DNA of 64,000 nucleotides from an uncultured Gemmatimonadales bacterium (GCA_963708135.1 OY970192.1:960001-1024000), one strand, 5' to 3'. Shown: positions 1-64,000, counted from the stretch's first letter. Program-made: numbers and translations. Notes: a model not told the origin generated them from the sequence alone.

Positions 1-606
1 CGAGCCGTAGGCGAAGATCGCGTCGAGCTTCCGCTCGATCTGCGCGGTGATGTCGACGACGAAGCTGGGGCGGAGCGCGTCCTCCCGGTAGGCAACGGCG
101 TAAAGGACCTTGTGGGGTCGGTGGGGCTCACCGTCGAGGCGGGCGTTGCGGAGTCCGGCGGTGAAGCAGGCATCGTAGCCGAGGCGGCTGGCGGCGCGGT
201 GGTCGGGGTGGCGGCCCTCGCGCCACTGGAGGATCACCGTGCGCGGGCGCAGAGCCCGGATGTGGCCAGCCACGACGTCGCGCATGTTGGGAGACGGCTC
301 GAGCCGGCCATCGGGCAGTCCCGCGGAGCGACGCACGGCGAGGCCGAGGATCTCGCTCGCCCGCCGGGCCTCCGCCGCGCGCTGGTCCGGTGATCCCCAG
401 GTCCCCATCTCGCCAGCGGTCAGGTCCAGGACGCCGGTGCGGTAGCCCAGGTCGGCGGCGCGCGCCAGCGTGCCGCCGCAGAGCAGCTCGGCGTCGTCGG
501 GGTGCGCCATGATGGCGAGGAGGTCGATGGCCTCGGGTGGCGGAGGGTCGGGAGACGTGCGCTCGTCCGCCTCTCCCCGATCCCTGCGCGGCGCCTCGGC
601 GCTCAC
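1..606 (-). CDS. bshB1: PIG-L/LmbE family deacetylase, BshB1-like (3' end runs off the window)
   Basis: Not in the ORF track. Manual translation gives IDLLAIMAHPDDAELLCGGTL...DLTAGEMGT...RHPDH...PSFVVDIT...KLDAIFAYGS. GTG start overlaps the permease stop (GTGA). Confidence 0.8.
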   Translation of the reverse strand, partial: MSAEAPRRDRGEADERTSPDPPPPEAIDLLAIMAHPDDAELLCGGTLARAADLGYRTGVLDLTAGEMGTWGSPDQRAAEARRASEILGLAVRRSAGLPDGRLEPSPNMRDVVAGHIRALRPRTVILQWREGRHPDHRAASRLGYDACFTAGLRNARLDGEPHRPHKVLYAVAYREDALRPSFVVDITAQIERKLDAIFAYGS

Positions 607-1835
607 TCGTACCGCAGGGCGACGACGGGATCCATCTTGGAGGCGCGCCACGCCGGCCAGAGCCCGAAGAGCACGCCGGCCACGGCGGCCATGACGAGCG
701 CGGCGATGACGGCGCCGAACGGCACCCGCGCCGGGATCGGCGTCAAGCCATTGATCAGCGCGGCGCCCGCGCCACCGAGGAGCATGCCGACGCCGGCGCC
801 GATCACGGTGACGGTGACCGCCTCGATGAGGAACTGCCAGAGGATCTCGCGGCGGGTGGCGCCGAGCGCCTTCCGGATGCCGATCTCCCGGGTGCGCTCT
901 GTCACGGCGATCATCATGATGGCGATGACGCCCACGCCGCCCACCATGAGGCCGACGGACGAGAGCGCGATCATGACCAGGAAGAAGATGCCAGTGATCT
1001 TGTTGAAGGTCTTGACCGCCTCCTCCTGCCGCATGACGGCGAAGTCGTTCTCCTGGCCCGGCCTCAGCCCGCGCGTGCTGCGCAGCGTGGTGATCACCTG
1101 ATCCATGGCGGCGTCCTGCGTCACGCCGGCCGCGGGGACGGCGAAGATGATCAGCATCTCGCGGTCGGCGTCCAGGTACTTGAGCGCGGATGTGTAGGGC
1201 GTCAGGACCAGGTGCTTGGCGGCCTCCGCGAAGATGTTCTCGTCCATCCGGTAGACGCCGATGATCTCGAACGACTGGCCGCGCAGCCGCACGCGCCGGC
1301 CGATCGGATCGAGGTGGCCGAAGAGGTCGACGGCCAGCTTGTCCGTGATCACCGCCACGGCGCGGGACGCCGCCACGTCGGACGGGAGGAAGTCGTGGCC
1401 CTCCGTGAACGTGCCGCCGTTGAACAGGCTCCAGCCGGCGCCGCGGCCGGCGATCTGCACGTTCTCGATCCGATTGCCCCCGTACGCCATGTCGCCGCTC
1501 GCGTTCACCCCCGGAATCGCCGTCCGCAGGCCGCTCAGGGCGGCGATGCGGGTGGCCTCTTCGGGCGTGACGCGCGGGTTCCTGCCCCAGGGCGGCCCCT
1601 GGGAGTTGATGCGCGGCGCGTAGAAGTCGAAGCGGGCGATCATGAAGTTGTTCGGCCCGGCCGCCTGGATCCCGGAGAGCACGCTGGTCCGGACGCCCGA
1701 GATCATGGCGCTCATCGCCATGACCGTGGCCACGCCGACCACGAGCCCGAGGATGGTCAGGAGCGAGCGGCCCTTGTTGGCCCGCAGCTGGTCGAACGCG
1801 AGGCGGGCGCCTTCCCCCAGGTTCTCGAGGCGCAT
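603..1835 (-). CDS. ABC transporter permease, MacB/FtsX family
   Basis: RSLLTILG...VGGVGVIAIMMIAVTERTREIGIRKALGA...MDPVVALRYE. Confidence 0.93.
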   Translation of the reverse strand: MRLENLGEGARLAFDQLRANKGRSLLTILGLVVGVATVMAMSAMISGVRTSVLSGIQAAGPNNFMIARFDFYAPRINSQGPPWGRNPRVTPEEATRIAALSGLRTAIPGVNASGDMAYGGNRIENVQIAGRGAGWSLFNGGTFTEGHDFLPSDVAASRAVAVITDKLAVDLFGHLDPIGRRVRLRGQSFEIIGVYRMDENIFAEAAKHLVLTPYTSALKYLDADREMLIIFAVPAAGVTQDAAMDQVITTLRSTRGLRPGQENDFAVMRQEEAVKTFNKITGIFFLVMIALSSVGLMVGGVGVIAIMMIAVTERTREIGIRKALGATRREILWQFLIEAVTVTVIGAGVGMLLGGAGAALINGLTPIPARVPFGAVIAALVMAAVAGVLFGLWPAWRASKMDPVVALRYE

Positions 1836-1838
1836 CGG

Positions 1839-3080
1839 CTACTCGTGCCCGAGGGCGACGACGGGATCCATCCGCGCCGCGCGGTTGGCGGGGTAAATCC
1901 CGGCGATCACGCCGACGCTCGTGCCCATGAGCGTGGCCACGCCGATCCAGAGCGGCGAGATCGCCGCCGGCAGCGGCGAGACCGCGCGAACGATGAGGGC
2001 GAGAACGATCCCGATGCCGATACCGATCGCCGCGCCCATCCCGGACAGGGTGGCGCTCTCGACCAGGACCTGGAGCACGATGTCGCGGCTGCGGGCGCCG
2101 AGCGCCTTGCGGATCCCGATCTCGCGCGTGCGCTCCGCCACCGACATGAGCATGATGTTCATGATGACCATGCCGCCGACGACCAGCGCGATCGCCACCA
2201 GGCCGGGGAAGGCGATGAAGAGGATCCGGCTGATCTTGGTCCAGAAGCTCATCGAGTCCTCGGCCGTCTCCAGCTCGAAGTTGTTCGGCTGCGTCGGGCG
2301 CAGGCGGTGCCGCACTCGCATGATCGCCTCGGCCTCCGTCCGGATCTGCGGGAGCGCCTCCGGATTCTCGCCGCGCAGCAGGATGTTGTCCACGTAGCCG
2401 TGCGGGCTGACCAGCCGGGCCATCGGCGAGGTGGCCGGCGCCACGGCGCGGTTGTCCAGCGACATCCCGAACAGCGAGCCCTGCTTCTTCAGCACGCCCA
2501 CTACGCGGAACGGCAGGCCGTTGACCTTCACGGTGCGCCCGATCGGGTCGAGCGTGCCGAACAGCTTGTCCGCCGCGTCGTAGCCGAGCACCACCACGCT
2601 CGCGCCGGCGCGGTCCTCCGGCGCCGTGTAGAGCCGGCCCTTGACCACCTCATAGTCGCGGATCCGGAAGTAGTCCGCGGAGGCGCCCGTCACCCAGACA
2701 TTGTCGAGCTGCGTGCCGTCCGGGCCGACGATGCTGCCGCCGTTGTCGCTCTCGACTGCGACCAGCACGGGCGTCTCGATCTCGTCGTGCAGCGCGCGCG
2801 CATCGGCAAACGTGAGGCGGGGCCGGCGGTTGTAGGCGCGCCAGGTCGCCGGCGTGTCGTTGATGTTGACGGACGGGGTGCGCTTGACCGCCACCGTGTT
2901 CAGGCCGTAGACGACCTTCGCGAAGTCCTCCTTCATGTACCGGTTCATCCCCTCGACCACGCTGACCACCGTGATGAGGAACATCACCCCGATGATCACG
3001 CCGATCACGGCGAAGAAGCTCTTCAGCTTCTGCGACCGGATCTGGCCGAGGGCGAGCAGGATGCCTTCGCGCAGGTTCAT
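1839..3080 (-). CDS. ABC transporter permease, MacB/FtsX family (paralog)
   Basis: VGGMVIMNIMLMSVAERTREIGIRKALGA...MDPVVALGHE. Confidence 0.93.
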   Translation of the reverse strand: MNLREGILLALGQIRSQKLKSFFAVIGVIIGVMFLITVVSVVEGMNRYMKEDFAKVVYGLNTVAVKRTPSVNINDTPATWRAYNRRPRLTFADARALHDEIETPVLVAVESDNGGSIVGPDGTQLDNVWVTGASADYFRIRDYEVVKGRLYTAPEDRAGASVVVLGYDAADKLFGTLDPIGRTVKVNGLPFRVVGVLKKQGSLFGMSLDNRAVAPATSPMARLVSPHGYVDNILLRGENPEALPQIRTEAEAIMRVRHRLRPTQPNNFELETAEDSMSFWTKISRILFIAFPGLVAIALVVGGMVIMNIMLMSVAERTREIGIRKALGARSRDIVLQVLVESATLSGMGAAIGIGIGIVLALIVRAVSPLPAAISPLWIGVATLMGTSVGVIAGIYPANRAARMDPVVALGHE

Positions 3081-3088
3081 GGCGCGCT

Positions 3089-3796
3089 TCAGTCCCCGAC
3101 GGCGGCCATCCGGCCGACGTCGCTGGCGATGATGCCGTCGCGCAGCGTTACCGTGCGCTGCGCGTGCGCGGCGATGTCGTGCTCGTGGGTGACCAGCACG
3201 ATCGTCTGGCCGCCGTCGTGCAGCTCGGAGAACAGCGCCATGATCTCCTCGCTCGTCTGACTGTCCAGGTTCCCCGTCGGCTCGTCCGCCAGCAGCAGCG
3301 CCGGACCGTTGATCAGCGCGCGCGCCACCGCCACCCGCTGGCGCTGCCCGCCCGAAAGCTCCGTGGGCCGGTGCGTCATGCGGTCGCCGAGCCCCACCTT
3401 CTCCAGCATCTGCTCCGCGCGCGCCCGGCGCTCCTTCGCGCTCGCTCCCGCGTAGATCAGCGGCAGCTCCACGTTGTGCAGCGCCGTGGCCCGCGGCAGC
3501 AGGTTGAAGGTCTGGAACACGAAGCCGATCTCGCGGTTGCGCACGCGCGCCAGCTCGTCGTCGCTGAGCCGCGCCACGGGCTGCCCGTTCAGCCAGTACT
3601 CGCCCGCGGTCGGCGTGTCCAGGCAGCCGATCAGGTTCATGAGCGTCGACTTGCCCGAGCCCGACGGGCCCATGATCGCCACGTACTCGTTGCGGGCCAC
3701 CACCAGGTCCACGCCCCGCAGCGCGTGGACGGTCTCGGCCCCGAGCACGTAGTCCTTGCTCAGCCTCTCGGTCCGGATGACGTCCGGCCCGCTCAC
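3089..3796 (-). CDS. ABC transporter ATP-binding protein (MacB/LolD type)
   Basis: Walker A GPSGSGKS, signature LSGGQRQR, Walker [13 protein letters not shown]. Confidence 0.96.
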
Positions 3797-5103
3797 TGGA
3801 CGCTCTCCGTAGGGGCGCCCGGACCCTTCCGCGCCGGCGGGGCCATGTGCTTGACCGGCTTGCCGTCCTCCAGCGTGCGGATCGTCTCGTACGGCCCTGC
3901 CACGACGGAGTCGCCCTCCGCGACGCCGCTCAGGACCTCGAACTGCTCCTTGCCGGCGATGCCGACCTTCACGGGCACGAAGTGCGCCTTGCCCGCCTTG
4001 ACGACGAAGACCCCCTCCTGGTCCTTGCTGCTCTCCGCCTGCGCCTGCTCCGCGGCCGCGCTGGCCTGCGGGCTCTCCTGCGGCAGCGCCTTCAGGCTGT
4101 CCCGCTCCCGCACCGTCAGCGCGATGATCGGAATCGTCAGTGCGTCCTTGCGCGTGGCCGTCACCACATCGGCGGTCGCCGAGAGGTCCGGCCGCAGCGT
4201 GGCAGGCGGGTTGTCCAGCTTGATGACGACCTCGAAGTCCACGGCCTGCTGCTGGCTCGCGCTCACGTTCGTGGCGTCGTCCTGGGACTGCACCGCGCTG
4301 TGCGCGATCTCGCTGACCCGTCCCGTGAAGGTGCGGTGCGGGAACGCGTCGATGCTGACCGAGGCGCTGTCGCCGAGGTGGATCTCCGGGACGTCCGTCT
4401 CATCCACGCGGATGACGGCCTCCATGTCCGAGAGGTCGCTCACCGTGAGCAGCAGGCTGCGCGGGTTGTTCATCGTGCCGACGATCGCCATCTCCCCGAC
4501 ATCGACGTTGCGGCGCGTGATGACGCCGTTCATCGGGGAACGGATCACCGTCTTGGCGAGGTCGTTCTCCGCGGCGGCGAGAGAGGCGCGTGCCTGCGCG
4601 ACGCCGTACTTGGCCGCGGCCTCCAGCTCCTGCTGCACCTTGAGCGCGGTCTGGGCGTCCTCGAGCTGCTGCCGACTCACGAGCATCGAGTCCCGCGTCG
4701 CCATCTCCTGGTTGCGCTGCAGCGCGCGCTGCGCCTGGAGCACGTTGGCCTGTGTCTGCGCCTCCTGCGCCAGCGCCTGGCTCACCGCCGCGCGCGCGCG
4801 GGCGACGGCGGCCTCGTACTGCGTCGGATCGATGCGCAGCAGGACGTCGCCCTTGTGCACCGGGGCGCCCTCCCTGACCTGCAGCGCGGTCACGCGCCCC
4901 ATGATGTCCGACTGCACGTCCACCTTGCGGTGGGGCCGCACCCAGCCGCTCGCCGTCACCGTGGCGGTGAGGTTCTCCCGTTTCACCGGCTCGATGCGCA
5001 CGGCGACGGCGCCCCGCCGGCTCGCGGAGATGCTGACCGCCGCCCCCGCGATGACGACCGCCAGGATTCCGACGCCGGCGCCGACCTTGGCCTTTCGGTT
5101 CAT
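3793..5103 (-). CDS. Efflux periplasmic adaptor subunit (MacA-like)
   Basis: N-terminal anchor, lipoyl half-motifs ([26 protein letters not shown]), helical hairpin, operon context. Confidence 0.92.
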
Positions 5104-5106
5104 GAC

Positions 5107-6675
5107 TCAGTGTCCTTCCGTATTCGTGCGCAGCCTCTGGCCGACGGCGTTCTCCAGGTCGGCGAGGTCCTGGTGATAGGAGTAGGTGGCGTCCAGGTAG
5201 GCCTGGTCCGCCTTGGCCTTGAGCGTCTCCGCCTGCTGCAGCTGCAGGAAGTTGGAGCTGCCCACGCTATAGCGCTCGCGCTCGAGCTTGAGCTGCTCGC
5301 CCGCGACCTCCCGGTTGCGCGCCTCGATCCCGACCGTCTGGCGCGCCGTCTCCAGCGCCCGGAAGGCCGAGGCCACGGCCGTCCGGATCTTCAGCTCCTC
5401 CGAGCGCACCTTCTCTTTCGCGTCCTGCTCCTGGACGTGCGCCTGCTCGAGCTGCCGCTCGCGCGTGAACCCGCTGAAGATTGGCAGGCTGATGCTGAGC
5501 TGCGCGAACATCGGCTGCTTCGAGTAGTTGAACGGGAACGCCCGGTTGCCCGCGAGGATCTGCTGCTCCTGCGCCGGCGTCAGGGCGAGCGCGGTGCAGT
5601 CCGCCGGCGTGCCCTCCAGCGGCGAGGACAGCCCGGCCGAGATCTCGTTCAGCAGGTTGCATTGCGAGATGCTGCTCTGGGCGGACTGCCGCGCCTGAGT
5701 CAACAGGTAGTCCTCGTTCGCCGCCTGCCGCGTGTTGCCACTCCAGCCCACGCTCATCTGGAGCGTCGGCAGGTAGCTCGTCTTGGCCGCCTTCACGCCC
5801 GCGCTGGCCGCGTTCCGCTGCGCCTTGACCGCCACGAGGGCGGGATGCTTCGACATCGCCGTCTGGACGAGCTGCTGCTCGGTCCAGGGCAGCGGCGCCA
5901 CCTCGAATGAGCTCACGAGCTGGACGTCCGCCGGCAGGTCGACACCCAGTTGCTGGGACAGGCGCAGGTGCTCCGTCTCGGCCGCGTTCCTGGCCTGGAG
6001 CAGCGCGACCTGCGCACGCCCGCGGTCCACCTCGGCCTGCTGCGCCTCGATCCGGATCGCGCTGCCGACCCTCACCCGCGCATCGGCCAGCTTGTAGTTC
6101 TCCTCCGCCTCGCGGAGCTGCTGCTCGGCCAGGTCCACCTGGTCCCGTGCCCGCAGCACGGCGAGGTACTGGCGCGTCACATCGCTCACCAGCTGGAACT
6201 CGGAGGCGTCGATGTTCGCCACCACCGCGCGCCGGTTGGCCTTCTGCTCTCCCGGCGCGAACAGGCTCGCTCCGCTGAGGGAATAGTTCAGACCGAACTG
6301 GTAGTTGGAGTAGTAGTAGGCCGGCGCCTTGGCGAAACCGAAGTCGCTCCCGGTGTAGATCCCGATCTGTGGCGTGCCGGACCCCTGGTACTGGAACGAC
6401 GTCGAGATGTTGGCGCCCGGCAGCAGCTTGCCGTACGCCTCGCGCACTGCCCAGTCGGCATCGGACTCGCCGTTCTTCGTGACCTGAAAGTCGGGGTTGT
6501 TCGCCCGCGCGAGGCGGATGGCCTCGGAAAGCGTCAGCGTCGCCTGCTGGGCCGCGGCCGAGTCCGCGTGCTGCGTCGCCGGCTGCTGGGCGACTCCGGG
6601 CGTCGCCGCCGCGGCGCACAGCGCCAGGATGAACGGCAGGCGCCGCGGCACGAAGGGGGAGCTCGACGAATGCAC
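5107..6675 (-). CDS. TolC family outer membrane efflux protein
   Basis: Signal peptide, LTLSEAIRLARANNP, LSISLPIFSG. GTG at 6675 follows AAGGAG. Confidence 0.9.
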   Translation of the reverse strand: MHSSSSPFVPRRLPFILALCAAAATPGVAQQPATQHADSAAAQQATLTLSEAIRLARANNPDFQVTKNGESDADWAVREAYGKLLPGANISTSFQYQGSGTPQIGIYTGSDFGFAKAPAYYYSNYQFGLNYSLSGASLFAPGEQKANRRAVVANIDASEFQLVSDVTRQYLAVLRARDQVDLAEQQLREAEENYKLADARVRVGSAIRIEAQQAEVDRGRAQVALLQARNAAETEHLRLSQQLGVDLPADVQLVSSFEVAPLPWTEQQLVQTAMSKHPALVAVKAQRNAASAGVKAAKTSYLPTLQMSVGWSGNTRQAANEDYLLTQARQSAQSSISQCNLLNEISAGLSSPLEGTPADCTALALTPAQEQQILAGNRAFPFNYSKQPMFAQLSISLPIFSGFTRERQLEQAHVQEQDAKEKVRSEELKIRTAVASAFRALETARQTVGIEARNREVAGEQLKLERERYSVGSSNFLQLQQAETLKAKADQAYLDATYSYHQDLADLENAVGQRLRTNTEGH

Positions 6676-6794
6676 CGTTGCATCTCCTTGTATATGGATC
6701 ACGGGCCCTGTTTTCAGGTCCCCTTACGGGCGCGGGGGGGGCACGGTTTCAGGGGAACTCGCCCGGCGCGCGCGCCCGGCACGCGCCCTCATCG

Positions 6795-7511
6795 TTAGTG
6801 TGGCGCCGCCGTGCGTACGGCGGAGAAGTGGAGCGAGGGGATCTCGAGCTTCAGGACGCGGCCACGATCATCCACCCACACGCTGCGCGCCGGGCTTCCA
6901 GTCGCGGCGACGTCCAGCCGTCGCGCCTGGATCCCGGTGCCGCCCACCTGGACCGACTCCGTGCCGGCCGGCGTCACCGTCGCCATGACCTGGCGGTTTT
7001 CGCGCGGCACCAGGATCGGCACGCGAACCGGCCCGCTGCCGAGGCGCTGCGCGAGGAAATAGTACTGGTGCGCGACGCCCTCGTCCACGAGGATCGCGCC
7101 GTCGCTCGCCAGGTATTCCCGCATCATCTCGCCCGAGGGCGAGAGGATGCGCGCGCTGAACCGACCGCCGACGAGGCGTCCCGCGAGCCTCTCCGGCGAG
7201 GCGCCCTGCACGGTGACCTGGTAGGCGCTGGGGCGCATCGCGCTGCCCCGCAGTTCGAGCGAGGCGTTCACCTCCTGCGCGCCGGCGGTGTCCATCACGA
7301 TCCGCCCCTGTGCGATCACGATCGCGCCCTCGCCCGATCCGTTCTGCCGGATCGAGAAGGTCTCCGTCCCGACCTCCTGGCCCGACGCCATGAGCCGGAA
7401 CACGCCCTCATCGAGCGATACCGTCTGGGCCCGCGCCGGCGCGGCATGCAGCGCGGCGACGAGCGCGAGGACGGCCAGGGTGCCGGCCGGCGGGTTCGAA
7501 TGCACCTTCAT
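6795..7511 (-). CDS. Exported hypothetical protein
   Basis: Signal peptide ending A-R-A, beta-rich body, typical codon usage. Confidence 0.7.
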   Translation of the reverse strand: MKVHSNPPAGTLAVLALVAALHAAPARAQTVSLDEGVFRLMASGQEVGTETFSIRQNGSGEGAIVIAQGRIVMDTAGAQEVNASLELRGSAMRPSAYQVTVQGASPERLAGRLVGGRFSARILSPSGEMMREYLASDGAILVDEGVAHQYYFLAQRLGSGPVRVPILVPRENRQVMATVTPAGTESVQVGGTGIQARRLDVAATGSPARSVWVDDRGRVLKLEIPSLHFSAVRTAAPH

Positions 7512-7635
7512 CGGGCCTCCAGAGACGTTCGAGTCGCGCCCTGATTACCCCCGGGCCGGTGCATTGTTCGCAACCCGCAACCGCAAGCGCGGGCATGGTT
7601 TCGGCCGCGCGGCCCGCGCCGCCTCCCGGCCTGCC

Positions 7636-8379
7636 TCAAAGCGTGTCGCTCTCCTCGGCGGGAGCCTCGAAGACGGCGCGGGCGATCGCGTCCCGGATGC
7701 GCCCGTAGATGCGCTCGCCCTTGGCGGCGCTCGCCGCCGTGGGGACCCCCACGACCCCGGCGCTCCCCTTCGGCGGCGGCACGACGCCGCGCTCGAGGTG
7801 GCGCTCGAGCTCTGCGGGCGGGAGATTGAAGTCGCGGGCCCGATCCATACGCACCAGTTCGGGGTAGAGGTGCAGCATGACGGAGGTTTCCGCCTCCCCG
7901 CCGTGGAGGGGGCCCGGCTGGGCCTCGAGAAGGTCGGCGATGCCGACGTCCCAGGCCTCCACGACGCGGACCCTGGCCTTCCGCGTGATCAGCGTAGTGA
8001 GGGCCTCGAGATGGGGCGCGTAGCGGTGGGCGCTGATCAGCACGAACTCGCCGACGCCGTGGGCCTCCCAGGAATCGAGCAGCTCGTTCAGCGCGCGGTG
8101 CAGCGTCTTCTGCGAGAGCGATGCGGTCCCGGCGAAGGCGCGCTCACCGCTGGCGTTGACGCCGTAGTGGATGGTGGGGGCCCGCAGCGCTCCGAAGGTA
8201 CGCGACAGATCGACGGCCAGGCTGCGGGCTATGAGGACGTTGCTGCCCAGAGGAAGATGCGGCCCGTGTTGCTCGAGGGCGCCGACCGGGATGATGAGCC
8301 TGGGGTCGTGCGCGAGGTGCGCGGCCACGTCGATCCAGCTGAGCTCGTCGATCGCGTGGGACAGCTCGGAGGCATTCAT
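7636..8379 (-). CDS. Creatininase family amidohydrolase (divergent motifs)
   Basis: IIPVGALEQHGPHLPLG and HGGEAETS motifs. ATG at 8379 preferred over 8463, which overlaps the divergent gene. Confidence 0.85.
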   Translation of the reverse strand: MNASELSHAIDELSWIDVAAHLAHDPRLIIPVGALEQHGPHLPLGSNVLIARSLAVDLSRTFGALRAPTIHYGVNASGERAFAGTASLSQKTLHRALNELLDSWEAHGVGEFVLISAHRYAPHLEALTTLITRKARVRVVEAWDVGIADLLEAQPGPLHGGEAETSVMLHLYPELVRMDRARDFNLPPAELERHLERGVVPPPKGSAGVVGVPTAASAAKGERIYGRIRDAIARAVFEAPAEESDTL

Positions 8380-8406
8380 TCCTGATCGCCCGATGATGGA
8401 GTTCCG

Positions 8407-11400
8407 TTGAGCGAGGCCGGCCCGAACACCGGCCCGAGGGAGCCGCACGTGCGCCCGCGGCACCGGCTTTCCCCCTTCGCCCTGACCTGGGGCGCGGCCT
8501 ACCTCGCGGCCCTGCTGCTCCTCCTCTGGAGCCGCAACTTGCGCGCGGTCTACCTGGCGGGCGCCGTCGCCATGGCGGCCCTCGCGCTCCCCCTCGGCTG
8601 GCGCGCCCGCGGCCGTCGCGGCGACCCGGCGAGCCTGCCGCTGCTGGGCGCGCTCGCCGGACTGCTTCTCGCGCTGACCGCCGCGGGCGCGACCACTTAC
8701 GAGCTCGGCCGCATCGCGTCACAGTGGGACACTCTGGTGGCGGCGCGCCAGGCCCGCCTCGCGCGCGAGCTGGAGCGGCGGATGAACGCGCTCGTGACGC
8801 AGGGACGCGACGCAGCGGGGCTGGCCGCGGAGGCGGCGGCTGCGCCCGGCCCGCGCGGGCTGTTTGCGGACCTTGCCCGCGTGCGTGACGAGAGCGGCGT
8901 CTCGGCGGTGGCCGTCTTCGACGACGCTGGCGAGCTGATCGCGTGGGCCGGCGACCACCGCGGCCAGCTGCCGGACTCGGTGCGCGTCGGCGCGCAACGC
9001 ATCTTCTACGCCGAACGGCCGCTCTTCAGCTACCTCTATTTCGTCGTGCCGGTCCGCGGCACGGGCGGTCGCGCCGTGGCCGCCGTCCTCATGCAGACGG
9101 GGCTCCCCGCCGGAGTGGCGAGGATCCCCGCGGCGGCGAGCCGGTTCGCCGCCGCCACGGGGGCGCGGCCGCTGTTCGCGCAGGGTGCCGGCGGGCCGGG
9201 TGCGTGGAGCCTGGAGCAGGGTGGCCGCGTGGTCATGCACGCCATGCTGGAGCGGATGACCCAGGCGGATTGGCGGGCGGATGTGGCGGGGCAGGGGAGA
9301 CGGCTCGTGCTGCTGCTCACGGCGCTGGTCATCCTGCTGCTGGTCGCGGCATGGTTGCGCGCCGGCGAGCGGGCGGCCGGGAGCGGGGTGGGCACGGCCG
9401 TGCCGCTCGTGGCCGTGGCGCTCGCGCTGGGTGCCGCTCCGCTGGGCGCCACGCTCGGTGCGGAGGCGCTCTCGTCGCCCGCCTACTTCCTGTTGCCCGG
9501 GCCGGGAGAGCTGTCGCTCGGCATGCTGCTCGCCGTGCTGCTGCCGCTCGCGGCGCTGGCCGCCACGCTCCGCCCGCTGGAGCTCTCCCGCCGCGGTCTC
9601 GCCCTCGTCCTCGCGGCCGGCGGCGTCCTGGTCGGCGCGGGCTTCGTGGCCGGCCTGCGGCTGCTGCTCGAAGCTTCCGCCTCCCCTCTGCTCCAGGCCG
9701 GCGGCTCGCTCTGGCTGGCGCTGCAACCCGCGGCGGTGCTCCTCCTGGCGATGATCGCCGGCCTCGCGCTCGCTGGCGCCGGCACCCGCCCACCCGGGGA
9801 TCGCGGGCGCGAGGGAGTGCGCACGCTGCCGCTGGTCCTGGGCGTCGGGCTCAGTGTCCTGCTCGCCCTGGTCGTGCTGGCGCGCTGGCGCATGGCGCAG
9901 CGCATCGAGGCGTGGCCGGCCGCGCTCTGGGGCGCCGCCTACATTCTCGTCGCGCTGGGGATCGCGTCCTACCACGGGCGGGGCAGCCGGCTGGCGCGCT
10001 GGATGCTCGCCGGCTGGCTCGCCGCGAGCGCGGTGCTGCCGTACCTCTGGGTCGTGCACGTCCAGGCCCGCCTCGAGGACGCGAACCGGGAGCTGGCCAC
10101 GCTGGGCACGCGCCCGGATCCTTTCCTGGACTACCTGCTGCGGCATTTTGCCGCGGAGGCCATTCGGCGCCAGGAGCGCGGCGAGACCGGCGTCGAGCTG
10201 GTCTACCGCACCTGGGTCGCGAGCGGTTTCGCGCGCGAGTCGTACCCTGCGCGGATCACGCTCTGGGATCCGTCCGGGCGCGCGCTGCTGGAGCTCGGGC
10301 TGGGCGGCGCGGCGGGCAACACGCGGCCGGACTCTGCGCCGCCGTTCCTGCGCTCGCTGCTCGACGATGCCCGCACGACGGGCGTTCCCGTGGTCGAGGT
10401 GATCCGCGACGTCCCCGATGTCAATCAGGCCATGGCGGTGCGGCTCAGAGGAGGGGAGGAGCTCTCCGTGGTGGTCCCGCCGCGGCGGACCTTTCAGCGC
10501 TCGACCTTTCTCGCCCCGTTCCTCGGCGGCGGTGAGGCGCAGGCGACGCGGCTCGACCTGGTGCCCGTGAAGGCCGGCGTGCCGCCGCCGCCCCGCCAGA
10601 TCGTCTGGCACCCGGATCCGGACGGCTGGCGCAGCGAGGTGCGCATCCATTTCCCCGAGGGGGATTATCACGCCCACATCCAGGTCGCGCTGCCCTCGGT
10701 CTGGGTGCGCTTCGCCCGCGGCGTGCTGCTCATCGCGCTCGACCTCGGGCTGCTCGCCCTCTTATGGGGTATCGGCCGCGCCGCTCGCGGAGACCTGCCC
10801 GAGCCGCCGGGCGGCTGGGGCGGCCTCGTGCGCGGGTTCCGGTCCCGGCTGACGCTGGCGCTGTTCGCGTTCTTCCTCCTGCCCACCGCCGTATTCGGCT
10901 ACGTGGCGTACCGTGCGCTCGCGGGCGAGGTGCTGCGCTCGGCGCGGGTGGTCGCCGCGCACGCCGTCGCGCAGGCCTCGCGCGATTTCCCGACCGACAA
11001 CGGCGACCTGCGCATCCTCTCGCAGGACGCGGGCGAGGAGATGCTGTACTACCAGGGCGGCGAGCTGATGGCGGCCTCCTCCACGGAGGCCTACGAGCTC
11101 GGGCTCTACAGCACCTGGATGCCGCCTCCCGTCTACGCCACGCTCCAGAGCGGGGAGGAGGTCTCCGCCGTCGAGCCGCAGCGTCTCGCCAGCCATCCCT
11201 ACCTCGTCGCCTACCAGCGGCTGCCGGTGGTCGGCACGCTCGCCGTGCCGGTGCCCCTGGCCGCGGGAGAGACCGCCGTCCGGCAGCGCGAGCTCGAGCA
11301 CCTGATCCTCTTCGCGGCGCTGATCGGCGCGCTCCTCACGCTCGGACTCTCGCTCGCGGTCGGCCGCGCCCTCGCGGGGCCGATCTCGCAGCTAAGACGC

Positions 11401-12231
11401 GCGTCCGCGCTGGTCGGTGCCGGACACCTCAAGGTGCGGCTGCCGGAAGGCCGCGTGGATGAATTCGGCGACCTTTTCGCCTCCTTCAACCGCATGGCCC
11501 GCCGGCTTCGGAGGGCGCGCGCGCAGGAGCTCCAGACCGCCCGGGTGCTGGCCTGGGGCGAGATGGCGCGCCAGGTGGCGCACGAGATCAAGAACCCGCT
11601 CACCCCGATCAAGCTCTCCGTGCAGCACCTGCGGCGCGCCTACGCCGACCGGCGCCCCGACTTCGGGACGATCCTGGACACCAGCGTCGAGCAGATCCTG
11701 GGCGAGATCGACCGGCTGTCGGAGATCGCCCGGGCGTTCTCCCGCTACGGCGCGCCCGCCGGGGCGACGGGTCCGCTGGAGGCGGTGGATGTCCGCTCCG
11801 TCGTCCACGACGCGCTCACTCTGTACGCCGCCAGCGAGTCGAGCGTCCGCTACGAGGAGGACGTGGAGCCCGGCCTTCCGCGAGCCCGCGCGCGCGTCGG
11901 CGAGCTGAAGGAGGTCATCCTGAACCTCGTCGAGAACGCGCGCGCCGCCCTCGACGGACAGGGCCGCATCGCCGTGAGCGCGCGCCCGCTGCCCGAGCGT
12001 CCGGGCATCCTGCTCGAGGTACGCGACGACGGGCCGGGCATCCCGCCGGAGCTCCTCCCGCGCATCTTCGAGCCGCACTTCTCCACGCGCTCGACCGGAA
12101 CCGGCCTCGGGCTGGCCATAGTGAAGCGGCTGGTGGAGGGCTGGGGCGGATCGTTGGCGGTCGAGAGCGAGCCCGGCGAGGGGACGAGGGTTCGGATCCG
12201 GATCCCCCTCGTCGAGGAGCGCGCGGAATAG
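8407..12231 (+). CDS. Large multi-TM HAMP sensor histidine kinase (NtrY-like)
   Basis: H-box MARQVAHEIKNPLTPI, N-box NLVENA, DDGPGI, FEPHFST, GTGLGL. Start codon uncertain. Confidence 0.9.
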   Translation: MSEAGPNTGPREPHVRPRHRLSPFALTWGAAYLAALLLLLWSRNLRAVYLAGAVAMAALALPLGWRARGRRGDPASLPLLGALAGLLLALTAAGATTYELGRIASQWDTLVAARQARLARELERRMNALVTQGRDAAGLAAEAAAAPGPRGLFADLARVRDESGVSAVAVFDDAGELIAWAGDHRGQLPDSVRVGAQRIFYAERPLFSYLYFVVPVRGTGGRAVAAVLMQTGLPAGVARIPAAASRFAAATGARPLFAQGAGGPGAWSLEQGGRVVMHAMLERMTQADWRADVAGQGRRLVLLLTALVILLLVAAWLRAGERAAGSGVGTAVPLVAVALALGAAPLGATLGAEALSSPAYFLLPGPGELSLGMLLAVLLPLAALAATLRPLELSRRGLALVLAAGGVLVGAGFVAGLRLLLEASASPLLQAGGSLWLALQPAAVLLLAMIAGLALAGAGTRPPGDRGREGVRTLPLVLGVGLSVLLALVVLARWRMAQRIEAWPAALWGAAYILVALGIASYHGRGSRLARWMLAGWLAASAVLPYLWVVHVQARLEDANRELATLGTRPDPFLDYLLRHFAAEAIRRQERGETGVELVYRTWVASGFARESYPARITLWDPSGRALLELGLGGAAGNTRPDSAPPFLRSLLDDARTTGVPVVEVIRDVPDVNQAMAVRLRGGEELSVVVPPRRTFQRSTFLAPFLGGGEAQATRLDLVPVKAGVPPPPRQIVWHPDPDGWRSEVRIHFPEGDYHAHIQVALPSVWVRFARGVLLIALDLGLLALLWGIGRAARGDLPEPPGGWGGLVRGFRSRLTLALFAFFLLPTAVFGYVAYRALAGEVLRSARVVAAHAVAQASRDFPTDNGDLRILSQDAGEEMLYYQGGELMAASSTEAYELGLYSTWMPPPVYATLQSGEEVSAVEPQRLASHPYLVAYQRLPVVGTLAVPVPLAAGETAVRQRELEHLILFAALIGALLTLGLSLAVGRALAGPISQLRRASALVGAGHLKVRLPEGRVDEFGDLFASFNRMARRLRRARAQELQTARVLAWGEMARQVAHEIKNPLTPIKLSVQHLRRAYADRRPDFGTILDTSVEQILGEIDRLSEIARAFSRYGAPAGATGPLEAVDVRSVVHDALTLYAASESSVRYEEDVEPGLPRARARVGELKEVILNLVENARAALDGQGRIAVSARPLPERPGILLEVRDDGPGIPPELLPRIFEPHFSTRSTGTGLGLAIVKRLVEGWGGSLAVESEPGEGTRVRIRIPLVEERAE

Positions 12232-12264
12232 CCCGCGGCCGGCTCTCGCCGGGCACACCAGGAA

Positions 12265-12298
12265 AGAGAAGGGCCCGCCGACGGGCGGGCCCTTCTCT
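12265..12298. terminator. Hairpin between convergent genes, probably a bidirectional terminator
   Basis: Perfect 15-bp stem AGAGAAGGGCCCGCC-gacg-GGCGGGCCCTTCTCT. Confidence 0.75.
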
Positions 12299-12352
12299 CT
12301 CTCTGCGTCCTCGTCTCGCCGTCTCATGCGGCCCGGTCTGCCGCCCCGTGCC

Positions 12353-13906
12353 TCACTGGCTTGTCTGGTAGTTCGCCACCGTCTCGCCGACCTGCGGATC
12401 GTACAGCCGGAGCGAGATGACCTGGCCCGGCTTGATCGTCGAGGCGATGTGGTCGACGTCCTGCGGCGTACGGACCGACTGGCCGTTGATCGATTCGATC
12501 AGCTGGCCGCGGTGGACGCCCGCCGGGGCGGCGGGGCTGAGCGGCCCCACGCCCGTGACGACCACCCCGGACGTGCGGTTGATCCCGAGCTGCTGCGCGA
12601 TGTCGGCCGTGAGCGGAGCGACGCTGAACCCGAGCGTCTGCTCGGCGGCCGGCCGCGCCGGCTGCGTCTGCTCCTTCGCGTTGCTTGTCTCGAACTGAGC
12701 GAGCTTCACCTTCAGGTTCATCTTACGCTTGTCGCGGTAGACGGTGAGCGTCACCTCGTCGCCGGGCTGGTACTCGGCGAGCCGCGTCGTGAGGCCGTTG
12801 GTCTGGGTCACCGGCTTGCCGTTCACGCCCCACACCACATCGCCCAGCTTGAGCCCTGCCTGCGCGGCGGGCGTGCCGTCCTGAACGGACTTGATCACGT
12901 AGCCCTGCACCTCCGGCAGGCCGTAGACCTCCGCGTCCGCCGCCGTTACGGGCGTCACCGAAACGCCCAGGCGCGGACGGTGCACCACGCCGTACTTCAT
13001 GAGGTCGGTCGCGACCTTCGAGGCCAGGTTGATCGGGATCGCGAAGCCCGCTCCCGAGAAAACGCCCGTGGGCGACTCGATCGCCGCGTTGATGCCGATC
13101 ACGCGGCCGAGCAGGTCCACCAGCGGGCCGCCCGAGTTGCCCGGATTGATCGCGGCGTCGGTCTGGATGTAGGACTCGATCGTCGAGGTCGGACCGGTCT
13201 GGCCCTCCTTCTGCGCGAGGATCCCGATCTGGCGCCCCTTGGCGCTCACGATCCCCGCCGTGACCGTGAACTGCAGCTCGAGCGGATTACCCAGCGCGAG
13301 CACCCAGTCGCCGACCTGCGCGTTGTCCGAGTTGCCGAGCTGCACCGTGGGCAGCTGCTCCCCGTTCTTCGGCGTGATCTTGATCACCGCGATGTCCGTG
13401 TCCGGGTCCCGGCCCACGACCTTCGCGTTGTAGACACGCCCGTCCGCCGTCTGCACCGTGACCTCGGTCTCGTTCTCGACCACGTGGTTGTTCGTCATGA
13501 TGTAGCCACGGGGATCGAAGATGAAGCCGGAGCCCGCCTGCTCGCCTTGCCGCGGCTGCTGCGGGGCGGGGAACTGGAAGAACCCGGGCGGCAGACCCGG
13601 AATGTTGGCGTGCGGATTCTGCGCGACCTCCTGCACGCGGACCCTGATGAAGACGACCGCCGGCAGCGCACGGGCCGCCGCGGCGCGGAACGTCCCGGAC
13701 AGCTTCGCGGCCGTCGCGGTGTCGACCACCGCGGGGACCTTGCCCAGCTCCTGCTCGACCCGCTCCTGCGCCTGCTGCGGGTTCTGCGCCTGCGCCATCT
13801 CGCCGGAGCCGCACGCCGCGAGCATCACCGCGACCCATGCGACGATCGCGCGCCGAGCCGTCGTCGCGAGTCTCGCCATCCACACCTCCCGATCTGCACC
13901 GAACAT
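12353..13906 (-). CDS. degP: HtrA/DegP family serine protease with two PDZ domains, probable lipoprotein
   Basis: TNNHVV, DIAVIK, IQTDAAINPGNSGGPL; lipobox MLAAC. Start at 13906 or 13879. Confidence 0.92.
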   Translation of the reverse strand: MFGADREVWMARLATTARRAIVAWVAVMLAACGSGEMAQAQNPQQAQERVEQELGKVPAVVDTATAAKLSGTFRAAAARALPAVVFIRVRVQEVAQNPHANIPGLPPGFFQFPAPQQPRQGEQAGSGFIFDPRGYIMTNNHVVENETEVTVQTADGRVYNAKVVGRDPDTDIAVIKITPKNGEQLPTVQLGNSDNAQVGDWVLALGNPLELQFTVTAGIVSAKGRQIGILAQKEGQTGPTSTIESYIQTDAAINPGNSGGPLVDLLGRVIGINAAIESPTGVFSGAGFAIPINLASKVATDLMKYGVVHRPRLGVSVTPVTAADAEVYGLPEVQGYVIKSVQDGTPAAQAGLKLGDVVWGVNGKPVTQTNGLTTRLAEYQPGDEVTLTVYRDKRKMNLKVKLAQFETSNAKEQTQPARPAAEQTLGFSVAPLTADIAQQLGINRTSGVVVTGVGPLSPAAPAGVHRGQLIESINGQSVRTPQDVDHIASTIKPGQVISLRLYDPQVGETVANYQTSQ

Positions 13907-14150
13907 GACTCCCTCTCCTTGGAGTTGTCATCTGACACCGGGCTGCACGGCGCGTGCCTGTCAACTCGTTCGCGCCGTCCTTGCCGGGACCGTCCCCGGC
14001 CCGAGCCCGGACCCGGGTCTCTGTTTCGCCCGGGAGCCCCCGTTTGTTCCACTGTTCCGCCGATTCCCCCGCTGGCCCCCTGCACCGGGCCCCGTTAACT
14101 TGGCGCCCGCCCACACTTTGATGCATTCCGTCCCGCAGGAGTCGAGGCCA

Positions 14151-15533
14151 ATGCGCGCGCGCCCGGATCCCATCCCCTCGCAGCCGCTGCTGCGCTCCGC
14201 CGCCGAGCGAGCGATTCGCTACCTCGACGGGATTCGCGAGCGGCCGGTGCCACCCGCGGCGGACGCGCTCCTCGGCCTCGCGCGCTTCGACGAGCCGTTC
14301 CCGGCCGCTCCCACGGCCCCCATGGAGACGCTCGCGCTGCTGGACGAGGTGGGCTCCCCCGCGACTGTCGCGACCACGGGGGGCCGCTTCTTCGGCTGGG
14401 TGGTCGGCGGTGCGCTCCCGGCCACCGTCGCCGCCAGCTGGCTCGCGGCCGCCTGGGACCAGAACGCCGGCGCCGTGGCGCTGGCCCCCGCGTGCGCCGC
14501 CATCGAGGAGACCGCGCTGCGCTGGGTCCTGGATGCGCTCAGGCTGCCCGAGGACGCGGGCGTCGGCTTCGTGACCGGCGCGACAATGGCCAATCTGTGC
14601 GGGCTGGCGGCGGCGCGGCACGCGCTGCTCGCGCGGCGCGGCTGGGACGTGGAGGCGCGCGGGCTCTTCGGCGCTCCGGAGCCGAGGGTCGCCGTCGGCG
14701 GGGAGGTGCACGTCAGCGTGCTCAAGGCCCTCGGCCTGCTCGGGCTGGGGAGGCAGCGGGTGGTGCGCGTGCCCGTGGACGGACAGGGGCGCATGCGGGC
14801 CGACCGGCTGCCGCCCCTGGACGACACGACTATCGTCTGCATCCAGGCGGGCAACGTGGACACGGGCGCGTTCGATCCGGCCGCCGAGGTGTGCGCCGCG
14901 GCGCGCGAGGCCGGCGCCTGGGTCCATGTGGACGGCGCGTTCGGGCTGTGGGCCCGCGCCTCGGAGGCGCGCGAAACGCTGACCCGCGGCTTCGACGCCG
15001 CCGACTCCTGGGCCACCGACGCGCACAAGTGGCTGAACGTGCCGCAGGACTGCGGGATCGTGATCTGCCGCGAGCCGGCCCACCTGCGCGACGCCATGGC
15101 CGTGAGCGCCGGCTACCTGGTCTTCGGCCAGGCACGCGAGCCCTACGAGTACACGCCGGAGATGTCGCGCCGGGCCCGCGGGCTCGAGGTGTGGGCCGCG
15201 CTGCGCTCGCTCGGCCGGGCCGGCCTCTCCGAGCTCGTCGAGCGCTGCTGCCGCCACGCCTCCCGGTTCGCCGAGGGCCTGAGCGCCGCCGGATACGAGG
15301 TGCTGAACGACGTCGTGCTGAACCAGGTGCTCGTCTGCTTCGGGGACGCCGAGGCCACGCGGCGCGTGATCTCCGCGCTCCAGGGGGATGGCACCTGCTG
15401 GTGCGGCGGCACGACCTGGCAGGGTCGCACCGCCATGCGCGTGAGCGTCGTCTCGTGGGCGACCACCGACGAGGACGTCGAGCGCAGTCTGGCCGCCATG
15501 CTCCGCGTCGCGCGCGAGTCCGGCGCCGGCTAG
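14151..15533 (+). CDS. Group II PLP-dependent decarboxylase
   Basis: FVTGATMAN, HVDGAFG, ATDAHKWLNVP (PLP Lys). The ORF-track 5' extension is antisense to degP. Confidence 0.9.
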   Translation: MRARPDPIPSQPLLRSAAERAIRYLDGIRERPVPPAADALLGLARFDEPFPAAPTAPMETLALLDEVGSPATVATTGGRFFGWVVGGALPATVAASWLAAAWDQNAGAVALAPACAAIEETALRWVLDALRLPEDAGVGFVTGATMANLCGLAAARHALLARRGWDVEARGLFGAPEPRVAVGGEVHVSVLKALGLLGLGRQRVVRVPVDGQGRMRADRLPPLDDTTIVCIQAGNVDTGAFDPAAEVCAAAREAGAWVHVDGAFGLWARASEARETLTRGFDAADSWATDAHKWLNVPQDCGIVICREPAHLRDAMAVSAGYLVFGQAREPYEYTPEMSRRARGLEVWAALRSLGRAGLSELVERCCRHASRFAEGLSAAGYEVLNDVVLNQVLVCFGDAEATRRVISALQGDGTCWCGGTTWQGRTAMRVSVVSWATTDEDVERSLAAMLRVARESGAG

Positions 15534-15699
15534 CCGCCTCGGGCTCGATCCGGGCGGCGACGGTGGGGCCGCGTGCTCCACCGCGCTGCGGCTCCTTCCT
15601 GCCCATCCCGCCATTCCTTCGCCCCGCCCGCCCCGCGATCCTCGTGCGTCCGCGCGCGCCGCGGACCGAATTCTCCCGCTTCTCTCGCCGGAGGTTGCG

Positions 15700-17241
15700 A
15701 TGCTCGCGCAGGTCACCAGCGGCGCCGTTCTCGGGGTCGACGCCTATCTCGTGCAGGTCGAGGTCGATCTCGGCCGCGGGCTGCCGGGGATGTGCGTCGT
15801 GGGCCTGCCCGAGGGCGCCGTGCGCGAGGGGCGGGAGAGGGTCACGGCGGCGCTGGCGAACGCCGGCTTCGAGGTGCCGCCCCGTCGCATCACGGTGAAC
15901 CTCGCCCCGGCGGACATCCGAAAGGATGGCAGCGCATTCGACCTGCCGATTGCGCTCGGGCTGCTGGCGGCCAGCGGCGCGGTGCCCGCCGCGGCGCTCG
16001 CGTCCGCCTGCTTCGCGGGTGAGCTGGGGCTGGACGGTGAGCTGCGGCCCGTCCGCGGCCTCCTGCCGCTGGCCGTCCGCTGCGCGGACGAGGGACTCGA
16101 GGTGCTGGTCGTGCCGGAGGCCAACGCGGCGGAGGCGGCCGTGGTCGAGCGGCTGTGCGTCCTGCCCGCCCCGAGCCTGGCCGCGGTCGTGGCACACCTG
16201 CGCGGTCGGACCCCCCTGGTCCGTGCGGCGCCGCCACGACCGGACGCGTGGGCGCCCGATCCGTCCGGCCACGCCGTCGACTTCGCCGATGTGCGAGGGC
16301 AGGAGCACGCCAAGCGGGCGCTGGAGATTGCGGCGGCCGGGTCCCACAACGCGCTCCTCGTCGGACCACCGGGAGCAGGCAAATCGATGCTGGCGCGCCG
16401 ACTCCCCACCATCCTCCCGCCGTTCGCGCGCGAGGAGGCGCTGGAGGTCACCAAGATCCACTCGGTGGCCGGGCGGCTCCGGCCCGGCCAGGCGCTCGTC
16501 CGGGAGCGGCCGTTCCGCGCGCCGCACCACAGCATCTCGGACGCCGGCCTGGTCGGCGGCGGCGGCCTGCCGCGGCCCGGAGAGGCGTCGCTCGCGCACG
16601 GCGGCGTGCTCTTCCTCGACGAGCTGCCGGAGTTTCGCCGGCACGTGCTCGAGGCGCTCCGCCAGCCGCTCGAGGACGGTGCCGTGCAGATCGGCAGGGC
16701 GCGCCTCAGCGTGCTCTACCCCGCGCGCTTCATGCTCGTGGCCGCCATGAACCCGTGTCCCTGCGGGTTCCACGGCACCGGCGACGCGCGCTGCATCTGT
16801 CATCCGGTGGCGGTGGAGCGCTACCTCGGCCGCGTCTCCGGACCGCTGCTGGACCGGATCGACCTCCACGTCGAGCTGCCGCCAATCGAGGCCCGGACCC
16901 TGACGGCCCGCCGGGAGGGCGAGGCGAGCGCCGCGGTGCGGGAGCGCGTAGTGGCCGCCAGGGAGCGGCAGCTGAGCCGCTTCGGGGGCCACGCCGGCGT
17001 GTTCGCGAATGCCCACATGGGACCGCGGGAGGTGCGCCGGCACTGCGTGCTGGACGAGGCGGGCGAGACGCTCGTCCGGGCCGCCATCGAGCGGCTCGGG
17101 CTCTCGGGGCGCGCCTACCATCGCGTACTTCGCCTCGCCCGCACGATCGCCGATCTGGCGGGCGCGGACCGGATCGCCGCGGCTCATGTGGCCGAAGCGG
17201 TGCAGTACCGTGCGCTCGACCGCAGCCCGGTGCGCGCCTGA
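15700..17241 (+). CDS. comM: YifB/ComM Mg-chelatase-like AAA+ ATPase
   Basis: ITVNLAPAD, GPPGAGKS, FRAPHHSIS, LFLDELPEF, MNPCPCG. Confidence 0.93.
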   Translation: MLAQVTSGAVLGVDAYLVQVEVDLGRGLPGMCVVGLPEGAVREGRERVTAALANAGFEVPPRRITVNLAPADIRKDGSAFDLPIALGLLAASGAVPAAALASACFAGELGLDGELRPVRGLLPLAVRCADEGLEVLVVPEANAAEAAVVERLCVLPAPSLAAVVAHLRGRTPLVRAAPPRPDAWAPDPSGHAVDFADVRGQEHAKRALEIAAAGSHNALLVGPPGAGKSMLARRLPTILPPFAREEALEVTKIHSVAGRLRPGQALVRERPFRAPHHSISDAGLVGGGGLPRPGEASLAHGGVLFLDELPEFRRHVLEALRQPLEDGAVQIGRARLSVLYPARFMLVAAMNPCPCGFHGTGDARCICHPVAVERYLGRVSGPLLDRIDLHVELPPIEARTLTARREGEASAAVRERVVAARERQLSRFGGHAGVFANAHMGPREVRRHCVLDEAGETLVRAAIERLGLSGRAYHRVLRLARTIADLAGADRIAAAHVAEAVQYRALDRSPVRA

Positions 17242-17250
17242 GGCGCCCGC

Positions 17251-17574
17251 TCAGGCGGAGCGCCGAGCGCCGCCCCCCGTCCCCGCCCGCGCTGCCGTCC
17301 CCGGCTCCGGCGCCTGCCGCGCTCCGCCCACCGCATTGTATAGCCAGGCCAGCAGCGCGCCACAGATCGCGCCGTCCAGCAGGGCGTAGAGCGTGCCCAC
17401 CACCAGCGCCGCCAGGCCGGTCATCGCTGCGTAGCCCGGGTACATCGAGCGCAGCAGGTCGAGGAACGCCTCGCCGTAGGGCGGCCAGATCAGGTTCAGC
17501 GCGCCCGTGAACAGGGCGCACCCGGCCCAGAGCAGGCCGGCCGCCGCCGCCATCCGCTTCACCGAGAGTCTCAT
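17251..17574 (-). CDS. Small integral membrane hypothetical protein
   Basis: ATG after AAGGAGG; hydrophobic helices around YPGY; ends LLAWLYN. Confidence 0.75.
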   Translation of the reverse strand: MRLSVKRMAAAAGLLWAGCALFTGALNLIWPPYGEAFLDLLRSMYPGYAAMTGLAALVVGTLYALLDGAICGALLAWLYNAVGGARQAPEPGTAARAGTGGGARRSA

Positions 17575-17784
17575 GTAAGCCTCCTTCGGGGGAGAGCCGG
17601 TCCTTCGCGGCCCGTCGCATGCGTTGCCGGGGCGCGGGAAGCTGGAGCCACGGTAGCCAATGGGGCGCCGTCCGACCAGGGACCTTCTGCGACGAAACCT
17701 CGCCCCCGTGGGTGGCGTACTCGGGGTGGAGGGAGGAATAGGGGGCGGGGGAAGCATTCGTGGGGCTCACGGGTATGGAGGCGG

Positions 17785-18345
17785 ATGAACCGCATTTTCG
17801 GAGGAACCAAGGGCCCGCTGCTGCTGGGCACGATGGCCGGCGTGGTGGGCCTGGACCTCACCACCAAGCACTGGGCCGTGGGCGCGCTGCTGCCGGGCGA
17901 GAGCCTCTACGTGCTGCGGGGCACGCTGCCGCTGACGCTGGCCTACAACCAGGGCGCGGCGTTCAGCCTCAGCCTCGGCCCTGGCTCGCGCTGGATCTTC
18001 CTGCTGCTCTCGGTCGCGGCGCTGGTCGTGCTCGCCCCGATCTATCGCGCCACCCGTGAAGGCGACCGCGCGCGCCTGCTGTCGATCGCGCTCGTCGCGT
18101 CCGGCGCCGTGGGCAACCTGATCGACCGCGTGCGGTGGAGCGGTGGGGTGGTGGACTTCATCGGCCCGATCGACCTCGGCTTCACGAGCTGGCCGATCTT
18201 CAACGTGGCCGATATGGCCATCACGGCCGGCGCGCTGTTGCTCGCGTTCTCGCTCTGGCGGCAAGGGGAGCTGGCGCGCGCCTCCGAGCGGGTCGCGGAG
18301 TCCCGCCCCGACGAGTACGGGCCGGCGGCCGCCGAGGACGTCTGA
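17785..18345 (+). CDS. lspA: Lipoprotein signal peptidase II
   Basis: DLTTK, NQGAAFS, GAVGNLIDR, VVDFI, FNVADMAI. Confidence 0.95.
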   Translation: MNRIFGGTKGPLLLGTMAGVVGLDLTTKHWAVGALLPGESLYVLRGTLPLTLAYNQGAAFSLSLGPGSRWIFLLLSVAALVVLAPIYRATREGDRARLLSIALVASGAVGNLIDRVRWSGGVVDFIGPIDLGFTSWPIFNVADMAITAGALLLAFSLWRQGELARASERVAESRPDEYGPAAAEDV

Positions 18346-18459
18346 CCGGCGCCGCCCGGGTCGGCACGGCCGCTCCTCCCGCGCTTGTTCCGGGCATACC
18401 CCCTGCATAGCTTCTCCGACCCTGCGAAACGGATACACGCGCGGTAAACCGGGGATTGG

Positions 18460-19335
18460 ATGACGGCGCAAAGAGCGACACTCGACCACGCGGCGCGCGG
18501 CGCGCCCCGCGCCGTGCGTGAGAAGGCCGAGCGGCTGGCGGAGCTTCTGCGCACCTGCGGCTCCGTCGTGATCGGCTATTCGGGCGGCGTGGACTCCGTC
18601 TTCCTCGCCAAGGCGGCCCTCGACGTCCTTGGACCCGGGAACGTCCTGGCCGTTACCGGCCGCAGCGATGCCTACCCGGCCGTCCAGCGCCGCATGGCGC
18701 TCTCCTGCGTCGAGCGGTTCTCCATCCCTCACCTGGAGATCGAGACGGGGGAGCTCGAGGACCCGCGTTACACCGCAAACCCGGCGAACCGCTGCTACTT
18801 CTGCAAGTCAGAGCTCTGGACCCGGCTCCGCGCCGTGGCGGATGAGCGCGGCTTTGAGGCGGTGCTGGATGGCTCCAACGCCGACGACGCCGGCGACTAC
18901 CGGCCCGGGCTGGCCGCGGCCCGGGAGCGCGAGGTCCGCTCCCCGCTTCTCGAGGCGGGCCTGCGGAAGTCGGAGATCCGCCTGCTGTCCGAGCGGCTCG
19001 GCCTGCCCACGTGGGACCAGCCGGCCGCGCCCTGCCTCTCCAGCAGGCTGCCGTACGGGCTGGCCGTCACGCGCGAGCGGCTGCGTCAGGTCGAGGACGC
19101 CGAGACGCTGCTGCGCGCCCACGGCATCCGCGAGTTCCGCGTCCGCCACCACGGCGAGGCGGCCCGCATCGAGGCCGCCCCCGCCGAGATCCCGGCGGTC
19201 CTGGCCGTCGCGACAGCGCTGTGCGAGCGGCTGGCGGCGATCGGCTTCCGGCGCGTGCTCGTGGATGTGGAAGGCTATCGGCGCGGCGCCCTGAACGAGG
19301 GCCTGCCCCTGGCGCCGGTGCAGGCGGCGGGATGA
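18460..19335 (+). CDS. larE: LarE family ATP-dependent sulfur transferase
   Basis: PP-loop SGGVDS, RCYFCK, DYRPG, PCLSSRLPYG, RVRHHG. Confidence 0.92.
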   Translation: MTAQRATLDHAARGAPRAVREKAERLAELLRTCGSVVIGYSGGVDSVFLAKAALDVLGPGNVLAVTGRSDAYPAVQRRMALSCVERFSIPHLEIETGELEDPRYTANPANRCYFCKSELWTRLRAVADERGFEAVLDGSNADDAGDYRPGLAAAREREVRSPLLEAGLRKSEIRLLSERLGLPTWDQPAAPCLSSRLPYGLAVTRERLRQVEDAETLLRAHGIREFRVRHHGEAARIEAAPAEIPAVLAVATALCERLAAIGFRRVLVDVEGYRRGALNEGLPLAPVQAAG

Positions 19336-19607
19336 GCGCGCGAGCCGGGTCGCCGGACCGCTCCCCCGGCGGCGAGGCCCTCCATGCCGCGGGGCGGGTG
19401 CTGCGAGGGCACGGGCTCACGCGGGCGCGTGCGGGCGTCGCCGGAGCGCGCGGCGAGATCCTCGTGGTCGAGGTGGCCGCCCCGGACATGCCGCGCCTGG
19501 CCGAGCTCGCGCCCGCGCTCAAGGCGCTCGGCTTCCGGTACGTGGCCGTGGACCTCGCCACGGTAGCGGAGGACGCCACGGAGGCGGGGGACGCCGCGGC
19601 CCGATGA
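19332..19607 (+). CDS. Small hypothetical protein resembling the LarE C-terminal domain
   Basis: ATGA overlaps with both larE and thpR; ends LAPALKALGFRYVAVDL. Confidence 0.7.
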   Translation: MSARAGSPDRSPGGEALHAAGRVLRGHGLTRARAGVAGARGEILVVEVAAPDMPRLAELAPALKALGFRYVAVDLATVAEDATEAGDAAAR

Positions 19608-20173
19608 GGCTCTTCGTCGCCCTGAACCTCCGGAGCGACCAGAAGGCCGCGCTGGCCGAGGTGCTTGCGCCGCTCCGAGGTTCGGCGCTGCCCGTGCGCT
19701 GGGTCGATCCGGCGTCCGTGCACCTGACGCTCAAGTTCCTGGGCGAGGTGGCGGAGCCGGCGCTGGAGGAGATGGGTGCGGCGGTGGCTCGCGCCGCCCG
19801 GGTGGTCCCGCCGTTCACCGCCGCCGCGCACGGTCTCGGCGGCTTCCCCGACCTGCGGCGGCCGCGGGTGCTCTGGCTCGGGCTCGACGCGGGGGCGGAG
19901 CTCCAGGCGCTGCAGGCGGCCGTCGAGGCGGAGCTGGGACCGCTCGGCTACCCGCCCGAGAACCGGCCGTTCTCGCCGCACCTGACGGTCGGCCGCGCAC
20001 GTCAGGGCGCCCGCGCAGCGGATTTCGCCACGCTGGCCGATCTCGTCGGGCGCTTTCGCTTCGAGGCGACGCTCGACGCGCGCACGGTCGATCTCATGCG
20101 CAGCCGCCTCTCGCCCCGGGGTGCCCGGTACGAGAGGCTCCTGGCCGCGCCGCTCGGGGAAGGGGAGGGGTGA
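19604..20173 (+). CDS. thpR: RNA 2',3'-cyclic phosphodiesterase (2H family)
   Basis: MRLFVAL, HLTLKFLG and PHLTVGR (two HxT motifs). Confidence 0.95.
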   Translation: MRLFVALNLRSDQKAALAEVLAPLRGSALPVRWVDPASVHLTLKFLGEVAEPALEEMGAAVARAARVVPPFTAAAHGLGGFPDLRRPRVLWLGLDAGAELQALQAAVEAELGPLGYPPENRPFSPHLTVGRARQGARAADFATLADLVGRFRFEATLDARTVDLMRSRLSPRGARYERLLAAPLGEGEG

Positions 20174-20847
20174 TGTTCGGCTGTCTGCGCAGGCTCATCG
20201 GCATCGTCGTCGTGCTCGTGCTCCTGGCGGTGGGAGTCTGGTACTTCCGCGCGCCGCTCCTGCGCGCTTGGCGCGACGTGCGCCAGGACCGGGAGGGCGT
20301 ACCGATGACCGCCGCGGCCACGGCCCGCGAGGCGCAGCGCAAGCTCGAGGCGCTCGCCGACGGCGCGCCGCCGGGTCGCGTCGCCCTTTCGGGGCCGGAG
20401 CTCCAGAGCCTCCTGAGCACGCGCTTCGCCATGTTCCTGCCGGCGTACGTCGATTCGCCCCGCATCGCCCTCGGCGGCGGGCGGGTGCACCTGCGTGCGC
20501 GCGTGCCCACCGACCATCTGCCGCACCCCAGGGGCGTGGGCGAGGTCATCGGGATGCTCCCCGACACCACCGACGTGACGGTTACGGGCGAGGTGATCCC
20601 GCTGCCCGACGGCCGCTTCGCCCTGGCCGTGGACGAGGTCACCGCGGCCCACATCCCGCTGCCGCACCGGCTCGTACCGGCGCTCATTGCCGGGCTGCGC
20701 AAGGGGGCGACGAAGGGCGTGCCGGCCGATGCGCTTCCCCTGCCGCTACCCCGGGCCGCCCGGGCCGCGTACGTTCGCGGCGACTCGCTGATCCTGATCG
20801 CGCGCGGCGCCGCGGCCGCGCCGGGCGCGGCGACGACATCGAGGTGA
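20170..20847 (+). CDS. Membrane-anchored hypothetical protein
   Basis: N-terminal TM helix; GTGA overlap with thpR. Confidence 0.7.
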   Translation: MMFGCLRRLIGIVVVLVLLAVGVWYFRAPLLRAWRDVRQDREGVPMTAAATAREAQRKLEALADGAPPGRVALSGPELQSLLSTRFAMFLPAYVDSPRIALGGGRVHLRARVPTDHLPHPRGVGEVIGMLPDTTDVTVTGEVIPLPDGRFALAVDEVTAAHIPLPHRLVPALIAGLRKGATKGVPADALPLPLPRAARAAYVRGDSLILIARGAAAAPGAATTSR

Positions 20848-20851
20848 CACG

Positions 20852-22213
20852 GTGGCGCGAATCCTGGTGGTCGACGACGAGGAGGGCATCCGGCGCATCC
20901 TGCGCCAGGTGCTGGAGTACGAGGGCCACGTGGTGCACACCGCCGGCGGGGCCGGCGAGGCCTTCACCGAGTATGCGGAGTTCCACCCCGAGCTGACGTT
21001 CCTGGACGTCAAGATGGCGCGCATGGATGGGCTCGAGGTGCTCGACCGGCTGCGGCAGCAGGACCCACAGGCCGTGGTCGTCATGATCAGCGGCCACGGC
21101 AGCATCGAGACGGCCGTCGAGGCCACCCGCCGGGGTGCGTACGATTTCCTCGAGAAGCCGCTCGACACGGACCGGCTGCTGCTGACCATCCGCAACGCGC
21201 TCCAGCACCGCGGGCTCGAGCAGGAGAACGCGCGCCTGCGCGACGAGGTCGAGAGCCGCTACGAGATCGTAGGCAACAGCTACGCGATCCGCGCCCTGCT
21301 CGACCGCGTCGAGAAAGTCGGCCCGACCGACGCCCGCGTCCTCATCACGGGCGAGAACGGGACCGGCAAGGAGCTCGTGGCCAGGGCGCTGCACCGCCTC
21401 TCCCCCCGCGCCGAGGAGCCGTTCGTCGAGGTCAACTGCGCGGCCATTCCGGCCGAGCTCATCGAGAGCGAGCTGTTCGGCCACATGAAGGGCTCCTTCA
21501 CGGGCGCGCACACCGATCGAACCGGCAAGTTCGAGCAGGCGGACCGCGGCACCCTCTTCCTGGACGAGATCGGCGACATGAGCCTCGCCGCCCAGGCCAA
21601 GGTGCTGCGCGCCCTCCAAGAAGGTCTCGTCACGCCTGTGGGCGGCGAGCGTCCGACCCGGGTCGATGTCCGCAGCATCGCCGCCACCAACAAGAACCTC
21701 GAGCACGAAATCGCCGAAGGGCGCTTCCGCGAGGATCTCTTCTTCCGGCTCAACGTCGTGCCGATCCACGTGCCTCCGCTGCGCGAGCGCCGCGACGACG
21801 TCCCGATGCTCGTGCGCCATTTCGCCGAGACCGCCATCGAGGAGCAGCGCCTGCCGCCCCGCCACTTCGCCGCCGATGCCGTCGAGCGGCTGACGCGGAT
21901 GGAATGGCCCGGCAACGTGCGCGAGCTGCGCAACACGGTCGAGCGCCTGCTCATCCTCGCGCGCGGATCGGAGATCGGCCCCGCGGACGTCGAGCGCCTC
22001 GTCGCCGGAGGCCAGCCCGCCGGCGCCGCGCCTGCCGACATCCTCGCCGCGGCGACGTTCTCGCAGTTCAAGGAGCGGGCGGAGCGCGCCTACATCCTCG
22101 GCAAGCTGCGCGAACACGACTGGAACGTGAGCGAGACCGCCCGCTCGATCGACATGCCGCGCTCGAACCTCTACAAGAAGATCGAGCGCTACAATCTGAC
22201 CCGGGAGAGCTGA
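20852..22213 (+). CDS. Sigma-54-dependent response regulator (NtrC/NtrX family)
   Basis: Receiver domain, GENGTGKE, ESELFGH.KGSFTGA, FLDEIGDM, WPGNVREL, Fis-type HTH. Confidence 0.95.
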   Translation: MARILVVDDEEGIRRILRQVLEYEGHVVHTAGGAGEAFTEYAEFHPELTFLDVKMARMDGLEVLDRLRQQDPQAVVVMISGHGSIETAVEATRRGAYDFLEKPLDTDRLLLTIRNALQHRGLEQENARLRDEVESRYEIVGNSYAIRALLDRVEKVGPTDARVLITGENGTGKELVARALHRLSPRAEEPFVEVNCAAIPAELIESELFGHMKGSFTGAHTDRTGKFEQADRGTLFLDEIGDMSLAAQAKVLRALQEGLVTPVGGERPTRVDVRSIAATNKNLEHEIAEGRFREDLFFRLNVVPIHVPPLRERRDDVPMLVRHFAETAIEEQRLPPRHFAADAVERLTRMEWPGNVRELRNTVERLLILARGSEIGPADVERLVAGGQPAGAAPADILAAATFSQFKERAERAYILGKLREHDWNVSETARSIDMPRSNLYKKIERYNLTRES

Positions 22214-22461
22214 TGCCCGCCGCCTCCCTCGGCTTCGGCGCGCTGCAGCCGGACGGACGGGGGCCGAGCTGGACCGTGGTCTACCTGACCCTGGCCCTCG
22301 TCTGGTCGGTTTCGGCCATCGCCGGCGGCGCCGCCCTCGCCGCGCTGGCGCGCAGGGCCCAACCCGGGCTGTCCTTCCGCAAGCTGTGGATCTTCTTCGC
22401 CCTCCTCCTTGCCTTCGCCGTGGCCGCCTACCTCGGGATCGCGATCCACGCCGCCCGCTGA
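22213..22461 (+). CDS. Small two-TM hypothetical protein
   Basis: TGATG overlap with the regulator; two hydrophobic segments. Confidence 0.55.
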   Translation: MPAASLGFGALQPDGRGPSWTVVYLTLALVWSVSAIAGGAALAALARRAQPGLSFRKLWIFFALLLAFAVAAYLGIAIHAAR

Positions 22462-22566
22462 TGCCGCGCGTCCGCGCCCGCCGTCCCGACTTGCCGTGCC
22501 CCGGCGCGACCACCAGAATGCGGGAACGACCGGGGACGGCACTGCACGCATAGGAGCGGAGAAACC

Positions 22567-24069
22567 ATGTCGAAGAAGTTCAGGAACCACATCGCCGGGG
22601 AGTGGGTCGAGCCCGCGTCCGGCGATTACTTCGAGAACCGGAACCCCGCCAGTCACGACGAGGTGCTCGGTCTGTTCCCGCTGTCCGGAATCGAGGACCT
22701 CGAGCGCGCCGTCGCGTCGGCCCGCGCGGGCTTCGAGCGATGGCGCCGCACCCCGGCTCCGGCGCGCGGCGACGTTCTCCGCCACGCGGGCGACCTGCTC
22801 TCCGTCCGGAAGGACGAGATCGCGAAGGTGATGACGCGCGAGATGGGCAAGGTGCTCGACGAGACCCGGGGGGACGTGCAGGAGGGGATCGACACCGCCT
22901 ACTATGCGGCGACCGAGGGGCGCCGCCTGTTCGGCCACACGGTGCCCAGCGAGCTGCGCGACAAGTGGGCCATGAGCTTCCGGCGGCCCATCGGCGTGTG
23001 CGGCATCATCACGCCCTTCAACTTCCCGCTCGCGATCCCGACGTGGAAGATCTTCCCGGCGCTCGCCTGCGGGAACTCCGTCATCTTCAAGCCGGCCGAG
23101 GACGTGCCGCACACCGCCGCTCTCTTCGTGGAGATCCTCCTCGAGGCGGGGCTCCCGCCCGACGTGGTGCAGCTGCTCCACGGCCGCGGCGAGGAGGTCG
23201 GGGCCGCCATGGTGGAGCACCCCGACATCCCCGTCATCTCCTTTACCGGCTCCACCTCCACCGGCGCGCGCATCGGCGAGACGTGCGGCCGCATGCACAA
23301 GCGGCTCTCGCTCGAGATGGGCGGCAAGAATGCCCAGATCGTCCTGCCCGACGCCGACATGGATCTCGCCCTCGATGGCGTGCTCTGGGGCGCCTTCGGC
23401 ACCACCGGGCAGCGCTGCACCGCAACCAGCCGCCTGCTTCTCCATGACCAGATCCACGATGCGTTCCTGGAGCGCCTCGTGGCGCGCGTGCGCAAGCTCC
23501 GGCTCGGTGATGGCCTCGATCCCGACACCGACGTGGGACCACTCATCAACCAGGACGCGCTCGACAAGGTCAGCCGCTACATCGAGATCGCCCGCGCCGA
23601 GGGCGACGAGGTCCTCACCGGCGGCGAGCGCGCCACCGGCGGCCCACTCGATCGCGGCTTCTTCTTCCAACCCACCATCTTGCGCGGTGTGCGCCCGGGC
23701 AGTCGGCTGGCCTGCGAGGAAGTCTTCGGCCCCGTGCTGAGCGTCGTCCGCATCAACGACGTCGATGAGGCGTTCCGCGTCAACAACGAGGTGGAGTACG
23801 GCCTGTCCAGCTCGATCTACACGAAGGATGTGCGCACGGCCTTCCGCGCCATGACCGAGCTCGACAACGGGATCACCTACGTGAACGCCCCCACCATCGG
23901 CGCCGAGGCCCACCTGCCCTTCGGAGGCGTCAAGAAGACGGGCAATGGCCACCGCGAGGGCGGCTGGGAGGTCTTCGACTTCTACAGCGAGACGAAGGTC
24001 GCCTACGTGGACTACTCGGGGAAGCTGCAGCGGGCCCAGATCGACACCTACGAGGCCAGCCCGTACTGA
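22567..24069 (+). CDS. Aldehyde dehydrogenase family protein
   Basis: ITPFNFP, FTGST, LEMGGKN, GQRCTA, EEVFGP, PFGGVK. Confidence 0.95.
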   Translation: MSKKFRNHIAGEWVEPASGDYFENRNPASHDEVLGLFPLSGIEDLERAVASARAGFERWRRTPAPARGDVLRHAGDLLSVRKDEIAKVMTREMGKVLDETRGDVQEGIDTAYYAATEGRRLFGHTVPSELRDKWAMSFRRPIGVCGIITPFNFPLAIPTWKIFPALACGNSVIFKPAEDVPHTAALFVEILLEAGLPPDVVQLLHGRGEEVGAAMVEHPDIPVISFTGSTSTGARIGETCGRMHKRLSLEMGGKNAQIVLPDADMDLALDGVLWGAFGTTGQRCTATSRLLLHDQIHDAFLERLVARVRKLRLGDGLDPDTDVGPLINQDALDKVSRYIEIARAEGDEVLTGGERATGGPLDRGFFFQPTILRGVRPGSRLACEEVFGPVLSVVRINDVDEAFRVNNEVEYGLSSSIYTKDVRTAFRAMTELDNGITYVNAPTIGAEAHLPFGGVKKTGNGHREGGWEVFDFYSETKVAYVDYSGKLQRAQIDTYEASPY

Positions 24070-24114
24070 GTCGGCAGGCACGCGGCCTGCAGTCCTGGCG
24101 CACCGGCGCGACGC

Positions 24115-24241
24115 CTGTGCGCCAGGGGGGCTAGCGCGAGCAGGGACCCTGCGTTAGGTTCATTCACCCGCTCGGGATCCCCGACAGAAGACCAGGTGCT
24201 CTCGTGTCCGGCTACGGAACATGCCCCAGCGCCTCCCACAG
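24115..24241 (-). ncRNA. ssrS: Candidate 6S RNA (short)
   Basis: Minus strand folds by eye into a rod with closing stem GCGCUGGGG/CCCCUGGCGC and a central bubble; carries AUGUUC and UGAACCUA...GGGU as in 6S RNAs. Shorter than usual. Confidence 0.5.
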
Positions 24242-24268
24242 CGACGGTGGCATCTCCGTTCGGCTCGT

Positions 24269-24297
24269 TTGACAGCAGCGCGGTGCCACCGTAGGAT
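24269..24297 (+). promoter_or_regulatory. Sigma-70 promoter for lepB
   Basis: TTGACA-17 bp-TAGGAT. Confidence 0.7.
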
Positions 24298-24303
24298 CAG
24301 AGA

Positions 24304-25077
24304 GTGGTCGTGACGCCCGACTCCCACCGCTCAGACGAAGATCAGGCCCAGCAAGAGACCGGGCCGGTGCCGACCGCGCCGAGGAGCTCGACCTCCTTCG
24401 GCCGGTGGTTGTGGGAGTGGACCAAATCGATTCTCGTCGCCTTCACGCTCTTCCTCTTGATCCGGACGTTCCTGGTGGAAGCCTTTAGAATCCCCACGGG
24501 GAGCATGGAACGTACGCTCCTCGTCGGCGATTTCCTCCTCGTGAACAAGGCCGTCTACGGCGCGGAGATCCCGGGGACCCACCTCCACCTGCCGGCGTTC
24601 GACGAGCCCCGCCGCGGCGACATCGTCGTCTTCATCCCGCCCGACGCGCCGGACAAGAACTACGTCAAGCGGCTCGTCGGCATCGGCGGCGACACGCTCT
24701 CCATGCGCAACAAGATCCTCTTCCGGAACGGTCGGCGCGTGGAGCAGCCGTACGCCATCTTCACCGATCCGAACGACGACATTTTCGTGCCCGGCATGAT
24801 GTGGCAGAAGAGCGCCCTCGCGCCCGGCGTCGACCCGGACAGCTATCACCCGACCCGCGACAACTGGGGGCCGATCGTCGTGCCGCCCGGGAAGTACTTC
24901 TTCCTGGGCGACAACCGTGACGACTCCGAGGACTCGCGTTACTGGGGCTTCGTCGATCGCTCCGCGGTCCGCGGCCAGCCCATGTTCGTATACTACTCGT
25001 TCGATCCCAGCACCGTGCAGCCGTTCCCTTGGCTCACCGACATCCGCTGGGCTCGTATCGGCAGCACCGTCCACTGA
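24304..25077 (+). CDS. lepB: Signal peptidase I
   Basis: IPTGSMERTL (Ser), YVKRLVG (Lys), GDNRDDSEDSRYWG. Confidence 0.95.
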   Translation: MVVTPDSHRSDEDQAQQETGPVPTAPRSSTSFGRWLWEWTKSILVAFTLFLLIRTFLVEAFRIPTGSMERTLLVGDFLLVNKAVYGAEIPGTHLHLPAFDEPRRGDIVVFIPPDAPDKNYVKRLVGIGGDTLSMRNKILFRNGRRVEQPYAIFTDPNDDIFVPGMMWQKSALAPGVDPDSYHPTRDNWGPIVVPPGKYFFLGDNRDDSEDSRYWGFVDRSAVRGQPMFVYYSFDPSTVQPFPWLTDIRWARIGSTVH

Positions 25078-25201
25078 CCCGGCGGCGCATCCGCGCCCCG
25101 GCTCTCAAAGAGGTCAAAGGCCGCCCGCCGGTGCGGCCCCGGTATAGATGCCCCGACCTCGTCGGTCCATTCCACTCCGTCGCCTCAAACGGAGCGCCGC
25201 C

Positions 25202-26062
25202 ATGAGTTTTACGAGCAGCCGCCGCGGGTTGTACGAGGAGAGCTCCCTCGATCAGTACCTCAAGGAGATCAGCGCCTATCCCCTGCTGACCCGTGAGCAG
25301 GAGGTCGAGCTCGCCGGGCGGATCCGCACCGGCGACGAGGAGGCCCTCGACACCCTCGTCCGTTCCAACCTCCGCTTCGTCGTCTCCGTCGCCAAGAAGT
25401 ACCAGAACCAGGGCGTCGCCCTCGGCGACCTGATCAACGAGGGCAACCTCGGCCTGATCCGCGCCGCTCACAAGTTCGACGAGACGAAGGGCATCAAGTT
25501 CATCTCGTACGCCGTCTGGTGGATCCGCCAGGCCATCCTCCAGGCCCTCGCCGAGCAGAGCCGCATCGTGCGCGTGCCGCTCAACCGCGCCGGTGCCCTC
25601 CACCGCATCGGCCGCCGCTCCTCCACCCTTCTCCAGGAGCTCGGCCGCGAGCCGACCGTCGAGGAGATCGCCGATGAGCTCGACATCTCCCACGAGGAGG
25701 TCCAGCGTACCCTGGCCATCTCCCAATCCCACCTCTCCCTCGACGCGCCCCTCAGCCCCGGCGAGGACAACCGCCTCCTCGACTACCTGCCCGACCAGTT
25801 CTCCGCCGGCCCCGATGACGAGACCTACGACCGCGCCCTCTCCCTCACCATCGAGGAGGCCCTCGGCACCCTCAAGGAGAGAGAGGCCAAGGTGCTCCGC
25901 CTCTACTTCGGGCTCGACGCTCAGGACCCGATGACCCTCGAGGAGATCGGCTCCCTCCTCAACATCACCCGCGAGCGCGTCCGGCAGATCAAGGAGAAGG
26001 CCCTCGTCCGCCTCCGCCACGCTTCCCGCGCCCGCTTCCTGGAGACCTTCCTCGGCACCTGA
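25202..26062 (+). CDS. RpoD/SigA-like sigma-70 factor lacking region 1.1
   Basis: YLKEI, NLRFVVSVAKKY, DLINEGNLGL, KFISYAVWWIRQAI, TLEEIG, TRERVRQI. Confidence 0.93.
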   Translation: MSFTSSRRGLYEESSLDQYLKEISAYPLLTREQEVELAGRIRTGDEEALDTLVRSNLRFVVSVAKKYQNQGVALGDLINEGNLGLIRAAHKFDETKGIKFISYAVWWIRQAILQALAEQSRIVRVPLNRAGALHRIGRRSSTLLQELGREPTVEEIADELDISHEEVQRTLAISQSHLSLDAPLSPGEDNRLLDYLPDQFSAGPDDETYDRALSLTIEEALGTLKEREAKVLRLYFGLDAQDPMTLEEIGSLLNITRERVRQIKEKALVRLRHASRARFLETFLGT

Positions 26063-26184
26063 GCCTCCCCCGCGGCCGCCAGCGCAGAGCTGACGCCAGT
26101 GGCGCGAGGCGCGGGTCCGAACCGCGCCTGCGCCTGCGTTTCCGCCAGCCGTCGCGCCCTGCGTTTCCCTGCGCGTTTCCCGCC

Positions 26185-26213
26185 TTGACAGCACCTCCGC
26201 CTTCGCCTATCCT
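26185..26213 (+). promoter_or_regulatory. Sigma-70 promoter of the rplM operon
   Basis: TTGACA-17 bp-TATCCT. Confidence 0.75.
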
Positions 26214-26254
26214 TCAAAGCTGTTCCGCTTTGCGCGGCTATCACCGGGGTACGC

Positions 26255-26683
26255 ATGAAGACCTATACGCCGAAACCCGCCGAGATCGAGCGCCGCTGGT
26301 GGCTCGTCGACGCCAACGAGAAGGTGCTCGGCAGGCTGGCGAGCGAGATCGCCCAGATCCTGCGCGGGAAGCACAAGCCCATGTTCACGCCGCATCTCGA
26401 CACCGGCGACTACGTTGTCGTCGTGAACGCCGAGAAGGTGCGCCTCACGGGGCGCAAGGCGGAGCAGAAGACGTACTTCCGCCACACCGGTTACATGGGT
26501 CACGAGAAGCACATCCCGATCCGGCGCGTGCTCGAGGAGCACCCGGAGCGGGTCCTCGAGTCGGCGGTGAAGGGAATGCTGCCGAAGAACAATCTCGGCC
26601 GGCTGATGCGCAAGAAGCTAAAGATCTACGCGGGCCCGGAGCATCCGCACGAGGCCCAGCAGCCGGAAGTCCTGGAGCTCTGA
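26255..26683 (+). CDS. rplM: 50S ribosomal protein L13
   Basis: [34 protein letters not shown]. Confidence 0.98.
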
Positions 26684-26684
26684 C

Positions 26685-27083
26685 ATGGCGGATACGGTCC
26701 AGCAGTACCACGGCCTCGGCCGTCGCAAGTCGAGTGTCGCGCGCGTGTGGCTGCGGCCCGGCGGCGGGTCGTTCAAGGTGAACGGGCGCCCGCTCGGGGA
26801 CTACTTCCCGCGGCTGTCGAACCAGCAGCACGTGCAGGAGCCGCTCTCGGCCACGCAGCAGCAGGGCCGCTTCGACATCAAGGTGAACGTCGATGGCGGC
26901 GGGCTGACGGGGCAGGCGGGGGCGGTGCGGCTCGCGCTGGCGCGCGCGCTGCTGAAGACGGACGGCGAGTTGCGCGGCGTGCTGCGCGAGAAGGGCATGC
27001 TGACGCGCGATGCCCGCGAGGTGGAGCGCAAGAAGCCGGGGCGTCCCGGAGCACGCAAGCGGTTCCAGTTCTCCAAGCGCTGA
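26685..27083 (+). CDS. rpsI: 30S ribosomal protein S9
   Basis: GRRKSSVARV, GGGLTGQAGA, ERKKPG...FQFSKR. Confidence 0.98.
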   Translation: MADTVQQYHGLGRRKSSVARVWLRPGGGSFKVNGRPLGDYFPRLSNQQHVQEPLSATQQQGRFDIKVNVDGGGLTGQAGAVRLALARALLKTDGELRGVLREKGMLTRDAREVERKKPGRPGARKRFQFSKR

Positions 27084-27185
27084 TCTGGCGCGGCGGAGCC
27101 TCCTCGTGGAGGGCGACGTCGCACCAGGCAGGCGTGCGTGCGCAGGCGTCGCGCACGCCGAGCCGGGCTCCGGTCCGGCAAATCC

Positions 27186-27266
27186 GCACACCGTCGGGCG
27201 CCATGCTGGGGTCCCCCTGGAACCGGGGGCGGCGCGGCGAGCGAAGGCGGTGGAGGCGAAAACCCC
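27186..27266 (+). promoter_or_regulatory. rpsB (S2) autoregulatory leader RNA
   Basis: CACACCGTC...GGGGT-CCCCC...GGGGGC...GGCGGTGGAGGC-GAAA-ACCCC, the same layout as the E. coli rpsB leader (GGGGU/ACCCC pairing). Confidence 0.75.
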
Positions 27267-27286
27267 ATACGCGGTGAACGAGCCGA

Positions 27287-28189
27287 ATGGTTGAAACGCA
27301 GCTCAAGGAGCTACTCGAGGCGGGTGTCCATTTCGGGCACCAGCGCAGCCGGTGGAACCCCAAGATGCGGCGCTACATCTTCGCGCAGCGCAACGGGATC
27401 CACATCATCGACCTGAAGAAGACACTGGCCGCGCTGCAGATGGCCCAGCAGGTGGTGCGCGAGGTGACGCTGGAGGGGGAGCGCGTGCTGTACGTGTGCA
27501 CGAAGCGCCAGCTCCGGATGATCGTCGAGCAGGACGCGGCGCGCTGCGGCTCCTTCTACGTCACGGAGCGCTGGCTCGGTGGGATGCTGACCAACTTCTC
27601 GACGATCAAGAAGCAGATCCGGCGCCTGAAGGAGCTGGAGCGCGGGATCGAGGAGGGCTCCTACGAGTTCTACACCAAGAAGGAGCGTCTGCTGCTCGAG
27701 CGGGAGCGCGAGAAGCTGAACAAGTACCTGGCGGGTGTGAAGGACATGGCGCGACTGCCGGGAGCGCTGTTCGTGGTGGACGCCAAGAAGGAGCAGATCG
27801 CGGTCCGGGAAGCCAACAAGCTGGGCATCCCGGTGATCGCGATCGCGGATACGAACGCGGACCCGGATACGATCGACTATCCGATCCCGGGCAACGATGA
27901 CGCGATCCGCTCGGTGTCGGTGATCACGCGCGCGATCTCGGACTCGATCGAGCAGGCGCGGCGGGAGCTGCCGCCGGAGGCGAGGCGGCGGGCGGACGAG
28001 GTGGAGGCGGTCACCTACTCGACGGAGACGGGGACGACACAGGAGGCGGCGTCGGAGGACCGTCGGCCGCGCAAGCGGCCTCGCCGGAAGCGTCGGCCGC
28101 GCCCGGAGGTGATCGCCACGATCCGGACGGGTGAGGGAGAGGCCGAGGAGGCGCAGCCGAGCACGGAGGAGGCGGAGGCGGAGGCGTAG
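27287..28189 (+). CDS. rpsB: 30S ribosomal protein S2
   Basis: LLEAGVHFGH, WNPKM, RWLGGMLTNF, PGNDDAIRS. Confidence 0.98.
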   Translation: MVETQLKELLEAGVHFGHQRSRWNPKMRRYIFAQRNGIHIIDLKKTLAALQMAQQVVREVTLEGERVLYVCTKRQLRMIVEQDAARCGSFYVTERWLGGMLTNFSTIKKQIRRLKELERGIEEGSYEFYTKKERLLLEREREKLNKYLAGVKDMARLPGALFVVDAKKEQIAVREANKLGIPVIAIADTNADPDTIDYPIPGNDDAIRSVSVITRAISDSIEQARRELPPEARRRADEVEAVTYSTETGTTQEAASEDRRPRKRPRRKRRPRPEVIATIRTGEGEAEEAQPSTEEAEAEA

Positions 28190-28223
28190 ACCTCCCGAGG
28201 ATGTGGTCACGCTCAGCGCCCCG

Positions 28224-28268
28224 AAAGCGCTGCAGCGCTGCAGCCCTGCAGCCCTGCAGCGCTTTTTT
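28224..28268 (+). terminator. Terminator-like hairpin made of tandem 8-mers between rpsB and tsf
   Basis: AAAGCGCTGCAG...CTGCAGCGCTTT ending in a T6 run; four CTGCAG at 8-nt spacing. Confidence 0.55.
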
Positions 28269-28307
28269 GCGGAGCGCGAGGCATCAACACGAGGGAGAAA
28301 AGGAACC

Positions 28308-28907
28308 ATGGCGATCAGTGCCGCAGAGGTGAAGGAGCTCCGCGAGCGGACCGGCGCGGGGATGATGGAGTGCAAGAAGGCGCTCGAGGAGGCGGACGGC
28401 AACATCGAGGGCGCCATAGACATCCTGCGCGCCAAGGGGGCGGCGAAGGCGGCCAAGCGGGCCGGGAAAGAGGCGCGCGAGGGGGCGGTGGGCAGCTATG
28501 TGCACATGGGCGGGAAGATCGGCGTGCTGGTGGAGGTGAACTGCGAGACGGATTTCGTGGCGCGCACGGAGACCTTCCAGCAGCTCGTGCACGACCTGGC
28601 CATGCACATCGCGGCGGCGAACCCGCTGGCGGTGTCGGCCGAGGGGATCCCGGCGGACATCGTGGAGCGGGAGCGCGCGGTGTTCCTCGAGCAGGTGAAG
28701 AACGAGGGCAAGCCGGAGCAGCTGTGGGCGAAGATCGCGGAGGGCAAGCTGAAGAAGTTCTACAAGGACAACGCGCTGCTGGACCAGGCCTTCGTGAAGG
28801 ATCCGAAGGGCGAGCTGACGATCGCGCAGCTGATCACGGAGGCTTCCGCCCGCACGGGGGAGAAGATCGAGGTCGCCCGGTTCGCGCGATTCGCGCTGGG
28901 CGAGTAG
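28308..28907 (+). CDS. tsf: Elongation factor Ts (short form, 199 aa)
   Basis: [29 protein letters not shown]. Confidence 0.97.
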
Positions 28908-28935
28908 GGACCAGGTCTCGAACGCGGGAGCGACC

Positions 28936-29658
28936 GTGGCGGGCGACGCCGGACTCAAGTACAGCCGGGTGCTGCTGAAGCTGAGCGGCGAGGCGCTGGC
29001 GGGAGAGCAGGGCTTCGGGATCTCGCCGCCCGTAGTGCAGCGGCTGACGGACGAGATCAAGGCCGTACACGCGATGGGGGTCTCGCTGGGGCTGGTGATC
29101 GGCGGCGGCAACATCGTGCGCGGGACGCAGGCCAGCCAGGAGGGGATGGACCGCGTCAGCGCCGACTACATGGGCATGCTGGCCACGGTGATCAACGCGC
29201 TGGCGCTGCAGGACCTGCTCGAGCGGAAGTCGGTGGACACGCGCGTGATGAGCGCGATCCGCATGGAGGCGCTGGCGGAACCCTACATCCGGCGGCGGGC
29301 GCTCCGGCACCTGGACAAGGGCCGGGTGGTCATCTTCGCCGGCGGGACGGGCAATCCGTACTTCTCGACAGATACGGCGGCGGTGCTGCGCGGGGTCGAG
29401 ATGCACGCGGACGTGATCATGAAGGCGACAAAGGTCGAGGGCGTGTACACGGCGGATCCGGCCAGGGACCCCGCGGCGGAGTTCCTGCCGGAGATCTCCT
29501 TCATGGAGGTCATGACGCGCGAGCTCGGCGTGATGGACGCGGCGGCGATCTCGCTGTGCAAGGAGAACGGGCTGCCGATCATCGTGCTGAACATCCAGAC
29601 CCCCGGCGCGGTGGCCGCGGCGATCCGCGGAGAGCGGGTGGGGACGCTGGTCTCCTGA
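28936..29658 (+). CDS. pyrH: UMP kinase
   Basis: [35 protein letters not shown]. Confidence 0.98.
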
Positions 29659-29712
29659 AGGCGCCCGGCGTATCTTCCGGCTCTCACGCGGAAGCTCAAT
29701 GGAGGAGGAACG

Positions 29713-30264
29713 ATGCCGTCGATCACGAGTGCGCGCGAGCACATGGAGCGTTCGCTTGATGCCATGCGGCGCGAGTTTTCTTCGGTGCGGACGGGGAAGG
29801 CCTCGCCGGCGCTGCTGGACACCGTGCGCGTCGATGCCTACGGCTCGAAGATGCCGCTCAACCAGGTCGCCACGGTGAGCGCGCCTGAGCCGCGCATGCT
29901 GCTCGTCCAGCCGTGGGACAAGACGCTCCTGCCGGTCGTGGAGAAAGCGATCATGACGGCGGAGCTCGGGCTCAACCCGTCGAACGACGGCAGCGTGGTG
30001 CGGGTCCCGATTCCCACGCTGACGGAGGAACGGCGCAAGGAGATGGTGCGCCTGCTCCACAAGCTCGCCGAGGAAGGCCGCGTGGCCGTGCGCCACGCCC
30101 GCCAGGAGGCCAACAAGGACATCAAGGCGCGGCAGAACGAGCACGAGATCAGCGAGGATGACGCGCGCCGCGAGATGGACGAGGTCCAGAAGCTGACGGA
30201 CGAGCACATCGCGAGGATCGATGACCTCCTGAAGTCGAAGGAAGAAGAGGTGATGGAGGTCTGA
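29713..30264 (+). CDS. frr: Ribosome recycling factor
   Basis: VRTGKASP, LGLNPSNDG, LTEERRKE. Confidence 0.98.
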   Translation: MPSITSAREHMERSLDAMRREFSSVRTGKASPALLDTVRVDAYGSKMPLNQVATVSAPEPRMLLVQPWDKTLLPVVEKAIMTAELGLNPSNDGSVVRVPIPTLTEERRKEMVRLLHKLAEEGRVAVRHARQEANKDIKARQNEHEISEDDARREMDEVQKLTDEHIARIDDLLKSKEEEVMEV

Positions 30265-30272
30265 CGGAGCGC

Positions 30273-31016
30273 ATGTCCTCCGAGCTGCTGGAGACGATCC
30301 GCGCCGGCCGCCGGATCCCGGTGCACGTCGCCGTCATCATGGACGGTAACGGGCGCTGGGCGCGCGGTCGCGGCCTGCCTCGCTTTCGTGGTCACGCGGC
30401 GGGGATGGCGTCCGTGCGCGAGGTCATCGAAGGCGCCATCCAGGCAGGGGTTCAGATCCTCACGCTCTTCGCCTTCTCCCAGGAGAACTGGAGCCGTCCG
30501 GCCGGCGAGGTGGCCGCGCTCATGAAGCTGCTGCAGCGCTACGTCACGCGCGAGCGGGACGAGCTGGTGGAGCAGGGGGTGCAGGTGCGCATCTTCGGCG
30601 AGCGCGAGCGGCTTTCTGCCGGTCCGCGGCGGGCCATCGAGGCGATCGAGCGCGCCACCGAGGCGGGCGAGACGCTCCGCCTGAACCTCATGATCAGCTA
30701 TGGCAGTCGCGCGGAGATCGCGCGCGCCGCGCGGCTCCTCGCCGAGCGCGTCCGCGCGGGCGAGCTGGATCCGGCCGATATCGATGAGGCGGCGTTCGGC
30801 GGTGCCCTCTACACGGCAGGCATCCCTGATCCCGATCTGGTCATCCGCACCTCCGGCGAGCTTCGCGTGAGCAACTTCATGCTCTGGCAGGTCGCGTACG
30901 CCGAGCTCTACATCACGCCGGTGCTCTGGCCCGACTTCACGCGTGAGCACCTCTTCGAGGCCATCCACGACTACCAGAAGCGGGAGCGGCGCTTCGGTCG
31001 CGTGACGACGGGCTGA
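30273..31016 (+). CDS. uppS: Undecaprenyl diphosphate synthase
   Basis: HVAVIMDGNGRWA, FSQENW.RP, IRTSGELRVSNF. Confidence 0.97.
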   Translation: MSSELLETIRAGRRIPVHVAVIMDGNGRWARGRGLPRFRGHAAGMASVREVIEGAIQAGVQILTLFAFSQENWSRPAGEVAALMKLLQRYVTRERDELVEQGVQVRIFGERERLSAGPRRAIEAIERATEAGETLRLNLMISYGSRAEIARAARLLAERVRAGELDPADIDEAAFGGALYTAGIPDPDLVIRTSGELRVSNFMLWQVAYAELYITPVLWPDFTREHLFEAIHDYQKRERRFGRVTTG

Positions 31017-31020
31017 GACG

Positions 31021-31944
31021 ATGCCGCGGAGCGAGCTCGGCAAGCGTCTCCTCGTCGCGGCCATCGGCATCCCTCTCGCTGTAGCGGCCGTCTGGTTCGG
31101 CGGCCTCGCGCTCGGGGTCCTGCTCGCCGCTGTCGCCGGGGGGGCAGCGCTCGAGCTCTACCAGATGGCCGCGCTCAGGGGTGTACGGGCGTTCCGTCCC
31201 GCGGGCGTGGCGCTTGCGGCCGCCCTCGTCCTGATCGCCGCCGGACGCCCCTTCGAGCCGATGGCGACGCCCCTCTTCTGGTTCCTCTCCATGCTCTTCG
31301 TGCTCGGCCTGGCCGCCGCCGCCGTGTGGCTGCGTGGCGTCAACGGCCGTCCCCTCGAGGCCGTCGCCGTCACGGTGCTCGGCGGCCTCTTCACGGGCGG
31401 CACCCTGAGCTACGCCCTGTTCCTGCGCTACCTCGGCGGGCGGCTTCCAGTCGGCGGCGCGCCCGCGGCGCTCTACGCGCCCGGCTCCGCATTCGCGGGC
31501 ACGGCCCTCGTCTTCTTCCCCGTGCTGCTGACCTGGATCAACGACACCTGCGCCTACTTCGGCGGGCGCGCCTTCGGGCGCCGCAAGCTCATCCCGGCCG
31601 TCAGCCCCGGAAAGACCGTGGCGGGAGCCTGGGCCGGCCTCGCGGGGACGATCCTGGCCTCCCTGGGGTATGTCCTGCTGGTGTTCCGCGCCGAGCTCGG
31701 CCTGCCGCTCGGATGGGCCGCCGCTCTCGTGGGCGGCGCGCTGATCTCGCTGACCGCGCAGGTCGGCGACCTCGCGGAGTCGCTCCTCAAGCGGGAGGTG
31801 GGCGTGAAGGACTCGGGTCACCTGCTCCCCGGGCACGGCGGGCTGCTGGACCGCATGGATTCGCTCTTTTACACGATTCCCGTGGCGTACTGGTTCCTGG
31901 CCGTCGTGCTCCCGCTCGAGGGGGGCGCACGGCTGTGGCGGTAG
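31021..31944 (+). CDS. cdsA: Phosphatidate cytidylyltransferase
   Basis: SPGKTVAG, GDLAESLLKR..GVKDSG.LLPGHGGLLDRMDS. Confidence 0.96.
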   Translation: MPRSELGKRLLVAAIGIPLAVAAVWFGGLALGVLLAAVAGGAALELYQMAALRGVRAFRPAGVALAAALVLIAAGRPFEPMATPLFWFLSMLFVLGLAAAAVWLRGVNGRPLEAVAVTVLGGLFTGGTLSYALFLRYLGGRLPVGGAPAALYAPGSAFAGTALVFFPVLLTWINDTCAYFGGRAFGRRKLIPAVSPGKTVAGAWAGLAGTILASLGYVLLVFRAELGLPLGWAAALVGGALISLTAQVGDLAESLLKREVGVKDSGHLLPGHGGLLDRMDSLFYTIPVAYWFLAVVLPLEGGARLWR

Positions 31945-33086
31945 GCGTCGCGCTGCTCGGCTCCACCGGCTCCATCGGCCGGAGCGCCCTCGCCGTGCTG
32001 GAGCGGCATTCCGAGGAGTTCCGGGTCGTCGCGCTCACGGCGCACCGGAGCGCGGACCGGCTCGACGAGCAGGTCCGGCAGTGGCGTCCGGCCCTGGCCG
32101 TGCTCACGGACGAGGCCGGCGCCCCGGTGGGCGATGGTAACGATACCCGCTGGCGTACGGGCCGAGAGGCGCTGCTCGCCGCGGCGACCCATCCGGACGT
32201 GGATGTCGTGCTGAACGCGGTGGTCGGCGCCGCCGGGCTCGAGGCCACCCTCGCCGCGCTCGCTGCCGGCAAGCGCCTGGCTCTGGCGAACAAGGAATCC
32301 CTCGTGGCGGGCGGGCCGCTGGTACTCGACGCGCTTCGGCGGGGCGGCGGCGAGCTCGTGCCGGTGGACAGCGAGCACAGCGCGATCCTGCAGTGCCTGC
32401 GTGGCGCGGCGGCGGGCGAGGCGAGACGCCTTATCCTGACGGCATCGGGCGGGCCGTTCCGGGGTATGACCGGCTCGGCCCTGGCGGCGGTCACGCCGGA
32501 GGAGGCGCTGCGGCACCCGACGTGGGACATGGGCGCGAAGATCACCATCGACTCGGCCACGCTCGCCAACAAGGCGCTCGAGGTGATCGAGGCGCATTTC
32601 CTCTTCGGCGTGCCTTACGAGCGCATCGAGGTGGTGGTCCACCCCCAGTCGATCATCCACTCCATGGTCGAGTTCTGCGACGGCTCGGTGCTGGCGCAGA
32701 TGGGCTTCCCGACCATGGAGGTGCCGATCCTCTACGCGCTGAGCCACCCCCGGCGCGTGACGGACCGGGGCGTGAGGCGCTTCGATCCCGTGGCCGCCGG
32801 TCGCCTCAGCTTCGAGGCGCTCGACGAGCGCGCGTTCCCCGCGTTCGGACTCGGGGTCGCGGCGGGGCGGGCGGGGGGCACCGCGCCCGCCGCCTTCAAC
32901 GCGGCGAACGAGGTCGCAGTGGAGGCGTTCCTGGCCGGGAACTTGCCCTTCCCGGCCATTCCTGAGGTCATCGATGCCGCTCTGGCGGCCCACGCGCCGG
33001 CTCCGGCCAGCTCGCTGGAGGCCGTGCTGGACGCGGACCGGCGGGCGCGCGCCGCCGCGCGGAAACGGTTGGAACGGACATGCTGA
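31935..33086 (+). CDS. dxr: 1-deoxy-D-xylulose-5-phosphate reductoisomerase
   Basis: LGSTGSIG, LANKESLV, PVDSEH, HPTWDMGAKITIDSATL. Confidence 0.97.
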   Translation: MAVGVALLGSTGSIGRSALAVLERHSEEFRVVALTAHRSADRLDEQVRQWRPALAVLTDEAGAPVGDGNDTRWRTGREALLAAATHPDVDVVLNAVVGAAGLEATLAALAAGKRLALANKESLVAGGPLVLDALRRGGGELVPVDSEHSAILQCLRGAAAGEARRLILTASGGPFRGMTGSALAAVTPEEALRHPTWDMGAKITIDSATLANKALEVIEAHFLFGVPYERIEVVVHPQSIIHSMVEFCDGSVLAQMGFPTMEVPILYALSHPRRVTDRGVRRFDPVAAGRLSFEALDERAFPAFGLGVAAGRAGGTAPAAFNAANEVAVEAFLAGNLPFPAIPEVIDAALAAHAPAPASSLEAVLDADRRARAAARKRLERTC

Positions 33087-34498
33087 TCACGATCCTCGCG
33101 ACCGCGGTCGTCCTCGGGGTGCTCATCTTCGTCCACGAGCTCGGGCACTTCGTCACGGCCAAGCTCGTGGACATCGAGGTGCCCCGCTTTTCCATCGGGT
33201 TCGGCCCCAAGGTCGTCGGCTTCCGCTGGGGTGAGACCGAGTACGTGCTTTCACTGCTCCCCCTCGGCGGCTACGTGAAGATGGCCGGGATGGAGGAGCT
33301 GGAGCCCCTGGAGGGCGGCGCGGCGAAGGGCGGGACGGCAGCGCCGGATGCGGAGGGGCCCGGCGCCGCGGCCCCGCCCGGTGCCGCCGGAGGCGCGACG
33401 CGCGAGCGCGGGCCGCGCGACTTCGAGTCGAAGCCGTTGTGGGCCCGCACACTGGTGATCTCCGCCGGCGTGATCATGAACGTGATCTTCGCGTTCTGCG
33501 TGTTCACGTTCAGCGCTCTGGTCTGGGGCGTCGAGCCGCCGCAGCCGCCGCTCATTGCGCACGTCGTCGCCTCCGAGCTGCCGGCCGGTACGGAGGCGCT
33601 CGCCCGGGTGCCGGCCGGGGCGCGCGTCGTCTCGATCGGGGACCGCCCGGTCCGGAGCTGGAGCAGCCTGCGGCAGGCGGTGGTCATGGCCAGAGAGGGG
33701 CTCGACACGGTCCTTTTCGCGGACGCGCCGCCCGTCGCCATCGACATGCCCGCGCGCGAGAAGCAGCGGCTCCAGCTCTTCAACGCCCTCGAGCCGGTGA
33801 TGGACTTCCCGCCCGTGGCCGGTGGTGTCGTGGCGGGCATGCCGGCGCACCGCGCCGGGATCCAGTCCGGCGACCGCATCGTCGAGGTGATGGGTAGACC
33901 GGTGCACATCTGGCAGGACCTCGTCAGCACGGTGCAGGGCCGGGCCGGTCAGCCCACGTCGCTCGTAGTCGAGCGAGGTGGGCGGCGCGTGCCGATCACC
34001 GTGACCCCGGAGCCGACGCCGGACACGCTGGGCAGCGGCGCCGTTCGTAGCATCGGCAGGATCGGGATCGAGCCCGTTCCACCAGCGCCGGTCCGCCCCG
34101 GTCTGGCCGGTGCGATCGTGCACGGGGCCCGGCAAACCTACCACTGGATCGCGCTTACGATCGGCTTCCTGCGCGACCTGATCACCGGCCGTCAGTCCGC
34201 GCGCAATCTGGGCGGACCGATCCTCATCGGGCAGATCAGCGGCCAGGTCGCGCGCCTCGGCCTGCAGGCGTTCCTCACGTTCATGGCCTACTTCTCGGTG
34301 AACCTGGCCGTGCTGAACCTGCTGCCGATCCCGGTGCTGGATGGCGGTCAGCTGATGTTCCTGGCCGTCGAGGGCGTACGCGGACGGGCACTGACGCTCG
34401 AGCAGAAAGCGCGGCTGATGCAGGTGGGGTTCGTTCTCGTGCTCGCCCTCATGGTCTGGGCGATCGCGAACGACGTGTTGCGCTTGTTCGGGGTCTGA
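33080..34498 (+). CDS. rseP: RIP metalloprotease RseP
   Basis: HELGH, PLGGYVKM, PDZ domains, NLLPIPVLDGG. Confidence 0.96.
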   Translation: MLITILATAVVLGVLIFVHELGHFVTAKLVDIEVPRFSIGFGPKVVGFRWGETEYVLSLLPLGGYVKMAGMEELEPLEGGAAKGGTAAPDAEGPGAAAPPGAAGGATRERGPRDFESKPLWARTLVISAGVIMNVIFAFCVFTFSALVWGVEPPQPPLIAHVVASELPAGTEALARVPAGARVVSIGDRPVRSWSSLRQAVVMAREGLDTVLFADAPPVAIDMPAREKQRLQLFNALEPVMDFPPVAGGVVAGMPAHRAGIQSGDRIVEVMGRPVHIWQDLVSTVQGRAGQPTSLVVERGGRRVPITVTPEPTPDTLGSGAVRSIGRIGIEPVPPAPVRPGLAGAIVHGARQTYHWIALTIGFLRDLITGRQSARNLGGPILIGQISGQVARLGLQAFLTFMAYFSVNLAVLNLLPIPVLDGGQLMFLAVEGVRGRALTLEQKARLMQVGFVLVLALMVWAIANDVLRLFGV

Positions 34499-34540
34499 GC
34501 GCCTCGCCGCGGCGCTCCCGCGCCGGGCACGGCCCCGAGG

Positions 34541-35362
34541 TCAGAACAGGCTCAGCTGCGCGGGCGCGCGTGCCCGCCGCAGCGCGGAGACGTCCACCGG
34601 CTCCATGGGCCGCTCCTGCGGCGCCACCAGCAGCGGGCCGCGGTAGCCAATGCCGTCCAGCGCCGCGCCCACGATCTCCCGGGCCAGACCGCCGTCGTTG
34701 CAGTGCTCGCTCAGGTGGGCGAGGACCACGTGGTGCAGCTCGGCGTGGTGCAGCTCCACGGCCAGCTCCGCGGAGGCGCGGTTGGAGAGATGCCCGTGGC
34801 TGGACGCGATGCGCTGCTTGACCGACCACGGGTAGGGGCCGCTCCACAGCAGCGCCTCGTCGTGGTTGGCCTCGAGGACCAGTAGATGACAGCCGGAGAG
34901 CGCGGCCCGCACCGCGGCCGTGGGCCGGCCCAGGTCCGTGGCGATTCCCAGCCGGTCTCCACTGGCCAGCTCATGCACCGTCACCGCCACCGGATCCGCG
35001 GCATCGTGAGCGGTCAGGAACGGCCGTACCTCGAGGCCGCGCAGGCGGAGCGGCTCCGTGGACGCGTAGGCATGCACCCGCTCCTCTCCCCTGAGCAGTC
35101 GCGCGCACGCCTGGCGCGTGACCGGCGTCAGGTAGAGCGGAAGCTGGAAACGCCGCGCCAGCACGCCCATGCCGCGGGTATGGTCTCCGTGCTCGTGCGT
35201 GACGACAATGGCGGAGAGCGTGGCCGGATCCACTCCCACAACCCGCAGGCGACGCTCCAGGTCGCGGCCGCTGAAGCCGGCGTCCACGAGCACGCGAGTC
35301 TCGCCGGACTCCACCAGCGCCGCGTTGCCGTTGCTGCCGCTGCCCAGCACCGTCACTCTCAC
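34541..35362 (-). CDS. MBL-fold metallo-hydrolase (YycJ/WalJ-like)
   Basis: LGSGSNGN, THEHGDH, HDAADP, TDLG, LEANHD, GHLSN; GTGA-coupled start. Confidence 0.92.
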   Translation of the reverse strand: MRVTVLGSGSNGNAALVESGETRVLVDAGFSGRDLERRLRVVGVDPATLSAIVVTHEHGDHTRGMGVLARRFQLPLYLTPVTRQACARLLRGEERVHAYASTEPLRLRGLEVRPFLTAHDAADPVAVTVHELASGDRLGIATDLGRPTAAVRAALSGCHLLVLEANHDEALLWSGPYPWSVKQRIASSHGHLSNRASAELAVELHHAELHHVVLAHLSEHCNDGGLAREIVGAALDGIGYRGPLLVAPQERPMEPVDVSALRRARAPAQLSLF

Positions 35363-36588
35363 ACGCCGGCCCTCCCCCGCTCGAAGGCCGCCGCGAGCAG
35401 AGCGCGCTGCCCATCGGACAGCACGACACCGCGACGCTCCATCACGACGGCCGCGGTCTCGAGGAACTTCTCCAGCCGGTACTCGGCCAGCGCGCCCCCC
35501 TCGCCCCACGAAAACGGCGGCACCACGCGCGGCGGCATGGCGCCGCCGAACAGGTTCGAGCCGGCGCCGATCACGGTGCCGGTGTTCAGAACCGTGCCGA
35601 TCCCGGTCTTCACGTGGTCCCCCAGAAGGCAGCCCATCTTGGTTTCGCCCGTGTCCGTCTCCCCGTCGGGGGTCCAGATGCGTACCGGCGCGTAGTTGTT
35701 CTTCAGGTCGCTGTTCGTCGTGAGCGCGCCCAGGTTCACCCAGCGGCCCAGGTAGGCGTGGCCGAGGAAGCCGGAGTGCGCCTTGTTGGTGTAGCCGTGG
35801 ATGACGCTCGTCTCCACCTCGCCGCGGACCTTGCACGCGGGTCCGATGCTCACGCACTCGAGCGCGCCGCCGAGGATCGTCGTGCCGCGGCCGATGTAGG
35901 CCGGCCCGGCCAGCCGGGTGAACGCCCGCACGCAGGCGCCATCATCCAGCCAGATTGGCCCCTCGTCGAGGTCCAGCACCACGTCCGGCTCCAGTAGCAC
36001 GTCCTGCCCGACGACCAGGCGCGATTCGCCGAGGACGGAGACGCCGGCGGCGCGCACCGGCTCCGTCGACGGAGCCGGGCAGAGCGCCGCCACATCGCGC
36101 GAGATCTGCTCCGTGTTGCCGGAGACCAGCTCCCACACATGACGCAGCATCCGCCCCTCTAGCGTGATCCGGCCAGGCGACGCATCCGCCGCGGATGCCG
36201 GGTCCCGGAAGAACGACGCCGGCGGCCGCGGGCTCCCGGCGGGCGCCCACCAGCCGCACGGCTGGCCCTCCAGCATCACGGTCGCGGGCGAGCCCGGCAG
36301 GACGGCGCGTGGCGCCCGCCAGTCGGGGATCGCGCGGGCGGACAGGAAGAGGATGTCGCCTTCGGGAAGCGCGGCGGGGTCCAGCACCTCTGGCGCGTCC
36401 GGCTCGTCGAATCCGGACAGCTCGGCGCTGCTGACGAAACCCGCGCACTGGCCGCCGAAGCGCCGCTCGGCCCGCTCCCATCCGCGCAGCGTGCCGAAGA
36501 GCAGGTCGCCAGCCGGACGGGTGAGGGTGAGCGGCAGCCATGCGCGGGCGACGTCGTCGTCGAAGAGCACGAGCGTCGGCTCAGCCAC
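35359..36588 (-). CDS. GlmU-related sugar nucleotidyltransferase/hexapeptide acetyltransferase
   Basis: LPLTLTRP, NKAHSGFLGHAYLGRWVNLGA.T.NSDLKN, GDHVKTGI. Confidence 0.85.
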   Translation of the reverse strand: MAEPTLVLFDDDVARAWLPLTLTRPAGDLLFGTLRGWERAERRFGGQCAGFVSSAELSGFDEPDAPEVLDPAALPEGDILFLSARAIPDWRAPRAVLPGSPATVMLEGQPCGWWAPAGSPRPPASFFRDPASAADASPGRITLEGRMLRHVWELVSGNTEQISRDVAALCPAPSTEPVRAAGVSVLGESRLVVGQDVLLEPDVVLDLDEGPIWLDDGACVRAFTRLAGPAYIGRGTTILGGALECVSIGPACKVRGEVETSVIHGYTNKAHSGFLGHAYLGRWVNLGALTTNSDLKNNYAPVRIWTPDGETDTGETKMGCLLGDHVKTGIGTVLNTGTVIGAGSNLFGGAMPPRVVPPFSWGEGGALAEYRLEKFLETAAVVMERRGVVLSDGQRALLAAAFERGRAGV

Positions 36589-37669
36589 CGGATCCCTCCA
36601 CGTCCCTGAGCCGCTCGGGCAGGGCGGCGAGGAGCGCCTTGAGCTCCGCGACGCGCGCCCGCGGCGCTACCAGCGTCACGCCGTTCGCCCGCACCACGAC
36701 CAGGTCCTGCGCGCCGAACACGACCACGGCTCCATCCTCCGCCCATGCAATGCAGCCGTCCGAGTCCACGACCTCCGCTTCGCCGACCGCCACGTTGCCC
36801 CGCGAATCCGCCGCGCGCGTCCGCGCCACGGCGTCCCAGGCCCCCACATCGTCCCAGCGGAAGTCCGCGCGCGCAACGGCCACCCGGTCACTGCGCTCGA
36901 GAAGCGCCTCGTCGATCGAGAGCGCGGGCGCCCGCTCGAAGAACTCCCCGACCTGTCCCGCTTCCAGCAGCGCGAGGTGGGGCGCGAGCTCCGGCGTGTT
37001 GCGGAGCAGCTCGTCCAGCAACGTGGCCGCGCGCCAGACGAAGATGCCGCTGTTCCAGAGGTAGCCGCCCTCCTGCAGGTAGGCCGCGGCCGTCTCCCGG
37101 GCGGGCTTCTCGACGAAGCGCTCCACCTCGAACAGCCCCGGCTCGCCCTCCAGCGGGCTGCCCACGCGGATGTAGCCGTACCCCGTCTCCGCGCGCGTGG
37201 GCTCGATGCCGAGCGTGAAGAGTCGTCCCGTGCGCGCGGCCACGGCGGCCACCCGCGCGAGAAGGAGGCGGAAGGCCTCCGCCGGCTCGATCACGTGGTC
37301 CGCGTGCAGCGAGATGAGAACCGCCTCCGGATCCCGTCGCGCGATCTCCACCGCAGCCCACGCCAGGACGGGGGCCGTGCCGCGCGCCCGCGGCTCGAGC
37401 AGCAGGCCTTCGGCGCCGATCTCCGGCACCGCCGCGAGCGTTGCCTCCGCGAGGGCCGCACCGGTCAGGATGCGCAGCCGCTCGGGCGGCACGAGCGGAA
37501 GGATCCGCTCGACCGTCTCCGCCAGCAGCGCGCGCGTGCCGCCCAGCGGCAGGAGCTGCTTCGGCCGCGCGGGAGTCGATACCGGCCAGAAACGCGAGCC
37601 CACGCCTCCGGCGAGGATCACCGCCCAGAGGGGCGCATCAGTGCGCGAAGAGCTCGTCGATTCGGGCAA
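36581..37669 (-). CDS. manC: Mannose-1-phosphate guanylyltransferase
   Basis: ILAGGVGSRFWP.S...PKQ, TGYGYI, FVEKP, WNSGIF, WDDVGAW. Confidence 0.92.
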   Translation of the reverse strand: MPESTSSSRTDAPLWAVILAGGVGSRFWPVSTPARPKQLLPLGGTRALLAETVERILPLVPPERLRILTGAALAEATLAAVPEIGAEGLLLEPRARGTAPVLAWAAVEIARRDPEAVLISLHADHVIEPAEAFRLLLARVAAVAARTGRLFTLGIEPTRAETGYGYIRVGSPLEGEPGLFEVERFVEKPARETAAAYLQEGGYLWNSGIFVWRAATLLDELLRNTPELAPHLALLEAGQVGEFFERAPALSIDEALLERSDRVAVARADFRWDDVGAWDAVARTRAADSRGNVAVGEAEVVDSDGCIAWAEDGAVVVFGAQDLVVVRANGVTLVAPRARVAELKALLAALPERLRDVEGSGG

Positions 37670-38030
37670 GCAGTTTCTTCGGGCTGAATGGCTTGGTGAG
37701 AAAGTCGGTGGCGCCCAGGCGCACGGCCCGCTCGCGGTCCGTCTCCTGGCCCTTTCCGGTCAGCATGATGACCGGCGTGCTCTGCCGGTGCGGCAACTGC
37801 CGCAGCTCTGCGAGCACATCCAGCCCGCTCACGTGCGGCATCATGATGTCGAGCAGGATCACGTCCACCGGCAGGTCGGAGCGCAGGCGAGTCAGGGCGG
37901 AGCGTCCATCCTGCGCGAGCTCGACGTCGTACGGCCCGTGCTCCAGCTTCATCTGGATGATCCGGCCGATGTAGGGTTCGTCGTCCACGACGAGGATGTG
38001 GCGTCGGCCGCCGGGGGTGGAGACGGGCAT
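37638..38030 (-). CDS. Single-domain response regulator
   Basis: ILVVDDE, LLDIMMP, MLTG, FLTKPFSP. Confidence 0.92.
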   Translation of the reverse strand: MPVSTPGGRRHILVVDDEPYIGRIIQMKLEHGPYDVELAQDGRSALTRLRSDLPVDVILLDIMMPHVSGLDVLAELRQLPHRQSTPVIMLTGKGQETDRERAVRLGATDFLTKPFSPKKLLARIDELFAH

Positions 38031-38145
38031 TGCTCCGGGTCGCGGTGAGGTCGTTGAGGGCCAGCGGACACCCGCCGGCGCTTGCCAGATTCGTGCCCAC
38101 TCCGTCTGCGCGCGCGAGGCGCCAGGCTCCCCCACGTGCCGCGAG

Positions 38146-38174
38146 ACCTTATGTCTGGAGTCGCGAAATGTCAA
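38146..38174 (-). promoter_or_regulatory. Sigma-70 promoter for the regulator-manC operon
   Basis: TTGACA-17 bp-TAAGGT on the minus strand. Confidence 0.65.
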
Positions 38175-38195
38175 GCGGCAGAACGCGATACGGGC

Positions 38196-38224
38196 TTGAC
38201 AGTCGCCAGGTGTCCCGGTAATCT
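38196..38224 (+). promoter_or_regulatory. Sigma-70 promoter for the lipoprotein-serS operon
   Basis: TTGACA-17 bp-TAATCT. Confidence 0.7.
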
Positions 38225-38259
38225 AAGCGATTCGAGAGACTCATCCCCTCTGCCGAGCC

Positions 38260-38829
38260 GTGAGCGTGCGCCCCTTCCCGCTTCTCTGCCTCGCCGCCGC
38301 CGCGCTCGTCAGCGCAGGCTGTGGCAACTCCCTCGGCCCGCAGGAATGGACGCCGACGCCCGACACCGTCACGCTGTTCTCCGTCTCGAGGACGGACTAC
38401 ACCGGCATGCCCTCGGGCCTCGACCTCGTGGTGGGGCAGATCGTCCCGATCGAGGCCGCCTCGGCGAACGGCTTCGATGTCGTGCTGGCGCAGCAGGGCG
38501 GCGGCTTCGTCTTTCTCCCCGCCGATGCCATCGCCGGCGTGACCTCCGGCGCCGGCGTGGCCCCCATTACCGGCACCGGCTTCGATGACCTGCAGGAAGC
38601 GCCCAGCGATACCGCGGTGTACGTGCACGCCGCGGCGGTGCCGCTCCAGGTCGGCGGCGTCTACGTCGTGCGCAGCCGACAGGCCTCCTGCGGCTACGTG
38701 AGCGGCCAGTGGTATGCCAAGGTGCAGCCGCTCGCGCTCGATGCCGAGCAGGGGACGGCCCAGGTGCGTTACGTCCGGAACCCGTTCTGCGGCGACCGCA
38801 ACCTCGTCCCTCCATCACAGAAGAAGTAG
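38260..38829 (+). CDS. Hypothetical lipoprotein
   Basis: Lipobox VSAGC after a hydrophobic stretch. Confidence 0.75.
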   Translation: MSVRPFPLLCLAAAALVSAGCGNSLGPQEWTPTPDTVTLFSVSRTDYTGMPSGLDLVVGQIVPIEAASANGFDVVLAQQGGGFVFLPADAIAGVTSGAGVAPITGTGFDDLQEAPSDTAVYVHAAAVPLQVGGVYVVRSRQASCGYVSGQWYAKVQPLALDAEQGTAQVRYVRNPFCGDRNLVPPSQKK

Positions 38830-38835
38830 CCAGAC

Positions 38836-40116
38836 ATGCTGGACCTGAAGCTGATCCGGGAGGAGCCGGACTTCGTCCGCGAGCGGCTCGGGGTGCGCGG
38901 CAAGCCGGACGCCGTGGCGCTCGTGGATCTGCTGCTCGAGCGCGATGAGGAGCGGCGTGCCGCCATCACGGAGGCGGAAGCGCTGCGGGCGCGCAAGAAC
39001 GTGGTGTCGCCCGAGGTCGGGAGGCTGAAGCAGGCGGGACGGCACGAGGAGGCCGAGCCGCTGATCCGCGAGATGCGCGAGCTGGGCGAGCGGATGGCCA
39101 CGGCCGAGACTCGGCGCGCGGCCGCGGAGGAGGCGGTCCGCGAGCTGCTGCTGGAGATCCCCAACCTGCCATCGGAGGACGTGCCCGCAGGCGGCGAGGC
39201 GGACGGGGTGGTGGTCCGCGAGTGGGGCGAGCCCACCGAGCTGGCCTTCTCGCCGCGACCCCACTGGGAGCTCGGCGACGCGCTCGGCATCCTCGACCTG
39301 CCGCGCGGGGCCAAGGTGGCGGGGAGCGGCTTCCCGCTCCTTGTGGGCATGGGCGCGCGCCTTGAGCGGGCGCTCATCCAGCTGATGCTGGACGTGCACG
39401 CGCGCGAGCACGGGTACACGGAGCTCTGCCCGCCTTTCGTGGTGAACGAGCAGGCGGCGCTCGGCACGGGCAACCTGCCGAAGTTCGGCGAGGACATGTA
39501 CGCCGTGCCCGAGGACGGGCTGTATCTCGTGCCCACCGCCGAGCTGCCCGTCACCAACCTGCACGGCGGCGAGATGCTGGACGGCGGCGCGCTGCCGATC
39601 CGGTACGTGGCGTACACGCCCTGCTTCCGCCGCGAGGCGGGCGCGCACGGCAAGGATACGCGCGGACTCCTGCGCGTGCATCAGTTCGACAAGGTGGAGC
39701 TGGTGCGCTTCGAGCGGCCGGAGAACGGCCCGAGCGCACACGAGGAGCTCACCGGCCACGCCGAGGCCATTCTGCAGCGGCTGGGACTGCGTTACCGCGT
39801 GGTGCTGCTTGCCGGCGGCGATCTCGGCTTCTCGAACGCCAAGACCTACGACCTCGAGGTCTGGGCGCCCGGCGTGGGGCGCTGGCTGGAAGTCTCCAGC
39901 TGCTCGCTCTATACGGACTTCCAGGCCCGCCGCGCCAACATCCGGTTCCGCCCCGCACCCGGCGAGAAGCCGGAGTTCGTCTACACGCTGAACGGCTCCG
40001 GCGTCGCGCTGGCGCGCACCTTCGCGGCGCTGCTGGAGAATGGTCAGCAGTCCGATGGGAGCATCCGAATCCCCGAGCCCCTCGCGGGGTATCTCGGCAC
40101 GGACCGGATCGGTTGA
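38836..40116 (+). CDS. serS: Serine--tRNA ligase
   Basis: MLDLKLIRE, PTAELP, FRREAG...GLLRVHQFDKVE, EVSSCS, TLNGSG. Confidence 0.98.
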   Translation: MLDLKLIREEPDFVRERLGVRGKPDAVALVDLLLERDEERRAAITEAEALRARKNVVSPEVGRLKQAGRHEEAEPLIREMRELGERMATAETRRAAAEEAVRELLLEIPNLPSEDVPAGGEADGVVVREWGEPTELAFSPRPHWELGDALGILDLPRGAKVAGSGFPLLVGMGARLERALIQLMLDVHAREHGYTELCPPFVVNEQAALGTGNLPKFGEDMYAVPEDGLYLVPTAELPVTNLHGGEMLDGGALPIRYVAYTPCFRREAGAHGKDTRGLLRVHQFDKVELVRFERPENGPSAHEELTGHAEAILQRLGLRYRVVLLAGGDLGFSNAKTYDLEVWAPGVGRWLEVSSCSLYTDFQARRANIRFRPAPGEKPEFVYTLNGSGVALARTFAALLENGQQSDGSIRIPEPLAGYLGTDRIG

Positions 40117-40197
40117 GCGCCGGGCCGGCAGCGAGCTGCCGGCCCGGTCCGCTCGGCCCCCGGCGCGGCCCTGCCCCCGGCTCGAGCCCCGAGGCCC

Positions 40198-41442
40198 ATG
40201 ACCTGGCGCCACTGGCCTGCGGTCCTGACGCTGCTCGCGATCCTGGTGTTCGGCTCCTACCTTCTCTACACCGAGCGGTTGGTGCGGGAGATCCGGGCGG
40301 AGTCGCAGATCCAGACGCAGATGTACGGCCTGGTGCAGCAGGGCCTCCTCTCGCTGGACGATGACGCCGAGCTCAAGGCGCTCATGCGCCTGCAGACGGA
40401 GTTCACCGCGCTGCGCGTGCCGATCGTCGCCGTGAACGTCCGCGGCGACCCGTACGCCGCGGTCAACCTGCCGTTCGCGGCGGACATGCATACGGCGGCG
40501 GGGAGGCGCCGGCTGCTCGAGTTCGCTGCCCGTCTGCAGCAGCAGAATCCACCCATCACCGTGCCGGGCGCCGGCACCGTGTACTTCGGCTCGCCGCCGC
40601 TCGTGGCCTGGCTCCGATGGGTGCCCTGGCTGCAGGCGGGCGGGGGGCTGCTGCTGCTGCTCGTGGCGGCGGCGGTGCTGCGCGCCAACGCCCGCGCGGA
40701 CCGGGAGCGGATGTGGGCGGCCATGGCGCGCGAGCTGGCGCATCAAATGGGCACGCCGCTCTCCTCCCTCGCCGGTTGGATAGAGGTGCTGGGCCTGCCC
40801 GATGAGGAGCGCCGCTCGTTCGCTTCGCCGGAGCGGCTGGCGGAGGTGATCGGCGCGGACGTGGAGCGACTGGAGCGGGTCTCGCGCCGCTTCGAGCTGA
40901 TCGGAAAGCCGCCGCGGCTCGAGGAGACATCGCTTCCAGCCGTGCTGCGGGAGCTGGAGAGCTATCTGCGGCCGCGGCTCCCCCAGCTGGGCGCGGGCGT
41001 GGACCTGCGGCTGCGGATCCGGCCCGGGATGCCGCACATCCAGGCGAACGCCGTTCTCCTCGCCTGGGCGCTGGAGAACCTGGTGAAAAACGCGCTGGAC
41101 GCGCTCGCCGGTCGCGGCGGCTCCATCCGCATCGCGGCCACCACCACGAGGGATGGGCGCTTTGTCCGGATCATGGTGGTCGATGACGGTCCCGGCATTC
41201 CCGCGGCCGTTCGCGAGCGGATCTTCGAGCCGGGAGTGAGCACGAAATCGAGCGGCTGGGGCGTGGGTCTGTCCCTGACCCGCCGCATCATCGAGGACCT
41301 GCACCACGGGCGGATCGTCGTCCGCCCCCGTCGTCGAGGCGGGACGGTGTTCGACATTCTGCTGCCCGCGGTGGAGGAGCGAAGGAGGAAGCGCTGGTTG
41401 CCGAACCGAGCAGGGAGGAGAGCGGCCCCCTCGCGGGCCTGA
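40198..41442 (+). CDS. Sensor histidine kinase
   Basis: Two TM helices, ARELAHQMGTPLSSL, ENLVKNALDA, DDGPGI, GWGVGL. Confidence 0.93.
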   Translation: MTWRHWPAVLTLLAILVFGSYLLYTERLVREIRAESQIQTQMYGLVQQGLLSLDDDAELKALMRLQTEFTALRVPIVAVNVRGDPYAAVNLPFAADMHTAAGRRRLLEFAARLQQQNPPITVPGAGTVYFGSPPLVAWLRWVPWLQAGGGLLLLLVAAAVLRANARADRERMWAAMARELAHQMGTPLSSLAGWIEVLGLPDEERRSFASPERLAEVIGADVERLERVSRRFELIGKPPRLEETSLPAVLRELESYLRPRLPQLGAGVDLRLRIRPGMPHIQANAVLLAWALENLVKNALDALAGRGGSIRIAATTTRDGRFVRIMVVDDGPGIPAAVRERIFEPGVSTKSSGWGVGLSLTRRIIEDLHHGRIVVRPRRRGGTVFDILLPAVEERRRKRWLPNRAGRRAAPSRA

Positions 41443-43706
41443 ATCCCGAGCAGCGCGCGGCGGTGGAGCACTTCGAGGGGCCGTTGCTGGTCCTCGCGGG
41501 CGCGGGCTCGGGAAAGACGCGCGTGCTCACCACGCGCATCGTGCACCTGATCGAGGAGCAGGGCGTCGACCCGGCGGCCATCCTTGCCGTCACGTTCACG
41601 AACAAGGCGGCGGGCGAGATGCGGGCGCGCATCCGGCGGATGCTGGGGCACGAGCCGAGCGGGCTGTGGATGGGCACGTTCCATTCTGTTGGCGCGCGGC
41701 TCCTGCGCCGGCATGCGCCGCGTCTCGGCTGGTCGGCCAGCTTCAGCATCTACGACGCCGACCAGGCGCTGCGCGAGACGAAGCGGGCCATGGAGCGGCT
41801 CAACCTGCCGCTCAAGCGCTGGCATCCCAAGGCGGTCCACGCCGCCATCTCGTCCGCCAAGAACGCTCTGGTCGATCCGGATGCCTACGCGGCCACGGCG
41901 GCCGACGCCTTCACGCGCGCCGTGGCGCAGGTCTATCCGGCGTACCAGGCGGCGCTGAAGGAGCAGAACGCGTTCGACTTCGACGACCTCCTGGTCCAGC
42001 CCGTGGATCTCTTCGAGCGGCACCCCGATGTGCGCGCCGCCTATCAGCGGCGGTTCGAGTTCGTGCTCGTGGACGAGTACCAGGACACAAACCGAGCGCA
42101 GTACCGCCTGCTGCAACTGCTCGCCGAGAGCCACGAGAACCTGATGGTGGTCGGCGACGACGACCAGTCGATTTACGGCTGGAGGGGCGCCGACATCCGC
42201 AACATCCTGGACTTCGAGAAGGATTTCCCCGACGCCGTGGTGGTCCGGCTCGAGCGCAACTACCGCTCGACCTCCACCATCCTGGACGCCGCGAACCGCG
42301 TCATCTCCGAGAACCTCCGGCGCAAGGGGAAGACCCTACGGACGGATGCCGGTGCGGGTGAGCGGATCACCCGCCTCGAGGCGCTGGACGAGCACGACGA
42401 GGCGGCCTGGATCGCCACGGAGATCGAAACCCGGATGGCGGAGTCGGCCGACCGTACGCCACGGGATTTCGTCGTCCTCTACCGGACCAACGCGCAGTCG
42501 CGGGCGCTGGAGGAGGCGCTGCGCCGGCGTGACGTCCCGTACCAGATCGTCGGCGGTACGCGCTTCTACGAGCGGCGCGAGATCATGGACCTGCTGGCCT
42601 ATCTGCGCCTCGTGTCCAACCCGCGCGACGCCGGGGCGTTCGACCGGATCGTGAACTACCCGAGGCGCGGCATAGGCGACACGAGCAGGGCCCGCCTCCT
42701 GACGTGGGCGGCGGAGGCCGGGCTCTCGCCGCTTGAGGCCGCTGTCCGCGCCGGCGATGTCGATGGCCTCACCACCGCCGCCGCGCGCGCGCTCGCCGGC
42801 TTTGGCGAGATGATCCAGCGCTTCCGCGCGCTCGCGCTGCATGTGGGCGCGGGCGAGCTGATCGAGCGGCTGGTCGAGGAGACCGGGGTGCTCACCGCGC
42901 TGCGCGAGGAGGGGCCGGAGGGCGAGGACCGGATCGAGAACGTACGCGAGCTGGTGGCCGGCGCGCACGAGTTCGACGCCGGGGCGGATGCCTTCGCCGA
43001 GGCCGAGCCGGAGGACCTGGCGGCCGATGCCACCCCGCTCGACCTCTTCCTCCAGAAGGTCTCGCTGCTCACGGACGTGGACCGCCACGACCCGGATGCC
43101 CAGGCGGTGACCCTCATGACCCTGCACAACGCGAAGGGACTCGAGTTCCCGTACGTCTTCATCGGCGGGCTCGAGGACGGCCTCTTCCCGCTCGCCCGCG
43201 CCTACGACGAGCCGGATGCCCTCGAGGAGGAGCGGCGCCTGTTCTACGTCGGGCTCACGCGCGCCCGGCGGAAGGTCTACCTGAGCTATGCGCGCACCCG
43301 CCGGCGCGCCGGTGAGGTCATGCAGGGGATCCCGTCGAGCTTCCTCGCGCCGATCCCGCCGGAGCTCGTCGAGGAGCGGCTGACACCGGGGCTGGCGAGC
43401 ACGCGTTTCCGGCACGAGCAGCGCTGGCGTGGGGCGGGTGCGGATCGCTTCGGCGGCGGCCTTTCCGGTGGACGGCGCGCGCGTGGCGACCGGGTCGCGG
43501 ACGAGGGCCTCGTCATCGACTACACCGATGCGCAGGAGGCGCCCCGCTTCATCAAGGGGGAGCGGGTGCGACACCCGACCTTCGGTCGCGGGGTCATCCG
43601 CGAGCTGAGCGGCCTCGGCCGCGACACCAAGGCGGTGATCGAGTTCGACGGCGTGGGCCGCAAGAAGGTGGTGCTCCGCTACGCCAACCTGCAGAAGGAG
43701 CTGTGA
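41394..43706 (+). CDS. pcrA: ATP-dependent DNA helicase PcrA/UvrD (probable CTG start)
   Basis: LNPEQ, AGAGSGKT, VDEYQDTN, VGDDDQSIY, NAKGLEF, EEERRLFYVG; start discussed in findings. Confidence 0.93.
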   Translation: MVAEPSREESGPLAGLNPEQRAAVEHFEGPLLVLAGAGSGKTRVLTTRIVHLIEEQGVDPAAILAVTFTNKAAGEMRARIRRMLGHEPSGLWMGTFHSVGARLLRRHAPRLGWSASFSIYDADQALRETKRAMERLNLPLKRWHPKAVHAAISSAKNALVDPDAYAATAADAFTRAVAQVYPAYQAALKEQNAFDFDDLLVQPVDLFERHPDVRAAYQRRFEFVLVDEYQDTNRAQYRLLQLLAESHENLMVVGDDDQSIYGWRGADIRNILDFEKDFPDAVVVRLERNYRSTSTILDAANRVISENLRRKGKTLRTDAGAGERITRLEALDEHDEAAWIATEIETRMAESADRTPRDFVVLYRTNAQSRALEEALRRRDVPYQIVGGTRFYERREIMDLLAYLRLVSNPRDAGAFDRIVNYPRRGIGDTSRARLLTWAAEAGLSPLEAAVRAGDVDGLTTAAARALAGFGEMIQRFRALALHVGAGELIERLVEETGVLTALREEGPEGEDRIENVRELVAGAHEFDAGADAFAEAEPEDLAADATPLDLFLQKVSLLTDVDRHDPDAQAVTLMTLHNAKGLEFPYVFIGGLEDGLFPLARAYDEPDALEEERRLFYVGLTRARRKVYLSYARTRRRAGEVMQGIPSSFLAPIPPELVEERLTPGLASTRFRHEQRWRGAGADRFGGGLSGGRRARGDRVADEGLVIDYTDAQEAPRFIKGERVRHPTFGRGVIRELSGLGRDTKAVIEFDGVGRKKVVLRYANLQKEL

Positions 43707-43805
43707 TCTGCGACCGGGGCGGCGGAGGGCGGACCGTTCCGCGCCCCCGCTTACCCCGAATCCTGGTTCCTGATTCCCCGGGCGGCCCGGGGGGAGGGGA
43801 TGGAC

Positions 43806-44180
43806 ATGGCCGTCTCGCGCGAGGACGTGCTGCACGTGGCCCGCCTGGCCCGGCTGCGGCTCGAGACCGGGGAGGTGGAGCGCTTCACGGTTCAGCTGAA
43901 CGCGATCCTCTCGCACGTCGAGGAGCTCGCCGCGGTGGATGGCGCGGGGGCGGAAGAGATCGCCTGCGCGGCCGAGGGGGGCGCTCCGTTACGCGACGAC
44001 GCCGCGCCCGCGGACCCGCTGGCGAGGCCGCCGGCTGCCCTCGCGCCGGAATGGATGGACGGCTTCTACACCGTGCCGCGCCTGGCCGCCCTCGACGTCT
44101 CCGGCCCGGAGGAGCCCGCCGGCGGGGCGCCGCCGGACGCGGGGTCGGGCCCGGCCGCTCCGAGCGGGAGCGAGGCATGA
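43806..44180 (+). CDS. gatC: Asp/Glu-tRNA amidotransferase subunit C
   Basis: VSREDVLHVARLARL, LRDD, FYTVPR. Confidence 0.92.
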   Translation: MAVSREDVLHVARLARLRLETGEVERFTVQLNAILSHVEELAAVDGAGAEEIACAAEGGAPLRDDAAPADPLARPPAALAPEWMDGFYTVPRLAALDVSGPEEPAGGAPPDAGSGPAAPSGSEA

Positions 44181-45637
44181 CCGAGGGCCTGCACATGCGG
44201 CCGCTGGCCGAGCTCGCGCACGAGGTCCAGGAGGGGCGGGCGCGCGCCCTCGACCACGTCCGCGCGGCGGCCACGGCCATCGCGCGGTCGGAGAACGGGC
44301 CGGACGCCCTGAACGCCTTCATCAGCTTCGGGTTCGAGGCGGCCGAGGCCGCGGCGGAGGCCGCCGACCGCGCGCTCACCCGTGGCGCCGAGGCGGCGCC
44401 GCTCGCGGGCGTGCCGCTGGCCGTGAAGGACAACATCTGCACGCTGGACTTCCCCACCACGTGCGGCTCCCGGATCCTTTCCGAGTACCGGTCGCCGTAC
44501 GAGGCCACGGCGATTCGCCGTCTCAGGGCCGCGGGCGCGGTCGTCGTCGGGAAGACGAACATGGACGAGTTCGCCATGGGCTCCTCGACGGAGAACTCCG
44601 CGTTCGGCCCGACCCGCAATCCGCACGACCGGACGCGGGTTCCGGGCGGCTCGTCGGGGGGCTCCGCGGCCGCCGTCGCGGCCGGGCTCGTGCCGGCGGC
44701 GCTCGGCTCCGAGACCGGTGGCAGCGTGCGGCAGCCGGCCGCGTTCTGCGGCGTTGTCGGGATCAAGCCGAGCTACGGGCGGGTGAGCCGCTACGGGCTG
44801 GTGGCGTTCGCGTCCTCGCTGGACCAGATCGGAACGTTCGGGCGGAGCGTCGCGGATGCCGCGCTCCTGCTCGAGGTGATCGGCGGCCCGGATCCCCTCG
44901 ATTCGACCAGCGGGGCCCACCCCGTGCCGCCGCTCGTGCCGGAGCTCGAGCGCGGAGTCGAGGGCCTCGTCGTCGGTGTGCCGCGAGAGTACTTCCCCGA
45001 CGCGCTCGACCCCGGGATGGCACGCCTGTGCAGGGCGGCGCTCGCGAAGCTCGAGGCGGCCGGCGCCGATCTGCGCGACGTCTCGCTGCCGCACACCGCG
45101 CACGCGATCCCGACCTATTACGTGATCGCGCCCGCCGAGGCGTCGAGCAACCTGGCCCGCTACGACGGCGTGCGGTACGGGCTCCGGGCGCGGGGGGCGC
45201 GGTCCACCCTCGGCGTCTACGAGGACACGCGCTCCGCCGGGTTCGGCGCCGAGGTGAAGCGCCGGATCATGCTCGGCACCTACGCGCTTTCCGCCGGCTA
45301 CCACGAGCAGTATTACGGCAGCGCGCTGCGTGTGCGGGCGCGCATCGTCGAGGACTTCCGCGCGGTCTTCGCTTCGGGCGTGGACGTGCTCTTCACGCCG
45401 ACGACGCCATCGACCGCCTTCGGGATCGGCGAGAAGGTGGAGGACCCCTACGAGATGTACCTCTCCGACATCTTCACGGTGACCGCGAACCTGGCCGGGA
45501 TCCCCGGGATCTCGGTGCCTATCGGGGAGCTGGAGGGGCTCCCCGTAGGGGGGCAGATCCTGGCCGACCGCTGGCAGGAGGCGACGATGGTGCGCGCCGC
45601 CGCCGCCCTGGAGCGCGCGCTCGCGGGGGCCGCGTGA
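44177..45637 (+). CDS. gatA: Asp/Glu-tRNA amidotransferase subunit A
   Basis: GKTNMDEFAMGSSTE, GGSSGGS, ETGGSVRQPA, SSNLARYDG. Confidence 0.97.
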   Translation: MTEGLHMRPLAELAHEVQEGRARALDHVRAAATAIARSENGPDALNAFISFGFEAAEAAAEAADRALTRGAEAAPLAGVPLAVKDNICTLDFPTTCGSRILSEYRSPYEATAIRRLRAAGAVVVGKTNMDEFAMGSSTENSAFGPTRNPHDRTRVPGGSSGGSAAAVAAGLVPAALGSETGGSVRQPAAFCGVVGIKPSYGRVSRYGLVAFASSLDQIGTFGRSVADAALLLEVIGGPDPLDSTSGAHPVPPLVPELERGVEGLVVGVPREYFPDALDPGMARLCRAALAKLEAAGADLRDVSLPHTAHAIPTYYVIAPAEASSNLARYDGVRYGLRARGARSTLGVYEDTRSAGFGAEVKRRIMLGTYALSAGYHEQYYGSALRVRARIVEDFRAVFASGVDVLFTPTTPSTAFGIGEKVEDPYEMYLSDIFTVTANLAGIPGISVPIGELEGLPVGGQILADRWQEATMVRAAAALERALAGAA

Positions 45638-47085
45638 GCACCGGCGGCTGGGAGCCCGTGATCGGGCTCGAGATCCACGTGCAGCTCCGCACCCGCTCGA
45701 AGATGTTCTGCGGCAACTCCGCGCAGTTCGGGGCGGAGCCGAACAGCCACGTATGCCCCGTCTGCCTGGGGCTTCCCGGGGCGCTGCCGGTGATCAACGG
45801 ACACGCGGTGGAGCTGGCGGTGCGGGCCGCGCTCGGGCTCGAGTGCACGGTGCACGGCACCAGCATTTTCGCGCGCAAGAACTACTTCTATCCGGACCTG
45901 CCGAAGGGGTACCAGATCACACAGTTCGAGCGTCCACTCGCCACGGGCGGCGGGCTGGACGTGCCGCTCGCCACGGGGCAGGGCACGGAGATGCGCCGGG
46001 TGCGCATCCGTCGCATTCACCTGGAGGAGGACGCCGGCAAGTCACTGCACGACCGCTTCGCCGGCAGGACCGCCGTCGACCTGAACCGTGCCGGCGTGCC
46101 GCTCGTCGAGGTGGTGACGGAGCCGGACCTGGCCACTCCCGCCCATGCGCGCGTCTTCCTGGGCCGGCTCAAGCAGCTCATCGAGTACCTCGAGGTCAGC
46201 GACTGCGACATGGAGAAGGGCAGCCTGCGCGTGGACGCGAACGTCTCCGTCCGGCCCGCCGGCTCGAGCGCGCTCGGCACGAAGACGGAGGTGAAGAACA
46301 TGAACTCGTTTGCCAACGTCGAGCGCGCGCTGGAGTTCGAGATCGGACGTCAGCGCACCGTGCTCGCCGGGGGCGGCTCCGTCACGCACGAGACCCTGTT
46401 GTGGGATGATGCCCGCGCCGAGGCGCGTCCGATGCGCTCCAAGGAGGAGAGTCACGACTACCGCTACTTCCCCGAGCCGGACTTGCCCCCGCTGGTGCTC
46501 GAGCCGGCGCAGGTCGAGGCCGTGGCGCGGTCGCTTCCCGAGCTTCCCGCCGCCCGGGAGCGTCGCTTCAGGGAGGCCTACGGCCTGCCGGCCTACGACG
46601 CGGAGGTGCTCACGGGCAGCCGCGCGCTCGCCGACTACTTCGAGGCCGTCGCGGCAGGGACCCGGGATGCGAAGGCCGCGAGCAACTGGGTCATGACCGA
46701 GGTCCTCGCCGCGGCGAAGCAGCGCCAGTGCGGGCCCGCGGAGCTCCCCCTGTTGCCACAGGACCTGGGGCGGCTCATCGAGCTGGTGGCGGACGGCACG
46801 CTTTCGAACACGCTCGCCCGGCAGGTGTTTGGACGCGCGCTCGCGACGGGACGTGCGCCGGCGGAGATCGTCGTGGCGGACGGCCTCGCCCAGGAACGCG
46901 ACAGCGCGCAGATCGAGGCCTGGGCCGACGAGGTCGTCGCGGCCCACCCGGCGGAGGTGAAGCGCTACCGGTCCGGTGAGGAGAAGCTGCTCGCCTTCTT
47001 CATGGGGAAGCTGATGAAGAGATCGCGGGGGAGGGCCGACCCGGTCCAGGCCAGCGAGCTCCTGCGCCGGCGCCTGGGCGCCTGA
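45634..47085 (+). CDS. gatB: Asp/Glu-tRNA amidotransferase subunit B
   Basis: IGLEIHVQL, RKNYFYPDLPKGYQITQ, HLEEDAGK, DYRYFPEPDL; GTGA-coupled start. Confidence 0.97.
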   Translation: MSTGGWEPVIGLEIHVQLRTRSKMFCGNSAQFGAEPNSHVCPVCLGLPGALPVINGHAVELAVRAALGLECTVHGTSIFARKNYFYPDLPKGYQITQFERPLATGGGLDVPLATGQGTEMRRVRIRRIHLEEDAGKSLHDRFAGRTAVDLNRAGVPLVEVVTEPDLATPAHARVFLGRLKQLIEYLEVSDCDMEKGSLRVDANVSVRPAGSSALGTKTEVKNMNSFANVERALEFEIGRQRTVLAGGGSVTHETLLWDDARAEARPMRSKEESHDYRYFPEPDLPPLVLEPAQVEAVARSLPELPAARERRFREAYGLPAYDAEVLTGSRALADYFEAVAAGTRDAKAASNWVMTEVLAAAKQRQCGPAELPLLPQDLGRLIELVADGTLSNTLARQVFGRALATGRAPAEIVVADGLAQERDSAQIEAWADEVVAAHPAEVKRYRSGEEKLLAFFMGKLMKRSRGRADPVQASELLRRRLGA

Positions 47086-47115
47086 GCGGGTGCGCTTCTT
47101 GCCCGCCTGAGCCGC

Positions 47116-47409
47116 ATGCTCCTGACCATCATCGAGTTCGCCTTCGTCACTCTCGGAGTGAAGTTCCTGCTCGGGCTGGGCGTGATCTACGCGCTCTTCC
47201 CCGCCGACCCGAGCTGCCCCGCGTGCGATGCGGAAACGCTGCCGCTCGTGGCGAGGCGTGGACTGCGCCGGCTGTACCGCGCCTGCCGACTCCGGCGTCG
47301 CTGGTGCCCCCGCTGTGGTCTCGTCACGCTGACCCGCGCCGCGGAGGACGCGCGCCGCCTCCGGGGTCAGCCGGTGCGGCCGTCCAGCAGCGTGCGCTCG
47401 TCCCAGTAG
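47116..47409 (+). CDS. Small membrane-anchored protein with two CxxC pairs
   Basis: TM helix followed by CPAC and CPRC. Confidence 0.6.
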   Translation: MLLTIIEFAFVTLGVKFLLGLGVIYALFPADPSCPACDAETLPLVARRGLRRLYRACRLRRRWCPRCGLVTLTRAAEDARRLRGQPVRPSSSVRSSQ

Positions 47410-48284
47410 CGCCGCGCCGGAGCCGGGAGCGGGAAGAAGTCGTTGGCGATTTCCTCCAGCAGGATGGGGTCGCGCCACGCTCCCTCCCGCAGCGCCAGGC
47501 GCCGGACCTTCTTGGCGAGCTGCAGGTTGAAGTCGCCCACGGGATCGAGTCCCGCGGGCAGCGAGTCCCGGCGCCGGTTCAGGTAGTCCAGAACGAAGTC
47601 GAAGGAGAGGGACACGTAGGCGGCGACGGTATCGTCGCTCAGATCCCAGCGCGAGTTCTGGACCACCCGGTCGAAGACCGCTTGCCAGCGCTCGTTGTCC
47701 TGGAAGCGGATCATTCCGCGGAACAGTCGGCGGTTGGTCTCGAAGGAGAAGATCGTCCCGCTGAGCACGCGATCGAACAGCATGTCGGCTTCCCCGTGGT
47801 CGTAGTCCATCACGATCTCGCGGGCCAGCCCGCTGAAGCGCTCGCCCAGGTGCATGTCCATCCGGTGCTCCCAGTACGAGTGGCCGAGCGCCTTCGTCGA
47901 GCTCGTCACCAGGAGTTGCCGCGGCACGAAGAAGTTGTGGGCGATGGTGTCCGCCGCCAGGTGGGTGAGGTAGCCGAGCGCCACCGCGTGCAGCCGGTCG
48001 TTGTCCGCCTCGTCGAGCAGCTCCTCCCCGACGTGCCAGAAATGGCAGTGCCGCCCCGCGGGGACGTACTTCTTGGCGAAGGAGATGTCCGCCGCGACGG
48101 AGCCGTACAGGAAGCTCTGCGGGTGCACCCGCAGCAGCACGGCGAGCGCATCGGGGATGAGGTGCAGCGCGTCGAGCAGGCTCTGCCCGAGGAAGATGTG
48201 CGTAGCCGGGCCGAACGCCCAGGCGGCGTCCGGCAGGACGAGCAGGAGAACGAGCGCGCCGACGGCTACCAGCAGTGTGCGCAC
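47367..48284 (-). CDS. Zinc-dependent phospholipase C family protein
   Basis: AFGPATH, YGSVAAD, HCHFWH, GYLTHLAAD..AH, GHSYWE. Confidence 0.82.
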   Translation of the reverse strand: MRTLLVAVGALVLLLVLPDAAWAFGPATHIFLGQSLLDALHLIPDALAVLLRVHPQSFLYGSVAADISFAKKYVPAGRHCHFWHVGEELLDEADNDRLHAVALGYLTHLAADTIAHNFFVPRQLLVTSSTKALGHSYWEHRMDMHLGERFSGLAREIVMDYDHGEADMLFDRVLSGTIFSFETNRRLFRGMIRFQDNERWQAVFDRVVQNSRWDLSDDTVAAYVSLSFDFVLDYLNRRRDSLPAGLDPVGDFNLQLAKKVRRLALREGAWRDPILLEEIANDFFPLPAPARRYWDERTLLDGRTG

Positions 48285-48306
48285 GGCCGCGGTCCCCCGC
48301 CCGCCT

Positions 48307-48681
48307 TCAGCTCCGAACCCGGCGCGATGCCTTCCTGAGCGCCTTCTGCGCGTTCGAGACCTGCGCCTCGATGGCGCTCGCCAGCTCGTCGCGGGCGGAC
48401 GAGAGGATCTCGCCGACCTCCTCGCGGAAGTCGTCCAGCGTGTCGCGGCCGGCGTCCGCCAGCTCGCCGCCGCGCTCCACCACCGCGTCCGCGCTCCCCC
48501 GCACGCCCTTCCACGCGCGCCGGGCCCGCTTGCCCGCCTTCTTGCGCAGCGGCTTCAGCTCCTTCACCAGCTTCTCCGCACGCCCCCCGGACTGCGGGCT
48601 CAGGAGCAGCGTCGCGCCGACGCCGAGAATGGCGCCGATCGCGAAGGCGGTCACGAACTCGAACGTGTCCCGATCATCCAT
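48307..48681 (-). CDS. YtxH-like protein
   Basis: FAIGAILGVGATLLLSPQSG followed by a charged helix. Confidence 0.75.
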   Translation of the reverse strand: MDDRDTFEFVTAFAIGAILGVGATLLLSPQSGGRAEKLVKELKPLRKKAGKRARRAWKGVRGSADAVVERGGELADAGRDTLDDFREEVGEILSSARDELASAIEAQVSNAQKALRKASRRVRS

Positions 48682-48719
48682 CTCGACCTCCGTTCCAGTG
48701 CACGGTGCGGCGCACCGCC

Positions 48720-49211
48720 TTAGCGGCGATGCTTTTTCAGCGCCCTGGCGGACGCGTGCACACCGCGGGCCGCGGCGGTCGCATCGAGCAGCAGGTCTTC
48801 CGTTTCCTCCTGCACGATGTCGAGAACGGCGCCCAGGCGGCGGATCCGTCCGTCGGCGGCATCGGCCACCGTGCGCAGGTCCCGCTCGAGCCGCTCCAGC
48901 GTGTCGAGCAGCGACTCCGCGCGCTTGCGTACCTGCCGGCTTACGTCCGTCGCATCATCGGCGATCCGCGAGGCGGCGCCCAGGATCGGCTCCACCCGTG
49001 GCGAGAGGCGCTCCGCCTGCCGCTCGAGACGCTCCATCGTCCGCCGTAGCGCGCGGAGCGCCAGCACGCCCGCCACGCCGAGCCCGATCACGACCAGCGC
49101 CACCAGGCTCGTCGCCACGGCCATGATGATCTGCGCCCACGCAATCCGATCCACCATCGCCGCCAGGTCGGAGGGCGCCTGCAGGAGCGCCAGCGTTGCG
49201 AAATCGGTCAC
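48720..49211 (-). CDS. Single-TM coiled-coil protein (DUF948-like)
   Basis: TM helix plus long amphipathic helix, next to a YtxH-like gene. Confidence 0.65.
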   Translation of the reverse strand: MTDFATLALLQAPSDLAAMVDRIAWAQIIMAVATSLVALVVIGLGVAGVLALRALRRTMERLERQAERLSPRVEPILGAASRIADDATDVSRQVRKRAESLLDTLERLERDLRTVADAADGRIRRLGAVLDIVQEETEDLLLDATAAARGVHASARALKKHRR

Positions 49212-49238
49212 GGTGCTCTCCTGTGGGTGCGTCCGCGC

Positions 49239-49729
49239 TCACCCGAAGAGGTCGATCCCCGCGGTGCGCGCCCCGAGCTTCGGCACCAGCCCCACGCGCC
49301 GGCGCGCGAAGCGCGCCCGCTCCACCGCATCCCGGAGCATTCCACCCGCGGGCTCCGACACCCGCTCGAGCACGGAGGAAAGGTCTCGCCTCTCGTCGAA
49401 ATGCGCAATCAGCACGGCGTCCAGCCCCTCGATCCCGCCGACGGCCTCGGCCAGCACGCGCACGGGCGCCGGCGCGGACCACCCGCCCGTCAGGGCGGCC
49501 ACCTGGCTCGCCCACAGGTCGCCCAGCGACGTTCCTCTTCGGACGCGCCGCCACTCGCGCGCTGCACGCGCTCCGGTCCGAGCACCGCCTCGCACCAGCC
49601 GGCCACGAGCGACGCCTCCGGCCCGCCGTCGTCCAGCAGGATGAGGCCGGCGGCGCCCGCATCGTCGAGCGCCTGGCGCAGCACGCCGCCGACGATCGCG
49701 GCGATCCGCCCCGCGCGGGGGTCGCTCAC
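49239..49729 (-). pseudogene. Degenerate NadE-like gene, frameshifted near 49527
   Basis: N-half (LLDDGGPEASL) and C-half (LGDLWASQV...PKLGARTAGIDLF) are in different frames. Confidence 0.6.
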
Positions 49730-50581
49730 GGGCCGCGTTCCTCGAGGAGCCGGTCGAGCTCGGAGCGCATCCAGGCCGGGTCCTCATCGCGAAGGTGAGA
49801 GTACGGCCGGCGGCTGCGAGCGAGCGCATCGCGGTCGAGCGGCGCGGCGATCGTCGCCTCCTCCGACTCCGGCGCGCGCGCGACAACCTCGCCCGACGGA
49901 GCGACGATGAGGGAGCCGCCGGCGAAGCTCACGCCACCCTCGACGCCCACCCGGTTGGCCAGCCCGACGTAGATGCCGTAGAGCTGTGCAGTCGTCCTGG
50001 CGATCCGCTCCCAGACCGGCACGGAGGCGAAGCGCCCGCCGCTCTCACCGCCCTCCCAGACGCTGCGTCCGGGCGCGGCGGCGAGCACGAGCAGCAGGTC
50101 AATGCCGCGCATGGCCAGCAGGTAGGTGAGCGCCGGGTGCCAGAAGTCCTCGCACACCAGCAGCCCGACGCGCCAGCCGTCGCCGGCCTCGTAGGCGTCG
50201 AGCCGCCGGCCGCGACCGAAGAAGCGCATTTCGTCGAACATAGCCGTAGGTCGGCAGGTAGATCTTGCGGTGCCGGTGGAGCACGCGACCGCCTCGCAGG
50301 TGCGCCGCCGCATTGTAGACGACGCGGTCCTCGCCCATCTCGGGGAAGCCGAGTACCACGTCGCCTCCCTCCGCGGCCGGGCCGGCGAAGGCGGCCTCGG
50401 CGCCGGCGCGCGCGGCGACGGCGAGCCGCGCGGCGTCGTCGCCGAGATCGTAGCCGGTGAGCGAGAGCTCGGGCGTGAGCAGCAGGTCCGCACCCGCCGC
50501 CGCGGCCGCCTCGGCGATGCGGCGGGCGTTCTCTTCGGGCGCTCGCAGGCGCGGTGCGAGCTGATGAATGGCAAGGCGCAT
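49726..50581 (-). pseudogene. Nitrilase/carbon-nitrogen hydrolase (NAD-synthetase glutaminase-like) with a 1-nt insertion at 50242
   Basis: TPELSLTGY (Glu), HRKIYLPTYG/MFDE (Lys) split by one extra base, VCEDFWH (Cys). Confidence 0.8.
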
Positions 50582-51822
50582 CAGGCCCCCGCGGGAGCGG
50601 CGGCGGACGTGAGCTCGCCCGCGCGGCGGAGCACGTCGCGGGCGAGCAGTGGACCGATCAGCTGGCTCGCCGCGACGCCGAGGAGCACCGTGCTGAAGAG
50701 GATCTCGACCGTCCGGCTGGGGGCGGGGCCGAGGGCGCCGTAGGTGAGCGTGACGTTGATCGCCATGGCGATCGAGAGGCCGCCCTGCGGCAGGAGGCCG
50801 ACCCCGACGTCGGCCGGGCGGGGCGCCGCGGGCCGGACGATGCGGACGGCCAGGTAGGCGCCGGCCAGCTTGGCCACCGCGCGCAGCGCGACATAGCCCA
50901 GGGCGAGCGGGAGCACGAGCCAGGAAGGGAAGCGCAGCAGCGCACCGGCGAGGACCAGCAGGATCACGTAAAGCGGCTTTTCCCACGCCTGGAGACGAGC
51001 GTAAATGCGCCGCCGCAGCGGAGAGATGTTTGCCACCACCGCGCCCGCGAGCGCCGAAACGAGCAGCGGCGAGAGCCCCACGTAGAGGGCGGCCCCCGAG
51101 GAGAGCATGGCGATTCCGAGCAGGAACAGCACCAGCTCCTCTGGCGTCGGCTTCGGGCGCGTGACCCAGAGCAGGAAGATCCCGAACACAAGCCCCAGCG
51201 CGACGGCCACGGCGATCCACTCGATGGCGGAGAGCGCCGTGCCAATGTTCGCGCGCAGGGGGTGGTAGACCGAGAAGGTGAGCTGCAGCGCGAACAGGCC
51301 GACCAGCGCGTCCAGGCTGGCCACGAAGAAGAGGAGCTGGGTGAGCGGCCCGCGCACCCGGAACGCCTGCGACAGTACCGCCACGCCCGCAGGGGTCGAG
51401 ATCGCGGCCGTGGCCGCCGCCGCGAGGATCGCGAAGCGCAGCTCCTCGTCCAGCGGCCCGCCGCCCCGCAGGAGCAGCGCGGCCAGGGCGGCGAACAGGC
51501 CGAAGGCGAGCAGCGCCTGGAGCAGCGCGACCGCGAGAAAGCGCGGCGAGAAGCGGGCGATCTGGCGGCGGTCGAGTTGGAGTCCGAAGAGGAGACCGAT
51601 CCACCCGAGCCCGAGCGCCAGGAACGGGTTCAGCTGCGCCATCACGCCGCGGGTCAGCAGGTCGAGCCCGTAGCCGCCGAGCAGGAGGCCGAGAAGAAGG
51701 AAGTGCGTGCCGGTCGCGAAAAGGAGCCTCGGTCCGAGCTGCGCGGGGCTGGCGCTGAAGGAGAAGCGGGCACCCAGAAGCCCGAGCAGGATCAGGAGCA
51801 GCGCCCCGACGAGGGTGCTCAC
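50581..51822 (-). CDS. Cation:proton antiporter family membrane protein
   Basis: About 12 TM segments, LGWIGLLFGLQL, STPA, ASLD, GLLPQGGLSIAM. Confidence 0.75.
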   Translation of the reverse strand: MSTLVGALLLILLGLLGARFSFSASPAQLGPRLLFATGTHFLLLGLLLGGYGLDLLTRGVMAQLNPFLALGLGWIGLLFGLQLDRRQIARFSPRFLAVALLQALLAFGLFAALAALLLRGGGPLDEELRFAILAAAATAAISTPAGVAVLSQAFRVRGPLTQLLFFVASLDALVGLFALQLTFSVYHPLRANIGTALSAIEWIAVAVALGLVFGIFLLWVTRPKPTPEELVLFLLGIAMLSSGAALYVGLSPLLVSALAGAVVANISPLRRRIYARLQAWEKPLYVILLVLAGALLRFPSWLVLPLALGYVALRAVAKLAGAYLAVRIVRPAAPRPADVGVGLLPQGGLSIAMAINVTLTYGALGPAPSRTVEILFSTVLLGVAASQLIGPLLARDVLRRAGELTSAAAPAGA

Positions 51823-51829
51823 GCCGCCC

Positions 51830-52183
51830 TCAACTCTCCGGCTCGCCCAACTCCGGCGCCAGGCCGACCACCCGGTTGAGCGGGATCGTGAAGACGATCC
51901 CCGTCGCCGGGCTGTTCAGGTCGCCGCAGATCTCCTGGAGCAGCGCGATCGCGCCATCGACCTTCCCGTCCTCCCTGATGACGCTGAAGATCGTCTGGTT
52001 CTGCGGCCGCGAGCGGGAGAGCAGGGTCTGCAGTCCCGCGAAGATCGGGATGTCGTGGGAGAGGACGCGGCCCATCCCCTCGCTCTGGATCACGGTTGCC
52101 CCGGTGATGCCGAGCTCGAGGAAGCCCGAGAGGATCTCGTCGAGCTTCTCCTCCTGGTTGATCACGGCGACGAGTAGTTGCAT
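51830..52183 (-). CDS. P-II-like signal transduction protein (non-canonical)
   Basis: [14 protein letters not shown]-terminal [11 protein letters not shown]; 117 aa. Confidence 0.8.
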
Positions 52184-52327
52184 AGAGGCGCGGGCGACCA
52201 GGCTCGTTCTCGAGGACGCAGGTCGGCCGGAGCCGTCCTGCCGGGGACCAGGACCAAGGGCCAGCGCGCGGCGGGATCGTCCGACGGCCCGCCGCGGGGC
52301 GCACGGGCACTGCGTCGGCGGCCCTGC

Positions 52328-52357
52328 ATCTTAGGCCGGCGCCTCGCGGAGTGTCAA
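52328..52357 (-). promoter_or_regulatory. Sigma-70 promoter for the P-II-like operon
   Basis: TTGACA-18 bp-TAAGAT on the minus strand. Confidence 0.55.
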
Positions 52358-52543
52358 GCGGCGCCGGGGCTGGAACATGTCTTGCTCTCCGACCGCTCGC
52401 GGCGGCACCAGGCGGGCCCGCACGCGGCGATCCCGGCTGCGGTCCTCGCCCGGCGGGCGTCGCCCCGGCTAACGACTTGCCAGGCGGCGGTTCCCGGCAG
52501 CGTGCTCCGCTCGCCCGCGCCCGATCAGCAGGAGACGGACCCG

Positions 52544-53833
52544 ATGCCGAAGTTCATCGTCGAGGGAGGCCGGCCGCTGCGCGGCACCATACGCCCGGCG
52601 GGCAACAAGAACGCCGCGCTTCCGATCCTGGCGGCCACGCTCCTGACGGACGAGCCCGTGCACCTGGAGAACGTCCCGGACATCCGGGACGTCCGCACCC
52701 TCGCCGATCTGCTCGGCACGGTCGGCGTGGACGTGGAATGGCACGGGGAGAACGCGCTCACCGTCCACGCCCGCGAGGTGAGCGCGTCCGCCATCGAGCC
52801 GGAGCTGGCGGCGCGCATCCGCGCGTCGATCCTGCTCGCCGGCCCGATGCTCGCGCGCGTCGGCCGCATGCTCCTGCCGCCCCCCGGCGGCGATGTGATC
52901 GGCCGGCGAAGGGTCGACACGCACTTCCTCGCGCTCGCCAAGCTCGGCGCCGTCCTCGAGACGAGCGACGGCTATCACCTCGAGACGAGCGGCCTCTCCG
53001 GGGCCGACATCTTCCTCGACGAGCCGAGCGTGACGGCCACGGAGAACGCGGTCATGGCGGCGGTGCTCGCAAAGGGCCATACTCGCCTGCGCAACTCGGC
53101 GGCGGAGCCCCACGTCCAGGACCTCTGCAACATGCTGAATGCCTTCGGCGCCCGGATCTCCGGGATCGGCACCGGTGTTCTCGAGATCGAGGGCGTGGAC
53201 CGGCTGCGCGGCGGCGAGTGGCGGATCGGCAGCGATCACATCGAGGTCGGCTCCTTCATCGGGCTCGCGGCGGTGACGCGCGGCGAGATCCTCATCCGCG
53301 ACGCGGCCCTCGCGCACCTGGACTCGACGCTGCTGGCGTTCGAACGGCTCGGGATCCGCTGCGAGCCGCGGGGTGAGGACCTCTTCGTCTCCGACACCCA
53401 GGAGCTGCGCGTTCGCACGGATCTCGGAGGCCACATCCCGAAGATCGACGACGGACCGTGGCCGGCGTTTCCCGCGGACCTCACCTCCATCGCGCTGGTG
53501 ACGGCCACGCAGTGCCGTGGCACGATCCTGGTCTTCGAGAAGATGTTCGAGTCGCGCATGTTCTTTGCCGACAAACTCATCGGCATGGGCGCCCGCGTCG
53601 TGCTGTGCGATCCCCACCGCGCCGTGGTGGTCGGGCCGTCGCGGCTGCACGCCGGCGTCGTGGAGACGCCCGACATCCGGGCCGGCATGGCGCTGCTCAT
53701 CGCCGCCCTCGGCGCGGAGGGCAGCAGCCACATCTACAACATCGCTCAGATCGAGCGTGGCTACGAGCGCATAGACGAACGGCTGCGCGCCCTCGGGGCG
53801 CGCATCGAGCGCTCCGACTCGCGCGAGTTCTAG
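52544..53833 (+). CDS. murA: UDP-N-acetylglucosamine 1-carboxyvinyltransferase
   Basis: [47 protein letters not shown]. Confidence 0.97.
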
Positions 53834-55038
53834 TACCGCGCCACAGTGGTCATGATGCGTAAAGGCGGTGGAGCTTGGATCGCGCATCGGAGACAGTGAA
53901 ACGCCAGGTGGTGGGAGCTCGGACGGCGTTGCGGGGGGTCTCCCAGGCGAGGGTCTCGGCCCGCAGCCGGTTGACGTTGTCAAGGCGGCGGTGCAGGCAC
54001 TGGCGACCGAGGATCGAGATCTCGATTTCGGCCATGTTGAGCCAGCTCCCGTGCTTGGGCGTGTAATGGAACTCGAGCTTGCGCAGGATACGGCGCGCTT
54101 CGGCGGCCTCGAAGGTCTCGTACAGGGCTGCGCCCGTGTGGCTGCTCAGGTTGTCGAGCACGACGCGGATCTTGTCGGCGTCCGCGCAATGCACGTCGAC
54201 CAGTGCGCGCATCTGCTGGGCGAAGTCCGCATTCGTGCGACGGGCGGTGACGTCCACATGCCGCCAGCCTCGCAGCGGCTCCACGAGCAGGAAGAGGTTG
54301 GCGGTCCCGCGGCGCACGTACTCGTAGTCAACGCGTTGGCGCCGACCCGGAGCGGCCGGCACCGGCAGGCGGGTTTCCCCGATGAGCTGGTAGGGCACTT
54401 CATCGAAGCACACCACCGGGCGCCGGGGGTCGTAGGGCTCCTGGTAGAGGTCGAGCACGTCCTCCATGCGGCAGACGAAGTCCCAACTCACCGTCGGGAT
54501 GCACCACGCTTCCTTCTGCCAGGGCTTCAGGTCGTTTTTTTTAGAAGCCGTCGGACCGTCTCGTCCGTGATCGCGTCCACCACACGCAACTCGATCAGCT
54601 TGTCGGCCAGGAGCTGCATGGTCCAGCGCACGCGCCCCTCCGGAGGCGCGCTGCACGCCAGCGCGACCAGGAAGGCTTCCTGCTTGCCGTCCAGCAGCCG
54701 GGCTTTGCCCGGCCGAGGCCGATCGTTGAGCGCCCGCTCCAAACCGCCCTCGACGAAGCGCAGCCGCGTGCGCTCCACCGTGCACTTCCCCAGGTGCAGC
54801 GCGGCCGCAATCGCCTTGTCGGTCACGCCCTCGTCGGCCAGCAACAGGATGCGCGCGCGGTTCACCCGGCGCACCCGCGCCTTGCCGCCCTGGAGCAGGC
54901 GCTTGAGTTCGGCCCGCTCGTCGTCCGTGAGGTCCACGATATACTTCTTGGCCATCTGCCCTCCTCGCTGGGGGTCCGACAAATGGGCCAACAATATAGC
55001 ACGGAACTTTAGTCCTCACAATCATGATGGCTGAGTAC
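53833..55038 (-). mobile_element. IS630-family insertion sequence (1206 bp)
   Basis: TA duplicated at 53831-53832 and 55039-55040; imperfect terminal IRs GTACCGCGCCACAGTGGTCATGA and GTACTCAGCCATCATGATTGTGA; lower GC than flanks. Confidence 0.93.
53850..54955 (-). CDS. IS630 transposase in two frames (HTH orfA 54527-54955, DDE orfB) joined by a -1 frameshift
   Basis: orfA RARILLL...RWT..LLA; orfB VCFDE, VLDNL, YTPKHGSWLNMAEIE; A8 run at 54535-54542. Confidence 0.92.
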
Positions 55039-55094
55039 TAGTGGCGCCGGATCCCGTCCGCTAGCCACCGGGCATCCCCAACGGAGGAGACAGC

Positions 55095-55547
55095 ATGGAG
55101 GAACGCCAGAGCGCCCGGGAGGGCATCCGCGATGGGATCCGCGCCGGGATCGGGATCCTCGCCGCCTTCAAGGATGCCGTGGAGGAGACCCTGGGTGAGA
55201 TGAAGGAGCGCGGCGACATCTCGCCCGATCGCGCGCGCGAGGCGGTCCGCACCACGATGCAGCGGGCGCAGGAGGCGATGGACGAGGCTCGCGAGCGGCT
55301 CGATTTCGTGCCGCGTCGCGAGTTCGATGTGCTGCGCCAGGAGGTGGCGGAGCTGCGCCGCCGGCTCGAGGCCCACACCGGCGGCGCAGCGGAAACCGAG
55401 GCGACGGATGCAGCCGCGAGCGCGGCCCGAGCGCCGCACGCCCGTGCGCCCGACACGCCGCCCGCGAACGGTCCGGCCGCCGGGGCCGGCGAGGCGGCCG
55501 TGAGCACGCCTCCGAACATCCAGGTCGAGGAGGACACCACGGGGTGA
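55095..55547 (+). CDS. Phasin/UbiK-like helical hypothetical protein
   Basis: GGAGGA RBS; ERGDIS, LDFVPRREFDVLR..V.EL; low-complexity tail. Confidence 0.6.
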   Translation: MEERQSAREGIRDGIRAGIGILAAFKDAVEETLGEMKERGDISPDRAREAVRTTMQRAQEAMDEARERLDFVPRREFDVLRQEVAELRRRLEAHTGGAAETEATDAAASAARAPHARAPDTPPANGPAAGAGEAAVSTPPNIQVEEDTTG

Positions 55548-56305
55548 GCGCGCCCCGTGCCGTGAGCGAGGTGAGCTGTCCGGGTGAGCTGCCGCTGTAC
55601 GTGCACCCGGAATGGCACGAGCGCTTCCCCTGGCTGGTGCAGGGCACGACGGGGCGGGGAGAGGGGGCGGAACCGTTCGACCTGCGCATGTTCGGCGACA
55701 TCCCGTCGGGCCTGCTGCTGGAGCGCTGGGCCGCGCTCCAGCGCGCGCTCGGCTGTGCGCGCGCCGTTCACGCGCACCAGGTCCACGGCGCGCGCGTACT
55801 GGTTCACCAGGGCGGGCCGGCCGGGCTGCTCATCGCCGAGGGCTGCGACGGCCACGCCACGCAGACCGCCGGCGTGCTCCTCACCGTTTCCGTGGCCGAC
55901 TGCGTTCCCATCTTCCTGGTGGACCCCGAGCGGCGGGCGATCGCGGCGCTGCACGGCGGGTGGCGCGGCGTCGCGGCCGGCATTCTCGAGTCCGGCATCG
56001 AGGCGCTCGGGCGCCAGGCGGGTACGCCGCCGGCGGATCTGTACGCCCATTTCGGGCCGGCGATCTGCGGCGCCTGCTACGAGGTCGGGCCGGAGGTCTT
56101 TCGGGCGCTGGGGCTTGCTGCGCCGCGGGGCCTGGCGTCCGTGGATCTGCGCCGTGCGCTCGCGGAGCGCGCCGTCGCCGCCGGCCTCGAGGCGGAGCGG
56201 CTCACCATCTCCAGCTTCTGCACCCGCTGCGGCGACACCCCGTTCTTCTCGCACCGCGGAGGGTGCCCGGAGCGGCAGATGGGCGTTCTCGGCCTGCGGC
56301 CATGA
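55544..56305 (+). CDS. pgeF: YfiH/PgeF (polyphenol oxidase/laccase-domain) family protein
   Basis: HQVHG, ADCVPI, LHGGWRG, GPAICGACYEVG, CT.C...FFSHR. Confidence 0.92.
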   Translation: MSAPRAVSEVSCPGELPLYVHPEWHERFPWLVQGTTGRGEGAEPFDLRMFGDIPSGLLLERWAALQRALGCARAVHAHQVHGARVLVHQGGPAGLLIAEGCDGHATQTAGVLLTVSVADCVPIFLVDPERRAIAALHGGWRGVAAGILESGIEALGRQAGTPPADLYAHFGPAICGACYEVGPEVFRALGLAAPRGLASVDLRRALAERAVAAGLEAERLTISSFCTRCGDTPFFSHRGGCPERQMGVLGLRP

Positions 56306-56520
56306 GCGGTGAGGCGCCACCGGGCCTGTGCGGCTCGTGCGTGCACGCGCGCGTGATCGAAACCCGGCGCGGCTCCCGGTTCTACCATTGCCGCCTCTCG
56401 CTGCACGATCCACACTACCCGCGTTATCCCAGACTGCCCGTGCTGCGGTGCGCGGGCTACCAGTTACCTGCGGGTGGCGGGGCAATGCCCCCGGCCGCCA
56501 GGGAGGATCCCCATGAGTGA
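56302..56520 (+). CDS. Small Cys-rich hypothetical protein (72 aa)
   Basis: GLCGSCVHAR...RGSRFYHC...YPRYPRLPVLRCAGY; overlaps both neighbours. Confidence 0.75.
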   Translation: MSGEAPPGLCGSCVHARVIETRRGSRFYHCRLSLHDPHYPRYPRLPVLRCAGYQLPAGGGAMPPAAREDPHE

Positions 56521-56977
56521 GCCCTTCTACACCGCCCGCGCCAGCATCGCCAAGCTCGGCGGCACCCACAGGCGCGCCCGCCTGGAGTCCGGCGCCACGG
56601 TCGAGTTCGGCGTGCACGGTGCCGTCAAGCGCCACTTCGGGCTGGAGGACCAGCCCGACCTGCCGCTTCCCGTCGATTTCATCGTGGCTGCCACCGGCGC
56701 CTGAATGCTGGGGACCCTCAATGGCGCGCTGGAGGCGCGCGGGATCAGGCTCGAGCCGGATGCGATCGCGGCCGGGGTGGAGGGAACCAACGAGCTGCTC
56801 GAGGGGATCATCACGCTCACGCGGATCCACGTGCACTACACGCTGCGGATCCCGGCGGGCACGCGCGAGGCCACGGATCGGGCGCTCTCGCGTCACCAGG
56901 AGAAGTGCCCGACCGCGCACAGTCTACGCCGCGCCGTGGCCATCGACTGGAGCGCGGACGTGGTCGAGGCGGGCTGA
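56513..56977 (+). CDS. OsmC/Ohr-family protein, probable selenoprotein (TGA at 56702-56704 read as Sec64)
   Basis: The two ORF-track fragments are in frame and separated only by TGA: PVDFIVAATGA-U-MLGT...EKCPT. Confidence 0.82.
56712..56746 (+). promoter_or_regulatory. Candidate bacterial SECIS hairpin
   Basis: GCGCGC-UGGAG-GCGCGC stem-loop with the loop 26 nt after UGA; lower CCC/GGG pairs. Confidence 0.55.
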
Positions 56978-57041
56978 GGCAGGCGAGCGCGCAGACGGTT
57001 GCCAGGCGGTCGTTTGCGGCGTACGCAACGGGTCCGGTGGG

Positions 57042-57070
57042 TTGCCTGCGGCCGACCGGAGTGTTATAAT
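57042..57070 (+). promoter_or_regulatory. Sigma-70 promoter of the rimP-nusA-infB operon
   Basis: TTGCCT-17 bp-TATAAT with extended -10 TGn. Confidence 0.8.
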
Positions 57071-57101
57071 TTGCACTGTCGGCGTTGGACCGCCGGCCGA
57101 T

Positions 57102-57132
57102 GAAGTGGGGGACGGACCCCCACTTTTTTATT
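57102..57132 (+). promoter_or_regulatory. rimP leader terminator-like hairpin
   Basis: AAGTGGGGG-acgga-CCCCCACTT followed by TTTTATT, just upstream of rimP. Confidence 0.8.
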
Positions 57133-57143
57133 CGCCTGGAGCC

Positions 57144-57632
57144 ATGTCGCACGATTCGCTCGAACCGCGCATAGAGGCCCGCGTCGCGACGCTGGGCTTC
57201 GAGCTCGTGGAGCTCGAGCGGGCGGGCTCACGGACGAGACCCGTCCTGCGAATCCGGATCGACAGGCCGGACGCTGAGCCGGGCCACGGCATCACCCTGG
57301 AGGACTGCGCCGGCGTCAGTCGGGCGCTCGAATCCTTCCTCGAGGAGGATGAGGCGCTCGGCGCGAGATACGTGCTGGAGGTTTCCTCGCCGGGGCTCGA
57401 GCGGCCGCTCGTGCGCAAGCGCGACTTCGAACGCTTTGCCGGCCGGGAAGTGGCCCTCAAGGGCTACGCGCCGCTGGCGGGCCGGAGCCGCCGGCTCGAG
57501 GGCGAGCTGCTGGGATTGGAGGGAGAAGGCGAGGCGGCGCGGGTGCGCCTGCGCCTGGATGACGGAGAGACCGTGAGCGTGCCGAGGGGCGAGATCGCCC
57601 GCGCGCACCTCATCTTTCGGTGGGATCGCTAG
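57144..57632 (+). CDS. rimP: Ribosome maturation factor RimP
   Basis: ITLEDCAGVSR, YVLEVSSPGLERPL. Confidence 0.96.
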   Translation: MSHDSLEPRIEARVATLGFELVELERAGSRTRPVLRIRIDRPDAEPGHGITLEDCAGVSRALESFLEEDEALGARYVLEVSSPGLERPLVRKRDFERFAGREVALKGYAPLAGRSRRLEGELLGLEGEGEAARVRLRLDDGETVSVPRGEIARAHLIFRWDR

Positions 57633-57677
57633 GCCCGCTGCGGGGCAGGCCGCGATGAAACACGAGCAGGAAGGCCT

Positions 57678-59102
57678 ATGACGAACGCGACCCAGATCAT
57701 GGCGGCGTTCCGCGAGATGATCGCGAACAAGAACCTGTCCACGGCGGACCTCCACGATCTCATCAAGGACGGGATCATGGCGGCACTCGGGCGCCGCTAC
57801 GGCCCGAACGTGGCCGCCGAGATCGAGATCAGCGAGGACGGCGGCGAGATGCGCATCGTCGTCCTGAAGGAGGTCGTCGAGGAGGTCGAGGATTCCTCGC
57901 GCCAGATCTCGCTCGAGGAGGCCCGCTGGGACGACCCCGACTTCCAGCCGGGGGACGTGCTGGAGATCCCCGTCGATTTCGCGGACTTCGGCCGCAACGC
58001 CGTCATGGCCGCAAAGCAGCGGATCATCCAGCGCGTGCGCGAGGGCGAGCGCAACAAGATCCGCGACGAGTACGCGGACAGGGTCGGAGAGCTGCTCTCG
58101 GGCGAGGTGCAGCAGGTCGAGCGCGGCAAGATCGTCGTGATGCTGAACAAGACGCGCGACGCCGACGCCATCATCCCGTGGAAGGAGCAGAACCCGCGGG
58201 AGCGGTTCCGGCAGGGCGAGCCGATCCGAGCGGTGCTGAAGCGAGTGGAGGAGACGCCCAAGGGGCCGCGCCTGATCCTCTCGCGCGCCGCGCCGGAGTT
58301 CGTAGCGGCGCTCTTCAGGCTGGAGGTCCCCGAGATCTACCAGGGCATCGTGGACATCAAGGACATCGCGCGCGAGGTCGGCGGCCGCACGAAGCTCGCA
58401 GTCTCCTCGCGGGACGAGTCGATCGACCCCGTCGGCGCCTGCGTCGGCCTCAAGGGCTCGCGCGTGCAGGCGGTGGTCAGCGAGCTGGGTGGCGAGCGCA
58501 TCGACATCGTGCCGTGGCACCCGGATCCGGAGATCTATGCGCGGCGGGCGCTGTCTCCCGCCAAGGTCGCCAAGGTGATCAGCGACTCGGCGCGGCGTGT
58601 CATTACGGCCATCGTGGACGAGGACCAGCTCTCGCTCGCCATCGGCCGCAACGGACAGAACGTTCGCCTTGCCAGCCAGCTCATCGGCTGGCAGATCGAC
58701 CTCTACGGCAGCCGTGAGTGGCTCGAGCGCGGCGCGGATGCGGCGCTGTTCGGCGGCGGAGAGCCGGAATACGAGGTCGCGGACTTCCCCATCACCGAGC
58801 TGTCGATTGCGCCGGCCATACTGGCCGCGTTGCAGAACGCGGGGTATAATACCTTTCTGGATATCATCGACCTCGATCGCGACGACCTGCTGAAGGTGCC
58901 CGGCATCGAGGCCGAGCAGGCGGACGAGGTGCTCCGCGTGATCGACGAGCTCACGGTCGAGGAGGGCGAGTCCGAAGCGGCGCCGGCCGGCGCCGGGCCG
59001 AGCGAGGCGGAGCTGGCCGACGCACGACAGGTCGCGGCCGAGATTCTCGGCTTGAGCCTGCCGGGCGCAGCGGGGTCGAAGGAGGATGAGAGCGCCGGCT
59101 GA
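57678..59102 (+). CDS. nusA: Transcription termination factor NusA
   Basis: FGRNAVMAAKQ, IDPVGACVGLKGSRV, SLAIGRNGQNVRLA. Confidence 0.98.
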   Translation: MTNATQIMAAFREMIANKNLSTADLHDLIKDGIMAALGRRYGPNVAAEIEISEDGGEMRIVVLKEVVEEVEDSSRQISLEEARWDDPDFQPGDVLEIPVDFADFGRNAVMAAKQRIIQRVREGERNKIRDEYADRVGELLSGEVQQVERGKIVVMLNKTRDADAIIPWKEQNPRERFRQGEPIRAVLKRVEETPKGPRLILSRAAPEFVAALFRLEVPEIYQGIVDIKDIAREVGGRTKLAVSSRDESIDPVGACVGLKGSRVQAVVSELGGERIDIVPWHPDPEIYARRALSPAKVAKVISDSARRVITAIVDEDQLSLAIGRNGQNVRLASQLIGWQIDLYGSREWLERGADAALFGGGEPEYEVADFPITELSIAPAILAALQNAGYNTFLDIIDLDRDDLLKVPGIEAEQADEVLRVIDELTVEEGESEAAPAGAGPSEAELADARQVAAEILGLSLPGAAGSKEDESAG

Positions 59103-59436
59103 GGCGGCCCTCCGCCTGCTCGGACTGGCCGCGCGCGGCGGCCGGGTGCATCCCGGCACGGAACGCGTCCGGGAAGCGGTCCGGCGGGGCGGTGTCCAGC
59201 ACGTGCTGATCGCGGCGGACGCGTCCGCCAACGCCCGGGACAAGCTGCTTCCGCTGCTTGCGGCGAGGCATGTGCCTCACACGATCGCGTTCGATCGCGC
59301 GCGCCTCGGCGCCGCCGTCGGGCGCGCTCCACTGAGCGCCGTCGGCGTGGCCGACGCGGCGCTGGCGGCCAGAATCCAGGAATTGTTCGACGGAGTCGCT
59401 GGAGCGGAACGCCGCACCTGGGCGGGGGGGCGGTGA
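59086..59436 (+). CDS. L7Ae/YlxQ family RNA-binding protein
   Basis: LLGLAARGG, IAADAS, LGAAVGR; lies between nusA and infB. Confidence 0.85.
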   Translation: MRAPAEAALRLLGLAARGGRVHPGTERVREAVRRGGVQHVLIAADASANARDKLLPLLAARHVPHTIAFDRARLGAAVGRAPLSAVGVADAALAARIQELFDGVAGAERRTWAGGR

Positions 59437-59469
59437 ATCGTAGTTTTTTCAGAGGTGGTACGAAACGGT

Positions 59470-62202
59470 ATGCGCGTCTACGAGGCAGCGAAGGAATTCA
59501 ACATCACGGCGGAGCAGCTGATCCAGTTGCTGCGCGGGATGGGTGTGCAGGTCCGCACGGAGGCGTCCACGGTCGATGCTGCCGCGGTGGCCAAGATCCG
59601 CGCGCGCTTCGAGCGGGAGCGCCGGGTCGGCCACATGGACGCCGGCGAGGCGATCGAGGCCGTCATGGAGGACGCGCAGGAGACGCGTCGCCGCCGGCGT
59701 CGCCGCACGGCGCAGGAGGTGGCGGCCGCGCGCGCCGAGGCCGAGGCGACGGAGGTCGCGGAGACCGAGGCGGAGGTGGGCTCGACGGCCGATGTGGTGG
59801 CCGACGCGGCGGATGCGCTGGCGGCCCAGGCGGCGGAGTGGGCCGCGGACCGGGGTGCCGATCTGGTGACGAAGGGCGGCGAGGAGCCGACCGGGAAGAC
59901 GATCTTCGTCGAGAGCCCCGGGATGGAGGCAGAGCCGGAAGAGGAGGCGGAGGAGGAGGAAGAGGGGGTTGCCGCGGAGGCGGCGGAGGCCGGTCCGGTC
60001 GCCGAAGGGGTGGAGGTGGGGGCCGAGGAGGAGGAGGAGGTCGAAGGCGAGGAGCCGGAGGCGCCCACAGAGGCACAGCCGGCGGCGGCTGCGATCAAGC
60101 CGTCGGATCGGCCGCGGCTGCGGCGGGCGGCCGAGGTGCTCAGCCGGCAGCGGCCGGCGGCGCCCGCGCCGGCGGCGAGTGCGGCGCCGGGCGGGCAGGT
60201 GCGCATCCAGGCCGAGGGCTTCACGCCCGATGGACGGCGCAAGAAGGAGAAGGGCAAGAAGAAGAAGCGGCGCGTCGACCAGGAAGCGGTGCAGGAGAAC
60301 ATTGCGCGCACCATGGCGGAGATGAAATCCGGCGGCAAGAAGCGCCGGCACCGCCGTGAGGAGGCGCCGAGCCGCGTGGAGCGGGAGGCGGAGCGCCTGC
60401 GCAGCGAGGCGGAGGCCGCCCAGCAGGTCCGGGTGAACGAGTTCCTGACGCCGGCGGAGCTCGCGGAGCTGATCGACCGCAGCCCGACGGAGATCGTGGC
60501 GAGCGCCTTCAAGAATCTGGGGCTGATGGTCACGATCAACCAGCGGCTGGATTTCGACCAGATCGAGCTGCTGCTGGACGAGTTCGGGTTCCAGGCGGTC
60601 CGTGAGGAGGAGTACGGCGCGGAGGTCGAAGAAGACCTGGAGGTCGAGGAGACGGCGGAGGACCTGGTCCCGCGGCCGGCGGTGGTGACCGTGATGGGTC
60701 ACGTGGACCACGGCAAGACGTCGCTGCTCGACCACATCCGCAAGACGAACGTGATCGCGGGCGAGGCGGGCGGCATCACGCAGCACATCGGTGCCTACCA
60801 CGTCAAGCTGGCGGACGGCCGCTCGCTGTCCTTCCTGGACACGCCGGGGCACGCGGCGTTCACCGCGATGCGCGCCCGCGGCGCGGAAGTGACCGACATC
60901 GTGATCCTGGTGGTGGCGGCGGACGACTCGGTCATGCCGCAGACGATCGAGGCGATCAGCCACGCGAAGAACGCGGGCGTGCCGCTGGTGGTCGCGGTGA
61001 ACAAGACAGACCTGCCGGGCGCGAACCCGACGCGGGTCAAGCAGGAGCTGCTGAATCACGGTGTGGTGGTGGAGGAGTTTGGCGGCGAGGTGCTGAGCGC
61101 CGACGTGAGCGCGAAGAAGGGCACCGGGATTCAGGACCTGATCGACAAGATCCTGCTGCAGGCGGAGATGCTGGACCTCAGGGCGAATCCGCATCGGCAC
61201 GCGCAGGGCACGGTGATCGAGGCGCAGCTCGACGTCGGCAAGGGTCCCGTGGCGACGGTGCTCGTGACGAACGGCACGCTGCGCGTCGGCGACGCGTTCG
61301 TGTGCGGCCTCTACGACGGCCGCGTGCGCGCGCTGCTGGACGAGCGGGGCAACCACATCGAGGAGGTCGGCCCCGGCGAGCCGGCGCAGATCCTCGGCAT
61401 CTCGGGCGTGCCACAGGCGGGGGACGCGCTCGTGGCCATGGACGCGGACCGCGCCTCCGAGATCTCGCAGACGCGGCAGCGGCTGGACCGCGAGAAGCAG
61501 CTGCGGATCAAGAGCCGCGGCGTGAAGCTGACCGACATCAGCAAGCTGCTGGCGGAGGGCGAGACGGCGCAGCTGAACCTCGTCATCAAGGGCGATGTGG
61601 ATGGCTCGGTGCAGGCCCTGTCGGACGCGCTCGAGCAGCTGTCCACGGGCGAGGTGCAGGTGCAGGTGATCCACCGCGCGGTGGGCGCCATCAACGAGTC
61701 GGACGTGCTGCTCGCCACCACGGCCGGCGCGATCATCATCGGCTTCCACGTGCGTCCCGACACGAACGCCCGAAACGTGGCCGTCCGCGAGGGCGTCGAT
61801 ATCCGCCTCTACGATATCATCTACGAGGCGGTCGAGGACGTCCGCAACGCGCTCGAGGGGCTGCTCCAGCCGGGGGAGAAGGAGGTCCTCCTGGGCGTGG
61901 CCGAGGTGCGGCAGCTCTTCAAGGTGCCGCGGATCGGTACGGTGGCCGGCTGCTACGTGCAGGAGGGGATCATCGACCGACGGGCGCGCATCCGCGTGGT
62001 GCGCAATGCCGTGCAGGTCTACGAGGGCGAGCTGGCCAGCCTCAAGCGCTTCAAGGATGATGTCCGCGAGGTGCGCGAGGGTTTCGAGTGCGGCCTCAAC
62101 ATCGCCGGCTACAACGACCTCAAGATCGGCGACAGCATCGAGTGCTATCGCGTCGAGGAGTTCGCCCGCACGCTGGCCGGCGCCGCCGGCGAGGGGGCCT
62201 GA
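59470..62202 (+). CDS. infB: Translation initiation factor IF-2
   Basis: [52 protein letters not shown]. Confidence 0.98.
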
Positions 62203-62233
62203 GGACGGCGAGGCCGGGGGCGCGGAGGGCGGG

Positions 62234-62515
62234 GTGGTGATCGGCACGATCGCATGGCAGCTCGAGATCCTGGGCTGCCAGTCCCTCAAGGAGAAGCGCT
62301 CGGTCGTCAAGAGCCTGAAGGACCGGCTGCACCAGCGCTTCAACGTCTCCGTAGCGGAGACGGCGCACCAGGATCTGTGGCAGCGGGCGGAGCTCGTCGC
62401 ATGCGTCGTGGCGGGCGAGCGACGTCACGCGGAGTCCGTCCTCGAGAGCGCGGACCGGCTCGTCGCGTCGGAGTACCGGGCCCGCGTGATCGACAGCAGG
62501 CGGGAGCTCTTCTGA
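62234..62515 (+). CDS. DUF503/YlxP family protein
   Basis: SLKEKRSVVKSL...RFNVSVAE...DLWQRA. Confidence 0.9.
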   Translation: MVIGTIAWQLEILGCQSLKEKRSVVKSLKDRLHQRFNVSVAETAHQDLWQRAELVACVVAGERRHAESVLESADRLVASEYRARVIDSRRELF

Positions 62516-62549
62516 GACGGCGGCCGTGAGCGATACACGGCCGCCGTCT
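62515..62549. repeat. Perfect 14-bp inverted repeat (hairpin)
   Basis: AGACGGCGGCCGTG-agcgata-CACGGCCGCCGTCT. Confidence 0.7.
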
Positions 62550-62611
62550 TGCATCGGCGGCGAGCCGGCGCGCGGCGCCGGCCGGACGGAAAACCGGGAA
62601 GGGGAGCGGAG

Positions 62612-63016
62612 ATGCCGGGTCGCCGGATCGAGCGGTTGAACGAGCAGTTCCGGCGGGAGGTCATCGACATCCTGCGGGGCAGCGTGAAGGATCCGCGCGT
62701 GGGCACCGTGACCGTCACCGGCGCGCGCGTGGCGCCCGACCTCACGCTCGCCCGGATCTTCATCTCCGTGCCCGGCGACGACGCGGAGTTGCTGGCCGGT
62801 CTCGCGGCGGCCACTCCCTTCATCCGCGGCGAGCTCGGGCGACGGCTGAGGATCCGGCGCGTGCCCGAGCTTCGCTTCGAGGTTGACCGTTCGCTGGAGC
62901 AGGCCATGCGCATCGAGGAGCTCCTGCACGAAGCCCGCGGGCAGGGCGGCGGAGCGGAGGAGGAGGCGCCCGACGACGCGCCCGGGGACGCGGACGCGGA
63001 GCGCGATGAGCCCTAG
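62612..63016 (+). CDS. rbfA: 30S ribosome-binding factor A
   Basis: RRIERLNE, VKDPR, DLTLARI, RRVPELRF..D.S. Confidence 0.96.
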   Translation: MPGRRIERLNEQFRREVIDILRGSVKDPRVGTVTVTGARVAPDLTLARIFISVPGDDAELLAGLAAATPFIRGELGRRLRIRRVPELRFEVDRSLEQAMRIEELLHEARGQGGGAEEEAPDDAPGDADAERDEP

Positions 63017-63893
63017 CCCCGCCGACGGCGTGCTCCCGGTGGACAAGCCGGTGGGTCCCACGTCTCACGACATCGTGGACGCGGCGCGGCGGGCCCTCGG
63101 GACCCGACGCGTCGGCCACACCGGAACGCTGGATCCGTTCGCCTCGGGACTGCTCCTCCTGTGCGTCGAGCGCGCCACCCGTCTGGCCGAATACCTCTCG
63201 GGGCTGCCGAAGACCTACATCGCGACGGTACGCCTCGGCACCACGACCGACACCGACGACCGCACCGGCGAGACCATGTCCACGTCCGAGGGGTGGCGCG
63301 AGCTGGATGGCCGGAGCGTCGAGCAGGCGCTCGCCGGCTTCGTGGGACCGCTCCGGCAGGTGCCGCCCGCCTACTCGGCCAAGAAGGTGGGCGGCGAGCG
63401 AATGTACCGGCGTGCCCGCCGCGGCGAGCGGGTCGAGCTCGCCCCCGTCGCCGTGCAGATCCACCGCATCGAGGTGCTCGGACTCGATCTCCCCGATGTG
63501 GAGTTCGAGGTGGAGTGCTCGAGCGGCACCTACGTCCGGGCGCTGGCCAGGGACCTGGGCGAGGCGCTCGGCACCGGCGCCCACCTGACCGCGCTGCGGC
63601 GGACGCGCATCGGACCGCATGACGTGGCCGGCGCAGTGCCTGCGGATGCCCTCGGCAGCGCCGTAACGGTCGGCCGCGCCTGGCTCTCGCCGGCGGTCGC
63701 TCTCGCCCACCTCCCCGCCGCCGAGGTGGATGCGGGGGCCGCCGCCGAGATCGTCCACGGAGCGGCCGTGGATGCGCCGGAAGGGACGCCCGCCAGCGGG
63801 ATCGTCGCCGTCACCCACGCGGGATCGCTCCTGGCCGTGGCCGAGGCCGCCGGCGGCCTGCTCCACCCGCGCAAGGTGTTCCCCCGTGCGTGA
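63006..63893 (+). CDS. truB: tRNA pseudouridine(55) synthase
   Basis: DKPVGPTSHD, GHTGTLDPFASG, PPAYSA, CSSGTYVR. Confidence 0.97.
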   Translation: MSPSPADGVLPVDKPVGPTSHDIVDAARRALGTRRVGHTGTLDPFASGLLLLCVERATRLAEYLSGLPKTYIATVRLGTTTDTDDRTGETMSTSEGWRELDGRSVEQALAGFVGPLRQVPPAYSAKKVGGERMYRRARRGERVELAPVAVQIHRIEVLGLDLPDVEFEVECSSGTYVRALARDLGEALGTGAHLTALRRTRIGPHDVAGAVPADALGSAVTVGRAWLSPAVALAHLPAAEVDAGAAAEIVHGAAVDAPEGTPASGIVAVTHAGSLLAVAEAAGGLLHPRKVFPRA

Positions 63894-64000
63894 TGCCGCC
63901 CTCGATCTCACCGTTCCGCCCGGGGTGCCCGACACCCCCGACGGCGCGGTGGTGACCGTCGGCACTTTCGACGGCATCCACCGCGGCCACTGGGCCGTGC
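63886..64000 (+). CDS. ribF: Riboflavin kinase/FAD synthetase (5' part only)
   Basis: VVTVGTFDGIHRGH, downstream of truB. Confidence 0.88.
   Translation, partial: MRDAALDLTVPPGVPDTPDGAVVTVGTFDGIHRGHWAV

Follow-up and report, generated by a model that had tools for sequence, protein, structure and literature searches.

An 'OsmC-like protein' family of selenoproteins was described in 2005 from the Sargasso Sea metagenome, where three sequences were assigned to COG1765 (YhfA) and tabulated with the motif UxxT (PMC1088965, Zhang, Fomenko and Gladyshev). The family is listed again in reviews of 2022 (PMC9312934) and 2026 (PMC13188914), and the passages of these three papers that deal with it present it as a predicted thiol-dependent redox protein. 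Those passages name neither Gemmatimonadota, Eisenbacteria nor Acidobacteriota, the first having been looked for in the two reviews and the last in PMC9312934. The titles and abstracts listed on Gemmatimonadota selenoproteins and on OsmC selenocysteine selenoproteomes hold no description of the branch considered here; supplements of the catalogues might list it. The original prediction for the locus, made from its sequence, had counted OsmC-like selenoproteins as a known class, and the 2005 publication bears this out. The locus is thus not a new kind of system, OsmC-like selenoproteins having been catalogued since that year.

The gene lies in a window of 64,000 nucleotides, i.e., the whole stretch of DNA analysed, from an uncultured Gemmatimonadales bacterium (GCA_963708135.1 OY970192.1:960001-1024000), the genome of which is a single contig of 5.45 Mb. 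Two open reading frames in the same frame, 56474-56704 (76 aa) and 56705-56977 (90 aa), are separated by one TGA. Translation from the ATG at 56513 with TGA read as selenocysteine (U) gives 154 residues, U being residue 64 (TGA 56702-56704). The frame ends with a TGA of its own (56975-56977), and an ATG stands immediately 3' of the internal TGA. The only Cys of the protein is C132 (TGC 56906-56908), directly followed by Pro. Both the ORF listing and the read-through translation agree with the original prediction, which had described one frame of 154 aa split by a single TGA, with TGA at residue 64 and C132 as the sole Cys. The coordinates of the gene and of the features around it are collected in Table 1.

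Table 1. Features of the predicted selenoprotein gene and its surroundings (positions in the window)
Feature	Position	Strand	Basis and remarks
DDE_3 superfamily transposase (PF13358)	53850-55025	-	E 7e-27; about 500 nt 5' of the three-gene cluster
Cu-oxidase_4 (PF02578) domain gene	55544..56305	+	Pfam E 1.7e-46; start and stop codons checked
72-aa Cys-rich ORF, CxxC-x16-C-x19-C	56302..56520	+	8-nt overlap with the start of the selenoprotein gene
Shine-Dalgarno-like AGGGAGG	56500..56506	+	6 nt 5' of ATG 56513; read from sequence
Predicted selenoprotein gene, OsmC/Ohr fold, complete	56513..56977	+	154 codons and TGA stop; read-through translation, Pfam, model, Foldseek
UGA as selenocysteine, residue 64, peroxidatic position (predicted)	56702..56704	+	alignment to the Cys of Ohr/OsmC; conserved column
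Predicted bSECIS hairpin within the CDS	56724..56740	+	stem 56724-56729 with 56735-56740; apical loop UGGAG 56730-56734
C132-P133 codons, resolving Cys-Pro motif (predicted)	56906..56911	+	invariant in both alignments; aligned with the C-P of Ohr/OsmC
Promoter-like site TTGCCT-17-TATAAT, 10/12 consensus	57042-57134 region, 5' of the terminator-like hairpin	+	1 found against 0.0 expected
Terminator-like hairpin (10 bp) and T-run	57102..57134	+	125 nt 3' of the gene stop; 1 site against 0.5 expected from shuffles

The read-through protein matches the Pfam family OsmC (PF02566) over residues 50-146 with 48.2 bits, against a gathering cut-off of 27.5, and this match crosses the UGA. U64 aligns with the Cys of Ohr 1n2f and OsmC 1ukk, and C132-P133 with their Cys-Pro. 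Column 64 is occupied by Cys or Sec in 30 of the 31 rows of the alignment, in which C132 and P133 are invariant. In both clades of relatives described below, R20, G33-V34-H35, D55, G67-T68, R76, Y109, R123, H128 and C132-P133 do not vary. From their offsets and from what is known of Ohr, we take R20 and D55 to be the counterparts of the catalytic Arg and Glu of that enzyme. An AlphaFold2 model based on the 31-row alignment has a mean pLDDT of 97.0 and a pTM of 0.89, and a Foldseek search with it retrieved 66 PDB chains at E <= 0.001. The 26 rows listed of these 66 are all Ohr, OsmC, OsmC-like or unnamed structural-genomics entries. Among them, the best matches are 6eb4 (OhrB), 2onf, 1ml8, 1ukk and 1qwi (OsmC), and the best superpositions are those on 2onf (TM 0.79/0.86) and 1ml8 (0.70/0.80), which surpass those on canonical Ohr and OsmC; identity in the rows listed is only 11-22%. 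The entry 1ml8 is presumably E. coli YhfA. The names given to homologs by JGI are mixed, including both 'uncharacterized OsmC-like protein' and 'organic hydroperoxide reductase OsmC/OhrA'. Segment 56513-56977 of the window is a single OsmC-fold gene of 154 codons. By analogy with Ohr and OsmC, its product would be a thiol/selenol peroxidase, and the peroxidase activity, the substrate and the reductant are all attributed to it on that basis.

The internal TGA is shared with a large set of relatives. A protein search returned 1026 matches at E <= 0.001; among the 120 matches listed, 17 span the whole protein (152-174 aa), and the other 103, of 88-102 aa, are limited to the part after the TGA, including the 90-aa call of this genome itself (P0009). 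That the ATG following the TGA would lead gene callers to split the gene had been anticipated, and these short calls are what such splitting yields. Column 64 of the 17 full-length homologs listed is Cys in 16 cases and Trp in one. In a sample of 201 genomes of the phylum, all 74 matches at E <= 2.1e-19 contain an in-frame TGA (73 contain one and 1 contains two); they are spread over 48 genomes, and the relatives are matched over their full length (residues 1-153). Fifteen weaker matches correspond to ordinary OsmC paralogs, 12 of them with no stop. As the Pfam OsmC match spans the TGA and the same in-frame TGA is found in 74 of 74 strong matches of the phylum, the split frame is not a product of chance.

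The strong matches fall into an ortholog group of 39 places, 50-63% identical to the window protein (own locus counted), and a distant group of 35 places, 34-44% identical to it. All 30 ortholog loci aligned have their TGA in this one column, as do 19 of 20 loci of the distant group, the remaining one (L053) being unmatched by the motif. When contigs of species-representative genomes were scanned with an alignment of Cys forms only, 75 loci were obtained, of which 69 could be classified and 6 were unmatched by the motif. The classifiable loci carry TGA in 68 cases and TGC in one, and according to record titles the TGA loci span Gemmatimonadota, Candidatus Eisenbacteria and Acidobacteriota. Within the class of the one Cys-form genome, TGA is found in 28 of 29 matches. 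Altogether, after removal of duplicates, 127 distinct TGA-bearing sequences were gathered, together with 16 Cys forms and 1 Trp form. The points that the original prediction had entrusted to homologs come out in its favor: 16 of the 17 full-length homologs and the structures 1n2f and 1ukk place Cys at the column; relatives nearly always carry TGA there, not a sense codon; and the protein is conserved on both sides of the TGA across the 127 sequences, which come from several phyla.

Some members of this set deserve separate mention. The distant group forms a second clade (loci L044-L063), which agrees with the orthologs in the column of the TGA and in the hairpin and its offset, and which is often encoded beside an ortholog in one genome; the search of the 201-genome sample found no copy of it in the genome of the window. 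One distant-group match (G064:C1:1968268-1968732) contains two in-frame TGA codons. The Trp form (P0014) is a metagenomic sequence with a long C-terminal tail, and it is the sister of a TGA-bearing locus in the tree presented below.

The genome is equipped for selenocysteine insertion, as the original prediction implied. Indeed, selA (573 bits), selB (319.5 bits, rising to 343.9 when its C-terminal piece is added) and selD (382.5 bits) all score above curated cut-offs, and one tRNA-SeC (selC) was detected, with anticodon tca. The selD gene (L010, G000:C1:4174852-4175766, minus strand) itself includes one in-frame TGA, at HGAGU-ACK, and an 8-bp hairpin begins 10 nt after this UGA. In the phylum sample, selA is present in 159 of 201 genomes, and a comparison of the lists by eye places all 48 genomes with strong TGA matches among them; this co-occurrence is weak evidence, consistent with the reading and no more, because selA is so frequent in the sample and genomes related to one another do not count as independent. 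The tally of 159 of 201 for selA takes in the unpublished genomes G157 and G057, and that of 59 of 201 in the match search of the same sample takes in the unpublished genome G097; no particular claim depends on these three. Outside the phylum, the TGA-bearing genome G348, for which completeness is not given, had no match to selA.

A different reading is that the UGA is decoded as one of the standard residues (Trp, Cys or Arg), whether through a near-cognate tRNA or a reassigned code; the Trp of P0014 at this column speaks for it. This reading is very improbable, however. TGA is the commonest stop of the genome (it closes 2402 of the 3634 open frames that reach 500 codons) and also terminates nusA, infB and the window gene itself; because it is still the commonest stop, a genome-wide reassignment is excluded. 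The only tRNA with a tca anticodon reported for the genome is tRNA-SeC, the Sec machinery is complete, the UGA of selD falls at its known Sec site, and the hairpin that follows the UGA of the window gene fits the rules of SECIS elements of the SelB type.

This hairpin lies within the coding sequence, 25 nt 3' of the UGA, and consists of a stem of 6 bp (7 bp with a U-G closing pair) and the loop UGGAG. The constraints on bacterial SECIS elements, as given in the part of the 2026 review that treats them, are a loop of 3-9 nt, a stem of 4-16 bp, a G within the first two loop positions, a spacing of 16-37 nt and an MFE <= -7.5 kcal/mol (PMC13188914), and the window hairpin lies within each of these. 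Folded alone, it has an MFE of -12.8 kcal/mol, and 3 of 200 shuffles are as stable; the 25-nt core has a z of -2.59 against shuffles. Single-sequence folding of wider flanks does not exceed the stability of shuffles (86 nt, z +1.05; 49 nt, z -0.50), so that the case for the hairpin rests on comparative data. In the 127 distinct sequences, pairing holds in 99.1% of the 762 cells of the stem; with the 3' partner slid, the figure falls to 4.9-66%. Three of the six stem pairs vary on both sides (GC108/GU12/CG6; CG115/UA8/GU2/GC1; AU77/GC43/GU5), and the covariation score observed was reached by 0 of 500 shuffles. This covariation couples a synonymous change on one arm with an amino-acid change on the other, as in Ala GCA-Val GUG versus Ala GCG-Ala GCG. 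The loop starts with UGG in 124 of the 127 sequences.

Part of this conservation acts at the protein level, since the hairpin encodes the conserved residues G-A-L-E-V/A-R. Synonymous codon diversity was measured as an internal control in 109 distinct orthologs. At position +9 after the UGA, Leu is encoded by CTG in 107 of 109 (entropy 0.13 bits); at five further conserved Leu positions, 4-6 codons occur, with 1.4-2.0 bits. Val +11 is GTG in 82 of 83 sequences, Gly +7 is GGC in 90 of 103, and Ala +8 is chiefly GCA (76 of 104), a codon rare at other Ala positions. The freezing of synonymous sites is limited to codons +7 to +13.

For Cys forms, the control at the DNA level amounts to one locus (L064), which pairs at 6 of 6 positions and has the loop UCGAG. 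A few TGA-bearing loci depart from the common element: the loop is UCGCC in L080 and L083 and UGAAG in L085, and L044, a distant-group locus that keeps the TGA, has no equivalent hairpin at this offset. These four loci may use a shifted or a different element. A search of Rfam over 56400-57400 at E <= 1 matched no SECIS family and gave only a chance microRNA match on the minus strand. A degenerate DNA pattern for the Cys motif, run over metagenome contigs, returned 119 loci, none of them relatives of OsmC; the heptapeptide of the motif recurs there in unrelated, mostly membrane-type proteins.

Taken together, these data favor, with a probability of about 0.9, one gene for a 154-residue OsmC-fold protein in which UGA would be recoded as selenocysteine at residue 64 through a SECIS element, the incorporation of selenium being deduced from sequence. 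The proposal of the original prediction that the TGA encodes selenocysteine, forming a Sec/Cys pair with C132, thus draws support from the alignment to a Cys column, the conserved TGA, the covarying SECIS and the Sec machinery. A split gene has also to be considered, in which translation would stop at UGA 56702 and restart at AUG 56705 to give pieces of 63 and 90 residues, perhaps assembling non-covalently. The short calls that dominate the protein matches listed, that of this genome included, have the form of the second piece, and an ATG directly follows the TGA in the window gene and in 78 of the 127 distinct relatives. The other 49, however, have CTG, CTA or CTC after the TGA, i.e., no common start codon. 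In addition, the break falls exactly on the column of the catalytic Cys, so that a split would remove the active-site residue, the hairpin is under RNA-level constraint at the right distance from the UGA, and none of the 16 Cys-form relatives is interrupted, each being a single chain, all of which makes a split gene very improbable. A pseudogene or sequencing error, i.e., a lone nonsense change in an OsmC gene of the usual Cys type, has the bare presence of a stop codon in its favor and nothing further, and it is already refuted by the comparative data, namely the same TGA in 127 distinct sequences of several phyla with the protein conserved on both sides and R20, G33-V34-H35 and D55 invariant in the N-terminal part.

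If the UGA is recoded as selenocysteine, the ribosome would reach it while SelB carrying Sec-tRNA(Sec) binds the hairpin, and selenocysteine would be inserted in place of termination. Sec64, on the long central helix, would then take the peroxidatic role: in analogy to Ohr and OsmC, the selenolate would attack the hydroperoxide and become a selenenic acid. The C132 of the invariant Cys-Pro would resolve this selenenic acid by forming an intramolecular selenenylsulfide, which a dithiol reductant would then reduce.

The relationship between Sec and Cys forms was considered on a rapid maximum-likelihood tree. Its 144 rows comprise 127 Sec forms (108 from the ortholog group and 19 from the distant one) in addition to 16 Cys forms and the Trp form; it was calculated on 141 columns with the Sec/Cys column masked and rooted on the distant group, which splits off at an SH-aLRT of 99. 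The Cys label requires 6 changes on this tree, of which at least 3 are forced by starred branches, and each Cys group is nested among Sec rows. The number of Sec/Cys events is approximate, as the columns are few and 72 of the 141 inner branches are unresolved. The nesting of Cys forms in Sec clades points, by parsimony, to Sec as the ancestral and Cys as the derived state, and Sec thus looks ancestral in this OsmC branch. Loss of the Sec trait does not explain the change to Cys in G201, the one Cys-form genome, where selA is present.

A further-reaching proposal, to which we give somewhat less than even odds, is that the lineage is ancestrally and almost obligately selenium-dependent, with two old sister clades and with Sec ancestors that gave rise to the rare Cys forms on several occasions. 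What suggests it is the contrast between 127 distinct TGA sequences and one TGC locus, together with the fact that clades only 34-44% identical have the same Sec column and a SECIS embedded in the coding sequence. If it is true, the chemistry of the enzyme would specifically need selenium, perhaps on account of the substrate or to withstand over-oxidation, and the natural Sec-to-Cys revertants would offer a ready comparison for the role of this element.

The window gene is the last of three overlapping genes on the plus strand, the overlaps being of 4 and 8 nt. It is preceded by the 72-aa Cys-rich ORF, whose ATG overlaps the stop of the Cu-oxidase_4 gene (ATGA). This small ORF has no Pfam or NCBIfam family, and its nearest Atlas clusters are unnamed proteins of 61-68 aa (score 0.95). 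Among 132 related loci, 29 have a similar small ORF as the immediate 5' neighbor in the same orientation; the 72-aa ORF is a possible operon partner of the selenoprotein gene, and it could be a zinc-ribbon-like one. Two other open frames were rejected. The 302-aa ORF 55612-56520, considered as the upstream gene, has 230 first residues rich in Arg, Gly, Ala and Pro that look off-frame, the genuine genes in that stretch being the Cu-oxidase_4 gene and the 72-aa ORF. The antisense ORF 55061-56920 (619 aa), which has no Pfam family, is regarded as spurious, the genome being high in GC. On the 3' side, rimP, nusA and infB follow, and the terminator-like hairpin ends about 10 nt 5' of the rimP start (57144). 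Region 57042-57134, in which Rfam finds nothing, may act as leader or attenuator for the rimP-nusA-infB operon, or else give a short RNA, and the hairpin at 57102-57134 could equally be merely the terminator of the upstream operon.

In public databases the branch appears as truncated proteins of about 90 aa, as do most of the matches listed, and NCBI labels the C-terminal halves (89-101 aa) of several relatives among them 'OsmC family protein'. As a consequence of these truncated records, protein catalogues lack the catalytic residue and the N-terminal third, and too few selenoproteins are counted for Gemmatimonadota, Eisenbacteria and Acidobacteriota. A profile permitting U at column 64 would mend hundreds of records. 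A family that is almost wholly Sec with few Cys forms is unusual, and this one would be a reasonable system in which to study the benefit of selenium in an OsmC-fold peroxidase.

Among known proteins, the Ohr and OsmC thiol peroxidases (1n2f, 6eb4, 1ukk, 1qwi) share with the window protein the fold, a peroxidatic residue on the central helix and a Cys-Pro about 68 residues later, whereas their peroxidatic Cys is replaced by a predicted Sec. TIGR03562, the model of the OsmC subfamily proper, gives the window protein 17.3 bits, against a cut-off of 85.8. The model nearest to it in kind is NCBIfam NF041052, 'OsmC-related (seleno)protein', which allows Sec and is the best or near-best NCBIfam match, over residues 49-145. 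Ten relatives from both clades and other phyla were scored on this model, eight of them giving 16.5-33.7 bits and two having no match at E <= 0.01, and the distant clade too lies below every NCBIfam cut-off for the relatives scored. With scores so far under the cut-off, the branch is not a member of NF041052 by the curated threshold.

The OsmC-like family of 2005, as tabulated in its paper (PMC1088965), has in common with the window protein the OsmC fold (PF02566), a predicted UGA-encoded Sec and a bacterial SECIS downstream. Compared by the tabulated motif, that family has UxxT, whereas the window protein has U-M-L-G-T, with Thr at +4; the spacing of U-(M/L)-L-G-T is constant in all relatives aligned, which therefore do not show UxxT. 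The original prediction had left it undecided whether the subfamily was already characterised, and the answer is divided: the class was published in 2005, and this branch falls outside the curated NF041052 model (21.5 bits for the window protein against a cut-off of 95). From its sequence, the protein thus appears to work like the known OsmC-like selenoproteins, yet by the available tests it stands outside the curated family.
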